Origin: Alphaproteobacteria bacterium
GTDB taxonomy: Bacteria > Pseudomonadota > Alphaproteobacteria > UBA828
Length of the DNA stretch: 64,000 nucleotides
Assembly (NCBI GenBank): GCA_963667785.2
Contig: CAXXMU010000006.1
Coordinates: forward strand, 864,001 to 928,000
Reading direction: 5' to 3'
Positions 1 through 64,000 of the stretch are shown here, piece by piece (position 1 is the first letter of the stretch; each line of letters starts with the position of its first letter). A model generated the notes under the pieces. That model saw only the letters and a program-made list of their open reading frames with translations. It did no database searches and was not told the DNA's origin. Made by a program: the position numbers and the translations under genes.

Positions 1-319
1 CGGCGGAGACCACGCCGTGCGCCTCCTGGTCGCGCACGGCGTCGATCGCGAGCCGCATGCTCGAGCCCTGGCGCTGGCGCAGCGCCTGCACCGGCTTGTC
101 GTCGTCGGCGATCACCTCGTCGGCGTGGTGAACGGTGCTCACCTGCCTGAGCCGCTTGAAGCGGTCGAGGCCCGAGGCGATGGCCGATTCCTTGCCGAAG
201 AACATGAAGCGCAGGTGCGGATAGCGGATGCGCGCGATGTTCGCGCCGCGGATCACCACGCCGGGCGCGCCGTCGCCGCCCATGGCGTCGAGGGCGATCA
301 CGATCTCCGGGTTGCTCAT
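1..319 (-). CDS. plsX: Phosphate acyltransferase PlsX (N-terminal part; runs off window start)
   Basis: Manual minus-strand translation gives MSNPEIVIALDAMGGDGAP...DDDKPVQALR...SSMRLAIDAVRD. It has the PlsX DAMGGD motif and follows rpmF. Confidence 0.93.
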   Translation of the reverse strand, partial: MSNPEIVIALDAMGGDGAPGVVIRGANIARIRYPHLRFMFFGKESAIASGLDRFKRLRQVSTVHHADEVIADDDKPVQALRQRQGSSMRLAIDAVRDQEAHGVVSA

Positions 320-350
320 GCGCGGGCCTTCGCCTCGGCCTGCTGGGCGG

Positions 351-530
351 CTAGGCCTCGCCCTCGATCACCTCGCGGCCCTTGTAGTAGCCGCAGGCCC
401 GGCACACATGGTGGGGCAGCTTCTGTTCCCCGCAATTGGGGCACTCCGCCGGGTTGGCCTTCGCCAGCGCGTCATGGGAACGACGGCTGCCGCGCCGTGC
501 GCGGGATACCTTTTTCTTCGGGACGGCCAT
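351..530 (-). CDS. rpmF: 50S ribosomal protein L32 (CxxC zinc-ribbon type)
   Basis: Manual translation: [59 protein letters not shown]. At 59 aa it is absent from the ORF track. Confidence 0.97.
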
Positions 531-638
531 CGACAGCTTCTCACCGCTAGACTGTGCCGGCGCCGGATCATCGCGTCGGCCGCTTGGGACCGACCGACGT
601 GCGGCGACCGCGCCGGCACTACACCATCGCCTCGCACA

Positions 639-1211
639 TTACAATTTGCTTTTCAGTTGGCCAAGCGCCGCGAAGGGTTTTGCGGCCGAATCCTCGCTTT
701 CTGCGCCCTTTTCCTCACCGCTCCCGCCTGCCGCGTAAGTGAGCGGCCCGACCGGCGCCTCCGGGTGGCGCGGATAGGGGTCGAGGGCGAGCGCGAGATG
801 CTCCGCCACCAGCGCGGCGGCATCGATGCCCTCGTCGGTCAGCGGCTCGGCATCCTCGCCCTCCGTCGCCACCTCCACCTCGCGCTCGGCCGTCTCCGCC
901 GGCGGCGGCGCGAAGAGGGCGGAGACGGCCTCGTGCAGCACGCAGGGCACGGGCTCGAGCGTCACGACACAGCGCTGGGCCAGCTGCGCCCGGAGCGTCC
1001 CGCTCACGCGGATGGCGCCCTCGGCGTCCGTCGCCGGCTCGAAGCGGAGCGTCGCCGCCAGCGCCTCCAGCGCGAGCAGGTCGAGGCGGGCGGCGAGCGC
1101 CTCCCGCTCGGCCGCCGAGGCCTCGTAGGAGAGGGTGAGGCCGCGCTCGCCCACCTCTTCCGGCGCGACGAGCCGCCGCTCGCCTGCGCCCGCGCCTGCG
1201 TCGGCGCTCAT
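639..1211 (-). CDS. YceD/DUF177 family protein
   Basis: Q.CVVTLEPV and LALALDPYPR motifs, C-terminal PFAALGQLK, located upstream of rpmF. Confidence 0.9.
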   Translation of the reverse strand: MSADAGAGAGERRLVAPEEVGERGLTLSYEASAAEREALAARLDLLALEALAATLRFEPATDAEGAIRVSGTLRAQLAQRCVVTLEPVPCVLHEAVSALFAPPPAETAEREVEVATEGEDAEPLTDEGIDAAALVAEHLALALDPYPRHPEAPVGPLTYAAGGSGEEKGAESEDSAAKPFAALGQLKSKL

Positions 1212-1804
1212 GGATCGGCGTCCGCCGCGGCCGCCTCAGCGAGGGGGGGCACCGGCGGCAGCCCGACCTCGCCGGCGAGAAGCGCCGCCGCGCTCTGGCC
1301 GTCGAGCGCGTCCAGCAGCGTCTCGACATAGCCGGCCATCGCGGCGACACGGTCGGCGGGCGGCGGGTCGTCGTTGTAGACGTTGCGTTCCAGCGCCTCG
1401 GCGATGGCGCGGCGGCGGCCCTCGCCAGGCGGCTCGCCGAAGGCGCGATCATAGGCGAGGGCGCGGCCGTAGAAGGCACGCGCCATCTGCTTCACCCGCT
1501 TGCCGACGCGCAGGTCGCCCACGCCCATCTCCCGCAGGCTCTGGTCCATGTCGTCGAACATCACGTCGAAGAGGGCTTGGGCGAGCTGCCGGCCTGCCTC
1601 GTCGCACTGGCGCAGCCTGCGCATCAGCGGCACCACATGCAGGACGATCAGGTCGAAGCGGCCGTCCAGCGTGTCCGCCACGCCGCCGCCGGTGTAGAGG
1701 GCCGGATCGCGGGCCTGACGCACCGCGGCGGTATAGAGGCGGCGGGCGGCCTCGCGCCGGCGCCGACGCCCCTTCAGATGGCGCCAGACGCGGCCCAACA
1801 CCAC
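1208..1804 (-). CDS. Ubiquinol-cytochrome c chaperone (Cbp3/UQCC1 family)
   Basis: VADTLDGRFD..LH, DMDQSLREMGVGD, AFYGR..AY motifs. Confidence 0.9.
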   Translation of the reverse strand: MVLGRVWRHLKGRRRRREAARRLYTAAVRQARDPALYTGGGVADTLDGRFDLIVLHVVPLMRRLRQCDEAGRQLAQALFDVMFDDMDQSLREMGVGDLRVGKRVKQMARAFYGRALAYDRAFGEPPGEGRRRAIAEALERNVYNDDPPPADRVAAMAGYVETLLDALDGQSAAALLAGEVGLPPVPPLAEAAAADADP

Positions 1805-1893
1805 GACGACTCGTCCCTCCCGGCGGCGGCGCCGTTGACACGCCCCGGCGAGGCGAGCAGGTTTGCGCCGGTCATCGAATGGGGGCGACCTCC

Positions 1894-2388
1894 ATGAAGC
1901 GCCGGCACGGAGCAGCGGCGAGACAGGCGGGGCCAGCGCCCGGCCCGCGCGCCCGGCGGGCGCTGCTCGGCTGCGCGCTGGCGGCGGCCGTTCTCGCCGG
2001 ATGCACGCCGCAGCTCCACAACGAGGGCCATGTCCGCAATCCCGATGCGCTGGCCGAGATCGAGCCCGGCGTGCAGACCCGCGACGAGGTCGCCCGCCTG
2101 CTGGGCACGCCGTCCGCGATGGCGACCTTCGACGACAGGCGCTGGTACTACATCTCCCGCCGCACCGAGACGGTCGCGTTCAACGCGCCTGAGCTGATCG
2201 AGCTGCAGATCACCGTGATCGACTTCGACGAGAACGGCGTGGTCTCGCGGGTCGCCTCGATATCGCCGGACGAGGCGCGCGAGATCGACCCGGTCGACGA
2301 GGAGAGCCCGACGCGCGGCCGCTCCGCCGGCGTGCTCGAGCAGCTCCTCGGCAATGTCGGCCGGCCGCTCCCGACCACCGGCCAGTAG
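1894..2388 (+). CDS. bamE: Outer membrane protein assembly lipoprotein BamE
   Basis: Lipobox LAGC; TRDEV..LLGTPS...WYY; FDENGVV; conserved position between cbp3 and hppA. Confidence 0.88.
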   Translation: MKRRHGAAARQAGPAPGPRARRALLGCALAAAVLAGCTPQLHNEGHVRNPDALAEIEPGVQTRDEVARLLGTPSAMATFDDRRWYYISRRTETVAFNAPELIELQITVIDFDENGVVSRVASISPDEAREIDPVDEESPTRGRSAGVLEQLLGNVGRPLPTTGQ

Positions 2389-2429
2389 GGCGCCGCGCGC
2401 CGACGATACCCCCGCCCGGCCGCGGCGCA

Positions 2430-4523
2430 TCAGCCGGAGACGAACTTCGCGATGATGGCCAGCAACAGGATCGCCACGATGTTGGTGATCTTGATCATCG
2501 GGTTGATGGCGGGCCCGGCGGTGTCCTTGTAGGGATCGCCCACGGTATCGCCCGTGACCGCGGCCTTGTGGCTTTCCGAGCCCTTGCCGCCGTGGTTGCC
2601 GTCCTCGATGTACTTCTTCGCGTTGTCCCAGGCGCCACCGCCCGCGGTCATGGCGATGGCGAGGAAGAGCCCGGTGACGATCGTGCCCATGAGCGCGGCG
2701 CCCAGCGCCGAGAAGCCGGCCGACTGGCCCGCGATCGCCCAGATCACGATGTAGAGCAGGATCGGCGCCAGGATCGGCAGCAGCGAGGGAAGGATCATCT
2801 CGCGGATCGCCGCCTTGGTCAGCAGGTCGACGGCACGGCCGTATTCCGGCTTGCCGGTCCCCTCCATGATGCCCGGGATCTCCCTGAACTGACGGCGCAC
2901 CTCGAGCACGACCGCGCCTGCGGCGCGGCCGACCGCGAGCATCGCCATCGAGCCGAAGAGGAAGGGCAGGAGCCCGCCGAAGAAGAGGCCCACCACCACG
3001 TAGGGGTTGCTGAGGGAGAAATCGAGCTCGACGCCGGGGAAGTATCGCACCACGTCCTCGGTATAGGCCGCGAACAGCACCAGCGCGGCGAGGCCGGCCG
3101 AGGCGATGGCGTAGCCCTTGGTCACCGCCTTGGTGGTGTTGCCGACCGCATCCAGCGCGTCGGTGGTCTTGCGCACGTCCTCGTCCAGCTCGGCCATCTC
3201 GGCGATGCCGCCGGCGTTGTCGGTGACGGGCCCGTAGGCATCGAGCGCCACCACCATGCCGGCCAGCGCCAGCATCGCGGTCACGGCGACGGCGATGCCG
3301 AAGAGCCCGGCGGCGAGATAAGCGAGGATGATGCCTGCGGAGATGATGATCGCGGGGATCGCCGTCGCCTGCATCGAGACCGCGAGCCCCTGGATGATGT
3401 TGGTGGCATCGCCCGTCGTGGACGCCTTGGCGATGCCCTTCACCGGCCTGAATTCGGTCGAGGTGTAGTACTCGGTGACCCAGATCATGAGCCCGGTCAC
3501 CACCAGCCCGATCAGCCCGCAGAGGAAGAGGTCGAGGCCGGACGCCGTCACCCCGCTCACGGTGAACTCGGTGCTCCAGCCCACCACCCAGTCGGTGATC
3601 GGATAGAAGGCGACGGCCGAGAGCACGGCCGAGACCAGGAAGCCGCGGTAGAGCGCGGGCATGATCTTCTGGCTCTTGCCGAGCCGGACGAAGAACGTGC
3701 CGATCACCGAGGCCAGGATGCAGGCGCCGCCGATGGCCAGCGGATAGAGCATGAGCGATTGCTGCAACGGCCCGGTGAAGAACACCGCCGCCAGCAGCAT
3801 GGTGGCGACGATGGTGACGGCATAGGTCTCGAAGAGGTCCGCCGCCATGCCGGCGCAGTCGCCCACATTGTCGCCCACGTTGTCGGCGATCACCGCGGGA
3901 TTGCGCGGGTCGTCCTCGGGGATTCCCGCCTCCACCTTGCCCACCAGGTCGGCGCCTACGTCGGCGCCCTTGGTGAAGATGCCGCCGCCCAAACGCGCGA
4001 AGATCGAGATCAGCGAGCCGCCGAAGCCGAGTGCGACGAGCGCCTCCAGCACCTTCTTCGTCTCCACGTCGGCGATCAGCAGGATCGCGTAGTAGACCGC
4101 GACGCCGAGGAGGCCGAGCCCCACCACCAGGAGACCGGTGATCGCGCCGGAGCGGAAGGCCACGCCCAGCGCCGGCTTGAGCCCGCCGGTCCTGGCCGCG
4201 TCCGCGGTCCGCACGTTCGCCCGCACCGAGACGTGCATGCCGATATAGCCGGCTGCACCCGACAGCACCGCGCCGATGAGGAAGCCGATACCCACGAGGT
4301 AGCCGAGCAGCCCGGTCAGGATGCCGAACAGCACCAGGCCGACGAAGGCGATCGTCAGGTACTGGCGGTTGAGGTAGGCGCGCGCGCCTTCCTGCACGGC
4401 GCCGGCGATCTCCTGCATGCGCTCGTTGCCGGCGCTCGCGGCGAGCACCGAGCGGGTGGCATAGAGACCGTAGGCGAGGGCGACGAGTCCGCAGCCCACG
4501 GCAAACCAAAGGATTGCTGACAT
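2430..4523 (-). CDS. hppA: Membrane H+-translocating pyrophosphatase, K+-independent type
   Basis: [30 protein letters not shown] and [11 protein letters not shown] motifs; GNTTKA (Lys) marks the K+-independent class. Confidence 0.96.
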
Positions 4524-4722
4524 GGTGGCAACCTCGTGAGGCGATGGGGAAAAAGGCGCGTGCGCGCGCGGCCGCGCGCCGGGGGCGGCCCTCCGGCGCG
4601 GCGGAAAATGACAGAAGCGCGCTGCGAACGCAACCTGAGCGCCGGAGACCCGTTGCCCGGCAGCTCACGAGCGTGAGAACAGGATGGGCCGGGCCGCAAC
4701 GCGGCCCGGACGGCGCGACTGC

Positions 4723-4814
4723 GCGTCGCACGTCCACGTGCGCGGGCGCACGATGCGCGAAGCGCGTAGCCAAGCGAGCGTCGCGCGTCCACGCGCGCTG
4801 GAACGCACGATGCG
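4723..4814. repeat. Two tandem copies of a ~35-bp palindromic unit (GTCGCRCGTCCACGYGCG...CGCACGATGCG)
   Basis: Copies at 4723-4757 and 4778-4814; a third, inverted copy lies at 38689-38723. Confidence 0.75.
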
Positions 4815-4911
4815 AGCGCCCGGCGCCTGAGGGATTGGAATGAGTCCCCGGGCTGGTACGGGCGGGGCGCGCTGGTATAGTGCGCGCGCTTTCGGAACGG
4901 GGAGAGGGCGG

Positions 4912-5766
4912 ATGAAGCTGTTGCGCGTTGGCGAGGCGGGCGCCGAGCGGCCCGCGGTGAGGCTGGACGACGGGCGCATCATCGACGTGTCCAGCGCCGT
5001 CGGCGAGATCGACGGCGCCTGGCTCGAGGGCGGCGGGGTCGAGCGGCTGGCGGCGGCGCTCGCCGACGGCGCCGATCGCTTCCCGAGCGTCGATCCCGGC
5101 ACGCGGATCGGCCCGCCCGTGGCGCGGCCAGGGCACATCATCGCCATCGGCCTCAACTTCGCCGACCACGCCAAGGAAGCCGGCATGGACCTGCCGACGG
5201 AGCCGGTGGTCTTCTCCAAGGCGCCGAGCTCCTACGCCGGACCGGACGACGACGTGCTGATCCCGCGCGGCAGCACCAAGACCGACTGGGAGGTCGAGCT
5301 CGGCGTGGTGATCGGGCGGACGGCCGAGTACCTGCCGGATGACGAGGCGGCGCTGGCCCATGTCGCCGGCTACTGCATCTGCAACGATGTCTCCGAGCGC
5401 GACTTCCAGCTCCAGCACGGCCCCACCTGGATCAAGGGCAAGTCGGCCCGGACCTTCTGCCCCGCCGGCCCCTGGCTGGTCACCAGCGACGAGATGCCCG
5501 ACCCGCAGAGCCTTGCCATGACTCTCTCGATCAACGGCGAGCTGCGCCAGACCGGCAGCACCGCCACGATGATCTTCGGCGTCGCCCACCTCGTCCGCTA
5601 TCTCAGCCAGTTCATGGTGCTGGAGGCGGGCGACCTGATCTCCACCGGCACCCCGCCGGGCGTTGGCATGGGCATGAAGCCGCCGGTCTACCTCAAGGCG
5701 GGCGACGTGATGGAGCTGGAGATCGAGGGTCTGGGCCGGCAGCGCCAGGCCATCCGCCAGGCCTGA
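4912..5766 (+). CDS. Fumarylacetoacetate hydrolase family protein
   Basis: IGLNFADH, DWEVELGVVIG, NDVSERDFQ, GDLISTGTPPGVG. Confidence 0.92.
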   Translation: MKLLRVGEAGAERPAVRLDDGRIIDVSSAVGEIDGAWLEGGGVERLAAALADGADRFPSVDPGTRIGPPVARPGHIIAIGLNFADHAKEAGMDLPTEPVVFSKAPSSYAGPDDDVLIPRGSTKTDWEVELGVVIGRTAEYLPDDEAALAHVAGYCICNDVSERDFQLQHGPTWIKGKSARTFCPAGPWLVTSDEMPDPQSLAMTLSINGELRQTGSTATMIFGVAHLVRYLSQFMVLEAGDLISTGTPPGVGMGMKPPVYLKAGDVMELEIEGLGRQRQAIRQA

Positions 5767-5782
5767 GCGTCGCCGTCATCGA

Positions 5783-5811
5783 TTGACAGGGGCAGGGGTG
5801 CTCCCTATGGT
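5783..5811 (+). promoter_or_regulatory. Sigma70-type promoter for the L36 gene
   Basis: TTGACA-N17-TATGGT, 26 nt upstream of the ATG. Confidence 0.7.
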
Positions 5812-5837
5812 GCGCCGCCCTTGCCCGAGAGGTCGCC

Positions 5838-5963
5838 ATGAAGGTCTTCAACTCGCTCCGCGCCGCCAAGCGGCGCCACAAGGACTGCCAGATCGTACGC
5901 CGCAAGGGGCGGGTTCTGGTCATCAACAAGCGCAACCCGCGCTTCAAGGCCCGCCAGGGCTGA
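5838..5963 (+). CDS. ykgO: 50S ribosomal protein L36, type B (zinc-free)
   Basis: Manual translation: [41 protein letters not shown]; GAGG RBS. Confidence 0.96.
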
Positions 5964-6010
5964 TCCCGCGCGCACGCCGCCCCGAGGCGCGGGCGCGGCG
6001 GCCCTCCGCA

Positions 6011-6039
6011 TTGACGGGCGGCGCGCGCACGCCGACAAT
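6011..6039 (+). promoter_or_regulatory. Candidate sigma70 promoter for glcDEF
   Basis: TTGACG-N17-GACAAT. Confidence 0.45.
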
Positions 6040-6098
6040 CCGCTACCCCCACGAAGAAGGGCCCGCGCCGGGCCCCGAAAGGTGTTGCCGTGATCGCC

Positions 6099-7580
6099 AT
6101 GCCTGAGCCCGACGCGGGCGTCATCAGCCAGCGCCAGTCCCTGGTCGCCGCGCTGCGCAAGCTGCTGCCCGAGGACTGCGTGGTCGACGACGAGCGCGGC
6201 CTGCGCGCCTTCGAGTGCGACGGCCTCAGCGCCTACCGGGCGCTGCCGATGATCGTCGTCCTGCCGCGCGACACGGGCGAGGTGAGCCGCGTGCTGTCCC
6301 TCTGCCACGAGCGCGGCGTCAAGATCGTGCCGCGCGGCGCCGGTACCGGGCTCTCCGGCGGGGCGCTGCCGCTCGCCGACGGGGTCACGGTGGGCTTCGG
6401 CAAGCTCAACCGCATCCTCGAGATCGACACCGCCAACCGCTGCGCGGTGGTACAGCCCGGCGTGGCCAATCTCGCCATCAGCACCGCCGTCGGCCCCCAC
6501 GGCTTCTACTACGCGCCGGATCCCTCCAGCCAGCTCGCCTGCTCCATCGGCGGCAACGTCGCCGAGAACTCCGGCGGCGTGCATTGCCTCAAGTACGGGC
6601 TCACCACCAACAACCTGCTCGGCGTCGAGATGGTGCTGATGGACGGCGAGGTTCTCCGCCTCGGCGGCAAGCAATTCGATGCCGAGGGCTACGACCTGCT
6701 CGGCGTGGTGACCGGCTCGGAGGGGTTGCTCGGCGTCGTCACCGAGGTGACGGTGCGCATCCTCCCCAAGCCCGCCACCGTGCGCGCGCTGCTGCTGGGC
6801 TTTCCGGACAACGCATCGGCCGGCGCCTGCGTGGGCGAGATCATCGCCGCCGGCATCATCCCGGCCGGGCTGGAGATGATGGACAAGCCGGCGATCGACG
6901 CGGCGGAGAGCTTCTGCCAGGCCGGCTACCCCATGGACGTCGAGGCCATCCTGATCTGCGAGCTGGACGGGCCCGCGGTCGAGGTCGACGAGCTCGCGGC
7001 GCTGGTGGGCGATCTCGCCCGCAAGGCCGGCGCGACCACGATCCGGACCAGCGCCAGCGACGAGGAGCGCGAGCGCTTCTGGCTCGGACGCAAGTCCGCC
7101 TTCGCCGCCGCCGGCCGCATGGCGCCCGACTACTACGTGATGGACGGCACGATCCCGCGCGCCCGCCTGCCCGAGATCCTGACGCGGATCGGCGAGCTCT
7201 CCCGCGAATACGACCTGCCGGTCGCCAACGTCTTCCACGCCGGCGACGGCAACCTGCATCCGCTCATCATGTACGACGCCAGCGTCCCCGGCGCGCTGCA
7301 GCGCACGGAGGAGATGGGGGCGGAGATCCTCAAGCTCTGCGTCGAGGTCGGCGGCGTGCTAACCGGCGAGCACGGCGTCGGCATCGAGAAGCGCGACCTG
7401 ATGGGCGCGATGTTCACCGAGGACGACCTCAAGCAGCAGCAGAGGATCAAGTGCGCCTTCGATCCCGACCAGCTGCTCAATCCCGGCAAGGTCTTCCCGA
7501 CGCTCCACCGCTGCGCCGAGCTCGGCCAGATGCACGTGCATCGCGGCGAGACGCCCTTCCCCGACCTGCCCCGCTTCTGA
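6099..7580 (+). CDS. glcD: Glycolate oxidase subunit GlcD
   Basis: PRGAGTGLSGG, PDPSSQ.ACSIGGN, HAGDGNLHP, GEHGVG.EK; alternative GTG start at 6090. Confidence 0.93.
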   Translation: MPEPDAGVISQRQSLVAALRKLLPEDCVVDDERGLRAFECDGLSAYRALPMIVVLPRDTGEVSRVLSLCHERGVKIVPRGAGTGLSGGALPLADGVTVGFGKLNRILEIDTANRCAVVQPGVANLAISTAVGPHGFYYAPDPSSQLACSIGGNVAENSGGVHCLKYGLTTNNLLGVEMVLMDGEVLRLGGKQFDAEGYDLLGVVTGSEGLLGVVTEVTVRILPKPATVRALLLGFPDNASAGACVGEIIAAGIIPAGLEMMDKPAIDAAESFCQAGYPMDVEAILICELDGPAVEVDELAALVGDLARKAGATTIRTSASDEERERFWLGRKSAFAAAGRMAPDYYVMDGTIPRARLPEILTRIGELSREYDLPVANVFHAGDGNLHPLIMYDASVPGALQRTEEMGAEILKLCVEVGGVLTGEHGVGIEKRDLMGAMFTEDDLKQQQRIKCAFDPDQLLNPGKVFPTLHRCAELGQMHVHRGETPFPDLPRF

Positions 7581-8800
7581 TGGCCGACAGCCTGGCGCCG
7601 ACGGATGCGGACGGCCTCGCGGACGCCGTCCGCTGGGCGGTCGCGGGCGAGCGGCCGCTGGAGGTGGTTGCCGGCGGCTCCAAGCGGCGCCTCGGCCGGC
7701 CGGTGCAGAGCGCGGCCAGCCTCGCGCTCGGCGCGTTCGACGGCATCGTCGACTACGAGCCTTCCGAGCTGGTGCTCACCGCGCAGGCCGCGACGCCGCT
7801 CGCCGCCATCGAGGCCGCAGTCGAGTCCGAGCGCCAGATGCTGGCGTTCGAGCCCGCTGACTATGCGCCGCTGCTGGGTGCTGCGGACGCCGCTGCGACG
7901 CTCGGCGGTGCGCTCGCCTGCAACCTCTCCGGCCCGCGTCGGATCAAGGCGGGCGCCGCCCGCGATCACTTCCTCGGCGTGCATGCGGTGAGCGGCCGGG
8001 GCGAGCGCTTCAAGGCCGGCGGCCGCGTGGTCAAGAACGTCACCGGCTACGACGTCTGCAAGTTGCTCGCGGGCTCCTACGGCACGCTCGCCGTCATGCA
8101 CGAGGTGACGATCAAGATCCTGCCCGCGCCGGAACGGACGCGCACGGTCCTGGTCTACGGCCTCGAGCCCGGCGACGCGCTGCAGGCGCTCGGCGCGGCG
8201 CTCTCGAGTGCCCACGAGGTCTCGGGCGCGGCTCACATGCCGGCCGAGGTCGCAGCCCGCTCGGCGGTGTCCTATGTGGCCGGCGCAGGTGCTGCGGTCA
8301 CCGCTGTCCGCATCGAGGGCTTCCCCGCCTCCGTGGCGGCGCGCTGCGACGCGTTGCGCGACCTGCTCGGGCGCTTCGGCGCGGTCGAGGAGCTGCATTC
8401 CAGGAACTCGGCGGCGCTGTGGCGCGAGATTCGGGACGTGCGGGCCTTCGCCGCCGACAGCGGGCCGCTCTGGCGCCTCTCGGTGCCGCCGGAGGCGGGC
8501 GCTGCCGCGGCCGCGCTGGTGGCGGGCGAGACGCGGGCCCGCGCGCTCTTCGATTGGGGCGGCGGCCTCGTCTGGCTCGCCGTCGACGGCGCCGACGATG
8601 CGGGAGAGGCTGCCGTGCGCGCCGCGGCGGCCGCGGCGGGCGGGCACGCGACGCTGGTTCGCGCGGATGCGCCGACCCGGGCGGCGCGCGCCGTGTTCCA
8701 GCCGCAGGCGACGGGAGTCGCGGCGTTGACGGCGCGCATCAAGCGGGCCTTCGACCCGGCCGGCGTGCTCAATCCCGGCCGCATGTACGCGGGCGTGTAG
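7580..8800 (+). CDS. glcE: Glycolate oxidase subunit GlcE
   Basis: YEPSELV, GGRVVKNVTGYD, FDPAGVLNPGRM; TGATG overlap with glcD. Confidence 0.93.
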   Translation: MADSLAPTDADGLADAVRWAVAGERPLEVVAGGSKRRLGRPVQSAASLALGAFDGIVDYEPSELVLTAQAATPLAAIEAAVESERQMLAFEPADYAPLLGAADAAATLGGALACNLSGPRRIKAGAARDHFLGVHAVSGRGERFKAGGRVVKNVTGYDVCKLLAGSYGTLAVMHEVTIKILPAPERTRTVLVYGLEPGDALQALGAALSSAHEVSGAAHMPAEVAARSAVSYVAGAGAAVTAVRIEGFPASVAARCDALRDLLGRFGAVEELHSRNSAALWREIRDVRAFAADSGPLWRLSVPPEAGAAAAALVAGETRARALFDWGGGLVWLAVDGADDAGEAAVRAAAAAAGGHATLVRADAPTRAARAVFQPQATGVAALTARIKRAFDPAGVLNPGRMYAGV

Positions 8801-8805
8801 CGGCG

Positions 8806-10110
8806 ATGCAGACGCACTTCTCCGAGAGCCAGCTCGCGCATCCCGCGCTGGCCCAGGCCAACGAGGTGCTCCGCACCTGCGTCCACTGCGGGCTCTGTCT
8901 CTCCACCTGCCCGACCTACACGATACTCGGCGACGAGCGCGACAGTCCGCGCGGGCGCATCTATCTCATCAAGGACATGCTGGAGGCCGACGCGCCGGCG
9001 GACGCCACGGTCACCCGTCACATCGACCGTTGCCTCTCGTGCCTCTCGTGCATGACCACCTGCCCGGCAGGCGTGGACTACATGCATCTGGTCGACCACG
9101 CCCGTGGCCATATCGAACGGACTTGGACGCGCACACCCGCCGAACGGGCGCTTCGCACGGCTCTGAGCATCGTGCTGCCCCGTCCGGGCCTTGCGCGGCT
9201 CGCGCTGCTTGCCGCCCGGGGGCCGGCGCTGCTGGCGCCGCTCTTCGGCGGGCGCCTCGGCGCCCTGCTCCGCCTCGCCGGCCGCCCCTCGTACGGGCCG
9301 AGCTGGGTCGAGCGCCCGCAGGTGATCCCTGCCAGGGGCGCGCGGCGTGCGCGGGTCGCGCTGCTGACGGGCTGCATCCAGAGCGTGCTGAAGCCGGAGA
9401 TCAACGAGGCGGCAGCGCGCCTGCTCGCCCGCCAGGGCTGCGAGGTGGTGATCGTGCGTGGCGCCGGCTGCTGCGGCGCGCTCTCCCACCATCTGGGAGA
9501 CGACGTGCGCGGCCGGGCCCAGGCAGGGCGCACGGCGGCCGCGCTGGCGCGGGAGGCCTCCGCGCGAGGGCTCGACGCCGTCGTCGCCACCGCATCGGGC
9601 TGCGGGACGATGCTCAAGGACTACGGCCACCTGTTCCGGGACGACGAGGCCCGTGCCGCCGACGCGGCAGCGGTCGCCGGCCTCGCCCGCGACATCAGCG
9701 AGGTGCTCGACGGGCTCGGGCTGGCCGGCGCAGGGCCGCCGCCCACCACCGCGCCCGTCGCCTATCACTCGGCCTGCTCGCTGCAGCACGGCCAGCGGAT
9801 CGAGCGGCAGCCGATGGCGCTGCTGGAGGCCGCCGGCTTCACCGTGCGCACGATTCCCGACGGGCATCTCTGCTGCGGATCGGCCGGCACCTATAATATG
9901 ATGCAGCCGGACTTGGCCGGCACGCTGGGCGCACGCAAGGCGGCGGCGATCGAAGGCACCGGGGCGGCCCTTGTGGCCGCAGGCAATATCGGCTGCATGG
10001 TGCAGATCGCGAGCCACACCGCGTTGCCCGTGGTGCACACGGCCGAACTCCTCGACTGGGCAACCGGTGGACCCCGCCCACCGGCGCTCCAACGGCTCGC
10101 CGCCGGATGA
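8806..10110 (+). CDS. glcF: Glycolate oxidase iron-sulfur subunit GlcF
   Basis: CVHCGLCLSTCP, CLSCLSCMTTCP and two CCG domains. Confidence 0.94.
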   Translation: MQTHFSESQLAHPALAQANEVLRTCVHCGLCLSTCPTYTILGDERDSPRGRIYLIKDMLEADAPADATVTRHIDRCLSCLSCMTTCPAGVDYMHLVDHARGHIERTWTRTPAERALRTALSIVLPRPGLARLALLAARGPALLAPLFGGRLGALLRLAGRPSYGPSWVERPQVIPARGARRARVALLTGCIQSVLKPEINEAAARLLARQGCEVVIVRGAGCCGALSHHLGDDVRGRAQAGRTAAALAREASARGLDAVVATASGCGTMLKDYGHLFRDDEARAADAAAVAGLARDISEVLDGLGLAGAGPPPTTAPVAYHSACSLQHGQRIERQPMALLEAAGFTVRTIPDGHLCCGSAGTYNMMQPDLAGTLGARKAAAIEGTGAALVAAGNIGCMVQIASHTALPVVHTAELLDWATGGPRPPALQRLAAG

Positions 10111-10192
10111 CTCGGGCCGGTGACGGCGAGCGCGAACAGGCACACCGCCGATGCGGCACGCGTGCGCATCGCCCGGTGCCGGATAGGTCGCC

Positions 10193-10531
10193 ATGGACCT
10201 GACGATGGAACGGGAGGACGGCGTGCTGACGGTGCGCGTCGAAGGACGTATCGACGGCTCCACCGTCCTGTCGTTCCAGGAGACCGTCGAATCCGCGATC
10301 AAGGGCGGCGATCGCGCGGTGATCGTGGACTGCGAGGCGTTGAGCTATATCGGCAGTGCGGGGCTTCGCACCGTGCTCGGGCTCGCCAAGACCGTCTCCA
10401 ACCGCAATGTGCGATTTGCGCTCTGCTGCCTCTCGGGTCAGGTCCTGGAGATCTTCGAGAAGAGCGGCTTCGACACGATCATCGCGATCCATCCCTCGCG
10501 GGAGGTCGCGCTCGACTCCGTCGACGGCTGA
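10193..10531 (+). CDS. STAS-domain anti-sigma factor antagonist (RsbV/SpoIIAA-like)
   Basis: 112 aa; VEGRID, L.YIGSAGLR with the phospho-acceptor Ser, EIFEKSGF. Confidence 0.9.
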   Translation: MDLTMEREDGVLTVRVEGRIDGSTVLSFQETVESAIKGGDRAVIVDCEALSYIGSAGLRTVLGLAKTVSNRNVRFALCCLSGQVLEIFEKSGFDTIIAIHPSREVALDSVDG

Positions 10532-10564
10532 CGGGCACGAAGCCGACGCCACGCATGACGCGAC

Positions 10565-11509
10565 TCAGTCGCGAATCTCCTTCCGCGCCGCGGCGGTAAG
10601 CGCCTGCCCGGCATCCGCCGTGGCCTCGGCCAGCAGCTCGATCCAGAGTTGGCCGTGGGCGGCGACGCGGTGGGTGAGGCCGATCCGCCGCGAGGGCTCG
10701 GGCGCATCGAGACGAGCGAAGCTCAGGCCGGGAGCGGCCGCATACTCGCAGAGCGCGGCCGTCTCTGGAACGAGAGTCAGGCCCTCGCCGCTGGCGATCA
10801 GCCGCGACAGCGTGGCGAGCGAGCTCGCGCCGCGGCGAACTTCCTGCATGCGCCACATGCGGCAGGCGCCCAGCACCTGGTCCGCCAGGCAATGGCCGTC
10901 GGCAAGGGTGAGCAGCGGCCCGATGTCGGCGCGCGCGAGGTCCTCCGGTCTCAGCGCATCGCCGACCGCGCGGCGGATCGAGGCGACGCGTTCGGCGCGG
11001 CCGGCGAGCAGAAAGCGGTCCTCGAACAGCTCTCGCTCCGGCAGCTCCAGCTTGCCCAGCGGGAGCGACACGATTGCCGCGTCGAGGCGGCCGGCGAGAA
11101 GGCGCGAGACGAGCTCCTGACCCGGCGCCTCCAGGATGTCGAGCTCGATGCGGGGCGTCGAAACGCCGACCCGCTCCAGGATTCCCGGCAGAATGTAGGG
11201 CGCGAGCGTGGAGAGGATCCCGACCCCGACCTTGAGCGGACCCGCCTCCAGGCGCTGCTCCATGTTCTCGAGGAGCAGCGTCTCGTCCAGGACGCGCAGC
11301 GTCTGCTCGTGCGCATCCCGGCCGAGCGGGGTGAGGAGGATGCCCCGGCTCTCGCGCTCGACCAGCGGCCCGCCGAGAGTGGCTTCGAGTTCGCGGATCT
11401 GGAGCGAAAGTGCCGGCTGAGAGACGTGCACGCTCTCGGCCGCCCGGCTGAAGGAGCCGTGCTCTACAAGCGCCTGGAAGTAACGCAGCTGTCGCAGGGT
11501 GACAGGCAT
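10565..11509 (-). CDS. LysR regulator, OxyR-like
   Basis: LRQLRYF...VSQPALS HTH; GHCLADQVLGAC carries the OxyR C-x8-C redox pair. Confidence 0.85.
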   Translation of the reverse strand: MPVTLRQLRYFQALVEHGSFSRAAESVHVSQPALSLQIRELEATLGGPLVERESRGILLTPLGRDAHEQTLRVLDETLLLENMEQRLEAGPLKVGVGILSTLAPYILPGILERVGVSTPRIELDILEAPGQELVSRLLAGRLDAAIVSLPLGKLELPERELFEDRFLLAGRAERVASIRRAVGDALRPEDLARADIGPLLTLADGHCLADQVLGACRMWRMQEVRRGASSLATLSRLIASGEGLTLVPETAALCEYAAAPGLSFARLDAPEPSRRIGLTHRVAAHGQLWIELLAEATADAGQALTAAARKEIRD

Positions 11510-11793
11510 GTTCCATCCTTCGCGGCACGACTGCGGCGGCGTGGGAGACCGGGGCGGGCGAGCGGCCCTCCCGATCGGCAGGACGGTCGGCCAGGTCGCG
11601 GGCCGAGGCCCCGGGTCTCTCGTGCAACCGCTCGGTCCCGGCGGCCCCCGCAGCGCGGGAGGTCATCCTGCCCGGGCGGGGCCGACGCGGCCGCTGCTGC
11701 GGGACACCTGGGGCGTGCCGTCGGGCGCGTGAGCCGTGTGTCGTGTGTGGGTCGGTGCCGCCGGCAGGAAGCGCTGCCGGCGAGCGATGACTG

Positions 11794-11943
11794 CTACGCT
11801 CCTCCGGGGCTCCCTGGAGAGCCGGGTGGGTCTGGTATGGGGATGGTTGGGCGCCACCCGCTGCAGACGGCGGCGAGCCCTTCTTCCGCGGTGTCTCGCG
11901 GTTCGGAGTCCGTGCTCCTGTATCGCGTACCTGTTTCGCTCAT
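11794..11943 (-). CDS. Putative 49-aa peptide
   Basis: MSETGTRYRSTDSEPRDTAEEGLAAVCSGWRPTIPIPDPPGSPGSPGGA*; GGGGAGG RBS 5 nt before the ATG. Confidence 0.4.
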   Translation of the reverse strand: MSETGTRYRSTDSEPRDTAEEGLAAVCSGWRPTIPIPDPPGSPGSPGGA

Positions 11944-12242
11944 CGTGGCCTCCCCTGGTGAACTCGGCCGTTGCTCGGCCGTGGACGCCCTGCCGACCGG
12001 TGGTGGCGGAGGGCGCCTTATGAAAAAGTCCGCGATGTTAGCGCTCGGGGTCTTTCGATCGACGCTGCCGCGCCGGCGGACATCAGTTTCACTTCGCAGA
12101 ATTTCTCCCTTGCGCTCATCGTCTCATGTGCCGGTTTTTTCGATACCCGCGACTTGCTCTGACCGTCAGTGCCGCAAAAAAGTTGCATGCCGGCTGCAAT
12201 CCGGTGGCGCTAGCTTATGCCGGAACGGGCAACCGATTACCA

Positions 12243-12279
12243 ATAGCGAATTAATGTGGTTTCCATAGTTTTCGCTTAT
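12243..12279. promoter_or_regulatory. OxyR-type operator candidate
   Basis: ATAG-N7-ATGT-N7-ATAG-N7-TTAT versus consensus ATAG-N7-CTAT-N7-ATAG-N7-CTAT, in an AT-rich patch. Confidence 0.45.
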
Positions 12280-12313
12280 TCCGCCGCCACCCCGGATGGC
12301 GGCACGCGCGCCG

Positions 12314-14299
12314 TCAGGCGGCGCTCGCCTCGCCCGCGCTGCCGTCATAGCGCAGCACGATGCAGGTGATGTCGTCCGACTGCTCCGCGTCGCCGACGAA
12401 GTTGACCACCGCACCGGTCACGTTCGCGATCACCGCATCGACCGGCAGGTCGTGGCCGTCGGCGAGAACGGTCTCCAGCCGCGCCTCGGTGAACTCCTCG
12501 TGATCGGTGTTCATGGCCTCGGTGATGCCGTCCGTGTAAAGGAACATCGTGTCTCCCGGAGCCAGCGTCACCGCGTCCTCGTCGTAAGGCAGTCCCGGCA
12601 TGACGCCGACGGCCATGCCTCCCGTCATCGGCAGCGCCGCGACCGCACCGGGATGGCGAACGATGTAAGGCGGGTTGTGCCCGGCATTGGCGTAGGTGAA
12701 CTCTCCGCTCGCGGGATTCAGGATGCCGTAGAAGAGGGTCACGAACAGGTCCTGCGGGTTCTGCGCGCAGATGGCGTCGTTGACCTCCTGGAGGCACGGG
12801 CCCGGCGTGGGGTGGCGGTTGGCGGCGGCACGCATGACGGTCCGCGCGATCGCCATGAAGAACGCGGCCGGCACCCCCTTGCCGGAGACGTCCGCCATCA
12901 CCACGCTCAGGCGTCCGTCGTCCAGGGGGAAGAAGTCGTAGAAATCGCCGCCCATTTCGCGCGCAGGCGTCATGATGGCGTGCCCCGAATATGAGGGACT
13001 TTCCGGCATCGTCTTGGGCAAGATTGCACCCTGAAGGGCGTGCGCGATCTTGAGCTCCGATTCCATACGCTCTTTCGCCTTCTCCAGCTGAGCGTTGGAG
13101 AGTTCCAGGTCGCGCGTGCGGGCGCGCACCATGCTTTCCAGGTATTCCTCGCGCGCCTGAACCTGGCGCACCATGTTCTGGAAAACGCGGACCAGCGTGC
13201 CCAGCTCGTCCCGTCGCTCGGCAACCTGGTCCAGGGATTCCGGGGCGAAGCTCAGCGTGTCGGTGTCCACTTCGGCGGCCGCCGTGGTCAGCGCGGTGAC
13301 GGGCTGCACGATGCGCCGCGCCGAGAACACCGCGATGATGGAGCCGATGGCGAAGGCGGCCGCGGCGACGATCAGACCGTACTTGATGTGGTCCGAGAAC
13401 AGCTGATCCAGGTGGTCGCGCTCCATATGGATGACCGCGGCGCCCGAGGCGACTCCGCCGCGATCGAGGATCGGCGCCGCCACATGGAGGGCCCGCTCGC
13501 CGAGATAGGAGAGCGCGCCGCCCGCAGCGAGAACGCGCGTGGCGAGGTCCGCGTCATCCAGCATGAGCGCCGCATCCGCCATCGGGATATCCTTGGCGTC
13601 GAAGGCGGCGACGCCGATCGTGTCGAGCGAGTCGTTGACCACCCAGATCGACTGAATTGCCTCTCTCCCGGCCAGGGAGTCGAGCGCCGCGTCGATGCCG
13701 ATGACCTCGCCGGCCCCGCCCATCTCGCTGGCGATCGTGCCGACCAGCACCGACTGGTGGTTGCCGGCGCGGACGCCGACGTACCGGATGGGTTTCTCCC
13801 AGCCCGCCGGCGGTATCGACTGGAAGGAAACCGAGAATCGCCGTCCGGAGACCAGCGCCTCCACCGATCGGTAGTCGATGCCGGCCGCGGCGAGGTCCAG
13901 GGCCTCGCCCTGGTCCAGGCCGGCGACGGCGCGCACCAGGGGTTCGCCCGCCCGATCCAGCAGCCAGATGTCGTCGGCAGCGCTGTCCGCGGTGACGCGC
14001 GCAAAGTAGGCCCCGAGCTCGCCCGTGTCCTGCTCCGCGTCATCGTGGCTGTCGAGATGACGGGCGATCGCCAGCGCCTGCGCTTCCATCTGGCTGGTGA
14101 TCATGCGGTCGATCTCGTCGGTGGTGAGCTCGGCCCGGTTGGCCTCGCTCGCGATCAGCCCGGCCACGAGCTGTGCCTGGTCTTCCGCCTGCTCGATCAG
14201 CGCATCGCGCGCGAGATACCCCATCGCCAGCGCGACCCCGATGATCGCCACGCCGACCGACGCGGCGACCGTGATAATCAGTCGTGTGGAAAGGGTCAC
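12314..14299 (-). CDS. Membrane sensor PP2C/SpoIIE (RsbU-like) phosphatase with HAMP domain
   Basis: TM-periplasmic-TM-HAMP (RRDELGTL)-coiled coil; GGDFYD, ADVSGKG, NAGH, YTDGITEA, SDDIT. Start uncertain (GTG 14299 or 14320). Confidence 0.92.
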   Translation of the reverse strand: MTLSTRLIITVAASVGVAIIGVALAMGYLARDALIEQAEDQAQLVAGLIASEANRAELTTDEIDRMITSQMEAQALAIARHLDSHDDAEQDTGELGAYFARVTADSAADDIWLLDRAGEPLVRAVAGLDQGEALDLAAAGIDYRSVEALVSGRRFSVSFQSIPPAGWEKPIRYVGVRAGNHQSVLVGTIASEMGGAGEVIGIDAALDSLAGREAIQSIWVVNDSLDTIGVAAFDAKDIPMADAALMLDDADLATRVLAAGGALSYLGERALHVAAPILDRGGVASGAAVIHMERDHLDQLFSDHIKYGLIVAAAAFAIGSIIAVFSARRIVQPVTALTTAAAEVDTDTLSFAPESLDQVAERRDELGTLVRVFQNMVRQVQAREEYLESMVRARTRDLELSNAQLEKAKERMESELKIAHALQGAILPKTMPESPSYSGHAIMTPAREMGGDFYDFFPLDDGRLSVVMADVSGKGVPAAFFMAIARTVMRAAANRHPTPGPCLQEVNDAICAQNPQDLFVTLFYGILNPASGEFTYANAGHNPPYIVRHPGAVAALPMTGGMAVGVMPGLPYDEDAVTLAPGDTMFLYTDGITEAMNTDHEEFTEARLETVLADGHDLPVDAVIANVTGAVVNFVGDAEQSDDITCIVLRYDGSAGEASAA

Positions 14300-14351
14300 C
14301 GCAGGCCCGCGGTGGCGCACGACCGATGCCGACGCCGGAGGACCGGCGTCG

Positions 14352-15029
14352 TCATGGCAGCATGTCTCCCGGGCCGTCCGTGGTCTCCTGCATGGGCCGA
14401 TGCACGCGCCGTTTTATGTGCCTGCTCAGCCAATTCATGCCGAACGTGAGCAGCAGGCTGAATCCCAGGAACCAGATCATGGCCCACAGATAGACCCAGA
14501 GCGCGAGCCCGACCTTGTCGACGGCGCCGATGACCGTATCCGCGCGCCGCACGAGTTCGGGCACACCGATCACCGACGCGGTGCTGGAGGCCATGACGAT
14601 GATCAGGAAGTAGCTCGTCCAGGCCGGCACGAACAGCAGCGCCTCGGCGATCTCGTGCCGGCGCAGGTGACGAATCGCGGCGAGCGCGTTGTCGGACACG
14701 TAGCCGGCGACGGCGATCCCCAGCGCGAGCGACGCCTTGATCCAGGCCGGGAAGGTCAGGGCGGCGCCGAAGAGCTCGAACTCGGTGGGGATGATGTAGG
14801 CGAGATAGAACAGCATGACGAAGGTCGGCGCATTGCGCGCCAGCGTCGTCAACGCCCCGCCACCGTGCCGCGCTCCCCAATTCGTGCCGCTCCGCAGCAG
14901 GGCCAGGATCATCCCGACGATGGTGCCGATGGCCATGGCGAGGAGGGAGACGATGATGTTCCAGCCGAACCCCTCCGCCAGATAGGGCGACCAGGCCCAC
15001 AGGACGTCGATGGTCTCCTGCGCTGTCAT
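14352..15029 (-). CDS. Polar amino-acid ABC-type permease (HisM/GlnP family), EAA loop absent
   Basis: YLAEGFGWNI, RNAPTFVMLFY, ASSTASVIGVPEL; ATGA overlap with the upstream gene. Confidence 0.85.
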   Translation of the reverse strand: MTAQETIDVLWAWSPYLAEGFGWNIIVSLLAMAIGTIVGMILALLRSGTNWGARHGGGALTTLARNAPTFVMLFYLAYIIPTEFELFGAALTFPAWIKASLALGIAVAGYVSDNALAAIRHLRRHEIAEALLFVPAWTSYFLIIVMASSTASVIGVPELVRRADTVIGAVDKVGLALWVYLWAMIWFLGFSLLLTFGMNWLSRHIKRRVHRPMQETTDGPGDMLP

Positions 15030-16627
15030 GCCGTCGTGGCCCTGCCCCTCTCGAACCGCCGGAAGAGCTGCACCGTGATGATGACCAGGACGAAGTAGCA
15101 GATCAGAAGCAGATTCATCATCACGTCCGCATTGCCCTTTTCGGCCACGATCGAGGTGCTGGCGTGCACCAGTTCGGGCAGGGCGAGGGTGCTGGCCATG
15201 CCGGTGGCCTTCACGATATTGGCCGAATTCCCCATCACCGCGGCGTAGCAGAGCATCAGCGCCCGTTGAATGTCGCGCGGCGTGAAGCGGAGCCGGTGGC
15301 TGCCTCCGGCGGCGACGTCCGCCGCGAGCGAGAACGCGATGGCGTTGCTCGACGCCGCGTAGAGCGAGAGCACCACGGCGGAGACCAGGAAGGCATCGAG
15401 CGTGAAGCCCAGCGCCAGCAGCACGCCGCCCAGGCCGAAGAACACGATGTAGAGCTGGAGCAGCGGGGGCGTCATGCGCATGAACTCGCTGAAGCCCCGC
15501 AGGAAGTGGCTGATCCCCGGCACCCGCCGGTGCATCAGCCAGCCGAAGAGAATGCCCAGCACGATGCTGCCGACGACGGTGATCACCGAAAGCAGCGCCG
15601 TCAGGCCCAGGCCGTAGAGGAAGACGTCTCTGTCGAGCGGGTCGTAGAGGATGCTGATGTCGAGACCCGTCACCTCCATGATCGTGAGCGAGAAGCCCGA
15701 GAGGCCGCCGATGCCGCTGCCGGTGACGAGAGCGACCTCGCGGCACTCGAGCGGCCACATGCCCTGCTCGTCGCGCCGGCACGTCAGCTCGCCGGCTTCG
15801 TCCGTCTCCTGCCACGTCGTGCGGGCATCGCGCAGGAAGGGAGAGGGCGGCAGGCCCCACTTCTTCTCAAGCGATTGCAGGAAGCCATCGCGATGCCAGC
15901 CGGCAAGCGTATCGCCGAGCACCAGATCCAGTGGGGCGCCGCCTTCCTCCTTGGCGATGGCGACGGCCCAGGGCAGGACGAAACGCGTCGGCAGGGTGAC
16001 GCTGAAGCCGTCCCACTCCCCGCTCTCGAGCTCGTGCAGGAGGAGGACTTCGTCGTAGATCCAGCCGAGGCAATGCCCGTTGCGCAGCGCCTGGCCGGCC
16101 TCGCGGGTGCTGTTGAACGCGGTCACGTCGAGCAGCAGCCGCTGCTTGGCGAGCCGGTTCCAGAGCGAGCCCTGGAGCCCGCACACCGTCTGACCGCGCA
16201 GGTCCGCCCAGCTGCCGATCTTGGCGTCGTCCCGCAGCAGCACGTTGGCGCCGTCGCCGTAATACTGCGGCTCGATCATGGTGACGAGCTCGCGGCGGCT
16301 GCGGGTATCGCCCATGGTGGCGGCGACGATGTCGATCTCGCCCCTCTGCACCTTCTGCAAGCGATTGGCGCTGGTCACCGGAACCAGCTCGACCTCGACG
16401 CCGATCGCCTCCGCGAATCCCCGCGCCACGTCCACGTCGTAGCCGACCAGCTCGCCCTCCTCGTCGCGAAACCCGAAGGGCGAGTAGTCTTCCTTGACGC
16501 CGACGATCACGTGGCCGCGGTCCCGGATTTCCTGCAGCCGGTCGGCGAGGGCGGGAGAGGCAACGCCTGCCCAACCGACGAGGAGTGCGGCGAACAGCAG
16601 GCGCAACGGCAGGCGGCGGCGGCTCAT
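15026..16627 (-). CDS. Fused family-3 substrate-binding domain + amino-acid ABC permease
   Basis: Signal peptide, GVKEDYSPFGF, GYDVDVA, VTSANR; C-terminal RMTPPLLQLYIVFFGL permease domain. Confidence 0.88.
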   Translation of the reverse strand: MSRRRLPLRLLFAALLVGWAGVASPALADRLQEIRDRGHVIVGVKEDYSPFGFRDEEGELVGYDVDVARGFAEAIGVEVELVPVTSANRLQKVQRGEIDIVAATMGDTRSRRELVTMIEPQYYGDGANVLLRDDAKIGSWADLRGQTVCGLQGSLWNRLAKQRLLLDVTAFNSTREAGQALRNGHCLGWIYDEVLLLHELESGEWDGFSVTLPTRFVLPWAVAIAKEEGGAPLDLVLGDTLAGWHRDGFLQSLEKKWGLPPSPFLRDARTTWQETDEAGELTCRRDEQGMWPLECREVALVTGSGIGGLSGFSLTIMEVTGLDISILYDPLDRDVFLYGLGLTALLSVITVVGSIVLGILFGWLMHRRVPGISHFLRGFSEFMRMTPPLLQLYIVFFGLGGVLLALGFTLDAFLVSAVVLSLYAASSNAIAFSLAADVAAGGSHRLRFTPRDIQRALMLCYAAVMGNSANIVKATGMASTLALPELVHASTSIVAEKGNADVMMNLLLICYFVLVIITVQLFRRFERGRATTA

Positions 16628-17081
16628 GCCGTCACCCGCGGTCCGGGGCCACAGGCCCCGCACATGCGATACGGATGGCGGGGGTGCCGTCGCCGGCAGC
16701 CGTCCATGGGGAAGAAAGACCGGGACGGGATTTCCGCATCACTCCGTTCGCACGACGGAGATATCGAGCGCAGGGGCCCGGCACGGGCGTGCGGCCATGG
16801 CGTTTCGGTCGTCGGTGAGCGTCGAGCGGGTCATCGTAGCGGTTCGGCCTGACGTAACCGATAGGAGGGACAGGTCCGGATAGGGCGCCGATGTCCGCGA
16901 CCGCGAAACGCGTCGGCCGCGTGCTTCTGTCTTATCAGATATAACGTTACGGAGAAATAGAGTATCGTGCCGCGCGAGAGAAACCAGTCCGAACCGTCGC
17001 CGCGCGGGCGCCGACACCTCGAAATGCAGATACGCGCTCGCCGCGGCCTTGGAAGATCGGCGGCGAGGCTCCGGGGGAAGA

Positions 17082-18029
17082 ATGACGGGCCGTGGTGATC
17101 GCTTGCCTTCGTTCGCGCTGCGCCGTCGGGTGCCGCTCCGCCGTGCGCTCGCTCTGCTCGCACTGCTCGCCCTCTCTGCGTCCGGCCTGCCACATCCGGC
17201 ACCACCGGCGGACGCCGCCGATGGCGGCGTGCTTGCCAGGGTCGAGGCGGACGGCGTGATCCGCGCCGGCACGAGGGCGAGCGCGCCGCCTTTCGCTCGG
17301 AAGCTGGAATCCGGCGGGTTCGAGGGCTTCTCGGTCGACCTGCTGGAGGAGATTCGCGTCTCGGTGGAGGAGAGGCTCGGCCGCTCCGTCGCGCTCGAGT
17401 TTGCGGAAGTAACCCCGTCCGACCGGCTGCAGCGCGTCGCCGCAGGCGAGCTCGACATCGTCTGCGGGATCACCACGCCGACCTGGGACAGGGAGACCCT
17501 CGTGGATTTCTCGGTGCCGTTCTTCCGCGACGGCACCCGCATCCTGATCTATCGGGAACGGGCCACCGGCGGCGTGGATCTCGGCAGGCTCGACATCGGC
17601 GTGGTCGAAGGGACGACCACCGTCACGATCATCGGCGACGAGCTGCCGACGGCCACTCTGCACCGGTTTCCCACCATGACCGACGCCATGGAGGCGCTCG
17701 CGAAGTCGGAGGTCCACGGTGTCGCCAACATCGGCATCACCCTGCTCGGGCTCGCGGCGCGGGAGGAGCCCCGCCGCAGCGTGGTCCTGCTTCCGCGCAC
17801 TTACGCGCTTGCCATGGAAACGCTGGCCTGCGTCCTTCCGCAGGACGACAGCGCGTGGCGGGACGTGGTCAATCGCGTCATCATCGATGCCTTCGCGGGC
17901 GTCGAGGATTCCAACAGCCGCTACGACGAGATCTACGAGCGCTGGTTCGGCCGCGACAGCGAGATCTTCTATCCGCTCGACCGCAGCAACCGCACCTATC
18001 TGAGCACCGTGTCGATCTGGGCGCGCTGA
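17082..18029 (+). CDS. Amino-acid ABC substrate-binding protein (family 3, GltI-like)
   Basis: GTRASAPPF, GFSVDL, DIVCGITT.T.DRE.VDFS.PFF, YERWFG; start uncertain. Confidence 0.87.
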   Translation: MTGRGDRLPSFALRRRVPLRRALALLALLALSASGLPHPAPPADAADGGVLARVEADGVIRAGTRASAPPFARKLESGGFEGFSVDLLEEIRVSVEERLGRSVALEFAEVTPSDRLQRVAAGELDIVCGITTPTWDRETLVDFSVPFFRDGTRILIYRERATGGVDLGRLDIGVVEGTTTVTIIGDELPTATLHRFPTMTDAMEALAKSEVHGVANIGITLLGLAAREEPRRSVVLLPRTYALAMETLACVLPQDDSAWRDVVNRVIIDAFAGVEDSNSRYDEIYERWFGRDSEIFYPLDRSNRTYLSTVSIWAR

Positions 18030-18104
18030 GGGCGCCTGCGCCCGCCCGGCTGCCGTGCGAGACGGCACACGGCCACGCGCCTCACCGCGGCGGCGGGGCA
18101 GGCT

Positions 18105-18119
18105 ATGCTATAGTGTCAC
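18105..18119. promoter_or_regulatory. Candidate Zur box overlapping a TATAGT -10 element
   Basis: ATGCTATAGTGTCAC resembles the proteobacterial Zur palindrome (ATGTTATA-N-TATAAC); lies directly upstream of zur. Confidence 0.5.
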
Positions 18120-18173
18120 CTTGCCAATCGCCGCGCGGCGCATACCGGCGCGGGCGGCACGGTCGAGGAACGG

Positions 18174-18680
18174 ATGGACCCCCAGCAGGCCACGAAGCCC
18201 GGCTTCCGTAGTGACGGGCACGAGCACGAGAGCTGCATCGAGGATGCGCTCGCCCGCGCCGATGCGCTCTGCCGCGGGCGCGGCGTTCGCCTCACGCCGC
18301 TGCGGCGACGGGTGCTGGAGCTGGTCTGGGGCAGTCATCGCGCGGTCAAGGCCTACGACCTGCTCGCGGCGCTCGGCGAGGGGGTCGGCGCGGCAAAGCC
18401 GCCGACGGTCTACCGCGCGCTGGAGTTCCTGATGGGCCAGGGCCTGGTCCATCGCATCGACAGCCTCAACGCCTTCGTCGGCTGTCCCGCGCCCGACCGG
18501 AGCCACAGCGCCCAGTTTCTCATTTGCGGAAGCTGCGGCGAGGTCTCGGAGCTGAACGCGCCCAGTATCGACCGGGCGGTGGCGCGGCAAGCCGCCGATT
18601 CGGGCTTCGCGGTCTCGCGCCAGGTCATCGAGTTGCACGGAAAATGTCCGCGTTGCACAGCGCCGCCGCCGAGCCCGTGA
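18174..18680 (+). CDS. zur: Zinc uptake regulator (Fur family)
   Basis: RLTPLRRRV, KAYDLL, PPTVYRALEFL, HRIDSLNAFVGC, CxxC...CxxC; precedes znuC/B. Confidence 0.92.
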   Translation: MDPQQATKPGFRSDGHEHESCIEDALARADALCRGRGVRLTPLRRRVLELVWGSHRAVKAYDLLAALGEGVGAAKPPTVYRALEFLMGQGLVHRIDSLNAFVGCPAPDRSHSAQFLICGSCGEVSELNAPSIDRAVARQAADSGFAVSRQVIELHGKCPRCTAPPPSP

Positions 18681-19936
18681 CCCGCCGCGCCGGCGCCGAC
18701 GGCGCGACGCTCGCCTCGGGCGAGGGCCTCGTCGTGCGCTACGGCGGGCGCACGGTGCTGGACCATGTCTCGCTCGAGGTCCGCCGGCGCGAGGTGGTGA
18801 GCCTGATCGGGCCGAACGGCGCCGGCAAGACCACCGCCGTGCGCGCGCTGCTGGGACTCATCAGGCCGGATGCGGGCACCGTCCGTCACGAGCCGGGCCT
18901 GGTGGTGGGCTACGTCCCCCAACGCATTGCGCCGGATACGCTCCTGCCGATCTCCGTGCGGCGCTTCCTGGCGATGGCGGGTCGCAGCACCGCGGCGGAC
19001 GCCGCCGCGACCCTCGACGAGGTGGGTATGGCGGCGGTGATCGACCGCCAGCTCAGCGCCCTGTCCGGCGGCGAGTACAGGCGGGTCTTGCTCGCCCGCG
19101 CCCTGCTGCGCGATCCCGACCTCCTGGTGCTGGACGAGCCGGTCCAGCAGGTAGACTTCCCCGGCCAGCTCGGCTGCTTCATGGTCTGGCGGCGCATGGC
19201 CTACTTCGGAGACTCCGTCGCCCACAGCGCGCTGCTCGGCGTGGTGCTCGGCATCGTCCTCGGCATCGAGCCCAACGCCGGCATCATCATCATGTGCATC
19301 GCCCTCGCCCTGCTGCTCCACCTGCTGCAGCAGCAGCGGCGCCTGGCCACGGATACCCTGCTCGGAATCCTGGCGCACGGGGCGCTGGCCCTCGGACTCG
19401 TCGGCATCAGCTTCCTCGAGGGCGTGCGGGTCGACCTGATGAGCTATCTGTTCGGCGACATCCTCGCCGTCACCGGCCGCGACCTGCTGTGGATCTGGGG
19501 CGGCGGTGGCGCCGTGCTGGTGGCGACGGCGCTGATCTGGCGGCCGCTGCTCGCCATCACGGTCCACGAGGAGCTGGCGCGCGCCGAGGGCGTGCGGGTC
19601 GGCCTCGTGCGCCTTGTCTTCACGCTTCTGATCGCGCTCGCGGTCGCGATCGCCATGAAGATCATCGGCCTGATCCTGATCGTGGCGCTCCTGATCATCC
19701 CGGCGGCGACGGCCCGCAGACTCGCGCGCTCGCCCGAGCAGATGGCGCTGCTCGCGAGCCTGATCGGGGCGGCGGCGGTGGCGGGTGGGCTGCATGCCTC
19801 GCTCGCCTGGGACACGCCGTCCGGCCCCTCGATCGTGGTCGCGGCGCTGGCTCTCTTCACGCTCGGTCTGGGCGGCGCCGCGCTGGCCTCGGCGTGTCTC
19901 GGGCGGGTCGTTGATTCGGCGCGGGCCGAGCCCTAG
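18677..19936 (+). CDS. In-frame ZnuC'-'ZnuB fusion (truncated ATPase + N-truncated permease); probably defective
   Basis: GPNGAGKT, LSGGE and LVLDEP, then directly LGCFMVWRRMAYFGDS.AHSALLG (ZnuB); no H-loop. Confidence 0.85.
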   Translation: MTRRAGADGATLASGEGLVVRYGGRTVLDHVSLEVRRREVVSLIGPNGAGKTTAVRALLGLIRPDAGTVRHEPGLVVGYVPQRIAPDTLLPISVRRFLAMAGRSTAADAAATLDEVGMAAVIDRQLSALSGGEYRRVLLARALLRDPDLLVLDEPVQQVDFPGQLGCFMVWRRMAYFGDSVAHSALLGVVLGIVLGIEPNAGIIIMCIALALLLHLLQQQRRLATDTLLGILAHGALALGLVGISFLEGVRVDLMSYLFGDILAVTGRDLLWIWGGGGAVLVATALIWRPLLAITVHEELARAEGVRVGLVRLVFTLLIALAVAIAMKIIGLILIVALLIIPAATARRLARSPEQMALLASLIGAAAVAGGLHASLAWDTPSGPSIVVAALALFTLGLGGAALASACLGRVVDSARAEP

Positions 19937-19960
19937 CCTTCACACAATGAGTGGGCAGCG

Positions 19961-40537: not shown

Positions 40538-42409
40538 GTGGCCCAGGAGGAGACCCCGGTCGAGACCTTCCAGCGGGCCGTTGGCTCGGCGCTCCGCGCG
40601 ATCGCCGGCGAGAGCGGCGAGGAGCTGCAGGTCTCCTTCGGCGCGGACCAGCCGCAGGTCGCGGGCGACCAGGTCCAGCTTCCGTTCCCGGCGCGCGATC
40701 TGAACGCGCTCGACGTGGAGCTCGTGCGCGGCTCGGCCGACGCGCTCGCGCTCAGGCTCCGCTATCACGACCAGGGCGCCCACGTGCGCGAGCAGCCGCG
40801 CGGCAGGACGGCGCGCGCGATCTACGACGCGATCGAGCAGACGCGGGTGGAGGCGCTGGGCTCGGGCCGGCTCGCCGGCGTCGCGGCGAACCTCGATTCC
40901 GCGCTGGAGCAGCGCTGCCGGCGCAAGGGCTACGACCAGTGCTCGACGCCCGAGGAGGTGCCGATCGCCGAGGCGCTGGCCATGCTCATGCGCGAGAAGC
41001 TCACCGGCCGGCTGCTGCCGCAGTCCGCCCGTCACATGGCCGACCTGTGGCGCCCCTGGTTCGAGACCAAGGGCGCCAAGCACACGGCGCGGCTGGTGCG
41101 GGCGATCGACGATCAGGACCAGTTCTCCTCGCTCTCGCGGCGCCTCATCAGGGACCTCGACCTGCCGGACGAGGATGCCGAGGATCCCGACGACGCCGAG
41201 GACCAGCCGAACCCCGACCAGACGGACGACGACGATTCGAGCCAGCCGGGCGAGGCCGAGCGCGGCGACGACGACGACACCGACAGCGACCGCGAGGCGG
41301 ACGCCGACGCGAGCGATGACAGTGAGACCGACGACGCGACCGACGAGGACGCCGACGCCTCGATGAGCGAGGGCGAGGAAGACGAGGAGGCCGGCCGGCG
41401 GCGCCTCCAGCCCGGCGGCACGCCGGGGAGCAGGGAGCCGCCCTACAAGGCGTTCACCACCCAGTTCGACGAGATCGTCAACGCGGCCGACCTCTGCGAC
41501 GGCGAGGAGCTGGCCCGGCTGCGCAACCAGCTCGACCAGCAGCTCTCGCAACTGCACGGCGTCATCAGCCGGCTTGCCAACCGCCTGCAGCGGCGCCTGC
41601 TCGCGCGCCAGACGCGGTCCTGGGAGTTCGATCTGGAAGAGGGGCTGCTGGACACCGCACGGCTCTCGCGCGTCGTCACCAACCCGCTCCATCCGCTCTC
41701 CTACAAGATGGAGAAGGAGACCTCCTTCCGCGACACGGTGGTGACGCTTCTCATCGACAATTCGGGCTCCATGCGCGGCCGGCCGATCATGGTGGCCGCC
41801 ATGAGCGGCGACATCCTGGCGCGCACGCTGGAGCGCTGCGGCGTGAAGGTGGAGATCCTGGGCTTCACCACCCGCGCCTGGAAGGGCGGCCAGTCGCGCG
41901 AGCGCTGGCTGGCCGAGGGGCGCACGCGCAATCCCGGGCGCCTCAACGACCTCCGCCACATCGTCTACAAGAATGCCGACGAGCCCTGGCGCCGGGCGCG
42001 GAAGAGCCTCGGCCTCATGCTGCGCGAGGGCCTGCTCAAGGAGAACATCGACGGCGAGGCGCTGCTATGGGCGCACGAACGCCTGCTGGGCAGGACCGAG
42101 GAGCGGCGCATCCTGATGGTCATCTCGGACGGCGCGCCGGTCGACGACAGCACGCTCTCGGTCAACGCGCGCAACTACCTGGAGCGGCACCTGCGCTCCG
42201 TGATCGACTGGATCGAGACCTTCTCGCCGGTCCAGCTTCTCGCCATCGGCATCGGCCACGACGTGACCCGCTACTACCGGCGCGCCGTCACGCTCACCGA
42301 CGCGGAGCAGCTCGGCGGCACCATGACCGAGAAGCTCGCCGAGCTCTTCGACGAGACTCCGCAGACCGAGCGCGCCTTCGAAGCCCGCCCGCGGCTCAGG
42401 AGCGCCTAG
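40538..42409 (+). CDS. cobT: Cobaltochelatase subunit CobT (vWA)
   Basis: Acidic linker, [40 protein letters not shown]. Confidence 0.95.
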
Positions 42410-42524
42410 GCCTATTTCGCTCACGGCAGCCGGCCTGCAGCCGGCGCCTGCGCGGGCGCGCCGCATAAGCGGCGGGCCGCGGTCGCGGCCTGTCGCGTGT
42501 CCGCCAAAGACGGATGCGCTCTGG
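42406..42524. repeat. Multi-hairpin intergenic repeat, copy 3 (left end degenerate)
   Basis: TCGCTCACGGCAGCCGGCCT...TAAGCGGCGGGCCGC.GTCGCGGCCTGTCGCGT...GACGGAT.CGCTCT is shared with copy 1. Confidence 0.85.
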
Positions 42525-42546
42525 CAAAGGTCGACCGCCTCTCCGC

Positions 42547-43311
42547 TTACGCCAGGTGGGCGTCGAAGAAGGCCAGCGTCCGCTGCCAGGCGAGGGCGGC
42601 GTCGGCCTCGTCGTAGCGAGCGCTGGTGGGGTTGGCGAAGGCGTGGTCGGCCTCGTACCAGTGGTTCTCCGCGCTCTTGCCGGCCGCCGCCATCTCGCCC
42701 TCGAAGCCCTCGACCATCTCCTTGTTGATCCACCTGTCGCGCGTCGCGAAATGGCCCAGAACAGGACCGGCGAGGGCGGCGAGCTGCGCCCGCGTCCTCT
42801 TCACGTTGCCGTAGTAGACGACGGTGGCGTCGACCGGTGCCGCGAGCGACGCGTTGAGCGACCAGCGGCCGCCGAAGCACCAGCCGACGGTGCCGACGCT
42901 GCCGGTGCCGCTCTCGTGGCCCCGGAGCCAGCCGATCCACGAGGCGCAGGTGTCGGTGGCCGCCTCCGGCCGGACCCCGGTCGCCAGCTCTCGCGCCACG
43001 GCGGGATCGGCGGTGACGTTGCCGTCGTAGAGATCGATCGCGAGCGCCAGGTAGCCGGCGTCGCCGAGCGCGGCCGCGACCGACTTGATCTGGTCGTTCA
43101 GCCCCCACCACTCGTGCACCAGCATGACGGCGGGCGCAGGCAGCGCCGCGGGCCGGGCGAGCGCGGCGGAGATGTCCCGCCCGCCTGCGCTGGAGATGGT
43201 GACGGTCTCGAGCCCCGCGGCGGCGGCCCGGGCGAGGCGGCGGTCGGCGAGGACCGTCGCGAGCGGCAGCCCGGCGAGGCCGATCAGGAGGTCACGTCTT
43301 GCGATTCCCAT
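42547..43311 (-). CDS. Dienelactone hydrolase family protein, Tat-like signal
   Basis: ARRDLL, HEWWGLN, GWCFGG, HAFANP. Confidence 0.92.
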   Translation of the reverse strand: MGIARRDLLIGLAGLPLATVLADRRLARAAAAGLETVTISSAGGRDISAALARPAALPAPAVMLVHEWWGLNDQIKSVAAALGDAGYLALAIDLYDGNVTADPAVARELATGVRPEAATDTCASWIGWLRGHESGTGSVGTVGWCFGGRWSLNASLAAPVDATVVYYGNVKRTRAQLAALAGPVLGHFATRDRWINKEMVEGFEGEMAAAGKSAENHWYEADHAFANPTSARYDEADAALAWQRTLAFFDAHLA

Positions 43312-43451
43312 GGCGCATCGTCCTCCGTTGCGCGGTCGAGGCACCCATGGTCGGGCGCAGATGCGCCGCGCGCAAGGCGCGATCCGCCGCCCCTTGCTTT
43401 CTCCGCCCGGCGCGGCCCTGTATCCTCGCGCGGCTTCAGCGGGGGAGGGCC

Positions 43452-45179
43452 ATGGCGAGTTCGATCGAGGCGCGAGACATCAGCCGCAGGCGCGGCGCCG
43501 GCGCGCTGCTCAGGCGCGAAGAGGACCCGGCGAGACGCGCTGCCACCGGCGGCGATGCACTGATCGCGACCCTTCTCGACCACGGCGTCGACACCGCGTT
43601 CGGTGTGCCGGGCGAGAGCTACCTCGCCGTGCTCGAAGCGCTGCGGGACGCGCGCGAGCGGCTCCGCTTCGTCGTCACCCGCCACGAGTCCGGCGCCACC
43701 TTCGCCGCCTGCGCCTACGGCCGGCTGGCGCGCAAGCCGGGCGTCGCCTTCGTCACGCGCGGGCCGGGCGCCACCAACGCCTCCATCGGCATCCATACGG
43801 CACGCCAGGATTCGGTGCCTCTGCTCCTCTTCATCGGCCAGGTGCCCTCCGGCCAGCGCGGCCGCGAGTCCTTTCAGGAGATCGACTATCACCGCATGCT
43901 GGGGCCGATGGCCAAGGCGGTGTTCGAGCCGCGGACGCCCTCGGCGGTGGCCGCTGCGGTCGCCGAGGCCCACGCCATCGCCATCGACGGCAGGCCCGGC
44001 CCCGTCGCCATCGCACTGCCCGAGGACGTGACCGAGGGCGCGGCCGGCAATGCGCCGCCGCCGATGCGGCGCCCAGGGCGCGCGAGGCCGCCTGCGCCGG
44101 AGGCGATCCAGGACGTCGCCCGGCACCTCGCCGGGGCCCAGCGTCCGGTGGTGATCGCCGGTGAGATGGTCGGCTTCGAAGGCGCCAACGAGGCGCTCGC
44201 CGCCTTCGCCGAGGCCCACGGCTGCGGCGTGCTCAGCTCCTTCCGCCAGCAGGGGGTGCTGCCGTGCGGCCACCCCGCCTATCTCGGAACTCTCGGCCTC
44301 GCGCTGCCGCCCTATCAGGAGGCGCTGCTGGCGGAGGCCGACCTGGTGCTGGCCATCGGCACCCGGCTCGATCTCGCCACCACCCTCGACGACCGCGTGA
44401 TCGAGGAGGCCCGCGCCACGATCCACGTCTACCCGGATGACGACGCGCTGGCCGCGGCCGGCTGCGGCCTGCAGGTCTCCGCCGACGTCGCGCCGGTGCT
44501 GGAAGGGCTCGCGGCTGCCGCATCGGAGGCGCCGCCGGCGCCGCGGCGTGCCTGGCGGGCCACACAGCGCGCGGCGTTCGACGCCTTCCGGCTGGAGGCC
44601 GCCTCGCCGGCGCTGGGCGCGGTCGACCTCGCCGCCGTGGTGCGGACGCTGGCGGAGGCGGTCCCTGCCGACGCCACCATCGTCAACGATGCCGGCAACT
44701 TCTCCACCTGGCTGTTGCGCCACTTCCCGTACGAGCATCCGCTCTCCCAGGCCGCGCCGGCGGTAGGCGCCATGGGCTATGCCGTGCCGGGTGCCCTCGG
44801 CGCGCAGCTCGCCCGGCCCGGCAAGCGCGTGGTCGCGCTCGCCGGCGACGGCGGCTTCGGCATGACCGGGCAGGAGCTGATCACTGCGGTCGCCAACCGG
44901 CTGCCGATCGTCGTGCTGGTCTGCGACAACGGCGGCTACGGCACCATCGCCATGCACCAGTACAACCGCTACGGCACGGATGCGACCTACGGTATCGCGC
45001 TGCACAGCCCGGACTTCGCGGCCGCGGCCCGGGCCTGGGGCGCCGCTGCCTGGACGGTGGACGAGACCCGGGCGTTCGCGCCCGCGCTGGAGCAGGCGCT
45101 TGGCGCCGACGGGCCTGCGCTGATCCACCTCAGGACCGACATGCGCGACCTCGCCGCCTCCGGCGCCAAGATGCGGTGA
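43452..45179 (+). CDS. Thiamine pyrophosphate-dependent enzyme (acetolactate synthase-like)
   Basis: FGVPGESYL, RHESGA, TRGPGATN, GDGGF...DNGGYG. Confidence 0.92.
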   Translation: MASSIEARDISRRRGAGALLRREEDPARRAATGGDALIATLLDHGVDTAFGVPGESYLAVLEALRDARERLRFVVTRHESGATFAACAYGRLARKPGVAFVTRGPGATNASIGIHTARQDSVPLLLFIGQVPSGQRGRESFQEIDYHRMLGPMAKAVFEPRTPSAVAAAVAEAHAIAIDGRPGPVAIALPEDVTEGAAGNAPPPMRRPGRARPPAPEAIQDVARHLAGAQRPVVIAGEMVGFEGANEALAAFAEAHGCGVLSSFRQQGVLPCGHPAYLGTLGLALPPYQEALLAEADLVLAIGTRLDLATTLDDRVIEEARATIHVYPDDDALAAAGCGLQVSADVAPVLEGLAAAASEAPPAPRRAWRATQRAAFDAFRLEAASPALGAVDLAAVVRTLAEAVPADATIVNDAGNFSTWLLRHFPYEHPLSQAAPAVGAMGYAVPGALGAQLARPGKRVVALAGDGGFGMTGQELITAVANRLPIVVLVCDNGGYGTIAMHQYNRYGTDATYGIALHSPDFAAAARAWGAAAWTVDETRAFAPALEQALGADGPALIHLRTDMRDLAASGAKMR

Positions 45180-46438
45180 CGATGGCCGCCGCCGGCGAGA
45201 CCGACGAGGCGGACGACGCCGGAACGGAGGGCGCGGAGGGGGACGGCACGCCGGCCGGGACCTCGGACGAGGCTTCCGACGAGGCCGCGGTCGAGGCACA
45301 CGTTCTCAGCTCGATCGCCCAGGTGACCGCCGCCGACTGGGACCGCTGCGCGGGCACCGACAACCCCTTCGTCCGCCATGCCTTCCTCTCGGCACTGGAG
45401 GAGAGCGGCTCGAGCGCGGACGAGACCGGCTGGCACCCCCGGCACATCATCCTCAAGAGCAGTGCCGGCGCCGTCCTCGGCGCGGTGCCGATGTACCTCA
45501 AGAGCCACTCCTACGGCGAATACGTCTTCGACCACGGCTGGGCGGACGCGTTCGAGCGCGCGGGCGGGCGCTACTACCCCAAGCTGCAGGTCTCGGTGCC
45601 CTTCACGCCGGTGACGGGGCCGCGCCTGCTGGCGCCGGCGGGACCGCAGGCGGATGCGGTGCGGCAGGCGCTGCTCTCCACCTGCGTCGGCCTCTGCGAC
45701 CAGGCGGGCGTCTCCTCGCTGCACGTCACCTTCCCCCCCGAAGACGAGTTCGACCTGATGGGCGAGGCGGGGCTCCTGCAGCGCACCGGCATCCAGTTCC
45801 ACTGGCTCAACGAGGGCTACGAGAGCTTCGACGACTTCCTGGCTACCCTCGCCTCGCGCAAGCGCAAGCAGATCCGCAAGGAGCGGCAGGCGGTCGCCGA
45901 CGCCGGGCTTGCCATCCGGGCGCTCACCGGGCCCGAAATCGAGGAGCGCCACTGGGACGCATTCTTTGCCTTCTATCAGACGACGGGCAGCCGCAAGTGG
46001 GGGGTGCCCTACCTCACGCGGAGCTTCTTCAGCCTGCTCGGCGAGCGGATGGCCGAGGCGGTGGTGCTGGTGATGGTCGAGCGGGACGGCCGGCCCATCG
46101 CCGGCGCGCTCAATCTCGCCGGCACCGATACGCTCTACGGCCGCAACTGGGGCTGCGTCGAGGAGCACCGCTTCCTGCATTTCGAGGCCTGCTACTACCG
46201 CGCCATCGACCACGCCATCGCCCGCGGGCTGAAGCGCGTGGAGGCCGGCGCCCAGGGGCCGCACAAGCTCGCGCGCGGCTATCTGCCGGTGCCGACCTAT
46301 TCCGCCCACTGGGTCGCCGATCCCGGCCTGAGGGAGGCGGTCGCCCGCTACCTCGACCACGAGACGCGGGAGATCGACCGCGAGATCGCCGTGCTCGAGC
46401 GGCACGGCCCCTTTCGCCAGGGCGGCGACGGGGCCTGA
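45176..46438 (+). CDS. DUF482/FemAB-like GNAT family protein
   Basis: KSHSYGEYVFD..WA, YYPKLQ..VPFTP, LYGRNWG, LHFE.CYY, EAGAQG.HK. Confidence 0.92.
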   Translation: MTMAAAGETDEADDAGTEGAEGDGTPAGTSDEASDEAAVEAHVLSSIAQVTAADWDRCAGTDNPFVRHAFLSALEESGSSADETGWHPRHIILKSSAGAVLGAVPMYLKSHSYGEYVFDHGWADAFERAGGRYYPKLQVSVPFTPVTGPRLLAPAGPQADAVRQALLSTCVGLCDQAGVSSLHVTFPPEDEFDLMGEAGLLQRTGIQFHWLNEGYESFDDFLATLASRKRKQIRKERQAVADAGLAIRALTGPEIEERHWDAFFAFYQTTGSRKWGVPYLTRSFFSLLGERMAEAVVLVMVERDGRPIAGALNLAGTDTLYGRNWGCVEEHRFLHFEACYYRAIDHAIARGLKRVEAGAQGPHKLARGYLPVPTYSAHWVADPGLREAVARYLDHETREIDREIAVLERHGPFRQGGDGA

Positions 46439-46528
46439 GGGGGAAGGGCGGGCGGCGCCGCTTGCGCGCGGCACCCCGGCACCCCAAGATCGCCGCCACA
46501 CGCACCGCCGCGCCTGAGGAGAGACCGG

Positions 46529-47878
46529 ATGACAGCCTCCAATCTCGACGCGCTCACCCGCGACGCGCTCGACTACTACCTGTTCCCGCTCGCGACCAAG
46601 CAGGACATGCGCACGGACGGCCCGATGATCTTCTCGCGCGCGGCCGGGATGGAGATCACCGACGCGGCCGGCAAGACCTACCTCGACATGATGAGCACCC
46701 AGACCAGGGCGAGCTCGCTCGGCTACGGGCAGGAGCGCATCGCGCGCGCCATCTACGACCAGCTCATGTCACTCCACTACGCCGGCACTTTCGCCAACGT
46801 CGCCGACGTGACGATCCGCCTTTCGGCCAAGATCGCCGATCTCGCGCCCGGCTCCCTCACCGCATCGGTCTACGCCGGCAGCGGCTCGGAGGCGAACGAG
46901 ATGTCGATCAAGCTGGCCAAGCAGTATCACGCGGCCAAGGGCGACAAGCCACGCGCCCACAAGATCATCTCGCGCTGGGACGCATATCACGGCGCCACCA
47001 TGGGAGTGATCGGCAGCACCGACTATCTCGGCACCCGCGCCATCACCGAGCCGGGCGTGCCGGGCTACAGCCGCATCCCCGCGCCCAACCTCTACCGCAC
47101 GCCGTTCGGCATGGACCCGTCGGAGGTCTGCGACTTCTGCGTGGACTTCTTGGAGCAGCACATCGTCCACGAGGGGCCGGAGACGGTGGCCGCCTTCATC
47201 GCCGAGCCGGTGATGCAGGGCGACGGCGTACAGGTGCCGCCGGACGACTACTTCGCCCGGGTGCGGGCGGTCTGCGACAAGTACGACGTGCTGCTGATCG
47301 GCGACGAGGTGATCACCGGCTTCGGCCGTACCGGGCGCTGGTTCGCGCTGGAGCACTGGGGCGTCGAGTGCGACATCATGAGCACGGCGAAGGCGGTCAC
47401 CGCCGGCTACTTCCCGCTCGGCGCATCGACCGTGAGCCGCAGGGTCGCCGATGCGCTGCCGGTCTTCACCCACGTGCAGACCTACAACGGCCATCCCGGC
47501 GCCTGTGCCGCGGCGCTCGCCACCATCGACATCCTGGACAGCGAGAACCTGGTCGAGCGGGGCGCGGAGACCGGCGCCTACTTCCTCGATTCCATGCAGC
47601 GGCTGCGCGAGCTCGCCATCGTCGGCGACGTGCGCGGGCTCGGCATGTGGACCTGCATCGACTTCACCGCCGACAAGAAGACCAAGGCGCCGTTCACCGA
47701 CGACACGGTGAAGGCGATCACGCGCCGCATGGCCGATCTCGGCGTGCTCGGCGGCGAGGAAGGCACGGCGATCGAGTTCGGGCCGGCGCTCATCGCCACC
47801 CGCGAGATGGTGGATCGCACCGTCGACGTGGCCGAGCAGGCGATCCGCGAGGTGATGGCCGATCGCAACCTCGGCTGA
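46529..47878 (+). CDS. Class III aminotransferase (PLP)
   Basis: SGSEANE, YHGAT, FIAEPV, DEVITGFGRTG, AKAVTAGY.PLG. Confidence 0.93.
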   Translation: MTASNLDALTRDALDYYLFPLATKQDMRTDGPMIFSRAAGMEITDAAGKTYLDMMSTQTRASSLGYGQERIARAIYDQLMSLHYAGTFANVADVTIRLSAKIADLAPGSLTASVYAGSGSEANEMSIKLAKQYHAAKGDKPRAHKIISRWDAYHGATMGVIGSTDYLGTRAITEPGVPGYSRIPAPNLYRTPFGMDPSEVCDFCVDFLEQHIVHEGPETVAAFIAEPVMQGDGVQVPPDDYFARVRAVCDKYDVLLIGDEVITGFGRTGRWFALEHWGVECDIMSTAKAVTAGYFPLGASTVSRRVADALPVFTHVQTYNGHPGACAAALATIDILDSENLVERGAETGAYFLDSMQRLRELAIVGDVRGLGMWTCIDFTADKKTKAPFTDDTVKAITRRMADLGVLGGEEGTAIEFGPALIATREMVDRTVDVAEQAIREVMADRNLG

Positions 47879-47933
47879 GCCGCGCCCGCCGGCGCCGCCT
47901 CGCGCGGGTCGCGGATTGCCCTGACGCAGCCCT

Positions 47934-48590
47934 CTACGCGACGATGCTGTCGGCGCGGCGTTCGAGGGCGGCGATGGCGTCCGCCGCGGTGACGGGCCGG
48001 CCGGCGTTGGTGAGCGCCCGGATGAGCGTGAGCGCCGCTTCATGGCCTTGCGCGCTGGTGCCGGCCACACAGTCCTCCAGCACGAACACCCGGTAGTCGC
48101 GCTGGTAGGCGTCGCCCGCGGTCCACAGCACGCAGACATCGCTGCAGACGCCGGCGATCAGGAGCGTGTCGACGCCCAGGCGGCGCAGGTTCATATCGAG
48201 CTCGGTGCCGACGAAGATGCTGAAGCGCCGCTTGAGGATGCGGATGTCGCCCGGCTCGGGCGCCAGCTCGTCGACGATCTCGAAGCCCTCCGTGCCCTCG
48301 ATGCAGGGCGGTGCCGGCGGCTCTCCGGGCGCCGCGCGGGGATGCCTGCCGGTGACCCAGCCGCTCCGCCCGTCCCAGAGGAGGCGCCCGCCGTCGAGCC
48401 CGTCGGCGCGATGCACTTCCTGGCTGAACGCGACCGGCACCTGCGCGCGCCGGGCCGCGGCGACCACCCGGCCGATCCGCGTCACCATCCGCTCCGCCCC
48501 GATCGCGTAGGAGCCGACATCATGGTCGACGAAGTCGTTCTGCATGTCGACCACGGCCAGCGCCGGTCGTCCGATCTCCAGTCCGTCCAT
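47934..48590 (-). CDS. Isochorismatase-family cysteine hydrolase
   Basis: VVDMQNDF, KRRFS.F, AGVCSDVCV (D-K-C triad). Confidence 0.9.
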   Translation of the reverse strand: MDGLEIGRPALAVVDMQNDFVDHDVGSYAIGAERMVTRIGRVVAAARRAQVPVAFSQEVHRADGLDGGRLLWDGRSGWVTGRHPRAAPGEPPAPPCIEGTEGFEIVDELAPEPGDIRILKRRFSIFVGTELDMNLRRLGVDTLLIAGVCSDVCVLWTAGDAYQRDYRVFVLEDCVAGTSAQGHEAALTLIRALTNAGRPVTAADAIAALERRADSIVA

Positions 48591-48619
48591 GGGTACGTCC
48601 TCCATTCCCTCTGGCCGGG

Positions 48620-49099
48620 CTACTGCGGGTCCTTCATGTCCATCCCGCCGTGGTCCATGTCGTCGTGGTTCATGTCGTCGCCGTGCTCCTTCATCTCACC
48701 GTGCATGTGCTCGGCCTGGCCGTCGTCGACACCGAAATCCACCTTCTTGACGACGCGATCCCGGGTCGGGCCGCTGACGTCCAGCGTCAAGGCCCACTCG
48801 CCCAGCATCTCGAGCTCCAGCGTGGCGGCGTAGTGGCCCGGCATCGAGCCGGGTACCGCCTGCACGGGCCGTACATTGTGCGCCAGCGGCATCGACGGCA
48901 TGTCGGCCTTGACGACGACCTCGGCACCCTCCACCGGGTCGCCGCTCTTCTTGCCCTTCAGCATGATCATGCAGTCGTAGGTGAGCCGTTCCGCCGTCGC
49001 GGTACAGCTCACGTCCGCCGCCACGCGCTCGCCCGCGAGCGCCGCGCCGCTCGCCGTCAGCATCGCCGACAGCGCAAGCACTGCTGTCACGTATCGCAT
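48620..49099 (-). CDS. Secreted YtkA/FixH-like protein with His/Met-rich tail
   Basis: Signal peptide, ADMPSM..AH, PGHY....LEM.GEW; tail EHMHGEMKEHGDDMNHDDMDHGGMDM. Confidence 0.75.
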   Translation of the reverse strand: MRYVTAVLALSAMLTASGAALAGERVAADVSCTATAERLTYDCMIMLKGKKSGDPVEGAEVVVKADMPSMPLAHNVRPVQAVPGSMPGHYAATLELEMLGEWALTLDVSGPTRDRVVKKVDFGVDDGQAEHMHGEMKEHGDDMNHDDMDHGGMDMKDPQ

Positions 49100-49102
49100 C
49101 CT

Positions 49103-49819
49103 TCATCCTCCCCGTTGCAGACCCAGATAGGCGCTCACCAGCAGCTCGTGCTCGGCAAGCTCGGCCGCCTGGCCGTCCAGAATGATCCGTCCGCTCTCGA
49201 GCACGTAGCCCCTGTCGGCGATCGCGAGCGCCTGGCGCACGTTCTGCTCCACCAGCAGGATCGTCACCCCTGCGTCCCTCAGCCTGGCGATCAGGGCAAA
49301 GACCTCCTGCGCGGCGATCGGCGCGAGGCCGAGCGAGGGTTCGTCGAGCATGAGCAGCTTCGGTCGGGCCATCAGCCCGCGGGCGAGCGCCAGCATCTGG
49401 GCCTGGCCGCCGCTCAGCGCCGCGCCGCGCTCGTCGAGCCGGTCGCGCAGCATGGGAAAAAACGCCAGCACGCGATCGATGTCTGCTTCGGCCCGCGCGC
49501 GGCCGGGCACGTTGTAGGCGCCGAGCCGCAGGTTCTGCGCGATCGTCAGCCTGCCGAAGATCAGACGACCCTCCGGCACCTGCACGATGCCGCGGCGCAT
49601 GATCCGGTGCGGCGGCAGGCGGGTGATGGACTGTCCGAGAAAGTGGACCTGCCCGCCCGCCGGCCGCTCGATGCCGCACACCGCGTGCATCGTCGAGCTC
49701 TTGCCGGCGCCGTTGGTGCCGATCAGGGCGACGATCTCGCCCTCCCCGACCTTCAGCGACACGCCCTGGACGGCGCGGACCTTGCCGTAGCTGACCTGCA
49801 GGTCGCGGACCTCAAGCAT
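49103..49819 (-). CDS. Branched-chain-type ABC ATPase LivF-like (set 2)
   Basis: GTNGAGKS, VPEGR.IF, LSGGQ, LDEPSLGL, VEQN. Confidence 0.92.
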   Translation of the reverse strand: MLEVRDLQVSYGKVRAVQGVSLKVGEGEIVALIGTNGAGKSSTMHAVCGIERPAGGQVHFLGQSITRLPPHRIMRRGIVQVPEGRLIFGRLTIAQNLRLGAYNVPGRARAEADIDRVLAFFPMLRDRLDERGAALSGGQAQMLALARGLMARPKLLMLDEPSLGLAPIAAQEVFALIARLRDAGVTILLVEQNVRQALAIADRGYVLESGRIILDGQAAELAEHELLVSAYLGLQRGG

Positions 49820-50567
49820 CGCCCGCGTCCCGGCCGAGATAGGCCTCGAGCACGTCGCTCTGCTGCAGGACCTCCTGCGGTGCGCCGTCCGCGATCTTGC
49901 GGCCGAAGTTGAGAACGCAGAGGCGCTGGCAGAGCGCCGAGATCAGGTCGAGCTTGTGCTCGATGACGACGCAGGTACGCCCCGGCACCGCGAAGTCGCG
50001 GATGAGCGCGGCCATCTCCGCCGTCTCCGCCGGGGTCATCCCGCCCGCCGGCTCGTCCAGGAGCAGCAGCGCAGGAGAACGCGCGAGCGCCCGGGCCAGC
50101 TCGAGGCGCCGCTGATCGGGGAGCGGCAGGCTGCCCGCCAGCGCATCCCGCCGGTCGGCGAGGCCGACGGCGTCGAGCAGGCCGTCGACCTCGGCCCTGC
50201 GCGCGCGTTCGCCCGCGGAGCGACCGGACAGGAGCGTCATGGGCCCGACGCCGGGCAGGCTGTGCTGCGCCACCCAGACGTTCTCGTGCACGCTCATGCG
50301 CCGGAAGATGCGCAGATTCTGGAAGGTTCGCGCGATGCCGCGCCGCACGATCCGGGCCGGCGCCTGATCGGTGATGTCCTCGCCGCGCAGCAGCACGCGG
50401 CCCGAATCCACCGGGTGAACGCCGGTGATGACGTTGAAAAGCGTCGTCTTGCCGGAGCCGTTGGGGCCGATGAGGCCGACCACCTCGCCGTCCGCGACCG
50501 CGAGGTCGATCTCCTCCAGGGCGGCGACGCCGCCGAAGGACCGGCTCAGGCCCTCAACCCTCAGCAC
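49812..50567 (-). CDS. ABC ATPase LivG-like (set 2)
   Basis: GPNGSGKT, ARTFQN, LDEPAGG, IEH. Confidence 0.92.
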   Translation of the reverse strand: MLRVEGLSRSFGGVAALEEIDLAVADGEVVGLIGPNGSGKTTLFNVITGVHPVDSGRVLLRGEDITDQAPARIVRRGIARTFQNLRIFRRMSVHENVWVAQHSLPGVGPMTLLSGRSAGERARRAEVDGLLDAVGLADRRDALAGSLPLPDQRRLELARALARSPALLLLDEPAGGMTPAETAEMAALIRDFAVPGRTCVVIEHKLDLISALCQRLCVLNFGRKIADGAPQEVLQQSDVLEAYLGRDAGDA

Positions 50568-51489
50568 GCCGCAACCCCCGCCGCAGCCCTCGCCGCAACT
50601 CTCGCCACCGGACGCGCAGCCAGTGCACGGCGGCTTCGTCCAGCAGCCCGCGCGGGCGCACGATGAGCAGCACGGCGACGAGGCCGCCGAAGACGATCAT
50701 GCGGTAGCCGGAGATCGCGCGGATCGATTCCAGCAGGCCGATGTCGATGGCGACGCCGATCAGCGGCCCGAACGCCGTGCCCAGGCCGCCGATCAGGCCG
50801 TAGGCCAGGCCGTGCACGCCCAGCATGACGTTGAAGATCTTGGGCTCGACATAGGTCGTGAGGTGGGCGTAGAGCGCGCCCCCGATGCCGGCGACGACGC
50901 CGGCCAAGACGACGGCCAGGATCTTGTGGGCGGTGACGTTCAGCCCCTGCATCTCGGTCAGCATCGGGTCCTCGCCGATCATCCGGAAGATGGCGCCGAG
51001 GCGGGAGCGCTCGAGGATCAGGAAGCCGACGAGGACCACCGCCAGCAGCCCGTAGATGATCAGCAGGTACTCGAAGGCGGAAACGTTGCTGTCGTAGATC
51101 GCGCGAATGTCGCGAAAGCCGTCGGAGCCGTTGGGGCCGACCAGCTCGCCGTCGATCTCGACCTGATAGGTGAAGATCTCGAGGATCAGCCGCACCATCT
51201 CTGCGAAGGCGAGCGTCGCCACCGAGAAGTAGAGTCCGCGCAGCCGCACCGTCGGGATCGCCACCACCAGCCCCGCCACCCCGCCGAGCAGCGCACCCCA
51301 CACCAGGCCGAGCCAGAACGGCCAGCCCCACATCGCAGTCGCGATGCCGGAGCCATAGGCGCTGACGGCGAAGAACGCCTGCTGACCGAACGAGATCTCG
51401 CCGACGACGAGCAGCAGGTAGGCCGAGAGCGCGATGAACGAGATCATGCCGATGTTGGAGAGGACCGCGATGAGATAGTCGCCGCCCAT
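50554..51489 (-). CDS. ABC permease LivM-like (set 2)
   Basis: GEISFGQ, RLRGLYF.VATLAF, GGLGT..GP, RPRGL. Confidence 0.9.
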   Translation of the reverse strand: MGGDYLIAVLSNIGMISFIALSAYLLLVVGEISFGQQAFFAVSAYGSGIATAMWGWPFWLGLVWGALLGGVAGLVVAIPTVRLRGLYFSVATLAFAEMVRLILEIFTYQVEIDGELVGPNGSDGFRDIRAIYDSNVSAFEYLLIIYGLLAVVLVGFLILERSRLGAIFRMIGEDPMLTEMQGLNVTAHKILAVVLAGVVAGIGGALYAHLTTYVEPKIFNVMLGVHGLAYGLIGGLGTAFGPLIGVAIDIGLLESIRAISGYRMIVFGGLVAVLLIVRPRGLLDEAAVHWLRVRWRELRRGLRRGLRRAEG

Positions 51490-51492
51490 CGC

Positions 51493-52392
51493 TCACACCC
51501 GCCGTGTCGCCGCCTGCTCGCGCTCGACGGCGAGCTGGCCCATGAGGCCGCCGGGCCGGAACACCAGAAACAGGAAGAGCAGGAAGTAGGCGGAGAGGTC
51601 GCGGTACTCGGTGCCCAGATACCAGATGCTCTGGGCCTCGACGACGCCGAGAAGCAGCCCGCCGAGGATGGCGCCCGGGATCGATCCCATGCCGCCCAGC
51701 ATCATGGCGATCAGCCCCTTGAACGTCGCCCAGAGCCCGAAGAGGGGCGTGATCTGCCCGTCCGCGCTGACGATCAGATAGGCGGCGACGCCGCCGAAGG
51801 CGGACGCGATGACGAAGGCGAGAGACATGACCGCGCCGACATTGATACCCATGAAGAGCGCCGCGCGCGGGTCCTCGGAAACGGCCCTGAGCGCAAGGCC
51901 GAAACGCGTGCGCTGCAGCAGCCAGTGGAGCCAGACGGTCATGACGGCCGCGCAGGCGAACATCACGACGTTCTCCAGCTTGAAGAAGAACGGGCCCAGC
52001 TCGACCGGAGCGGCGCTCACCAGCGGCGGGAAGAAGTAGGTCCGGTCGGGGAACACCACGGTCACGATCTCTTCGAGCTGCATCCAGATGACGAAGCTCG
52101 AGACCATCGACGCCACCGCCGCGCCCCGGCGAATGGCCCGGAAGCAGAGGCGCTCGACGTAGATTCCGGCGATCACCGCGCCCACCACGGTGGCCGCGGC
52201 GATGGCCACGGCATTGGCCCGGAACTCCATGTAGACCAGCGTGCCGACGAAGGCGCCGACCATGATCGACGGCCCGTAGGAGAGGTTGAGCCGGCGCATG
52301 ACGCCGAAGATCAGGGTGAACCCTATGGCGAGCAGGCCATAGGACGAGCCCAGCATGATGCCGTCGAGGCAGTTCTGGATGAAATCAACCAC
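51493..52392 (-). CDS. ABC permease LivH-like (set 2)
   Basis: GFTLIFGVM..LNL.YG, ALRAVSED, LGGMGSIPGA, RPGGL. Confidence 0.9.
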   Translation of the reverse strand: MVDFIQNCLDGIMLGSSYGLLAIGFTLIFGVMRRLNLSYGPSIMVGAFVGTLVYMEFRANAVAIAAATVVGAVIAGIYVERLCFRAIRRGAAVASMVSSFVIWMQLEEIVTVVFPDRTYFFPPLVSAAPVELGPFFFKLENVVMFACAAVMTVWLHWLLQRTRFGLALRAVSEDPRAALFMGINVGAVMSLAFVIASAFGGVAAYLIVSADGQITPLFGLWATFKGLIAMMLGGMGSIPGAILGGLLLGVVEAQSIWYLGTEYRDLSAYFLLFLFLVFRPGGLMGQLAVEREQAATRRV

Positions 52393-52434
52393 CGGCCTCG
52401 TCCCGCACCGCTGTCGGAGGTCCGGTCATGGGCC

Positions 52435-53203
<769 letters not shown>

Positions 53204-53211
<8 letters not shown>

Positions 53212-53971
53212 CCGCCGCCTCCACGCTGCCGCCGAGATAGGCCTGCTGGACCGCCTCGTCTTCCTGAATCGCGGCTGGCAGGCCCTCGGCGATCTTGCGC
53301 CCGAAGTTGAGCACCGCGATGCGGTCGGTCACGCCCATGACGAGCTCCATGACGTGCTCGACCAGGACGATCGTCATGCCCGCCCGTTGCAGGGTCCGCA
53401 GGCGGCCGTCCAGCGCGTGCACCTCCTCCAGGTTCATGCCGGCGGCGGGCTCGTCGAGCAGCAGGAGCCTGGGCTTCGTGGCAAGCGCGCGTGCCAGCTC
53501 GAGACGGCGCTGCTCGCCGAAGGAGAGGTTGGCGGCGAGCTCGTTCCGCTTGCCGGTCAGCCCGGCGAAGGCGAGCTGTTCGTCCACCGCATCGCGCGCT
53601 GCACCGGAGCCGAAGAACCACCGCTTGGCGAAGTTCTCGCGGCGGCGATCCTCGACCGAGTTCTGCGCCACCCACAGGTTCTGCCAGACCGTGAGGTGGC
53701 CGAACAGGCGGATGTTCTGAAAGGTGCGCGCCACGCCCGCCGCCAGCACCCGGTGGGGTGCTGCGCCGGTGATGTCGCGATCCTCGAAGACGACCCGCCC
53801 GCCGGTGACCGGCAGGACGCCGCAAATCAGATTGACCGTGGTGCTCTTGCCCGAGCCGTTGGGGCCGATCAGGCCGAAGATCTCGCCCTCTTCCACCGCG
53901 AGATCGAGCTCGTCGACGGCATGGACGCCGCCGAAGTGCTTGGTGAGAGATGTGAGCTGCAGGACCGGCAT
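53204..53971 (-). CDS. ABC ATPase LivG-like (set 1)
   Basis: GPNGSGKS, ARTFQN, LSFGEQRRLE, LDEPAAG, VEH. Confidence 0.92.
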
Positions 53972-53975
53972 CGCG

Positions 53976-54878
53976 CTAGTTGCGGGTGTCGCGGGTGAAG
54001 AGCCCGCGGACGAGCTTGACGGAGCGCTCGTCGATCAGCCCGCGCGGCTGGATGTTCATGGCGAGCACGATCAGCGCCCCGAACAGCAGGTTTCGCCAGT
54101 CGCCCATGAAGCGCAGGCCTTCGACCAGGATCCCCTGGATGAAGATCACCGCCACGAGCGTGCCGAAGACATTGCGCAGCCCCCCCAGGATCGGATAGGC
54201 GATGGCGAAGGTCGCCAGCATGACGCCGAAGTTCAGGTGCTCGATGTGCGTCGTGTAGTGGGCGTAGATCGCGCCGCCGATGCCGGCGATGAAGCCGCCG
54301 GCGGCGAACGCGCCGACCTTCACCGCCGTCAGGTTGACGCCGACGCTCTGGGCCGCCAGCTCGTCCTCGCCGACCGCCCTGAGCACGGCGCCGGCGCGTG
54401 AGCGATCGGTCCACCAGAGCGCCAACATGACGAGGGCGACGATCACCCAGATGAAGATCGCGACATCCAGGGTGCTCCAGCCGTTCTCGGGAAAGAAGCG
54501 GATCTGCTTGAACCCTTCGCCGCCCTGCGGCCCCACGACGATGCCCTTCTTCTCGATCTGGTAGTCGAAGTTGAACCAGAAGAGGCGGATGAACTCGCCG
54601 AAGGCGATGGTCGCGACCACCAGCATCAGGCCTTTGATCCTGAGTGCGGGAAACCCGACGATGCCGGCCACGATGCCGGCGAGCGTGGCTGAGACCAGAA
54701 GCGCCGGAATGATGTGCCAGCCCGCCAGCACCGTGAGCATCGCCGAGACATAGGCGCCGATGGAGAAGAAGCCCGCCTGCGCCAACGTGACCTGGCCGGT
54801 CTGCAGGACGACGTAAGCGGACAGCCCGAGAAGCGTGTGGACGCCGATGATCTGGAGGAGCCCGAAGAAGAAGTCCAT
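53976..54878 (-). CDS. ABC permease LivM-like (set 1)
   Basis: TGQVTLAQAGF, LRIKGL...VATIAFGE, RAVGEDE.AA. Confidence 0.9.
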   Translation of the reverse strand: MDFFFGLLQIIGVHTLLGLSAYVVLQTGQVTLAQAGFFSIGAYVSAMLTVLAGWHIIPALLVSATLAGIVAGIVGFPALRIKGLMLVVATIAFGEFIRLFWFNFDYQIEKKGIVVGPQGGEGFKQIRFFPENGWSTLDVAIFIWVIVALVMLALWWTDRSRAGAVLRAVGEDELAAQSVGVNLTAVKVGAFAAGGFIAGIGGAIYAHYTTHIEHLNFGVMLATFAIAYPILGGLRNVFGTLVAVIFIQGILVEGLRFMGDWRNLLFGALIVLAMNIQPRGLIDERSVKLVRGLFTRDTRN

Positions 54879-54893
54879 CGCCTTCTCCCCCGC

Positions 54894-55775
54894 TCAGTCG
54901 CGCGCCACCGAGCGCGAGAAGATGCCGCCAGGCCGGAACACCAGGAACACGAACAGCAGCAGCATCACGTACATGTCCCGTTCGGTGACCCCTCTGAACG
55001 CCAGGAAGAAGTTCTCGAAGGCGCCGACCGCGAGGCCCGCGACGATGGCGCCGGGGATGCTGCCGAGGCCCCCGATCACGCAGACGATCAGGCCCTTGAC
55101 CGTGATCGGCACGACCAGCAGGGGCGAAAGCACGCCGACCGAGGCGCCGATCATGGCGCCGGCCAACCCCCCCAGCAGACCGGTGATGACGAAGGTGAGC
55201 GCGTTCGTGCGGTCCAGGCTGATGCCGGCGAGCTGGGCCGCGACCGGCTGTTGCGCCACCGCGCGGGTCGCGATGCCGAGGCGCGTGCGGTAGAGCATGA
55301 ACATGAGCACGACCATGGCGATCAGCGAGAGCACGAAGATGAAGATCAGATCGCCGCGCAGGCCGAAATCGCCCCACTCGATATAGATGTCCGCGAAGAG
55401 CGCCGGGTAAGGCTGGGGCATTCCGTCGGTCGCGTGAACCACGATCTCGTCGATCAGGATCAGCATGCCGACAGTCGCCATCAACGTGGCGAGCGGGCTC
55501 GCGAGCGGGATGAAGCGGAAGTTGGCGAGGTAGATCAGGAACGCGATCGCGCCGGAGCCGATCGCGGCGATGAGGAAGGTGACCAGCGCCGGCAGCGGCA
55601 CATAGGCGGCCACGGCGATGCTGACATAGGCGCCGGCGATGGAAGCCGCGCCATAGGCCAGGTTGATCTTGTGCATCACCCCGAAAATCAGGGTGAAACC
55701 GATGCCGATGAGCGCGTAGATGGAGCCGAACAGCAGGCCGTCCGTGATCGACTGAAAGAAGTCGAGCCAGTCCAC
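54894..55775 (-). CDS. ABC permease LivH-like (set 1)
   Basis: GSIYAL.GIGFTLIFGVM..INLAYG, IGGLGSIPGA, RPGG. Confidence 0.9.
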   Translation of the reverse strand: MDWLDFFQSITDGLLFGSIYALIGIGFTLIFGVMHKINLAYGAASIAGAYVSIAVAAYVPLPALVTFLIAAIGSGAIAFLIYLANFRFIPLASPLATLMATVGMLILIDEIVVHATDGMPQPYPALFADIYIEWGDFGLRGDLIFIFVLSLIAMVVLMFMLYRTRLGIATRAVAQQPVAAQLAGISLDRTNALTFVITGLLGGLAGAMIGASVGVLSPLLVVPITVKGLIVCVIGGLGSIPGAIVAGLAVGAFENFFLAFRGVTERDMYVMLLLFVFLVFRPGGIFSRSVARD

Positions 55776-55813
55776 CCGATCATCCCCCGCTCGAGAGGCG
55801 TCGGCGAAAAGGA

Positions 55814-55850
55814 GGCGGGTGGGCGCCGGCGCGTGCGGCGCACACCCGCC
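55814..55850 (-). terminator. GC-rich hairpin after the binding-protein gene (terminator or mRNA stabiliser)
   Basis: GGCGGGTG.GCGCCG...CGGCGC.CACCCGCC followed on the minus strand by TCCTTTT. Confidence 0.5.
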
Positions 55851-55859
55851 CGAAAACGC

Positions 55860-57071
55860 TTACTGCGACGGGTCGTGGAGGATGGCCCACTCGCCCGCCT
55901 GGGCATGCACGTAGAGGTAGGGCTTGACCGCCTCGCCCTCGTCCGTGCGCTGGATCTTGCCCAGCAGCCCGTCGGTTTCCTTCAGGGACGCCAGCCCGTC
56001 GCGGAGCTTGCGCCGGTCCGCGTCGACCGAATCGCCGTCGCCCGCGATTCCCTGGGCTTCCATGACATCCCTCAGGATCATCACGATCTCCCAGGCGGCG
56101 GCGCTGTGCAGGTCCGCGCTCCCCTCGTACTTCGCTGCCGCGTCGGCGGCGGCCTTGGCGGCCGGCGTGACCGGCGCGAAGCTGGTCGGGATGATGATGC
56201 CCTCGGCCTGCTCCGAGCAGCCCTGCAGGGTTTCCATGCTCGACGAGCTCGTGAGCCCGACCAGCAGCTTCGGCGTGACCCGCTGGCGCTTCATCTCCTT
56301 CAGCACGCCGCAGGTGGTGAAGGGATGCGCCGAGATGGCGACGATATCGGCCTTCGCCTTCTTCATCTGGCGCACCTGGGTGGTGAAGTTGGTGTCGTTC
56401 AGGAGCCACTTGGACTCACCGAGGACCTCGTAGCCCGCCTCGGGCGAGCGCTCCTTCATCACCTTGTGCCAGGTGAAGCGGGAATGGGCGAAGTCCTCCT
56501 CGACGCCGCCATAGACGGTCTTGAGATCCGGATGCTCCGAGCTGATCCACTGGAACAGCGCCCTGTACATCTCGCTCTCGTTGGGAACGTTGCGGAACGC
56601 CCACTGGGAAATCTTCGCCAGCCCGCCCTTGATGGCGGTATCGGTGAAGACCGGAATCTGAAGGCCGGAATCCCCGGCATCGTCGACGGTCTTCTGCAGG
56701 ATTCCGAAGAGCGGCTCGGCGACATTCGAGCAGGTCGGACCGATGGCGACCACCGCGCTGCTGCCGGCGATGCGCCGCAGCACGGAAATGCCCTCCTCCG
56801 CGTTGCAGCGATCGTCGTAGAACGTGAGCTCCATCATCGCCTTGGAGCCGTCGGCCAGCGTCACGCCGCCGCCCGCGTTCACGGCCTCGATCGCGCCGGT
56901 CAGCACCGCTTCCGTGTTGATGCCGAACGAGCGAACGACTCCGGACTTCGCGCCGAAGCCGGCGATCTGCACCGTCTTCTCCGCCGAGAACGCTTCGCTC
57001 TGTGTACCGAAGCTCGCCGCCACGGCAAGCGCGGCCACGGCGCCAAGCCTGACTAGCTTGCTATCCAACAT
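55860..57071 (-). CDS. Liv-type (HAAT) ABC substrate-binding protein
   Basis: Signal peptide, DDRC, IGPTCSNV, WAFRNVP, NFTTQV; GGGGAG RBS. Confidence 0.9.
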   Translation of the reverse strand: MLDSKLVRLGAVAALAVAASFGTQSEAFSAEKTVQIAGFGAKSGVVRSFGINTEAVLTGAIEAVNAGGGVTLADGSKAMMELTFYDDRCNAEEGISVLRRIAGSSAVVAIGPTCSNVAEPLFGILQKTVDDAGDSGLQIPVFTDTAIKGGLAKISQWAFRNVPNESEMYRALFQWISSEHPDLKTVYGGVEEDFAHSRFTWHKVMKERSPEAGYEVLGESKWLLNDTNFTTQVRQMKKAKADIVAISAHPFTTCGVLKEMKRQRVTPKLLVGLTSSSSMETLQGCSEQAEGIIIPTSFAPVTPAAKAAADAAAKYEGSADLHSAAAWEIVMILRDVMEAQGIAGDGDSVDADRRKLRDGLASLKETDGLLGKIQRTDEGEAVKPYLYVHAQAGEWAILHDPSQ

Positions 57072-57238
57072 CTTGCTCTCCCCTTGCGTTGACATCGGAT
57101 TCTGTTCCGACCGACCCCGTGCGGTTCGGAGTTCACGATCTGGGCCGCCGCGAACGGTCGATCCGCCGCGGTCGGCACGTCGATGGCTCAATCCTATACC
57201 CGCCTCGCCGACGGAGACAGCGGATACTTGATTTGGCC

Positions 57239-57400
57239 CTACCACTTGGACAAGCCCTCGTCATGGGGAAGGTCCGGGTGCAGGAGATCCCAGGGCTGCG
57301 CGCGCCGCATAGATCTCCCGGCTCGGGCGGTACAGCCCGGCGCGCCGCGCAGCAGGGAGAACTCGCCCTCCATCACCATCACGGCCGGGCGTTCGCCGGC
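57239..57400 (-). pseudogene. Possible remnant of the C-terminus of a GFA-family gene
   Basis: Joining two frames across a GC-dinucleotide run gives LYRPSREIYAARA-QPWDLLHPDLPHDEG, which resembles GFA C-termini; no intact 5' part. Confidence 0.35.
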
Positions 57401-57500
57401 GACAGGCTCCGGCACCGCGTCCATCTCCTGTCGTCCGCAGCAACATGGTAAGGAAGATCGGGATGACAGCATCCGGCCTGAGGCCGAACCGGGAGAAACC

Positions 57501-58496
57501 ATGAGCAACAAAGCCGCCGTCATCCACGAGAAGGGCACGCCCGACGTCTTCCGCTGGCAGGACTGGCCGGTCGGCGAGCCGGGGCCGGGCGAAGCGCTGA
57601 TCCGCCACGGCGCCATCGGGGTGAACTACATCGACACCTACAACCGGCGCGGCATGCCGCATCCCTGGCCTGTGCCGCCGCTCCCCTTCGTCGTCGGCAT
57701 CGAGGGCGCAGGCACGGTCGAGGCGGTCGGCGACGGCGTGACAGAATGCGCGGTCGGCGACCGGGTCACCTATGCCAGCCCGCCCCACGGCGCCTACGCG
57801 CAACGCCGGGTGATGCCGGCCAGGCGGCTGGTCAGGCTGCCCGACGGGATCTCCGAGGAAGACGCCGCCGGCATCACGCTCAAGGGTCTCACCGCCCAGT
57901 ACCTCCTGCGCCGAACCTACCGGGTGCAGCCGGGCGATCCGGTGCTGGTCCATGCGGCGGCAGGCGGCATGGGGCTGATCCTCTGCCAGTGGGCCAAGCA
58001 CCTGGGTGCCGTCGTGATCGGCACGGTCTCCACCGACGAGAAGGCGGAACTCGCCAGGGCCCACGGCGCCGATCATGTGGCCGTCTATTCGCGCGAGGAC
58101 TTCGTGCCGCTGGTCATGGAGGTCACCGACGGCAAGGGCTGCCCGGTGGTCTACGAGAGCATCGGCAAGGACACCTTCACACGCTCGCTCGATTGCCTGC
58201 GCCCGCTCGGCATCCTGGCGAGCTACGGCCACGCCTCGGGCGCGCCGGACCCGGTCGACGTGGTGGACCTGGGCAGGCGCGGCTCGCTGTTCGTCACCCG
58301 TCCGGCGCTCATGCACTATGTCGAGGAGCGCGAGAACCTGGTCGCTGCGGCACAAGAATTGTTCGACGCGGTGTCGTCGGGGGCGGTGACGATCACCGTT
58401 CACAACCGCTATCCGCTGCGCGAGGCCGCGGAGGTGCACCGCGCCATCGAGGAACGGCGCACGACCGGCTCGACGGTGCTTCTGCCCTTCGCGTAG
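57501..58496 (+). CDS. NADPH:quinone oxidoreductase (zeta-crystallin/Qor family)
   Basis: GVNYID, G.EGAG, LKGLTAQYL, HAAAGGMG, GSLFVTRP, TTGSTVL. Confidence 0.93.
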   Translation: MSNKAAVIHEKGTPDVFRWQDWPVGEPGPGEALIRHGAIGVNYIDTYNRRGMPHPWPVPPLPFVVGIEGAGTVEAVGDGVTECAVGDRVTYASPPHGAYAQRRVMPARRLVRLPDGISEEDAAGITLKGLTAQYLLRRTYRVQPGDPVLVHAAAGGMGLILCQWAKHLGAVVIGTVSTDEKAELARAHGADHVAVYSREDFVPLVMEVTDGKGCPVVYESIGKDTFTRSLDCLRPLGILASYGHASGAPDPVDVVDLGRRGSLFVTRPALMHYVEERENLVAAAQELFDAVSSGAVTITVHNRYPLREAAEVHRAIEERRTTGSTVLLPFA

Positions 58497-58531
58497 CGCC
58501 CGCCCCGGCCATGCCCGCGAGGCACCAGAGC

Positions 58532-59182
58532 ATGCCTTACGAGATGCGGCTCTTCGAAGATGTCCTGTTCGGCGGTGAAGACATCCGCCTGGAAGAGCCC
58601 GCGCCGAGGGCGCTCTACGTCGCGGCCGGCAGCGTCTCGGTGGATGGAGAGGATGTCCCGCTGGACGAGGGAATCGTCCTGACGGGCGCGGCGACGGTGT
58701 GCGCCGGCGTCGATGGCGCCACGGTCTGGCGCTGGGAGGTCGGGCCCCTCACCGTCGAGGCCGGCGCAGGCGGTCATCGGACCACACTTCGCCTTGCCGG
58801 CCCGATCGATCCCGCCGCGATCGCCGACGAGCTCCTGATCCGGCTGGACAGCGTCGCCTTCCCGCCCGGGGGAGAAGCCCTTCTCCACACGCATCAGGGG
58901 CCCGGAATCAGATGCCTCCGGGAGGGGGAGATCAGGATCGATACGGAAGGCCGCTCCTCTTCCTACGCCCCCGGCGGCGCCTGGTTCGAGAGCGGGCCGG
59001 AACCCGTCTTCGCGCAGGCCTCGGCCACCGTCCCCAGCCGTTTCATTCGCACGATGGTCCTGCCACGACCGCTGCTCGGTGCGTCGTCCATTCGCTACGT
59101 CAGGGACAAAGACCGCGACAGGCCGAAGTCGCAGACCTATCGGGTGTATGGCGAGAGGCCCGTACGCCTCGATCAGGGATAG
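58532..59182 (+). CDS. Cupin-fold protein
   Basis: FPPGG.A.LHTHQGPGIRC...AWFE.G.EPV; alternative start at 58511. Confidence 0.7.
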   Translation: MPYEMRLFEDVLFGGEDIRLEEPAPRALYVAAGSVSVDGEDVPLDEGIVLTGAATVCAGVDGATVWRWEVGPLTVEAGAGGHRTTLRLAGPIDPAAIADELLIRLDSVAFPPGGEALLHTHQGPGIRCLREGEIRIDTEGRSSSYAPGGAWFESGPEPVFAQASATVPSRFIRTMVLPRPLLGASSIRYVRDKDRDRPKSQTYRVYGERPVRLDQG

Positions 59183-59240
59183 GGGCACCGGCATCACGAT
59201 CCAGCGGCTGGCGGTGCGGGCGGGTTGAAGGAGAAGAGAG

Positions 59241-59996
59241 ATGCGCTGCAGCGGGATCGTCGCGATCGTCACCGGCGGAGCCATGGGCATCGGGCTCGCG
59301 ATCGTGCGGGCGCTCCTCGCGGAAGGGGCGCAGGTGGTCATCGCCGACAGCGCCGGCGCCGCGGAAGCCGCCGAGGCGGAGGGCGGCGCCCGGAAGGGTG
59401 TCGTCGGCGTCTCTTGCGACGTGTCGAGCCGAAGCGACACCGAGGCCATGGCGACCGCCGCGCTCGAGGCGTTCGGTCGCATCGACGTGCTGGTCAACAA
59501 CGCCGGGATCTACTCCACGCTCGAGATGACGCCCTTCGAGGACCTGGACATCGACGAGTGGCGGCGCGTTCTCGAGGTGAACGTCATCGGGCAGGCGATG
59601 GCGACCCGCGCGGTGGTCCCCGCCATGCGGCGGCAGGGCGGCGGCTCGATCGTCAACCTCTCGTCCGGAACACCCTTCAAGGGCGTCCCCTTCATGCTGC
59701 ACTACGTGGCGAGCAAGGGCGCCGTCAACGCGATGACGAGAGCGCTTGCGAAGGAACTCGGCGCCACCGACATAAGGGTCAACGGGGTGGCGCCCGGATT
59801 CACCCTGTCCGACGGCGTGCGCGCGAACCCGCATCAGATGGAGAAGCTTCAGGAAGTCTCGCGGCAGGCACGCGTCATCCAGCGCGATCAGCATCCGGAG
59901 GACATCGTGGGCGCGGTGATCTTCTTCGCCTCGCAGGACTCCGCCTTCGTCACGGGGCAAACGCTCGTCGTCGATGGCGGCGCCTACTTCCACTGA
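59241..59996 (+). CDS. Short-chain dehydrogenase/reductase
   Basis: TGGAMGIG, NNAG, YVASK, TGQTL.VDGG. Confidence 0.93.
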   Translation: MRCSGIVAIVTGGAMGIGLAIVRALLAEGAQVVIADSAGAAEAAEAEGGARKGVVGVSCDVSSRSDTEAMATAALEAFGRIDVLVNNAGIYSTLEMTPFEDLDIDEWRRVLEVNVIGQAMATRAVVPAMRRQGGGSIVNLSSGTPFKGVPFMLHYVASKGAVNAMTRALAKELGATDIRVNGVAPGFTLSDGVRANPHQMEKLQEVSRQARVIQRDQHPEDIVGAVIFFASQDSAFVTGQTLVVDGGAYFH

Positions 59997-60028
59997 GCCG
60001 GATCGGCCGGGCTAGGATCGAGGTCGTC

Positions 60029-60922
60029 ATGATTCGCACCCACGGTCGCTATCCCTATTCCAACATCACCACCCGGCCGGTCTACGACTGGCCGAACGGG
60101 ACCCGTCTCGCGGTCTATGTCGCGGTCAACGTCGAGCAGTTCAGCTTCGGCGAGGGCAAGGGCGCGGCCATCGCGCCGCCGGACCAGGCGAACAGCCACA
60201 GCGTCTATTCGTGGCGCGACTACGGCAACCGGGTCGGCATCTGGCGCCTGCTGGAGCTGTTCGACGCCTTCGACGTCCCCATCGAGGCCCAGATGAATCT
60301 CGCCGTTTACGAACACTGCCCCGACATTCCGGCGGCGCTCAGGCAGCGCGGCCACGAGATCCTGGGCCACGGCATCACCAACTCGGACATGCAGGAGAGG
60401 CTCGACGAGGCGGACGAGGCGGCCCTGATCGCCGAGGTCACCGAGACCATCGCGCGCCACGAAGGCAGCCGGCCGGTGGGCTGGATGAGCCCCTGGCTCT
60501 CCAACAGCGCGGTCACGCCCGACCTGCTGCAGGAGGCGGGCTATCGCTACTTCATGGACTGGACCTGCGACGACCAGCCGATCTGGATGACGACGCGCGC
60601 GGGCCGCATCCTGGCGATGCCCTATCCGATCGAGTGCAACGATACTCGCGGCATCGTCTGGTACGGCCACACGGCCGCCGAGTTCGTGGACATGCTGATC
60701 GACGGCTTCGACGAGATGCTGGCCCAGAGCGAGAGCCAGCCCCTGGTGTGCCCGATCTCGCTCCATCCCTTCGTGATGGGGCGCCCCTATCGCGTGCGCC
60801 AGCTGCGCCGCTTCTTCGAGCACGTCGCAGCGGAGCGCGAGCGCATCTGGCTGACGCGCCCGCGCGACATCTGCGCCCATGTCGAAAGCCTGCCCCGGGG
60901 CACGGTGCCGGGCGATTCATGA
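60029..60922 (+). CDS. Polysaccharide deacetylase family (PuuE allantoinase-like)
   Basis: WPNG.RLA, WRDYGNRVG.WR, HEILGHG, GWMSP, DDQP, LHPF..G.PYR. Confidence 0.88.
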   Translation: MIRTHGRYPYSNITTRPVYDWPNGTRLAVYVAVNVEQFSFGEGKGAAIAPPDQANSHSVYSWRDYGNRVGIWRLLELFDAFDVPIEAQMNLAVYEHCPDIPAALRQRGHEILGHGITNSDMQERLDEADEAALIAEVTETIARHEGSRPVGWMSPWLSNSAVTPDLLQEAGYRYFMDWTCDDQPIWMTTRAGRILAMPYPIECNDTRGIVWYGHTAAEFVDMLIDGFDEMLAQSESQPLVCPISLHPFVMGRPYRVRQLRRFFEHVAAERERIWLTRPRDICAHVESLPRGTVPGDS

Positions 60923-60982
60923 GCCGCAGGGCGGCGCGCGACGCCACGGGACCCGCTCTCCCGCCTGGGCCGCGCCTCCCTC

Positions 60983-62392
60983 TCAGAGGCTCGGCCGGTG
61001 CTGCCGCCAGGGGCGCACGGCCTCCAGCGCGGCCCCGATGCGAAGCACCGTCAGGTCGTCGAAGCGGCGGCCGACGATCTGCAGGCCCGTGGGCAGCCCC
61101 TGCGAGGAGAACCCCGAAGGAACCGAGAGCGCAGGCAGCTTGAGCGCGTTGAACTGCATGGTCATGTCCATGCTCAGGTGGCGGCCGTCGGCATCGTCGC
61201 CCATGGAGCCGAGCTCGTCATAGTCGACGGTCGGCGCCGGGATCGCTTCGGTCGGGCACAGCAGCGCGTCGCAGCGCTCGAGGACGGGACGCAGCGCGTT
61301 CCAGGCCTCGGTGTAGACCGTCTCGGTCTTCATCAAATCGACCGCGCTCATCTCGTGGGCTTCCTCCATCGAGGCGACCACGGAGGGATGCATCCTGTCC
61401 CGCCAGCGCTCGAGATGCCGGCCGAAATGGGTGGCCTGGAACACCCCCCAATAGGCCCACCACGCCTCGTTGAACGCCCTGGTCCAGCCCAGCTCGACGG
61501 GCTCGATCTCCGCGCCGGCCTGCGCGAGGGCATCGGCTGCCGCACGCGTGTTCGCCTCGACGTCCGCGTCGACACGGTAGTAGCCGAGGTCGATGGAGAG
61601 GGCGAGGCGCAGGCCGCGAACGTCGCTCGGTGGCGGCACATCGATCGAGAGAGCGGGCGACAGGCTGTTGAGATCGCGCTCGTCCGGCCCCTGGCAGAGC
61701 TTCAGGAACAACGCCGCATCTGCCACGGTTCGCGAGAGAGGGCCGTGGCAGCACATGTAGTCGAATTGGGTCGGCAGGAACTCGAAGGGGATCCGGCCCG
61801 AGCTCGGCTTCAGCCCCACGCAGCCGCTGTGTGAGGCGGGAATCCGCACCGAGCCGCCGGCGTCCGAGCCTTCGGCGAGCGGCACGCATTCCGCAACCAC
61901 CGCGGCCGCCGAGCCGCCCGAGGACCCACCCGGCGTGTGCTCCGGGTTCCACGGGTTGCGGGTGATCCCCCAGAGGGGGCTGTCCGTGAGGCTCGAGAAG
62001 GCGAACTCGGGCGTCGTCGTCTTGCCCACCATGATGCCGCCAGCATCGCACAGGCGCTGCACCACGAGCGCGTCGTCGTCGGGCACCCAGTCCCTGTAGG
62101 CGTAGGAGCCGAACGTCGTCGTCTTGCCCTTGGTGGGCGTGAGATCCTTGATGGCGATGGGCACCCCGTGCAGGGGGCCGACATCGTCGCCTGCGGCGAT
62201 TGCCCGCTCCGCCGCCCTCGCCTGGTCAAGGGCCTCTTCCGGATAGGTGAAGCAGAAGCAGTTGAGCGTGGGGTTGACCTCCCCGATGCGCTCGAGCGCG
62301 TTCGTCACCAGCTCGACGGGCGAGAGCGAGCCGTCGCGGATGAGAGCGGCCGCCTCCGTTGCCGAGAGGTAGGAGAGTTCCCGATCGCTCAC
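60983..62392 (-). CDS. Amidase signature family protein
   Basis: GVPIAIKD, GKTTTPEF, PGGSSGGS, GSDAGGSVRIPAS. Confidence 0.94.
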   Translation of the reverse strand: MSDRELSYLSATEAAALIRDGSLSPVELVTNALERIGEVNPTLNCFCFTYPEEALDQARAAERAIAAGDDVGPLHGVPIAIKDLTPTKGKTTTFGSYAYRDWVPDDDALVVQRLCDAGGIMVGKTTTPEFAFSSLTDSPLWGITRNPWNPEHTPGGSSGGSAAAVVAECVPLAEGSDAGGSVRIPASHSGCVGLKPSSGRIPFEFLPTQFDYMCCHGPLSRTVADAALFLKLCQGPDERDLNSLSPALSIDVPPPSDVRGLRLALSIDLGYYRVDADVEANTRAAADALAQAGAEIEPVELGWTRAFNEAWWAYWGVFQATHFGRHLERWRDRMHPSVVASMEEAHEMSAVDLMKTETVYTEAWNALRPVLERCDALLCPTEAIPAPTVDYDELGSMGDDADGRHLSMDMTMQFNALKLPALSVPSGFSSQGLPTGLQIVGRRFDDLTVLRIGAALEAVRPWRQHRPSL

Positions 62393-62479
62393 GGCTCATG
62401 CTCGATGGCAGGCGCTGCATCGCCGGAGGGGCGGAGGGCGGCGGTATCCAGCGTCATGTGCCCGTTCGAGACGGCCCGC

Positions 62480-62830
62480 TCAGCGCCGAGGGACGTAGCG
62501 CAGCGGATCGCAAGCCTCGACGGCCTCGCGTCGCTTGTAGAGCTCCACCAGGTTCGCCACTTCCACCAGCGACAGCGAGATCAGGTAGAGCCGGCTTGCC
62601 GGCGCGGGCATGTCGCCGTCCCGGTAGTCTTCGAGGTAACGAATCATCTCATCCAGCCGCGGCAGGGCGGCATCGTAGAAGGCGCGGATCTCGTCCATGG
62701 AGGACGCTTCCCGCTTTTCTGTGCGCGCGCGCTCCGGCTCCAGCGCCCAGTCGAGCCAAGGGGCGAGGTCCGCGAACGCCTCAGGCAGCGCGCTCTCAGC
62801 CATCGCGCAGAGCCTGTCCGCTTCGCCCAT
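62480..62830 (-). CDS. Small helical hypothetical protein downstream of the Rieske oxygenase
   Basis: LPEAFADLAPWLDWAL..ERAR..KR..SSMDEIRAFYDA..PR...L...LSLVEVA..VE; start at 62830 or 62803. Confidence 0.75.
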   Translation of the reverse strand: MGEADRLCAMAESALPEAFADLAPWLDWALEPERARTEKREASSMDEIRAFYDAALPRLDEMIRYLEDYRDGDMPAPASRLYLISLSLVEVANLVELYKRREAVEACDPLRYVPRR

Positions 62831-62835
62831 GAGGC

Positions 62836-64000
62836 TCACGCGTTCCGTCGGGCGCCGATGCGATCCTGCAAAACCCTGTGGAAGTGGCGGATCGCCAGCT
62901 CGTTGTCCTGCAGGATCACGTGCGACTTCGCGCCCGACGCGAGCCCCGCCTGCAGGGTCTCGTGCATGGCCGTGTCCTCTTGCAGCGTGTCCCTGTAGGT
63001 GCACTTGAAGTATTCCTGCCTGAGCCGCTCGCGCACGGACAGCGGCTCCCTGAAATAGATGCTGACCTCCCAGGTCGTGCGGTCCACCGCGAGCGGCCAG
63101 AAGTGATAGGTGAGGTAGCTCGTCGTCGAGCCGAGCTGATACAGCAGGATCACGAAGTTCGGGAAGATCACGAAGAAGTCGAACTCGCCGATCATCTGCG
63201 GGATGGTGAAGGCGCGCAGGAAGCCATCGAACTTGAAGAGCTCGGCCGCAAGCGCCGTCGGCTTCTGGCCCCGCTTGAATTCGCACGACCAGACGCTGTG
63301 ATTGTCGTAGAGCGTGAGGTCCCGGTAGCGACACTGCTTCTTGTCGTTCGTCACCAAGGCATCGCCCAGCACCCGGCGGTGCTGGAAGGGAAAGTGGTAG
63401 AGCTCGTTCTGGGCGTCGAGCCCGACCTTCCAGTTGGCCTGCTCGTCCACCAGGTAGGTCTGCATCAGCGGCATCTCGTGGAAGGGGCAGCCGTCGAGCT
63501 GCTCCGCCACCCCGCCGAGATACTCCCGCAGCGTCTCCGCAGGCTCCGGGTCGAGGTGCACGAAGACGAAGCCCTCCCAGATGTCCGACTTGATCGGCGT
63601 GAGACCATGCTCGGCCTTGTCGAGGTCGAAGAAGTTCTCCTCGTCCGGCACCCGGATGAGCGCACCCGTGTCGCTGTAGACCCAGTTGTGGAAGTGGCAG
63701 TAGACGCTGCCCGGGCACGAGCCCCGCTCGTCCAGCACCAGCGTGTTGCCGCGGTGCGAGCAGACGTTGTGGAAGCAGCGCACGACGCCGTCCGAGCCCC
63801 GCATGACGAGCACCGAGACCTTGCAGATGGCGATCTCGCGCACGAAGAAGTCGCCGGGCTCGGGCACGTCGTCCGCGCGGCCGACGTTGATCCAGGTGCG
63901 GCGGAAGATCAGGTCGCGCTCCAGCGCGTAATGCTCGTCGGAGAAGTAGGGCTCCGTGGGCACCGGCCCGGTGCCGAGCGCGGGGTACTTCTCCGCCCAC
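62836..64000 (-). CDS. Rieske non-heme iron oxygenase alpha subunit (5' end outside window)
   Basis: NVCSHRG...CHFHNW Rieske motif; NWK...ELYHFPFQH mononuclear Fe site; LQED. Confidence 0.93.
   Translation of the reverse strand, partial: WAEKYPALGTGPVPTEPYFSDEHYALERDLIFRRTWINVGRADDVPEPGDFFVREIAICKVSVLVMRGSDGVVRCFHNVCSHRGNTLVLDERGSCPGSVYCHFHNWVYSDTGALIRVPDEENFFDLDKAEHGLTPIKSDIWEGFVFVHLDPEPAETLREYLGGVAEQLDGCPFHEMPLMQTYLVDEQANWKVGLDAQNELYHFPFQHRRVLGDALVTNDKKQCRYRDLTLYDNHSVWSCEFKRGQKPTALAAELFKFDGFLRAFTIPQMIGEFDFFVIFPNFVILLYQLGSTTSYLTYHFWPLAVDRTTWEVSIYFREPLSVRERLRQEYFKCTYRDTLQEDTAMHETLQAGLASGAKSHVILQDNELAIRHFHRVLQDRIGARRNA

Follow-up and report, generated by a model that had tools for sequence, protein, structure and literature searches.

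Gene organization of the locus

The window analyzed here is a stretch of 64,000 nucleotides from an alphaproteobacterial genome. All genes that a sequence-only reading had described at 12314-18029 were confirmed, and the locus contains the following features:

10193-10531, plus strand: STAS-domain protein of the anti-sigma-factor-antagonist type, presumed substrate of PP2C (Pfam STAS, TIGR00377)
12314-14320, minus strand: PP2C membrane phosphatase (GTG start; translation probably begins at the GTG at 14299)
14352-15029, minus strand: TMD2, the second ABC importer TMD, 225 aa (TIGR01726, Foldseek)
14625-14669, minus strand: truncated EAA loop of TMD2, residues about 121-135 (alignment, AF2 model)
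15026-16627, minus strand: FUS, an SBP-TMD fusion, 533 aa (Pfam SBP_bac_3, NCBIfam TIGR01726)
15230-15334, minus strand: degenerate cytoplasmic loop of the FUS TMD at the expected EAA position (alignment to canonical and sister permeases)
17049-18029, plus strand: SBP2, a free family-3 solute-binding protein, start codon uncertain (Pfam SBP_bac_3)

FUS and TMD2, which overlap by 4 bp at the FUS stop, run co-directionally into the phosphatase gene. The 52-nt gap previously noted between TMD2 and PP2C holds with the GTG at 14299, which matches 661-aa homologues of the phosphatase; the gap is 31 nt from the first GTG. SBP2 is divergent, as had been described (Pfam SBP_bac_3, 1.1e-20), and the STAS protein was also verified (Pfam STAS, 2e-23; TIGR00377, 83 bits vs 53.45). 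No GlnQ-type ATPase was found at the window's locus, again in agreement with the earlier description; the only neighboring ABC set, zur-znuC-znuB, which begins 85 bp past SBP2, belongs to another class. Neither an RsbW-like kinase nor a SAM methyltransferase was present at the window's own locus, which counts against the receptor model favored below; nor did a diguanylate cyclase or sigma factor appear beside it.

An importer fold with altered ATPase-docking loops

The FUS TMD and TMD2 have the fold of polar-amino-acid ABC importers. FUS consists of a signal or anchor segment, a family-3 solute-binding domain (SBD; residues 52-270, Pfam SBP_bac_3, 1.7e-26), a Cys-containing linker and an ABC type I importer TMD, in which residues 347-438 matched NCBIfam TIGR01726 with 40.3 bits (cut-off 42.2). 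The best solved relatives of its SBD were AncQR (4zv1, 4.5e-23) and GlnP (6h30). TMD2 scored 43.7 bits against TIGR01726 (cut-off 42.2), and its residues 8-206 matched the NCBIfam GlnP model. The top Foldseek match of its AF2 model (pLDDT 81.3) was ArtQ (4yms_D, E 1.7e-6, TM 0.71/0.74). Pfam BPD_transp_1 gave no match to TMD2 even at E 10.

Both permeases had been proposed to lack the EAA loop, and alignment of the coupling loop bore this out in part. Relative to the AapQ/AapM-like permeases of the same genome and 12 sister-clade permeases, TMD2 lacks 18-20 contiguous residues that form the G-x9-I-x-LP half of the loop, a deletion present in both subfamilies of the family, but a remnant of its first half is left (RRHEIAEAL). 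In the AF2 model, this remnant is a one-turn helix (127-130) between helices 95-123 and 133-154; conservation of F133, P135 and W137 across 102 sequences is at least 90%. In the FUS TMD, aligned to canonical and sister permeases, the EAA-x3-G-x9-I-x-LP motif was not found, but most of the loop length is kept (~10 residues shorter in the alignment). Across 44 family members this stretch varies, and in some it is 6 residues shorter. Around the loops, the permease motifs are intact, as had been noted. The conserved TM motifs RMTPPLLQ and KATGMAS..PEL are compatible with retained solute passage, which counts against the receptor role favored below.

Absence of a dedicated ATPase

Whether EAA-truncated relatives adjoin an ATPase gene bears directly on the sequence-only reading, which had suggested that the complex is no longer ATP-coupled. 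With 18 NBD queries, we found no ABC ATPase within 1 kb of the cluster in any of 51 related loci, and 30 of these had no ABC ATPase domain (NBD) at all. The sole NBD within 2 kb (locus L035) is part of a separate, complete Fbp-like system. In contrast, a GlnQ-type ATPase was adjacent in 12/12 loci of the nearest EAA-intact sister clade, none of which had PP2C, RsbW, STAS or methyltransferase genes. The EAA-truncated clade forms one side of a branch with an SH-aLRT of 96.

One alternative is a conventional ABC importer that relies on an ATPase borrowed from another locus. ATPases shared between systems occur in other ABC families, and the remnant of the first EAA helix in TMD2 could be read in this way. 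However, the deleted half-loop of TMD2, the missing motif in FUS and the difference between 0/51 and 12/12 loci all argue against it, as does the window's genome itself, in which the single GlnQ-type ATPase is located in its own complete, canonical AapQMP-like operon (the runner-up among its ABC ATPases has 36% identity). We regard borrowing as very improbable.

Conserved neighborhood and natural fusions

The FUS gene was directly upstream of TMD2 in all 51 loci (with a 4-bp overlap in 35), and a dCache-HAMP-PP2C gene was directly downstream in 39; besides these, one locus ended at a contig end and one had a convergent PP2C. TMD2, or a TMD2-RsbW ORF, overlapped PP2C by 4 bp in 11 loci. A single in-frame TMD2-PP2C ORF of 854-855 aa, with a linker of roughly 12 residues, was present in 10/51 loci, and TMD2 was fused in frame to an RsbW-like kinase in three. 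Among 26 longer database matches, 22 were proteins of 853-855 aa with SpoIIE and one combined TMD2, STAS and cNMP_binding domains. The PP2C adjacency on which the sequence-only reading relied is therefore conserved, and the fusions to PP2C, RsbW and STAS reinforce it.

Recurrence in 51 loci indicates that the arrangement is not due to chance. The family includes 65 cluster representatives at E<=1e-30, and dN/dS values of 0.09-0.15 for TMD2 (6 pairs) and 0.08-0.15 for the FUS TMD (5 pairs) show that the genes are under purifying selection. A decaying transporter remnant lying by chance beside an unrelated phosphatase might account for the lost motor and the lack of a Pfam BPD_transp_1 match, but it is contradicted by the dN/dS values, the conserved synteny and the in-frame fusions, and we consider it extremely improbable. 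Nine loci contained the methyltransferase, FUS and TMD2 but no adjacent PP2C; they were basal in a midpoint-rooted tree and indicate that the TMD pair has some phosphatase-independent function, which counts against the receptor role favored below.

The phosphatase and associated partner-switch genes

The PP2C protein is composed of TM1, a dCache-like periplasmic domain, TM2, HAMP (residues 333-388; Pfam, 24.8 bits vs cut-off 25), a coiled coil and the PP2C domain (residues 467-658; Pfam SpoIIE, 1.5e-53). A model of residues 1-335 (pLDDT 82.7) had 141 Foldseek matches at E<=0.001. Those listed were mostly dCache ligand-binding domains, including TlpQ (6fu4, 3e-7), Tlp3, PctA, KinD, DctB and LuxQ. 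A phosphatase with its own dCache sensor does not need the TMD pair as input, and this also counts against a receptor role of the pair.

The NCBIfam model nearest to SBP2 was the orphan SBP GrrP (TIGR04262, 125.5 bits vs cut-off 190). SBP2 occurred in 40/51 loci and tracked PP2C: 39 of 41 PP2C-linked loci had it, and 0/9 loci without adjacent PP2C or partner-switch genes did. A STAS gene was found within 10 kb in 29/51 loci and an RsbW-like (HATPase_c_2) kinase in 23/51.

Another possibility is that the TMD pair is instead a regulated output, an ATP-independent, SBD-fed channel or facilitator. The RsbW-like kinase or STAS would bind its cytoplasmic face as a "partner", dCache-HAMP-PP2C would sense, perhaps together with SBP2 in a LuxP/LuxQ-like manner, and the partner switch would gate solute entry. 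In keeping with this possibility, PMC8256260 reports STAS domains joined to SLC26/SulP transporters. The independent dCache sensor, with LuxQ among the structural matches listed, and the co-occurrence of SBP2 with PP2C rather than with the TMD pair are consistent with this arrangement. The TMD2-RsbW-like fusions resemble kinase-target fusions, and loci with the methyltransferase and no adjacent PP2C indicate that the pair works alone. The TMD2-STAS-cNMP_binding protein places a cytoplasmic sensor domain on the TMD, and a regulated TMD pair fits it at least as well as a receptor does. However, the TMD2-PP2C fusions join the TMD to the input end of the phosphatase (TM1), the usual place of a sensor module. 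In addition, we know of no precedent, and found none among the publications listed by our searches, for a type I importer TMD pair that conducts solute without NBDs. We view a regulated output as rather doubtful.

A SAM methyltransferase gene was present in 39/51 loci, directly upstream of the FUS gene in most relatives and overlapping its start by 4 bp in locus L018. Its presence is not explained by a sensing model and counts against it. Such a gene would fit a flux or co-sensing transporter that still moves its substrate, energized in another way or trapping it, for example, by cytoplasmic methylation, with PP2C reading the cycle as BceS reads BceAB. The conserved TM motifs and a methyltransferase orthologue in the same genome, which again adjoins a family-3 SBP, are in line with this possibility. 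Against it, the window lineage (10 loci and the window) has no methyltransferase in the locus while the other genes are kept under purifying selection, and the methyltransferase fits no specific family, matching only generic class I models far below their cut-offs. We consider continued transport of this kind unlikely. The dCache sensor of PP2C, the RsbW-like kinase of relatives, the conserved methyltransferase and the EAA remnant of TMD2 had not been part of the sequence-only reading.

A candidate receptor derived from a motor-less importer

The explanation that we favor, with middling confidence, is that the locus encodes a membrane signaling complex built from a motor-less polar-amino-acid ABC importer. 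Loss of the ATPase and of its docking loops, together with wiring, and in some relatives fusion, to a phosphatase switch, suggests that the transporter was probably turned into part of a receptor. What was observed is the homology and fold of the proteins, the lost loops, the missing ATPase, the conserved gene order and the natural fusions. The earlier proposal of a receptor that is not ATP-coupled and feeds a partner switch is supported, as no refuting outcome that sequence data can reveal appeared; in this proposal, transport may be lost and information would flow from SBP/TMD to PP2C rather than the reverse.

In this model, FUS and TMD2 would make up a TMD heterodimer of the usual kind, with the binding domain tethered to it and the docking loops truncated (TMD2) or degenerate (FUS). 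The heterodimer would sit against the dCache-HAMP-PP2C phosphatase, presumably in physical contact also in the unfused form. The cytoplasmic C-terminus of TMD2 runs straight into the first TM helix of PP2C. An amino-acid-like ligand may bind the tethered SBD, and probably also free SBP2, and alter the TMD conformation. This change could pass laterally through the membrane to HAMP and set PP2C activity. PP2C would then dephosphorylate the STAS protein, which would be phosphorylated again by an RsbW-like kinase whose gene lies elsewhere in the genome, and the STAS state would drive a partner switch.

Comparison with known systems

We found no published description of such a phosphatase-linked, ATPase-less importer. 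Thermoanaerobacter Art(QN)2 (4YMS) and the AapQMP-like operon in the window's genome share with our locus the TMD fold (TM 0.71-0.74, E 1.7e-6), the N-terminal TIGR01726 region, R..P and K.TS...(I/L)..EL-type motifs and amino-acid-type SBPs. Unlike them, our locus does not encode an ATPase, the EAA loop is 18-20 residues short in TMD2 and has lost its motif in the FUS TMD, and Pfam BPD_transp_1 found no match in TMD2. GlnP of Lactococcus lactis also has SBDs fused to the TMD, N-terminal to the permease as in FUS (6h30 and 4kpt were among the SBD matches). However, GlnPQ works with GlnQ ATPases and its TMD is homodimeric, whereas our locus encodes a heterodimeric TMD pair and no ATPase, and a phosphatase gene comes next.

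The partner-switching systems SiaABC(D) of Pseudomonas aeruginosa and RsbU/V/W likewise combine HAMP and PP2C with a STAS-type substrate, and the RsbW-like HATPase_c_2 kinase has its counterpart in relatives of our locus. The NCBIfam SiaA model, however, covers only residues 317-658 of PP2C (110.8 bits vs cut-off 700), and the sensor part of our system combines a dCache domain with an ABC-derived TMD pair.

BceAB still has its ATPase and uses its activity as the signal, whereas the ATPase is gone here and the signaling partner is a phosphatase, kinase or STAS. As proposed for our locus, ABC transporter membrane parts are physically coupled to a signaling protein in BceAB-BceS (PMC11109136). 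The same paper reports prokaryotic "transceptors" of the ECF S-component/5TMR fold, in which a transporter membrane fold was recruited to signaling, includes fusions to a SpoIIE-type phosphatase, calls its own case the first in prokaryotes, and contains no occurrence of BPD_transp or EAA. The fold here is different, a type I importer TMD heterodimer with an SBD.

Finally, LuxP-LuxQ resembles the present system in its double-PAS/dCache-like periplasmic domain (LuxQ match 3c30) and co-occurring free SBP. The output here is PP2C instead of a histidine kinase, an SBD-TMD pair is added, and contact between SBP2 and the dCache domain is putative.

Organization of the locus

The window corresponds to C6:864001-928000 (C6 is a contig of its own 4.09-Mb genome). 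Its closest relatives were alphaproteobacterial or Rhodospirillales MAGs, and the G+C content of the locus region was approximately 64-75%. ORF coordinates and domain matches bore out the gene layout that the sequence-only reading had proposed for 12314-18029. With gene starts inferred from homologues, the genes considered here are:

10193-10531, plus strand: gene for a single-domain STAS protein (PF01740, 2e-23; TIGR00377, 83 bits versus a cut-off of 53.45)
10565-11509: LysR/OxyR-like gene, located between the STAS and phosphatase genes
12314-14299 or 14320, minus strand: HAMP-PP2C (SpoIIE) membrane phosphatase (PP2C), 661-668 aa, 52 or 31 nt beyond TMD2
14352-15029, minus strand: second ABC importer transmembrane domain (TMD2), overlapping the FUS stop by 4 bp
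15026-16627, minus strand: fusion (FUS) of a tethered solute-binding domain (SBD) with a TMD
17049-18029, plus strand: free family-3 solute-binding protein (SBP2), divergent from the FUS operon

The ~800 bp separating the LysR-like gene from the phosphatase end (11510-12313) contained no ORF in any frame. A kinase gene inside this 11.5-12.3 kb gap was considered and rejected, as stops occurred throughout all six frames. The overlapping bin, 12000-12999, had the lowest G+C content of the profile (0.64). Rfam searches over 10000-18300 gave zero matches at E≤0.1, and a promoter and terminator scan detected nothing exceeding shuffle expectation. On the other side of the locus (18114-19936, plus strand), a FUR-family (Zur-like) gene was followed by a single 573-codon frame containing Znu-type ABC_tran and ABC-3 permease matches. 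Approximately 6 residues separated these two Pfam matches, and the ATPase may have a short C-terminus or be fused to its permease. This Zur/Znu arrangement was kept in close relatives (related loci L004-L012). Among the sequencing runs listed for 12314-18029, none was an RNA run, and half or more of the sampled words occurred in three DNA runs, two labelled sponge metagenome and one with a coded organism name. The best-matching runs may be the source sample of the window, and this habitat evidence is not independent.

Absence of a cognate ATPase

We collected 51 related loci (one per GTDB species, with flanks of up to 10 kb) using peptide patterns from the TMD2 of the window, because of which the set leans towards relatives of the window. 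In a tblastn search with GlnQ-type and ZnuC-type queries, none of these loci had an ABC ATPase within 3 kb of TMD2. We also carried out a wider search with 18 diverse queries for the ABC ATPase domain (NBD; E≤1e-3), in which distances were measured from cluster ends. No NBD whatsoever was found by these queries in 30 of the 51 loci. An NBD lay within 1 kb of the cluster in none of the 51, within 2 kb in one and within 3 kb in ten; nine of these ten were the ZnuC-like ATPase typical of the lineage of the window, whose own copy is part of the zur-znuC-znuB set. The tenth, in locus L035, was also the one within 2 kb; it was rejected as a partner ATPase, being part of a complete Fbp-like system that includes a separate SBP and BPD_transp_1 permease.

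The window's own genome had 149 ABC_tran matches. Its single GlnQ-type ATPase was located within a canonical two-permease operon elsewhere, and the next best ABC ATPase was 36% identical. We rate an importer working with a borrowed ATPase as very unlikely. The lack of an ATPase noted in the sequence-only reading thus held across the related clusters, and the FUS/TMD2 cluster, judged by gene content, appears to have no cognate ABC ATPase.

Loss of the ATPase-docking loop in a retained importer fold

The N-terminal three-TM signature TIGR01726 (NCBIfam) scored 43.7 bits for TMD2, above the cut-off of 42.2, and 40.3 bits for the FUS TMD, slightly below it. Across the own genome it had four matches, which were the canonical pair and the FUS/TMD2 pair. 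Neither TMD was matched by Pfam BPD_transp_1, even at E 10, and none of 120 homologues listed carried this domain in precomputed Pfam annotation. An AlphaFold2 model of TMD2, based on a 102-row alignment, had a pLDDT of 81.3. Its best PDB match was ArtQ (4YMS; E 1.7e-6, TM 0.71/0.74), followed by MetI and then by DppB/C and OppB/C. In this model TMD2 is predicted to have the type I importer TMD fold.

The TMD2 family was aligned by MAFFT with the own-genome canonical AapQ/AapM-like permeases and 12 closer relatives with intact EAA loops. In these alignments, a contiguous stretch of 18-20 residues was gone from the TMD2 family, corresponding to the G-x9-I-x-LP half of the EAA loop (EAA-x3-G-x9-I-x-LP). 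A remnant of the first half persisted (RRHEIAEAL in the window; 'rrg...eal' across the family, at 60% conservation) and was modelled as a one-turn helix (residues 127-130) flanked by two long helices. In the FUS TMD, the loop length was mostly kept and the EAA motif was absent; in a 44-row alignment, few parts were less conserved than this stretch. The earlier description of both permeases as EAA-loop-less was therefore right in substance, half of the loop being deleted in TMD2 and the motif lost in FUS, except that TMD2 still carries the first-half remnant. On this alignment evidence, neither TMD2 nor the FUS TMD appears to possess the ATPase-docking EAA loop. The dN/dS values against six close relatives were 0.09-0.15 for TMD2 and 0.08-0.15 for the FUS TMD (five pairs, one being skipped for unequal length). 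That the pair is an ABC importer scaffold without ATPase and docking loops, maintained under selection, is well supported.

We searched 1.84 billion representatives with a profile and obtained 65 proteins at E≤1e-30, among which were relatives approximately 20 residues longer with the EAA loop intact. The EAA-intact gene was present in 12 genomes of a 401-genome phylum sample, and this sister clade served as a control. In all 12 loci, the permeases were adjoined by a GlnQ-type ATPase, which shared 47-55% identity with the GlnQ of the window's genome, and the EAA loop, judged by alignment, was intact in both TMDs. None of the 12 contained PP2C, RsbW, STAS or methyltransferase genes within the 12-18 kb searched. 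The comparison of homologue neighbourhoods that the sequence-only reading had called for thus came out in its favour, with the ATPase consistently missing near truncated permeases and always present in the EAA-intact clade. In a quick ML tree of 55 rows (11 near-duplicates dropped, midpoint root only), the EAA-truncated clade (41 rows) was set apart by a branch with SH-aLRT 96, and support for the sister clade was 97. Because kin are not independent, the truncation is best read as a probable single ancient loss that has persisted since. Of the 401 genomes in a class sample, 23 had matches at E≤1e-35. Matches at E≤1e-96 that lacked the 20-residue insertion were confined to the window's genome and 3 of the other 400, and the truncated family is therefore rare.

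Association with partner-switch components

FUS was directly upstream of TMD2 in all 51 loci, and PP2C directly downstream on the same strand in 39, so that the adjacency reported for the window is a conserved one. Besides these 39, locus L004 was cut by a contig end and L044 had a convergent, adjoining PP2C. An RsbW-like HATPase_c_2 kinase and a STAS gene were found within 10 kb in 23 and 29 loci, respectively, and SBP2 was present in 40. We consider a chance adjacency of the pair and the phosphatase highly improbable.

Several of these genes were fused. TMD2 was in frame with PP2C in 10/51 loci (854-855 aa, linker of roughly 12 residues) and with an RsbW-like kinase in 3/51 (382-384 aa), and in 11 loci the TMD2 (or TMD2-RsbW) ORF overlapped that of PP2C by 4 bp. 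An independent database search for longer TMD2 relatives yielded 26 proteins, of which 22 were 853-855 aa long and contained SpoIIE, one was a truncated fusion and two were uninformative. The remaining protein consisted of TMD2, STAS (243-343) and cNMP_binding (391-477) domains. Each of the three partner-switch components has therefore been joined to TMD2, in different lineages. The topology of the fusions was consistent, as the TMD2 end is cytoplasmic in the model, with the canonical N-out orientation assumed, and the phosphatase opens with an in-to-out TM helix. That the importer pair forms one unit with the PP2C/RsbW/STAS switch is well supported.

In the window, the phosphatase matched PF07228 (SpoIIE) at 1.5e-53 over profile positions 1-191 of 192, and the Ser in the YIGSAGL motif of the STAS protein occupies what we take to be the position of the phosphorylated Ser in RsbV-type proteins. 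No RsbW-type kinase gene was present at the window locus. The own-genome orthologue of cluster-linked kinases was located at C2:52813-53247 (50-55% identical). No switched target, either a sigma factor or another protein, was identified among the annotated loci. A complex prediction with the FUS TMD, TMD2 and PP2C residues 1-400 gave a score of 0.00 and was weighed neither way.

Additional gene arrangements were observed around these components. In L044, a single 259-aa ORF adjoining the cluster (10958-11737) combined RsbW-like HATPase_c_2 and STAS domains. GPP34 (GOLPH3-like) genes directly followed STAS genes at two places in the own genome and lay ~0.9 kb from its second SpoIIE phosphatase (GPP34/STAS/SpoIIE sites C2:868734-869730, C2:544192-545186 and C2:343785-344420). 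They also occurred near STAS genes of several related loci (e.g., L013:13734-14468 and L018:1614-2396), and GPP34 proteins may be partner-switch components or targets. In L018 (2478-6440), the STAS gene adjoined SBP2 and was flanked by genes for an ammonium transporter and a type III glutamine synthetase, hinting at a nitrogen-status link in that lineage; STAS and GPP34 matches were present at corresponding positions in L019, L021 and L033.

Candidate sensors and the direction of signalling

The phosphatase N-terminus had no Pfam Cache match. In an AlphaFold2 model of residues 1-335 (pLDDT 82.7), two TM helices enclosed a long helix and a pair of PDC (PAS-like) modules. Foldseek gave 141 matches at E≤0.001 with modest TM scores (0.3-0.5), and those listed were mostly dCache ligand-binding domains (TlpQ, Tlp3, PctA, KinD, DctB and LuxQ). 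A protein language-model lead concurred, and the modelled N-terminus is predicted to have the layout of a dCache periplasmic sensor. Both the FUS SBD and SBP2 resembled amino-acid-binding proteins, each with AncQR (4zv1) as the best match. An invariant Arg of the FUS family aligned with the canonical ligand-binding Arg, which presumably binds the ligand carboxylate. SBP2 scored 125.5 bits with the GrrP orphan SBP model (TIGR04262), below the cut-off of 190. It was found in 39/41 PP2C-linked loci plus L043, and in none of the nine loci without adjacent PP2C.

We give an even chance to a sensory role, in which a ligand would occupy the tethered SBD (and SBP2), this occupancy would be relayed through TMD2 to HAMP-PP2C, and the signal would then pass to STAS. 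Two other readings stay alive because of the phosphatase's own dCache sensor, the TMD2-STAS-cNMP fusion, a SAM methyltransferase and loci that have this methyltransferase and no adjacent PP2C. In the first, which is possible and less probable than a sensory role, the TMD pair would be a gated output of the switch. In the second, which seems rather unlikely, it would be a flux-sensing permease that still conducts.

The class I SAM methyltransferase gene was detected in 39/51 loci, mostly directly upstream of the FUS gene (L018:7558-8397, L044:4801-5658 and 37 other loci), with a 4-bp overlap in L018, and belonged to no specific family. It was absent from the window locus, its ten closest loci, L037 and L043. 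The own-genome orthologue (C1:1077898-1078683; L097:5842-6690) was 52% identical and adjoined a family-3 SBP gene (L097:4511-5689). Nine of the 51 loci had methyltransferase, FUS and TMD2 genes without an adjacent PP2C and were basal in the midpoint-rooted tree; two of them, L041 and L046, had a distant PP2C match ~6.6 kb upstream. It is conceivable, at a similarly low probability to the flux-sensing permease, that the partner switch acts on the TMD heterodimer itself. RsbW kinase and STAS would then compete at the former ATPase-docking face, gating an ATP-independent, SBD-fed conduit, and the methyltransferase would trap or mark entrants. If true, an ABC-type importer scaffold would here be controlled and energised in a novel manner, and partner switches would gain a target of a new kind.

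A 595-aa protein downstream of TMD2 in L041 was examined as a PP2C-like sensor and rejected (hhalign probability 0.2, no family match). In three of the loci without an adjacent PP2C, the TMD pair adjoined contractile-injection or phage-tail-like genes (VgrG/gp5-like, baseplate, Pvc16_N and sheath; L046:10672-13371, L048:11727-15602 and L051:10759-14420).

Relation to known systems

ABC importers are defined by their ATPase, and FUS/TMD2 departs from a working importer in both defining features, the EAA loop and the ATPase. The system is similar to SiaABC/RsbUVW in output. The phosphatase reached 110.8 bits with the SiaA equivalog NF038263 (cut-off 700), matching in residues 317-658 (HAMP and PP2C) only. 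LuxPQ likewise pairs an SBP with a dCache-like domain, and transporter parts likewise serve signalling in BceAB-BceS and in ECF S-component/5TMR 'transceptors'. In an excerpt of PMC11109136, the ECF S-component case is termed the first prokaryotic transceptor, and that excerpt does not mention type I importer permeases. Within literature listings and abstracts, we found no description of a type I importer TMD that lacks an ATPase and is linked to PP2C, STAS or RsbW.

A conserved clade without the motor would clearly exemplify the reuse of a type I importer scaffold in signalling. Its membrane pair and SBD are under purifying selection and have been repeatedly fused to all three partner-switch parts, offering a concrete, testable bacterial system for the conversion of a transporter into a receptor. 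For partner-switching systems outside Firmicutes, little is known about inputs and outputs, and the clade would add an input or a target in the membrane. The natural single-chain TMD2-PP2C fusions are suited to structural work, and cultured carriers of the family include Zavarzinia aquatilis, Aquamicrobium zhengzhouense, Kaistia hirudinis and Oryzicola mucosus.
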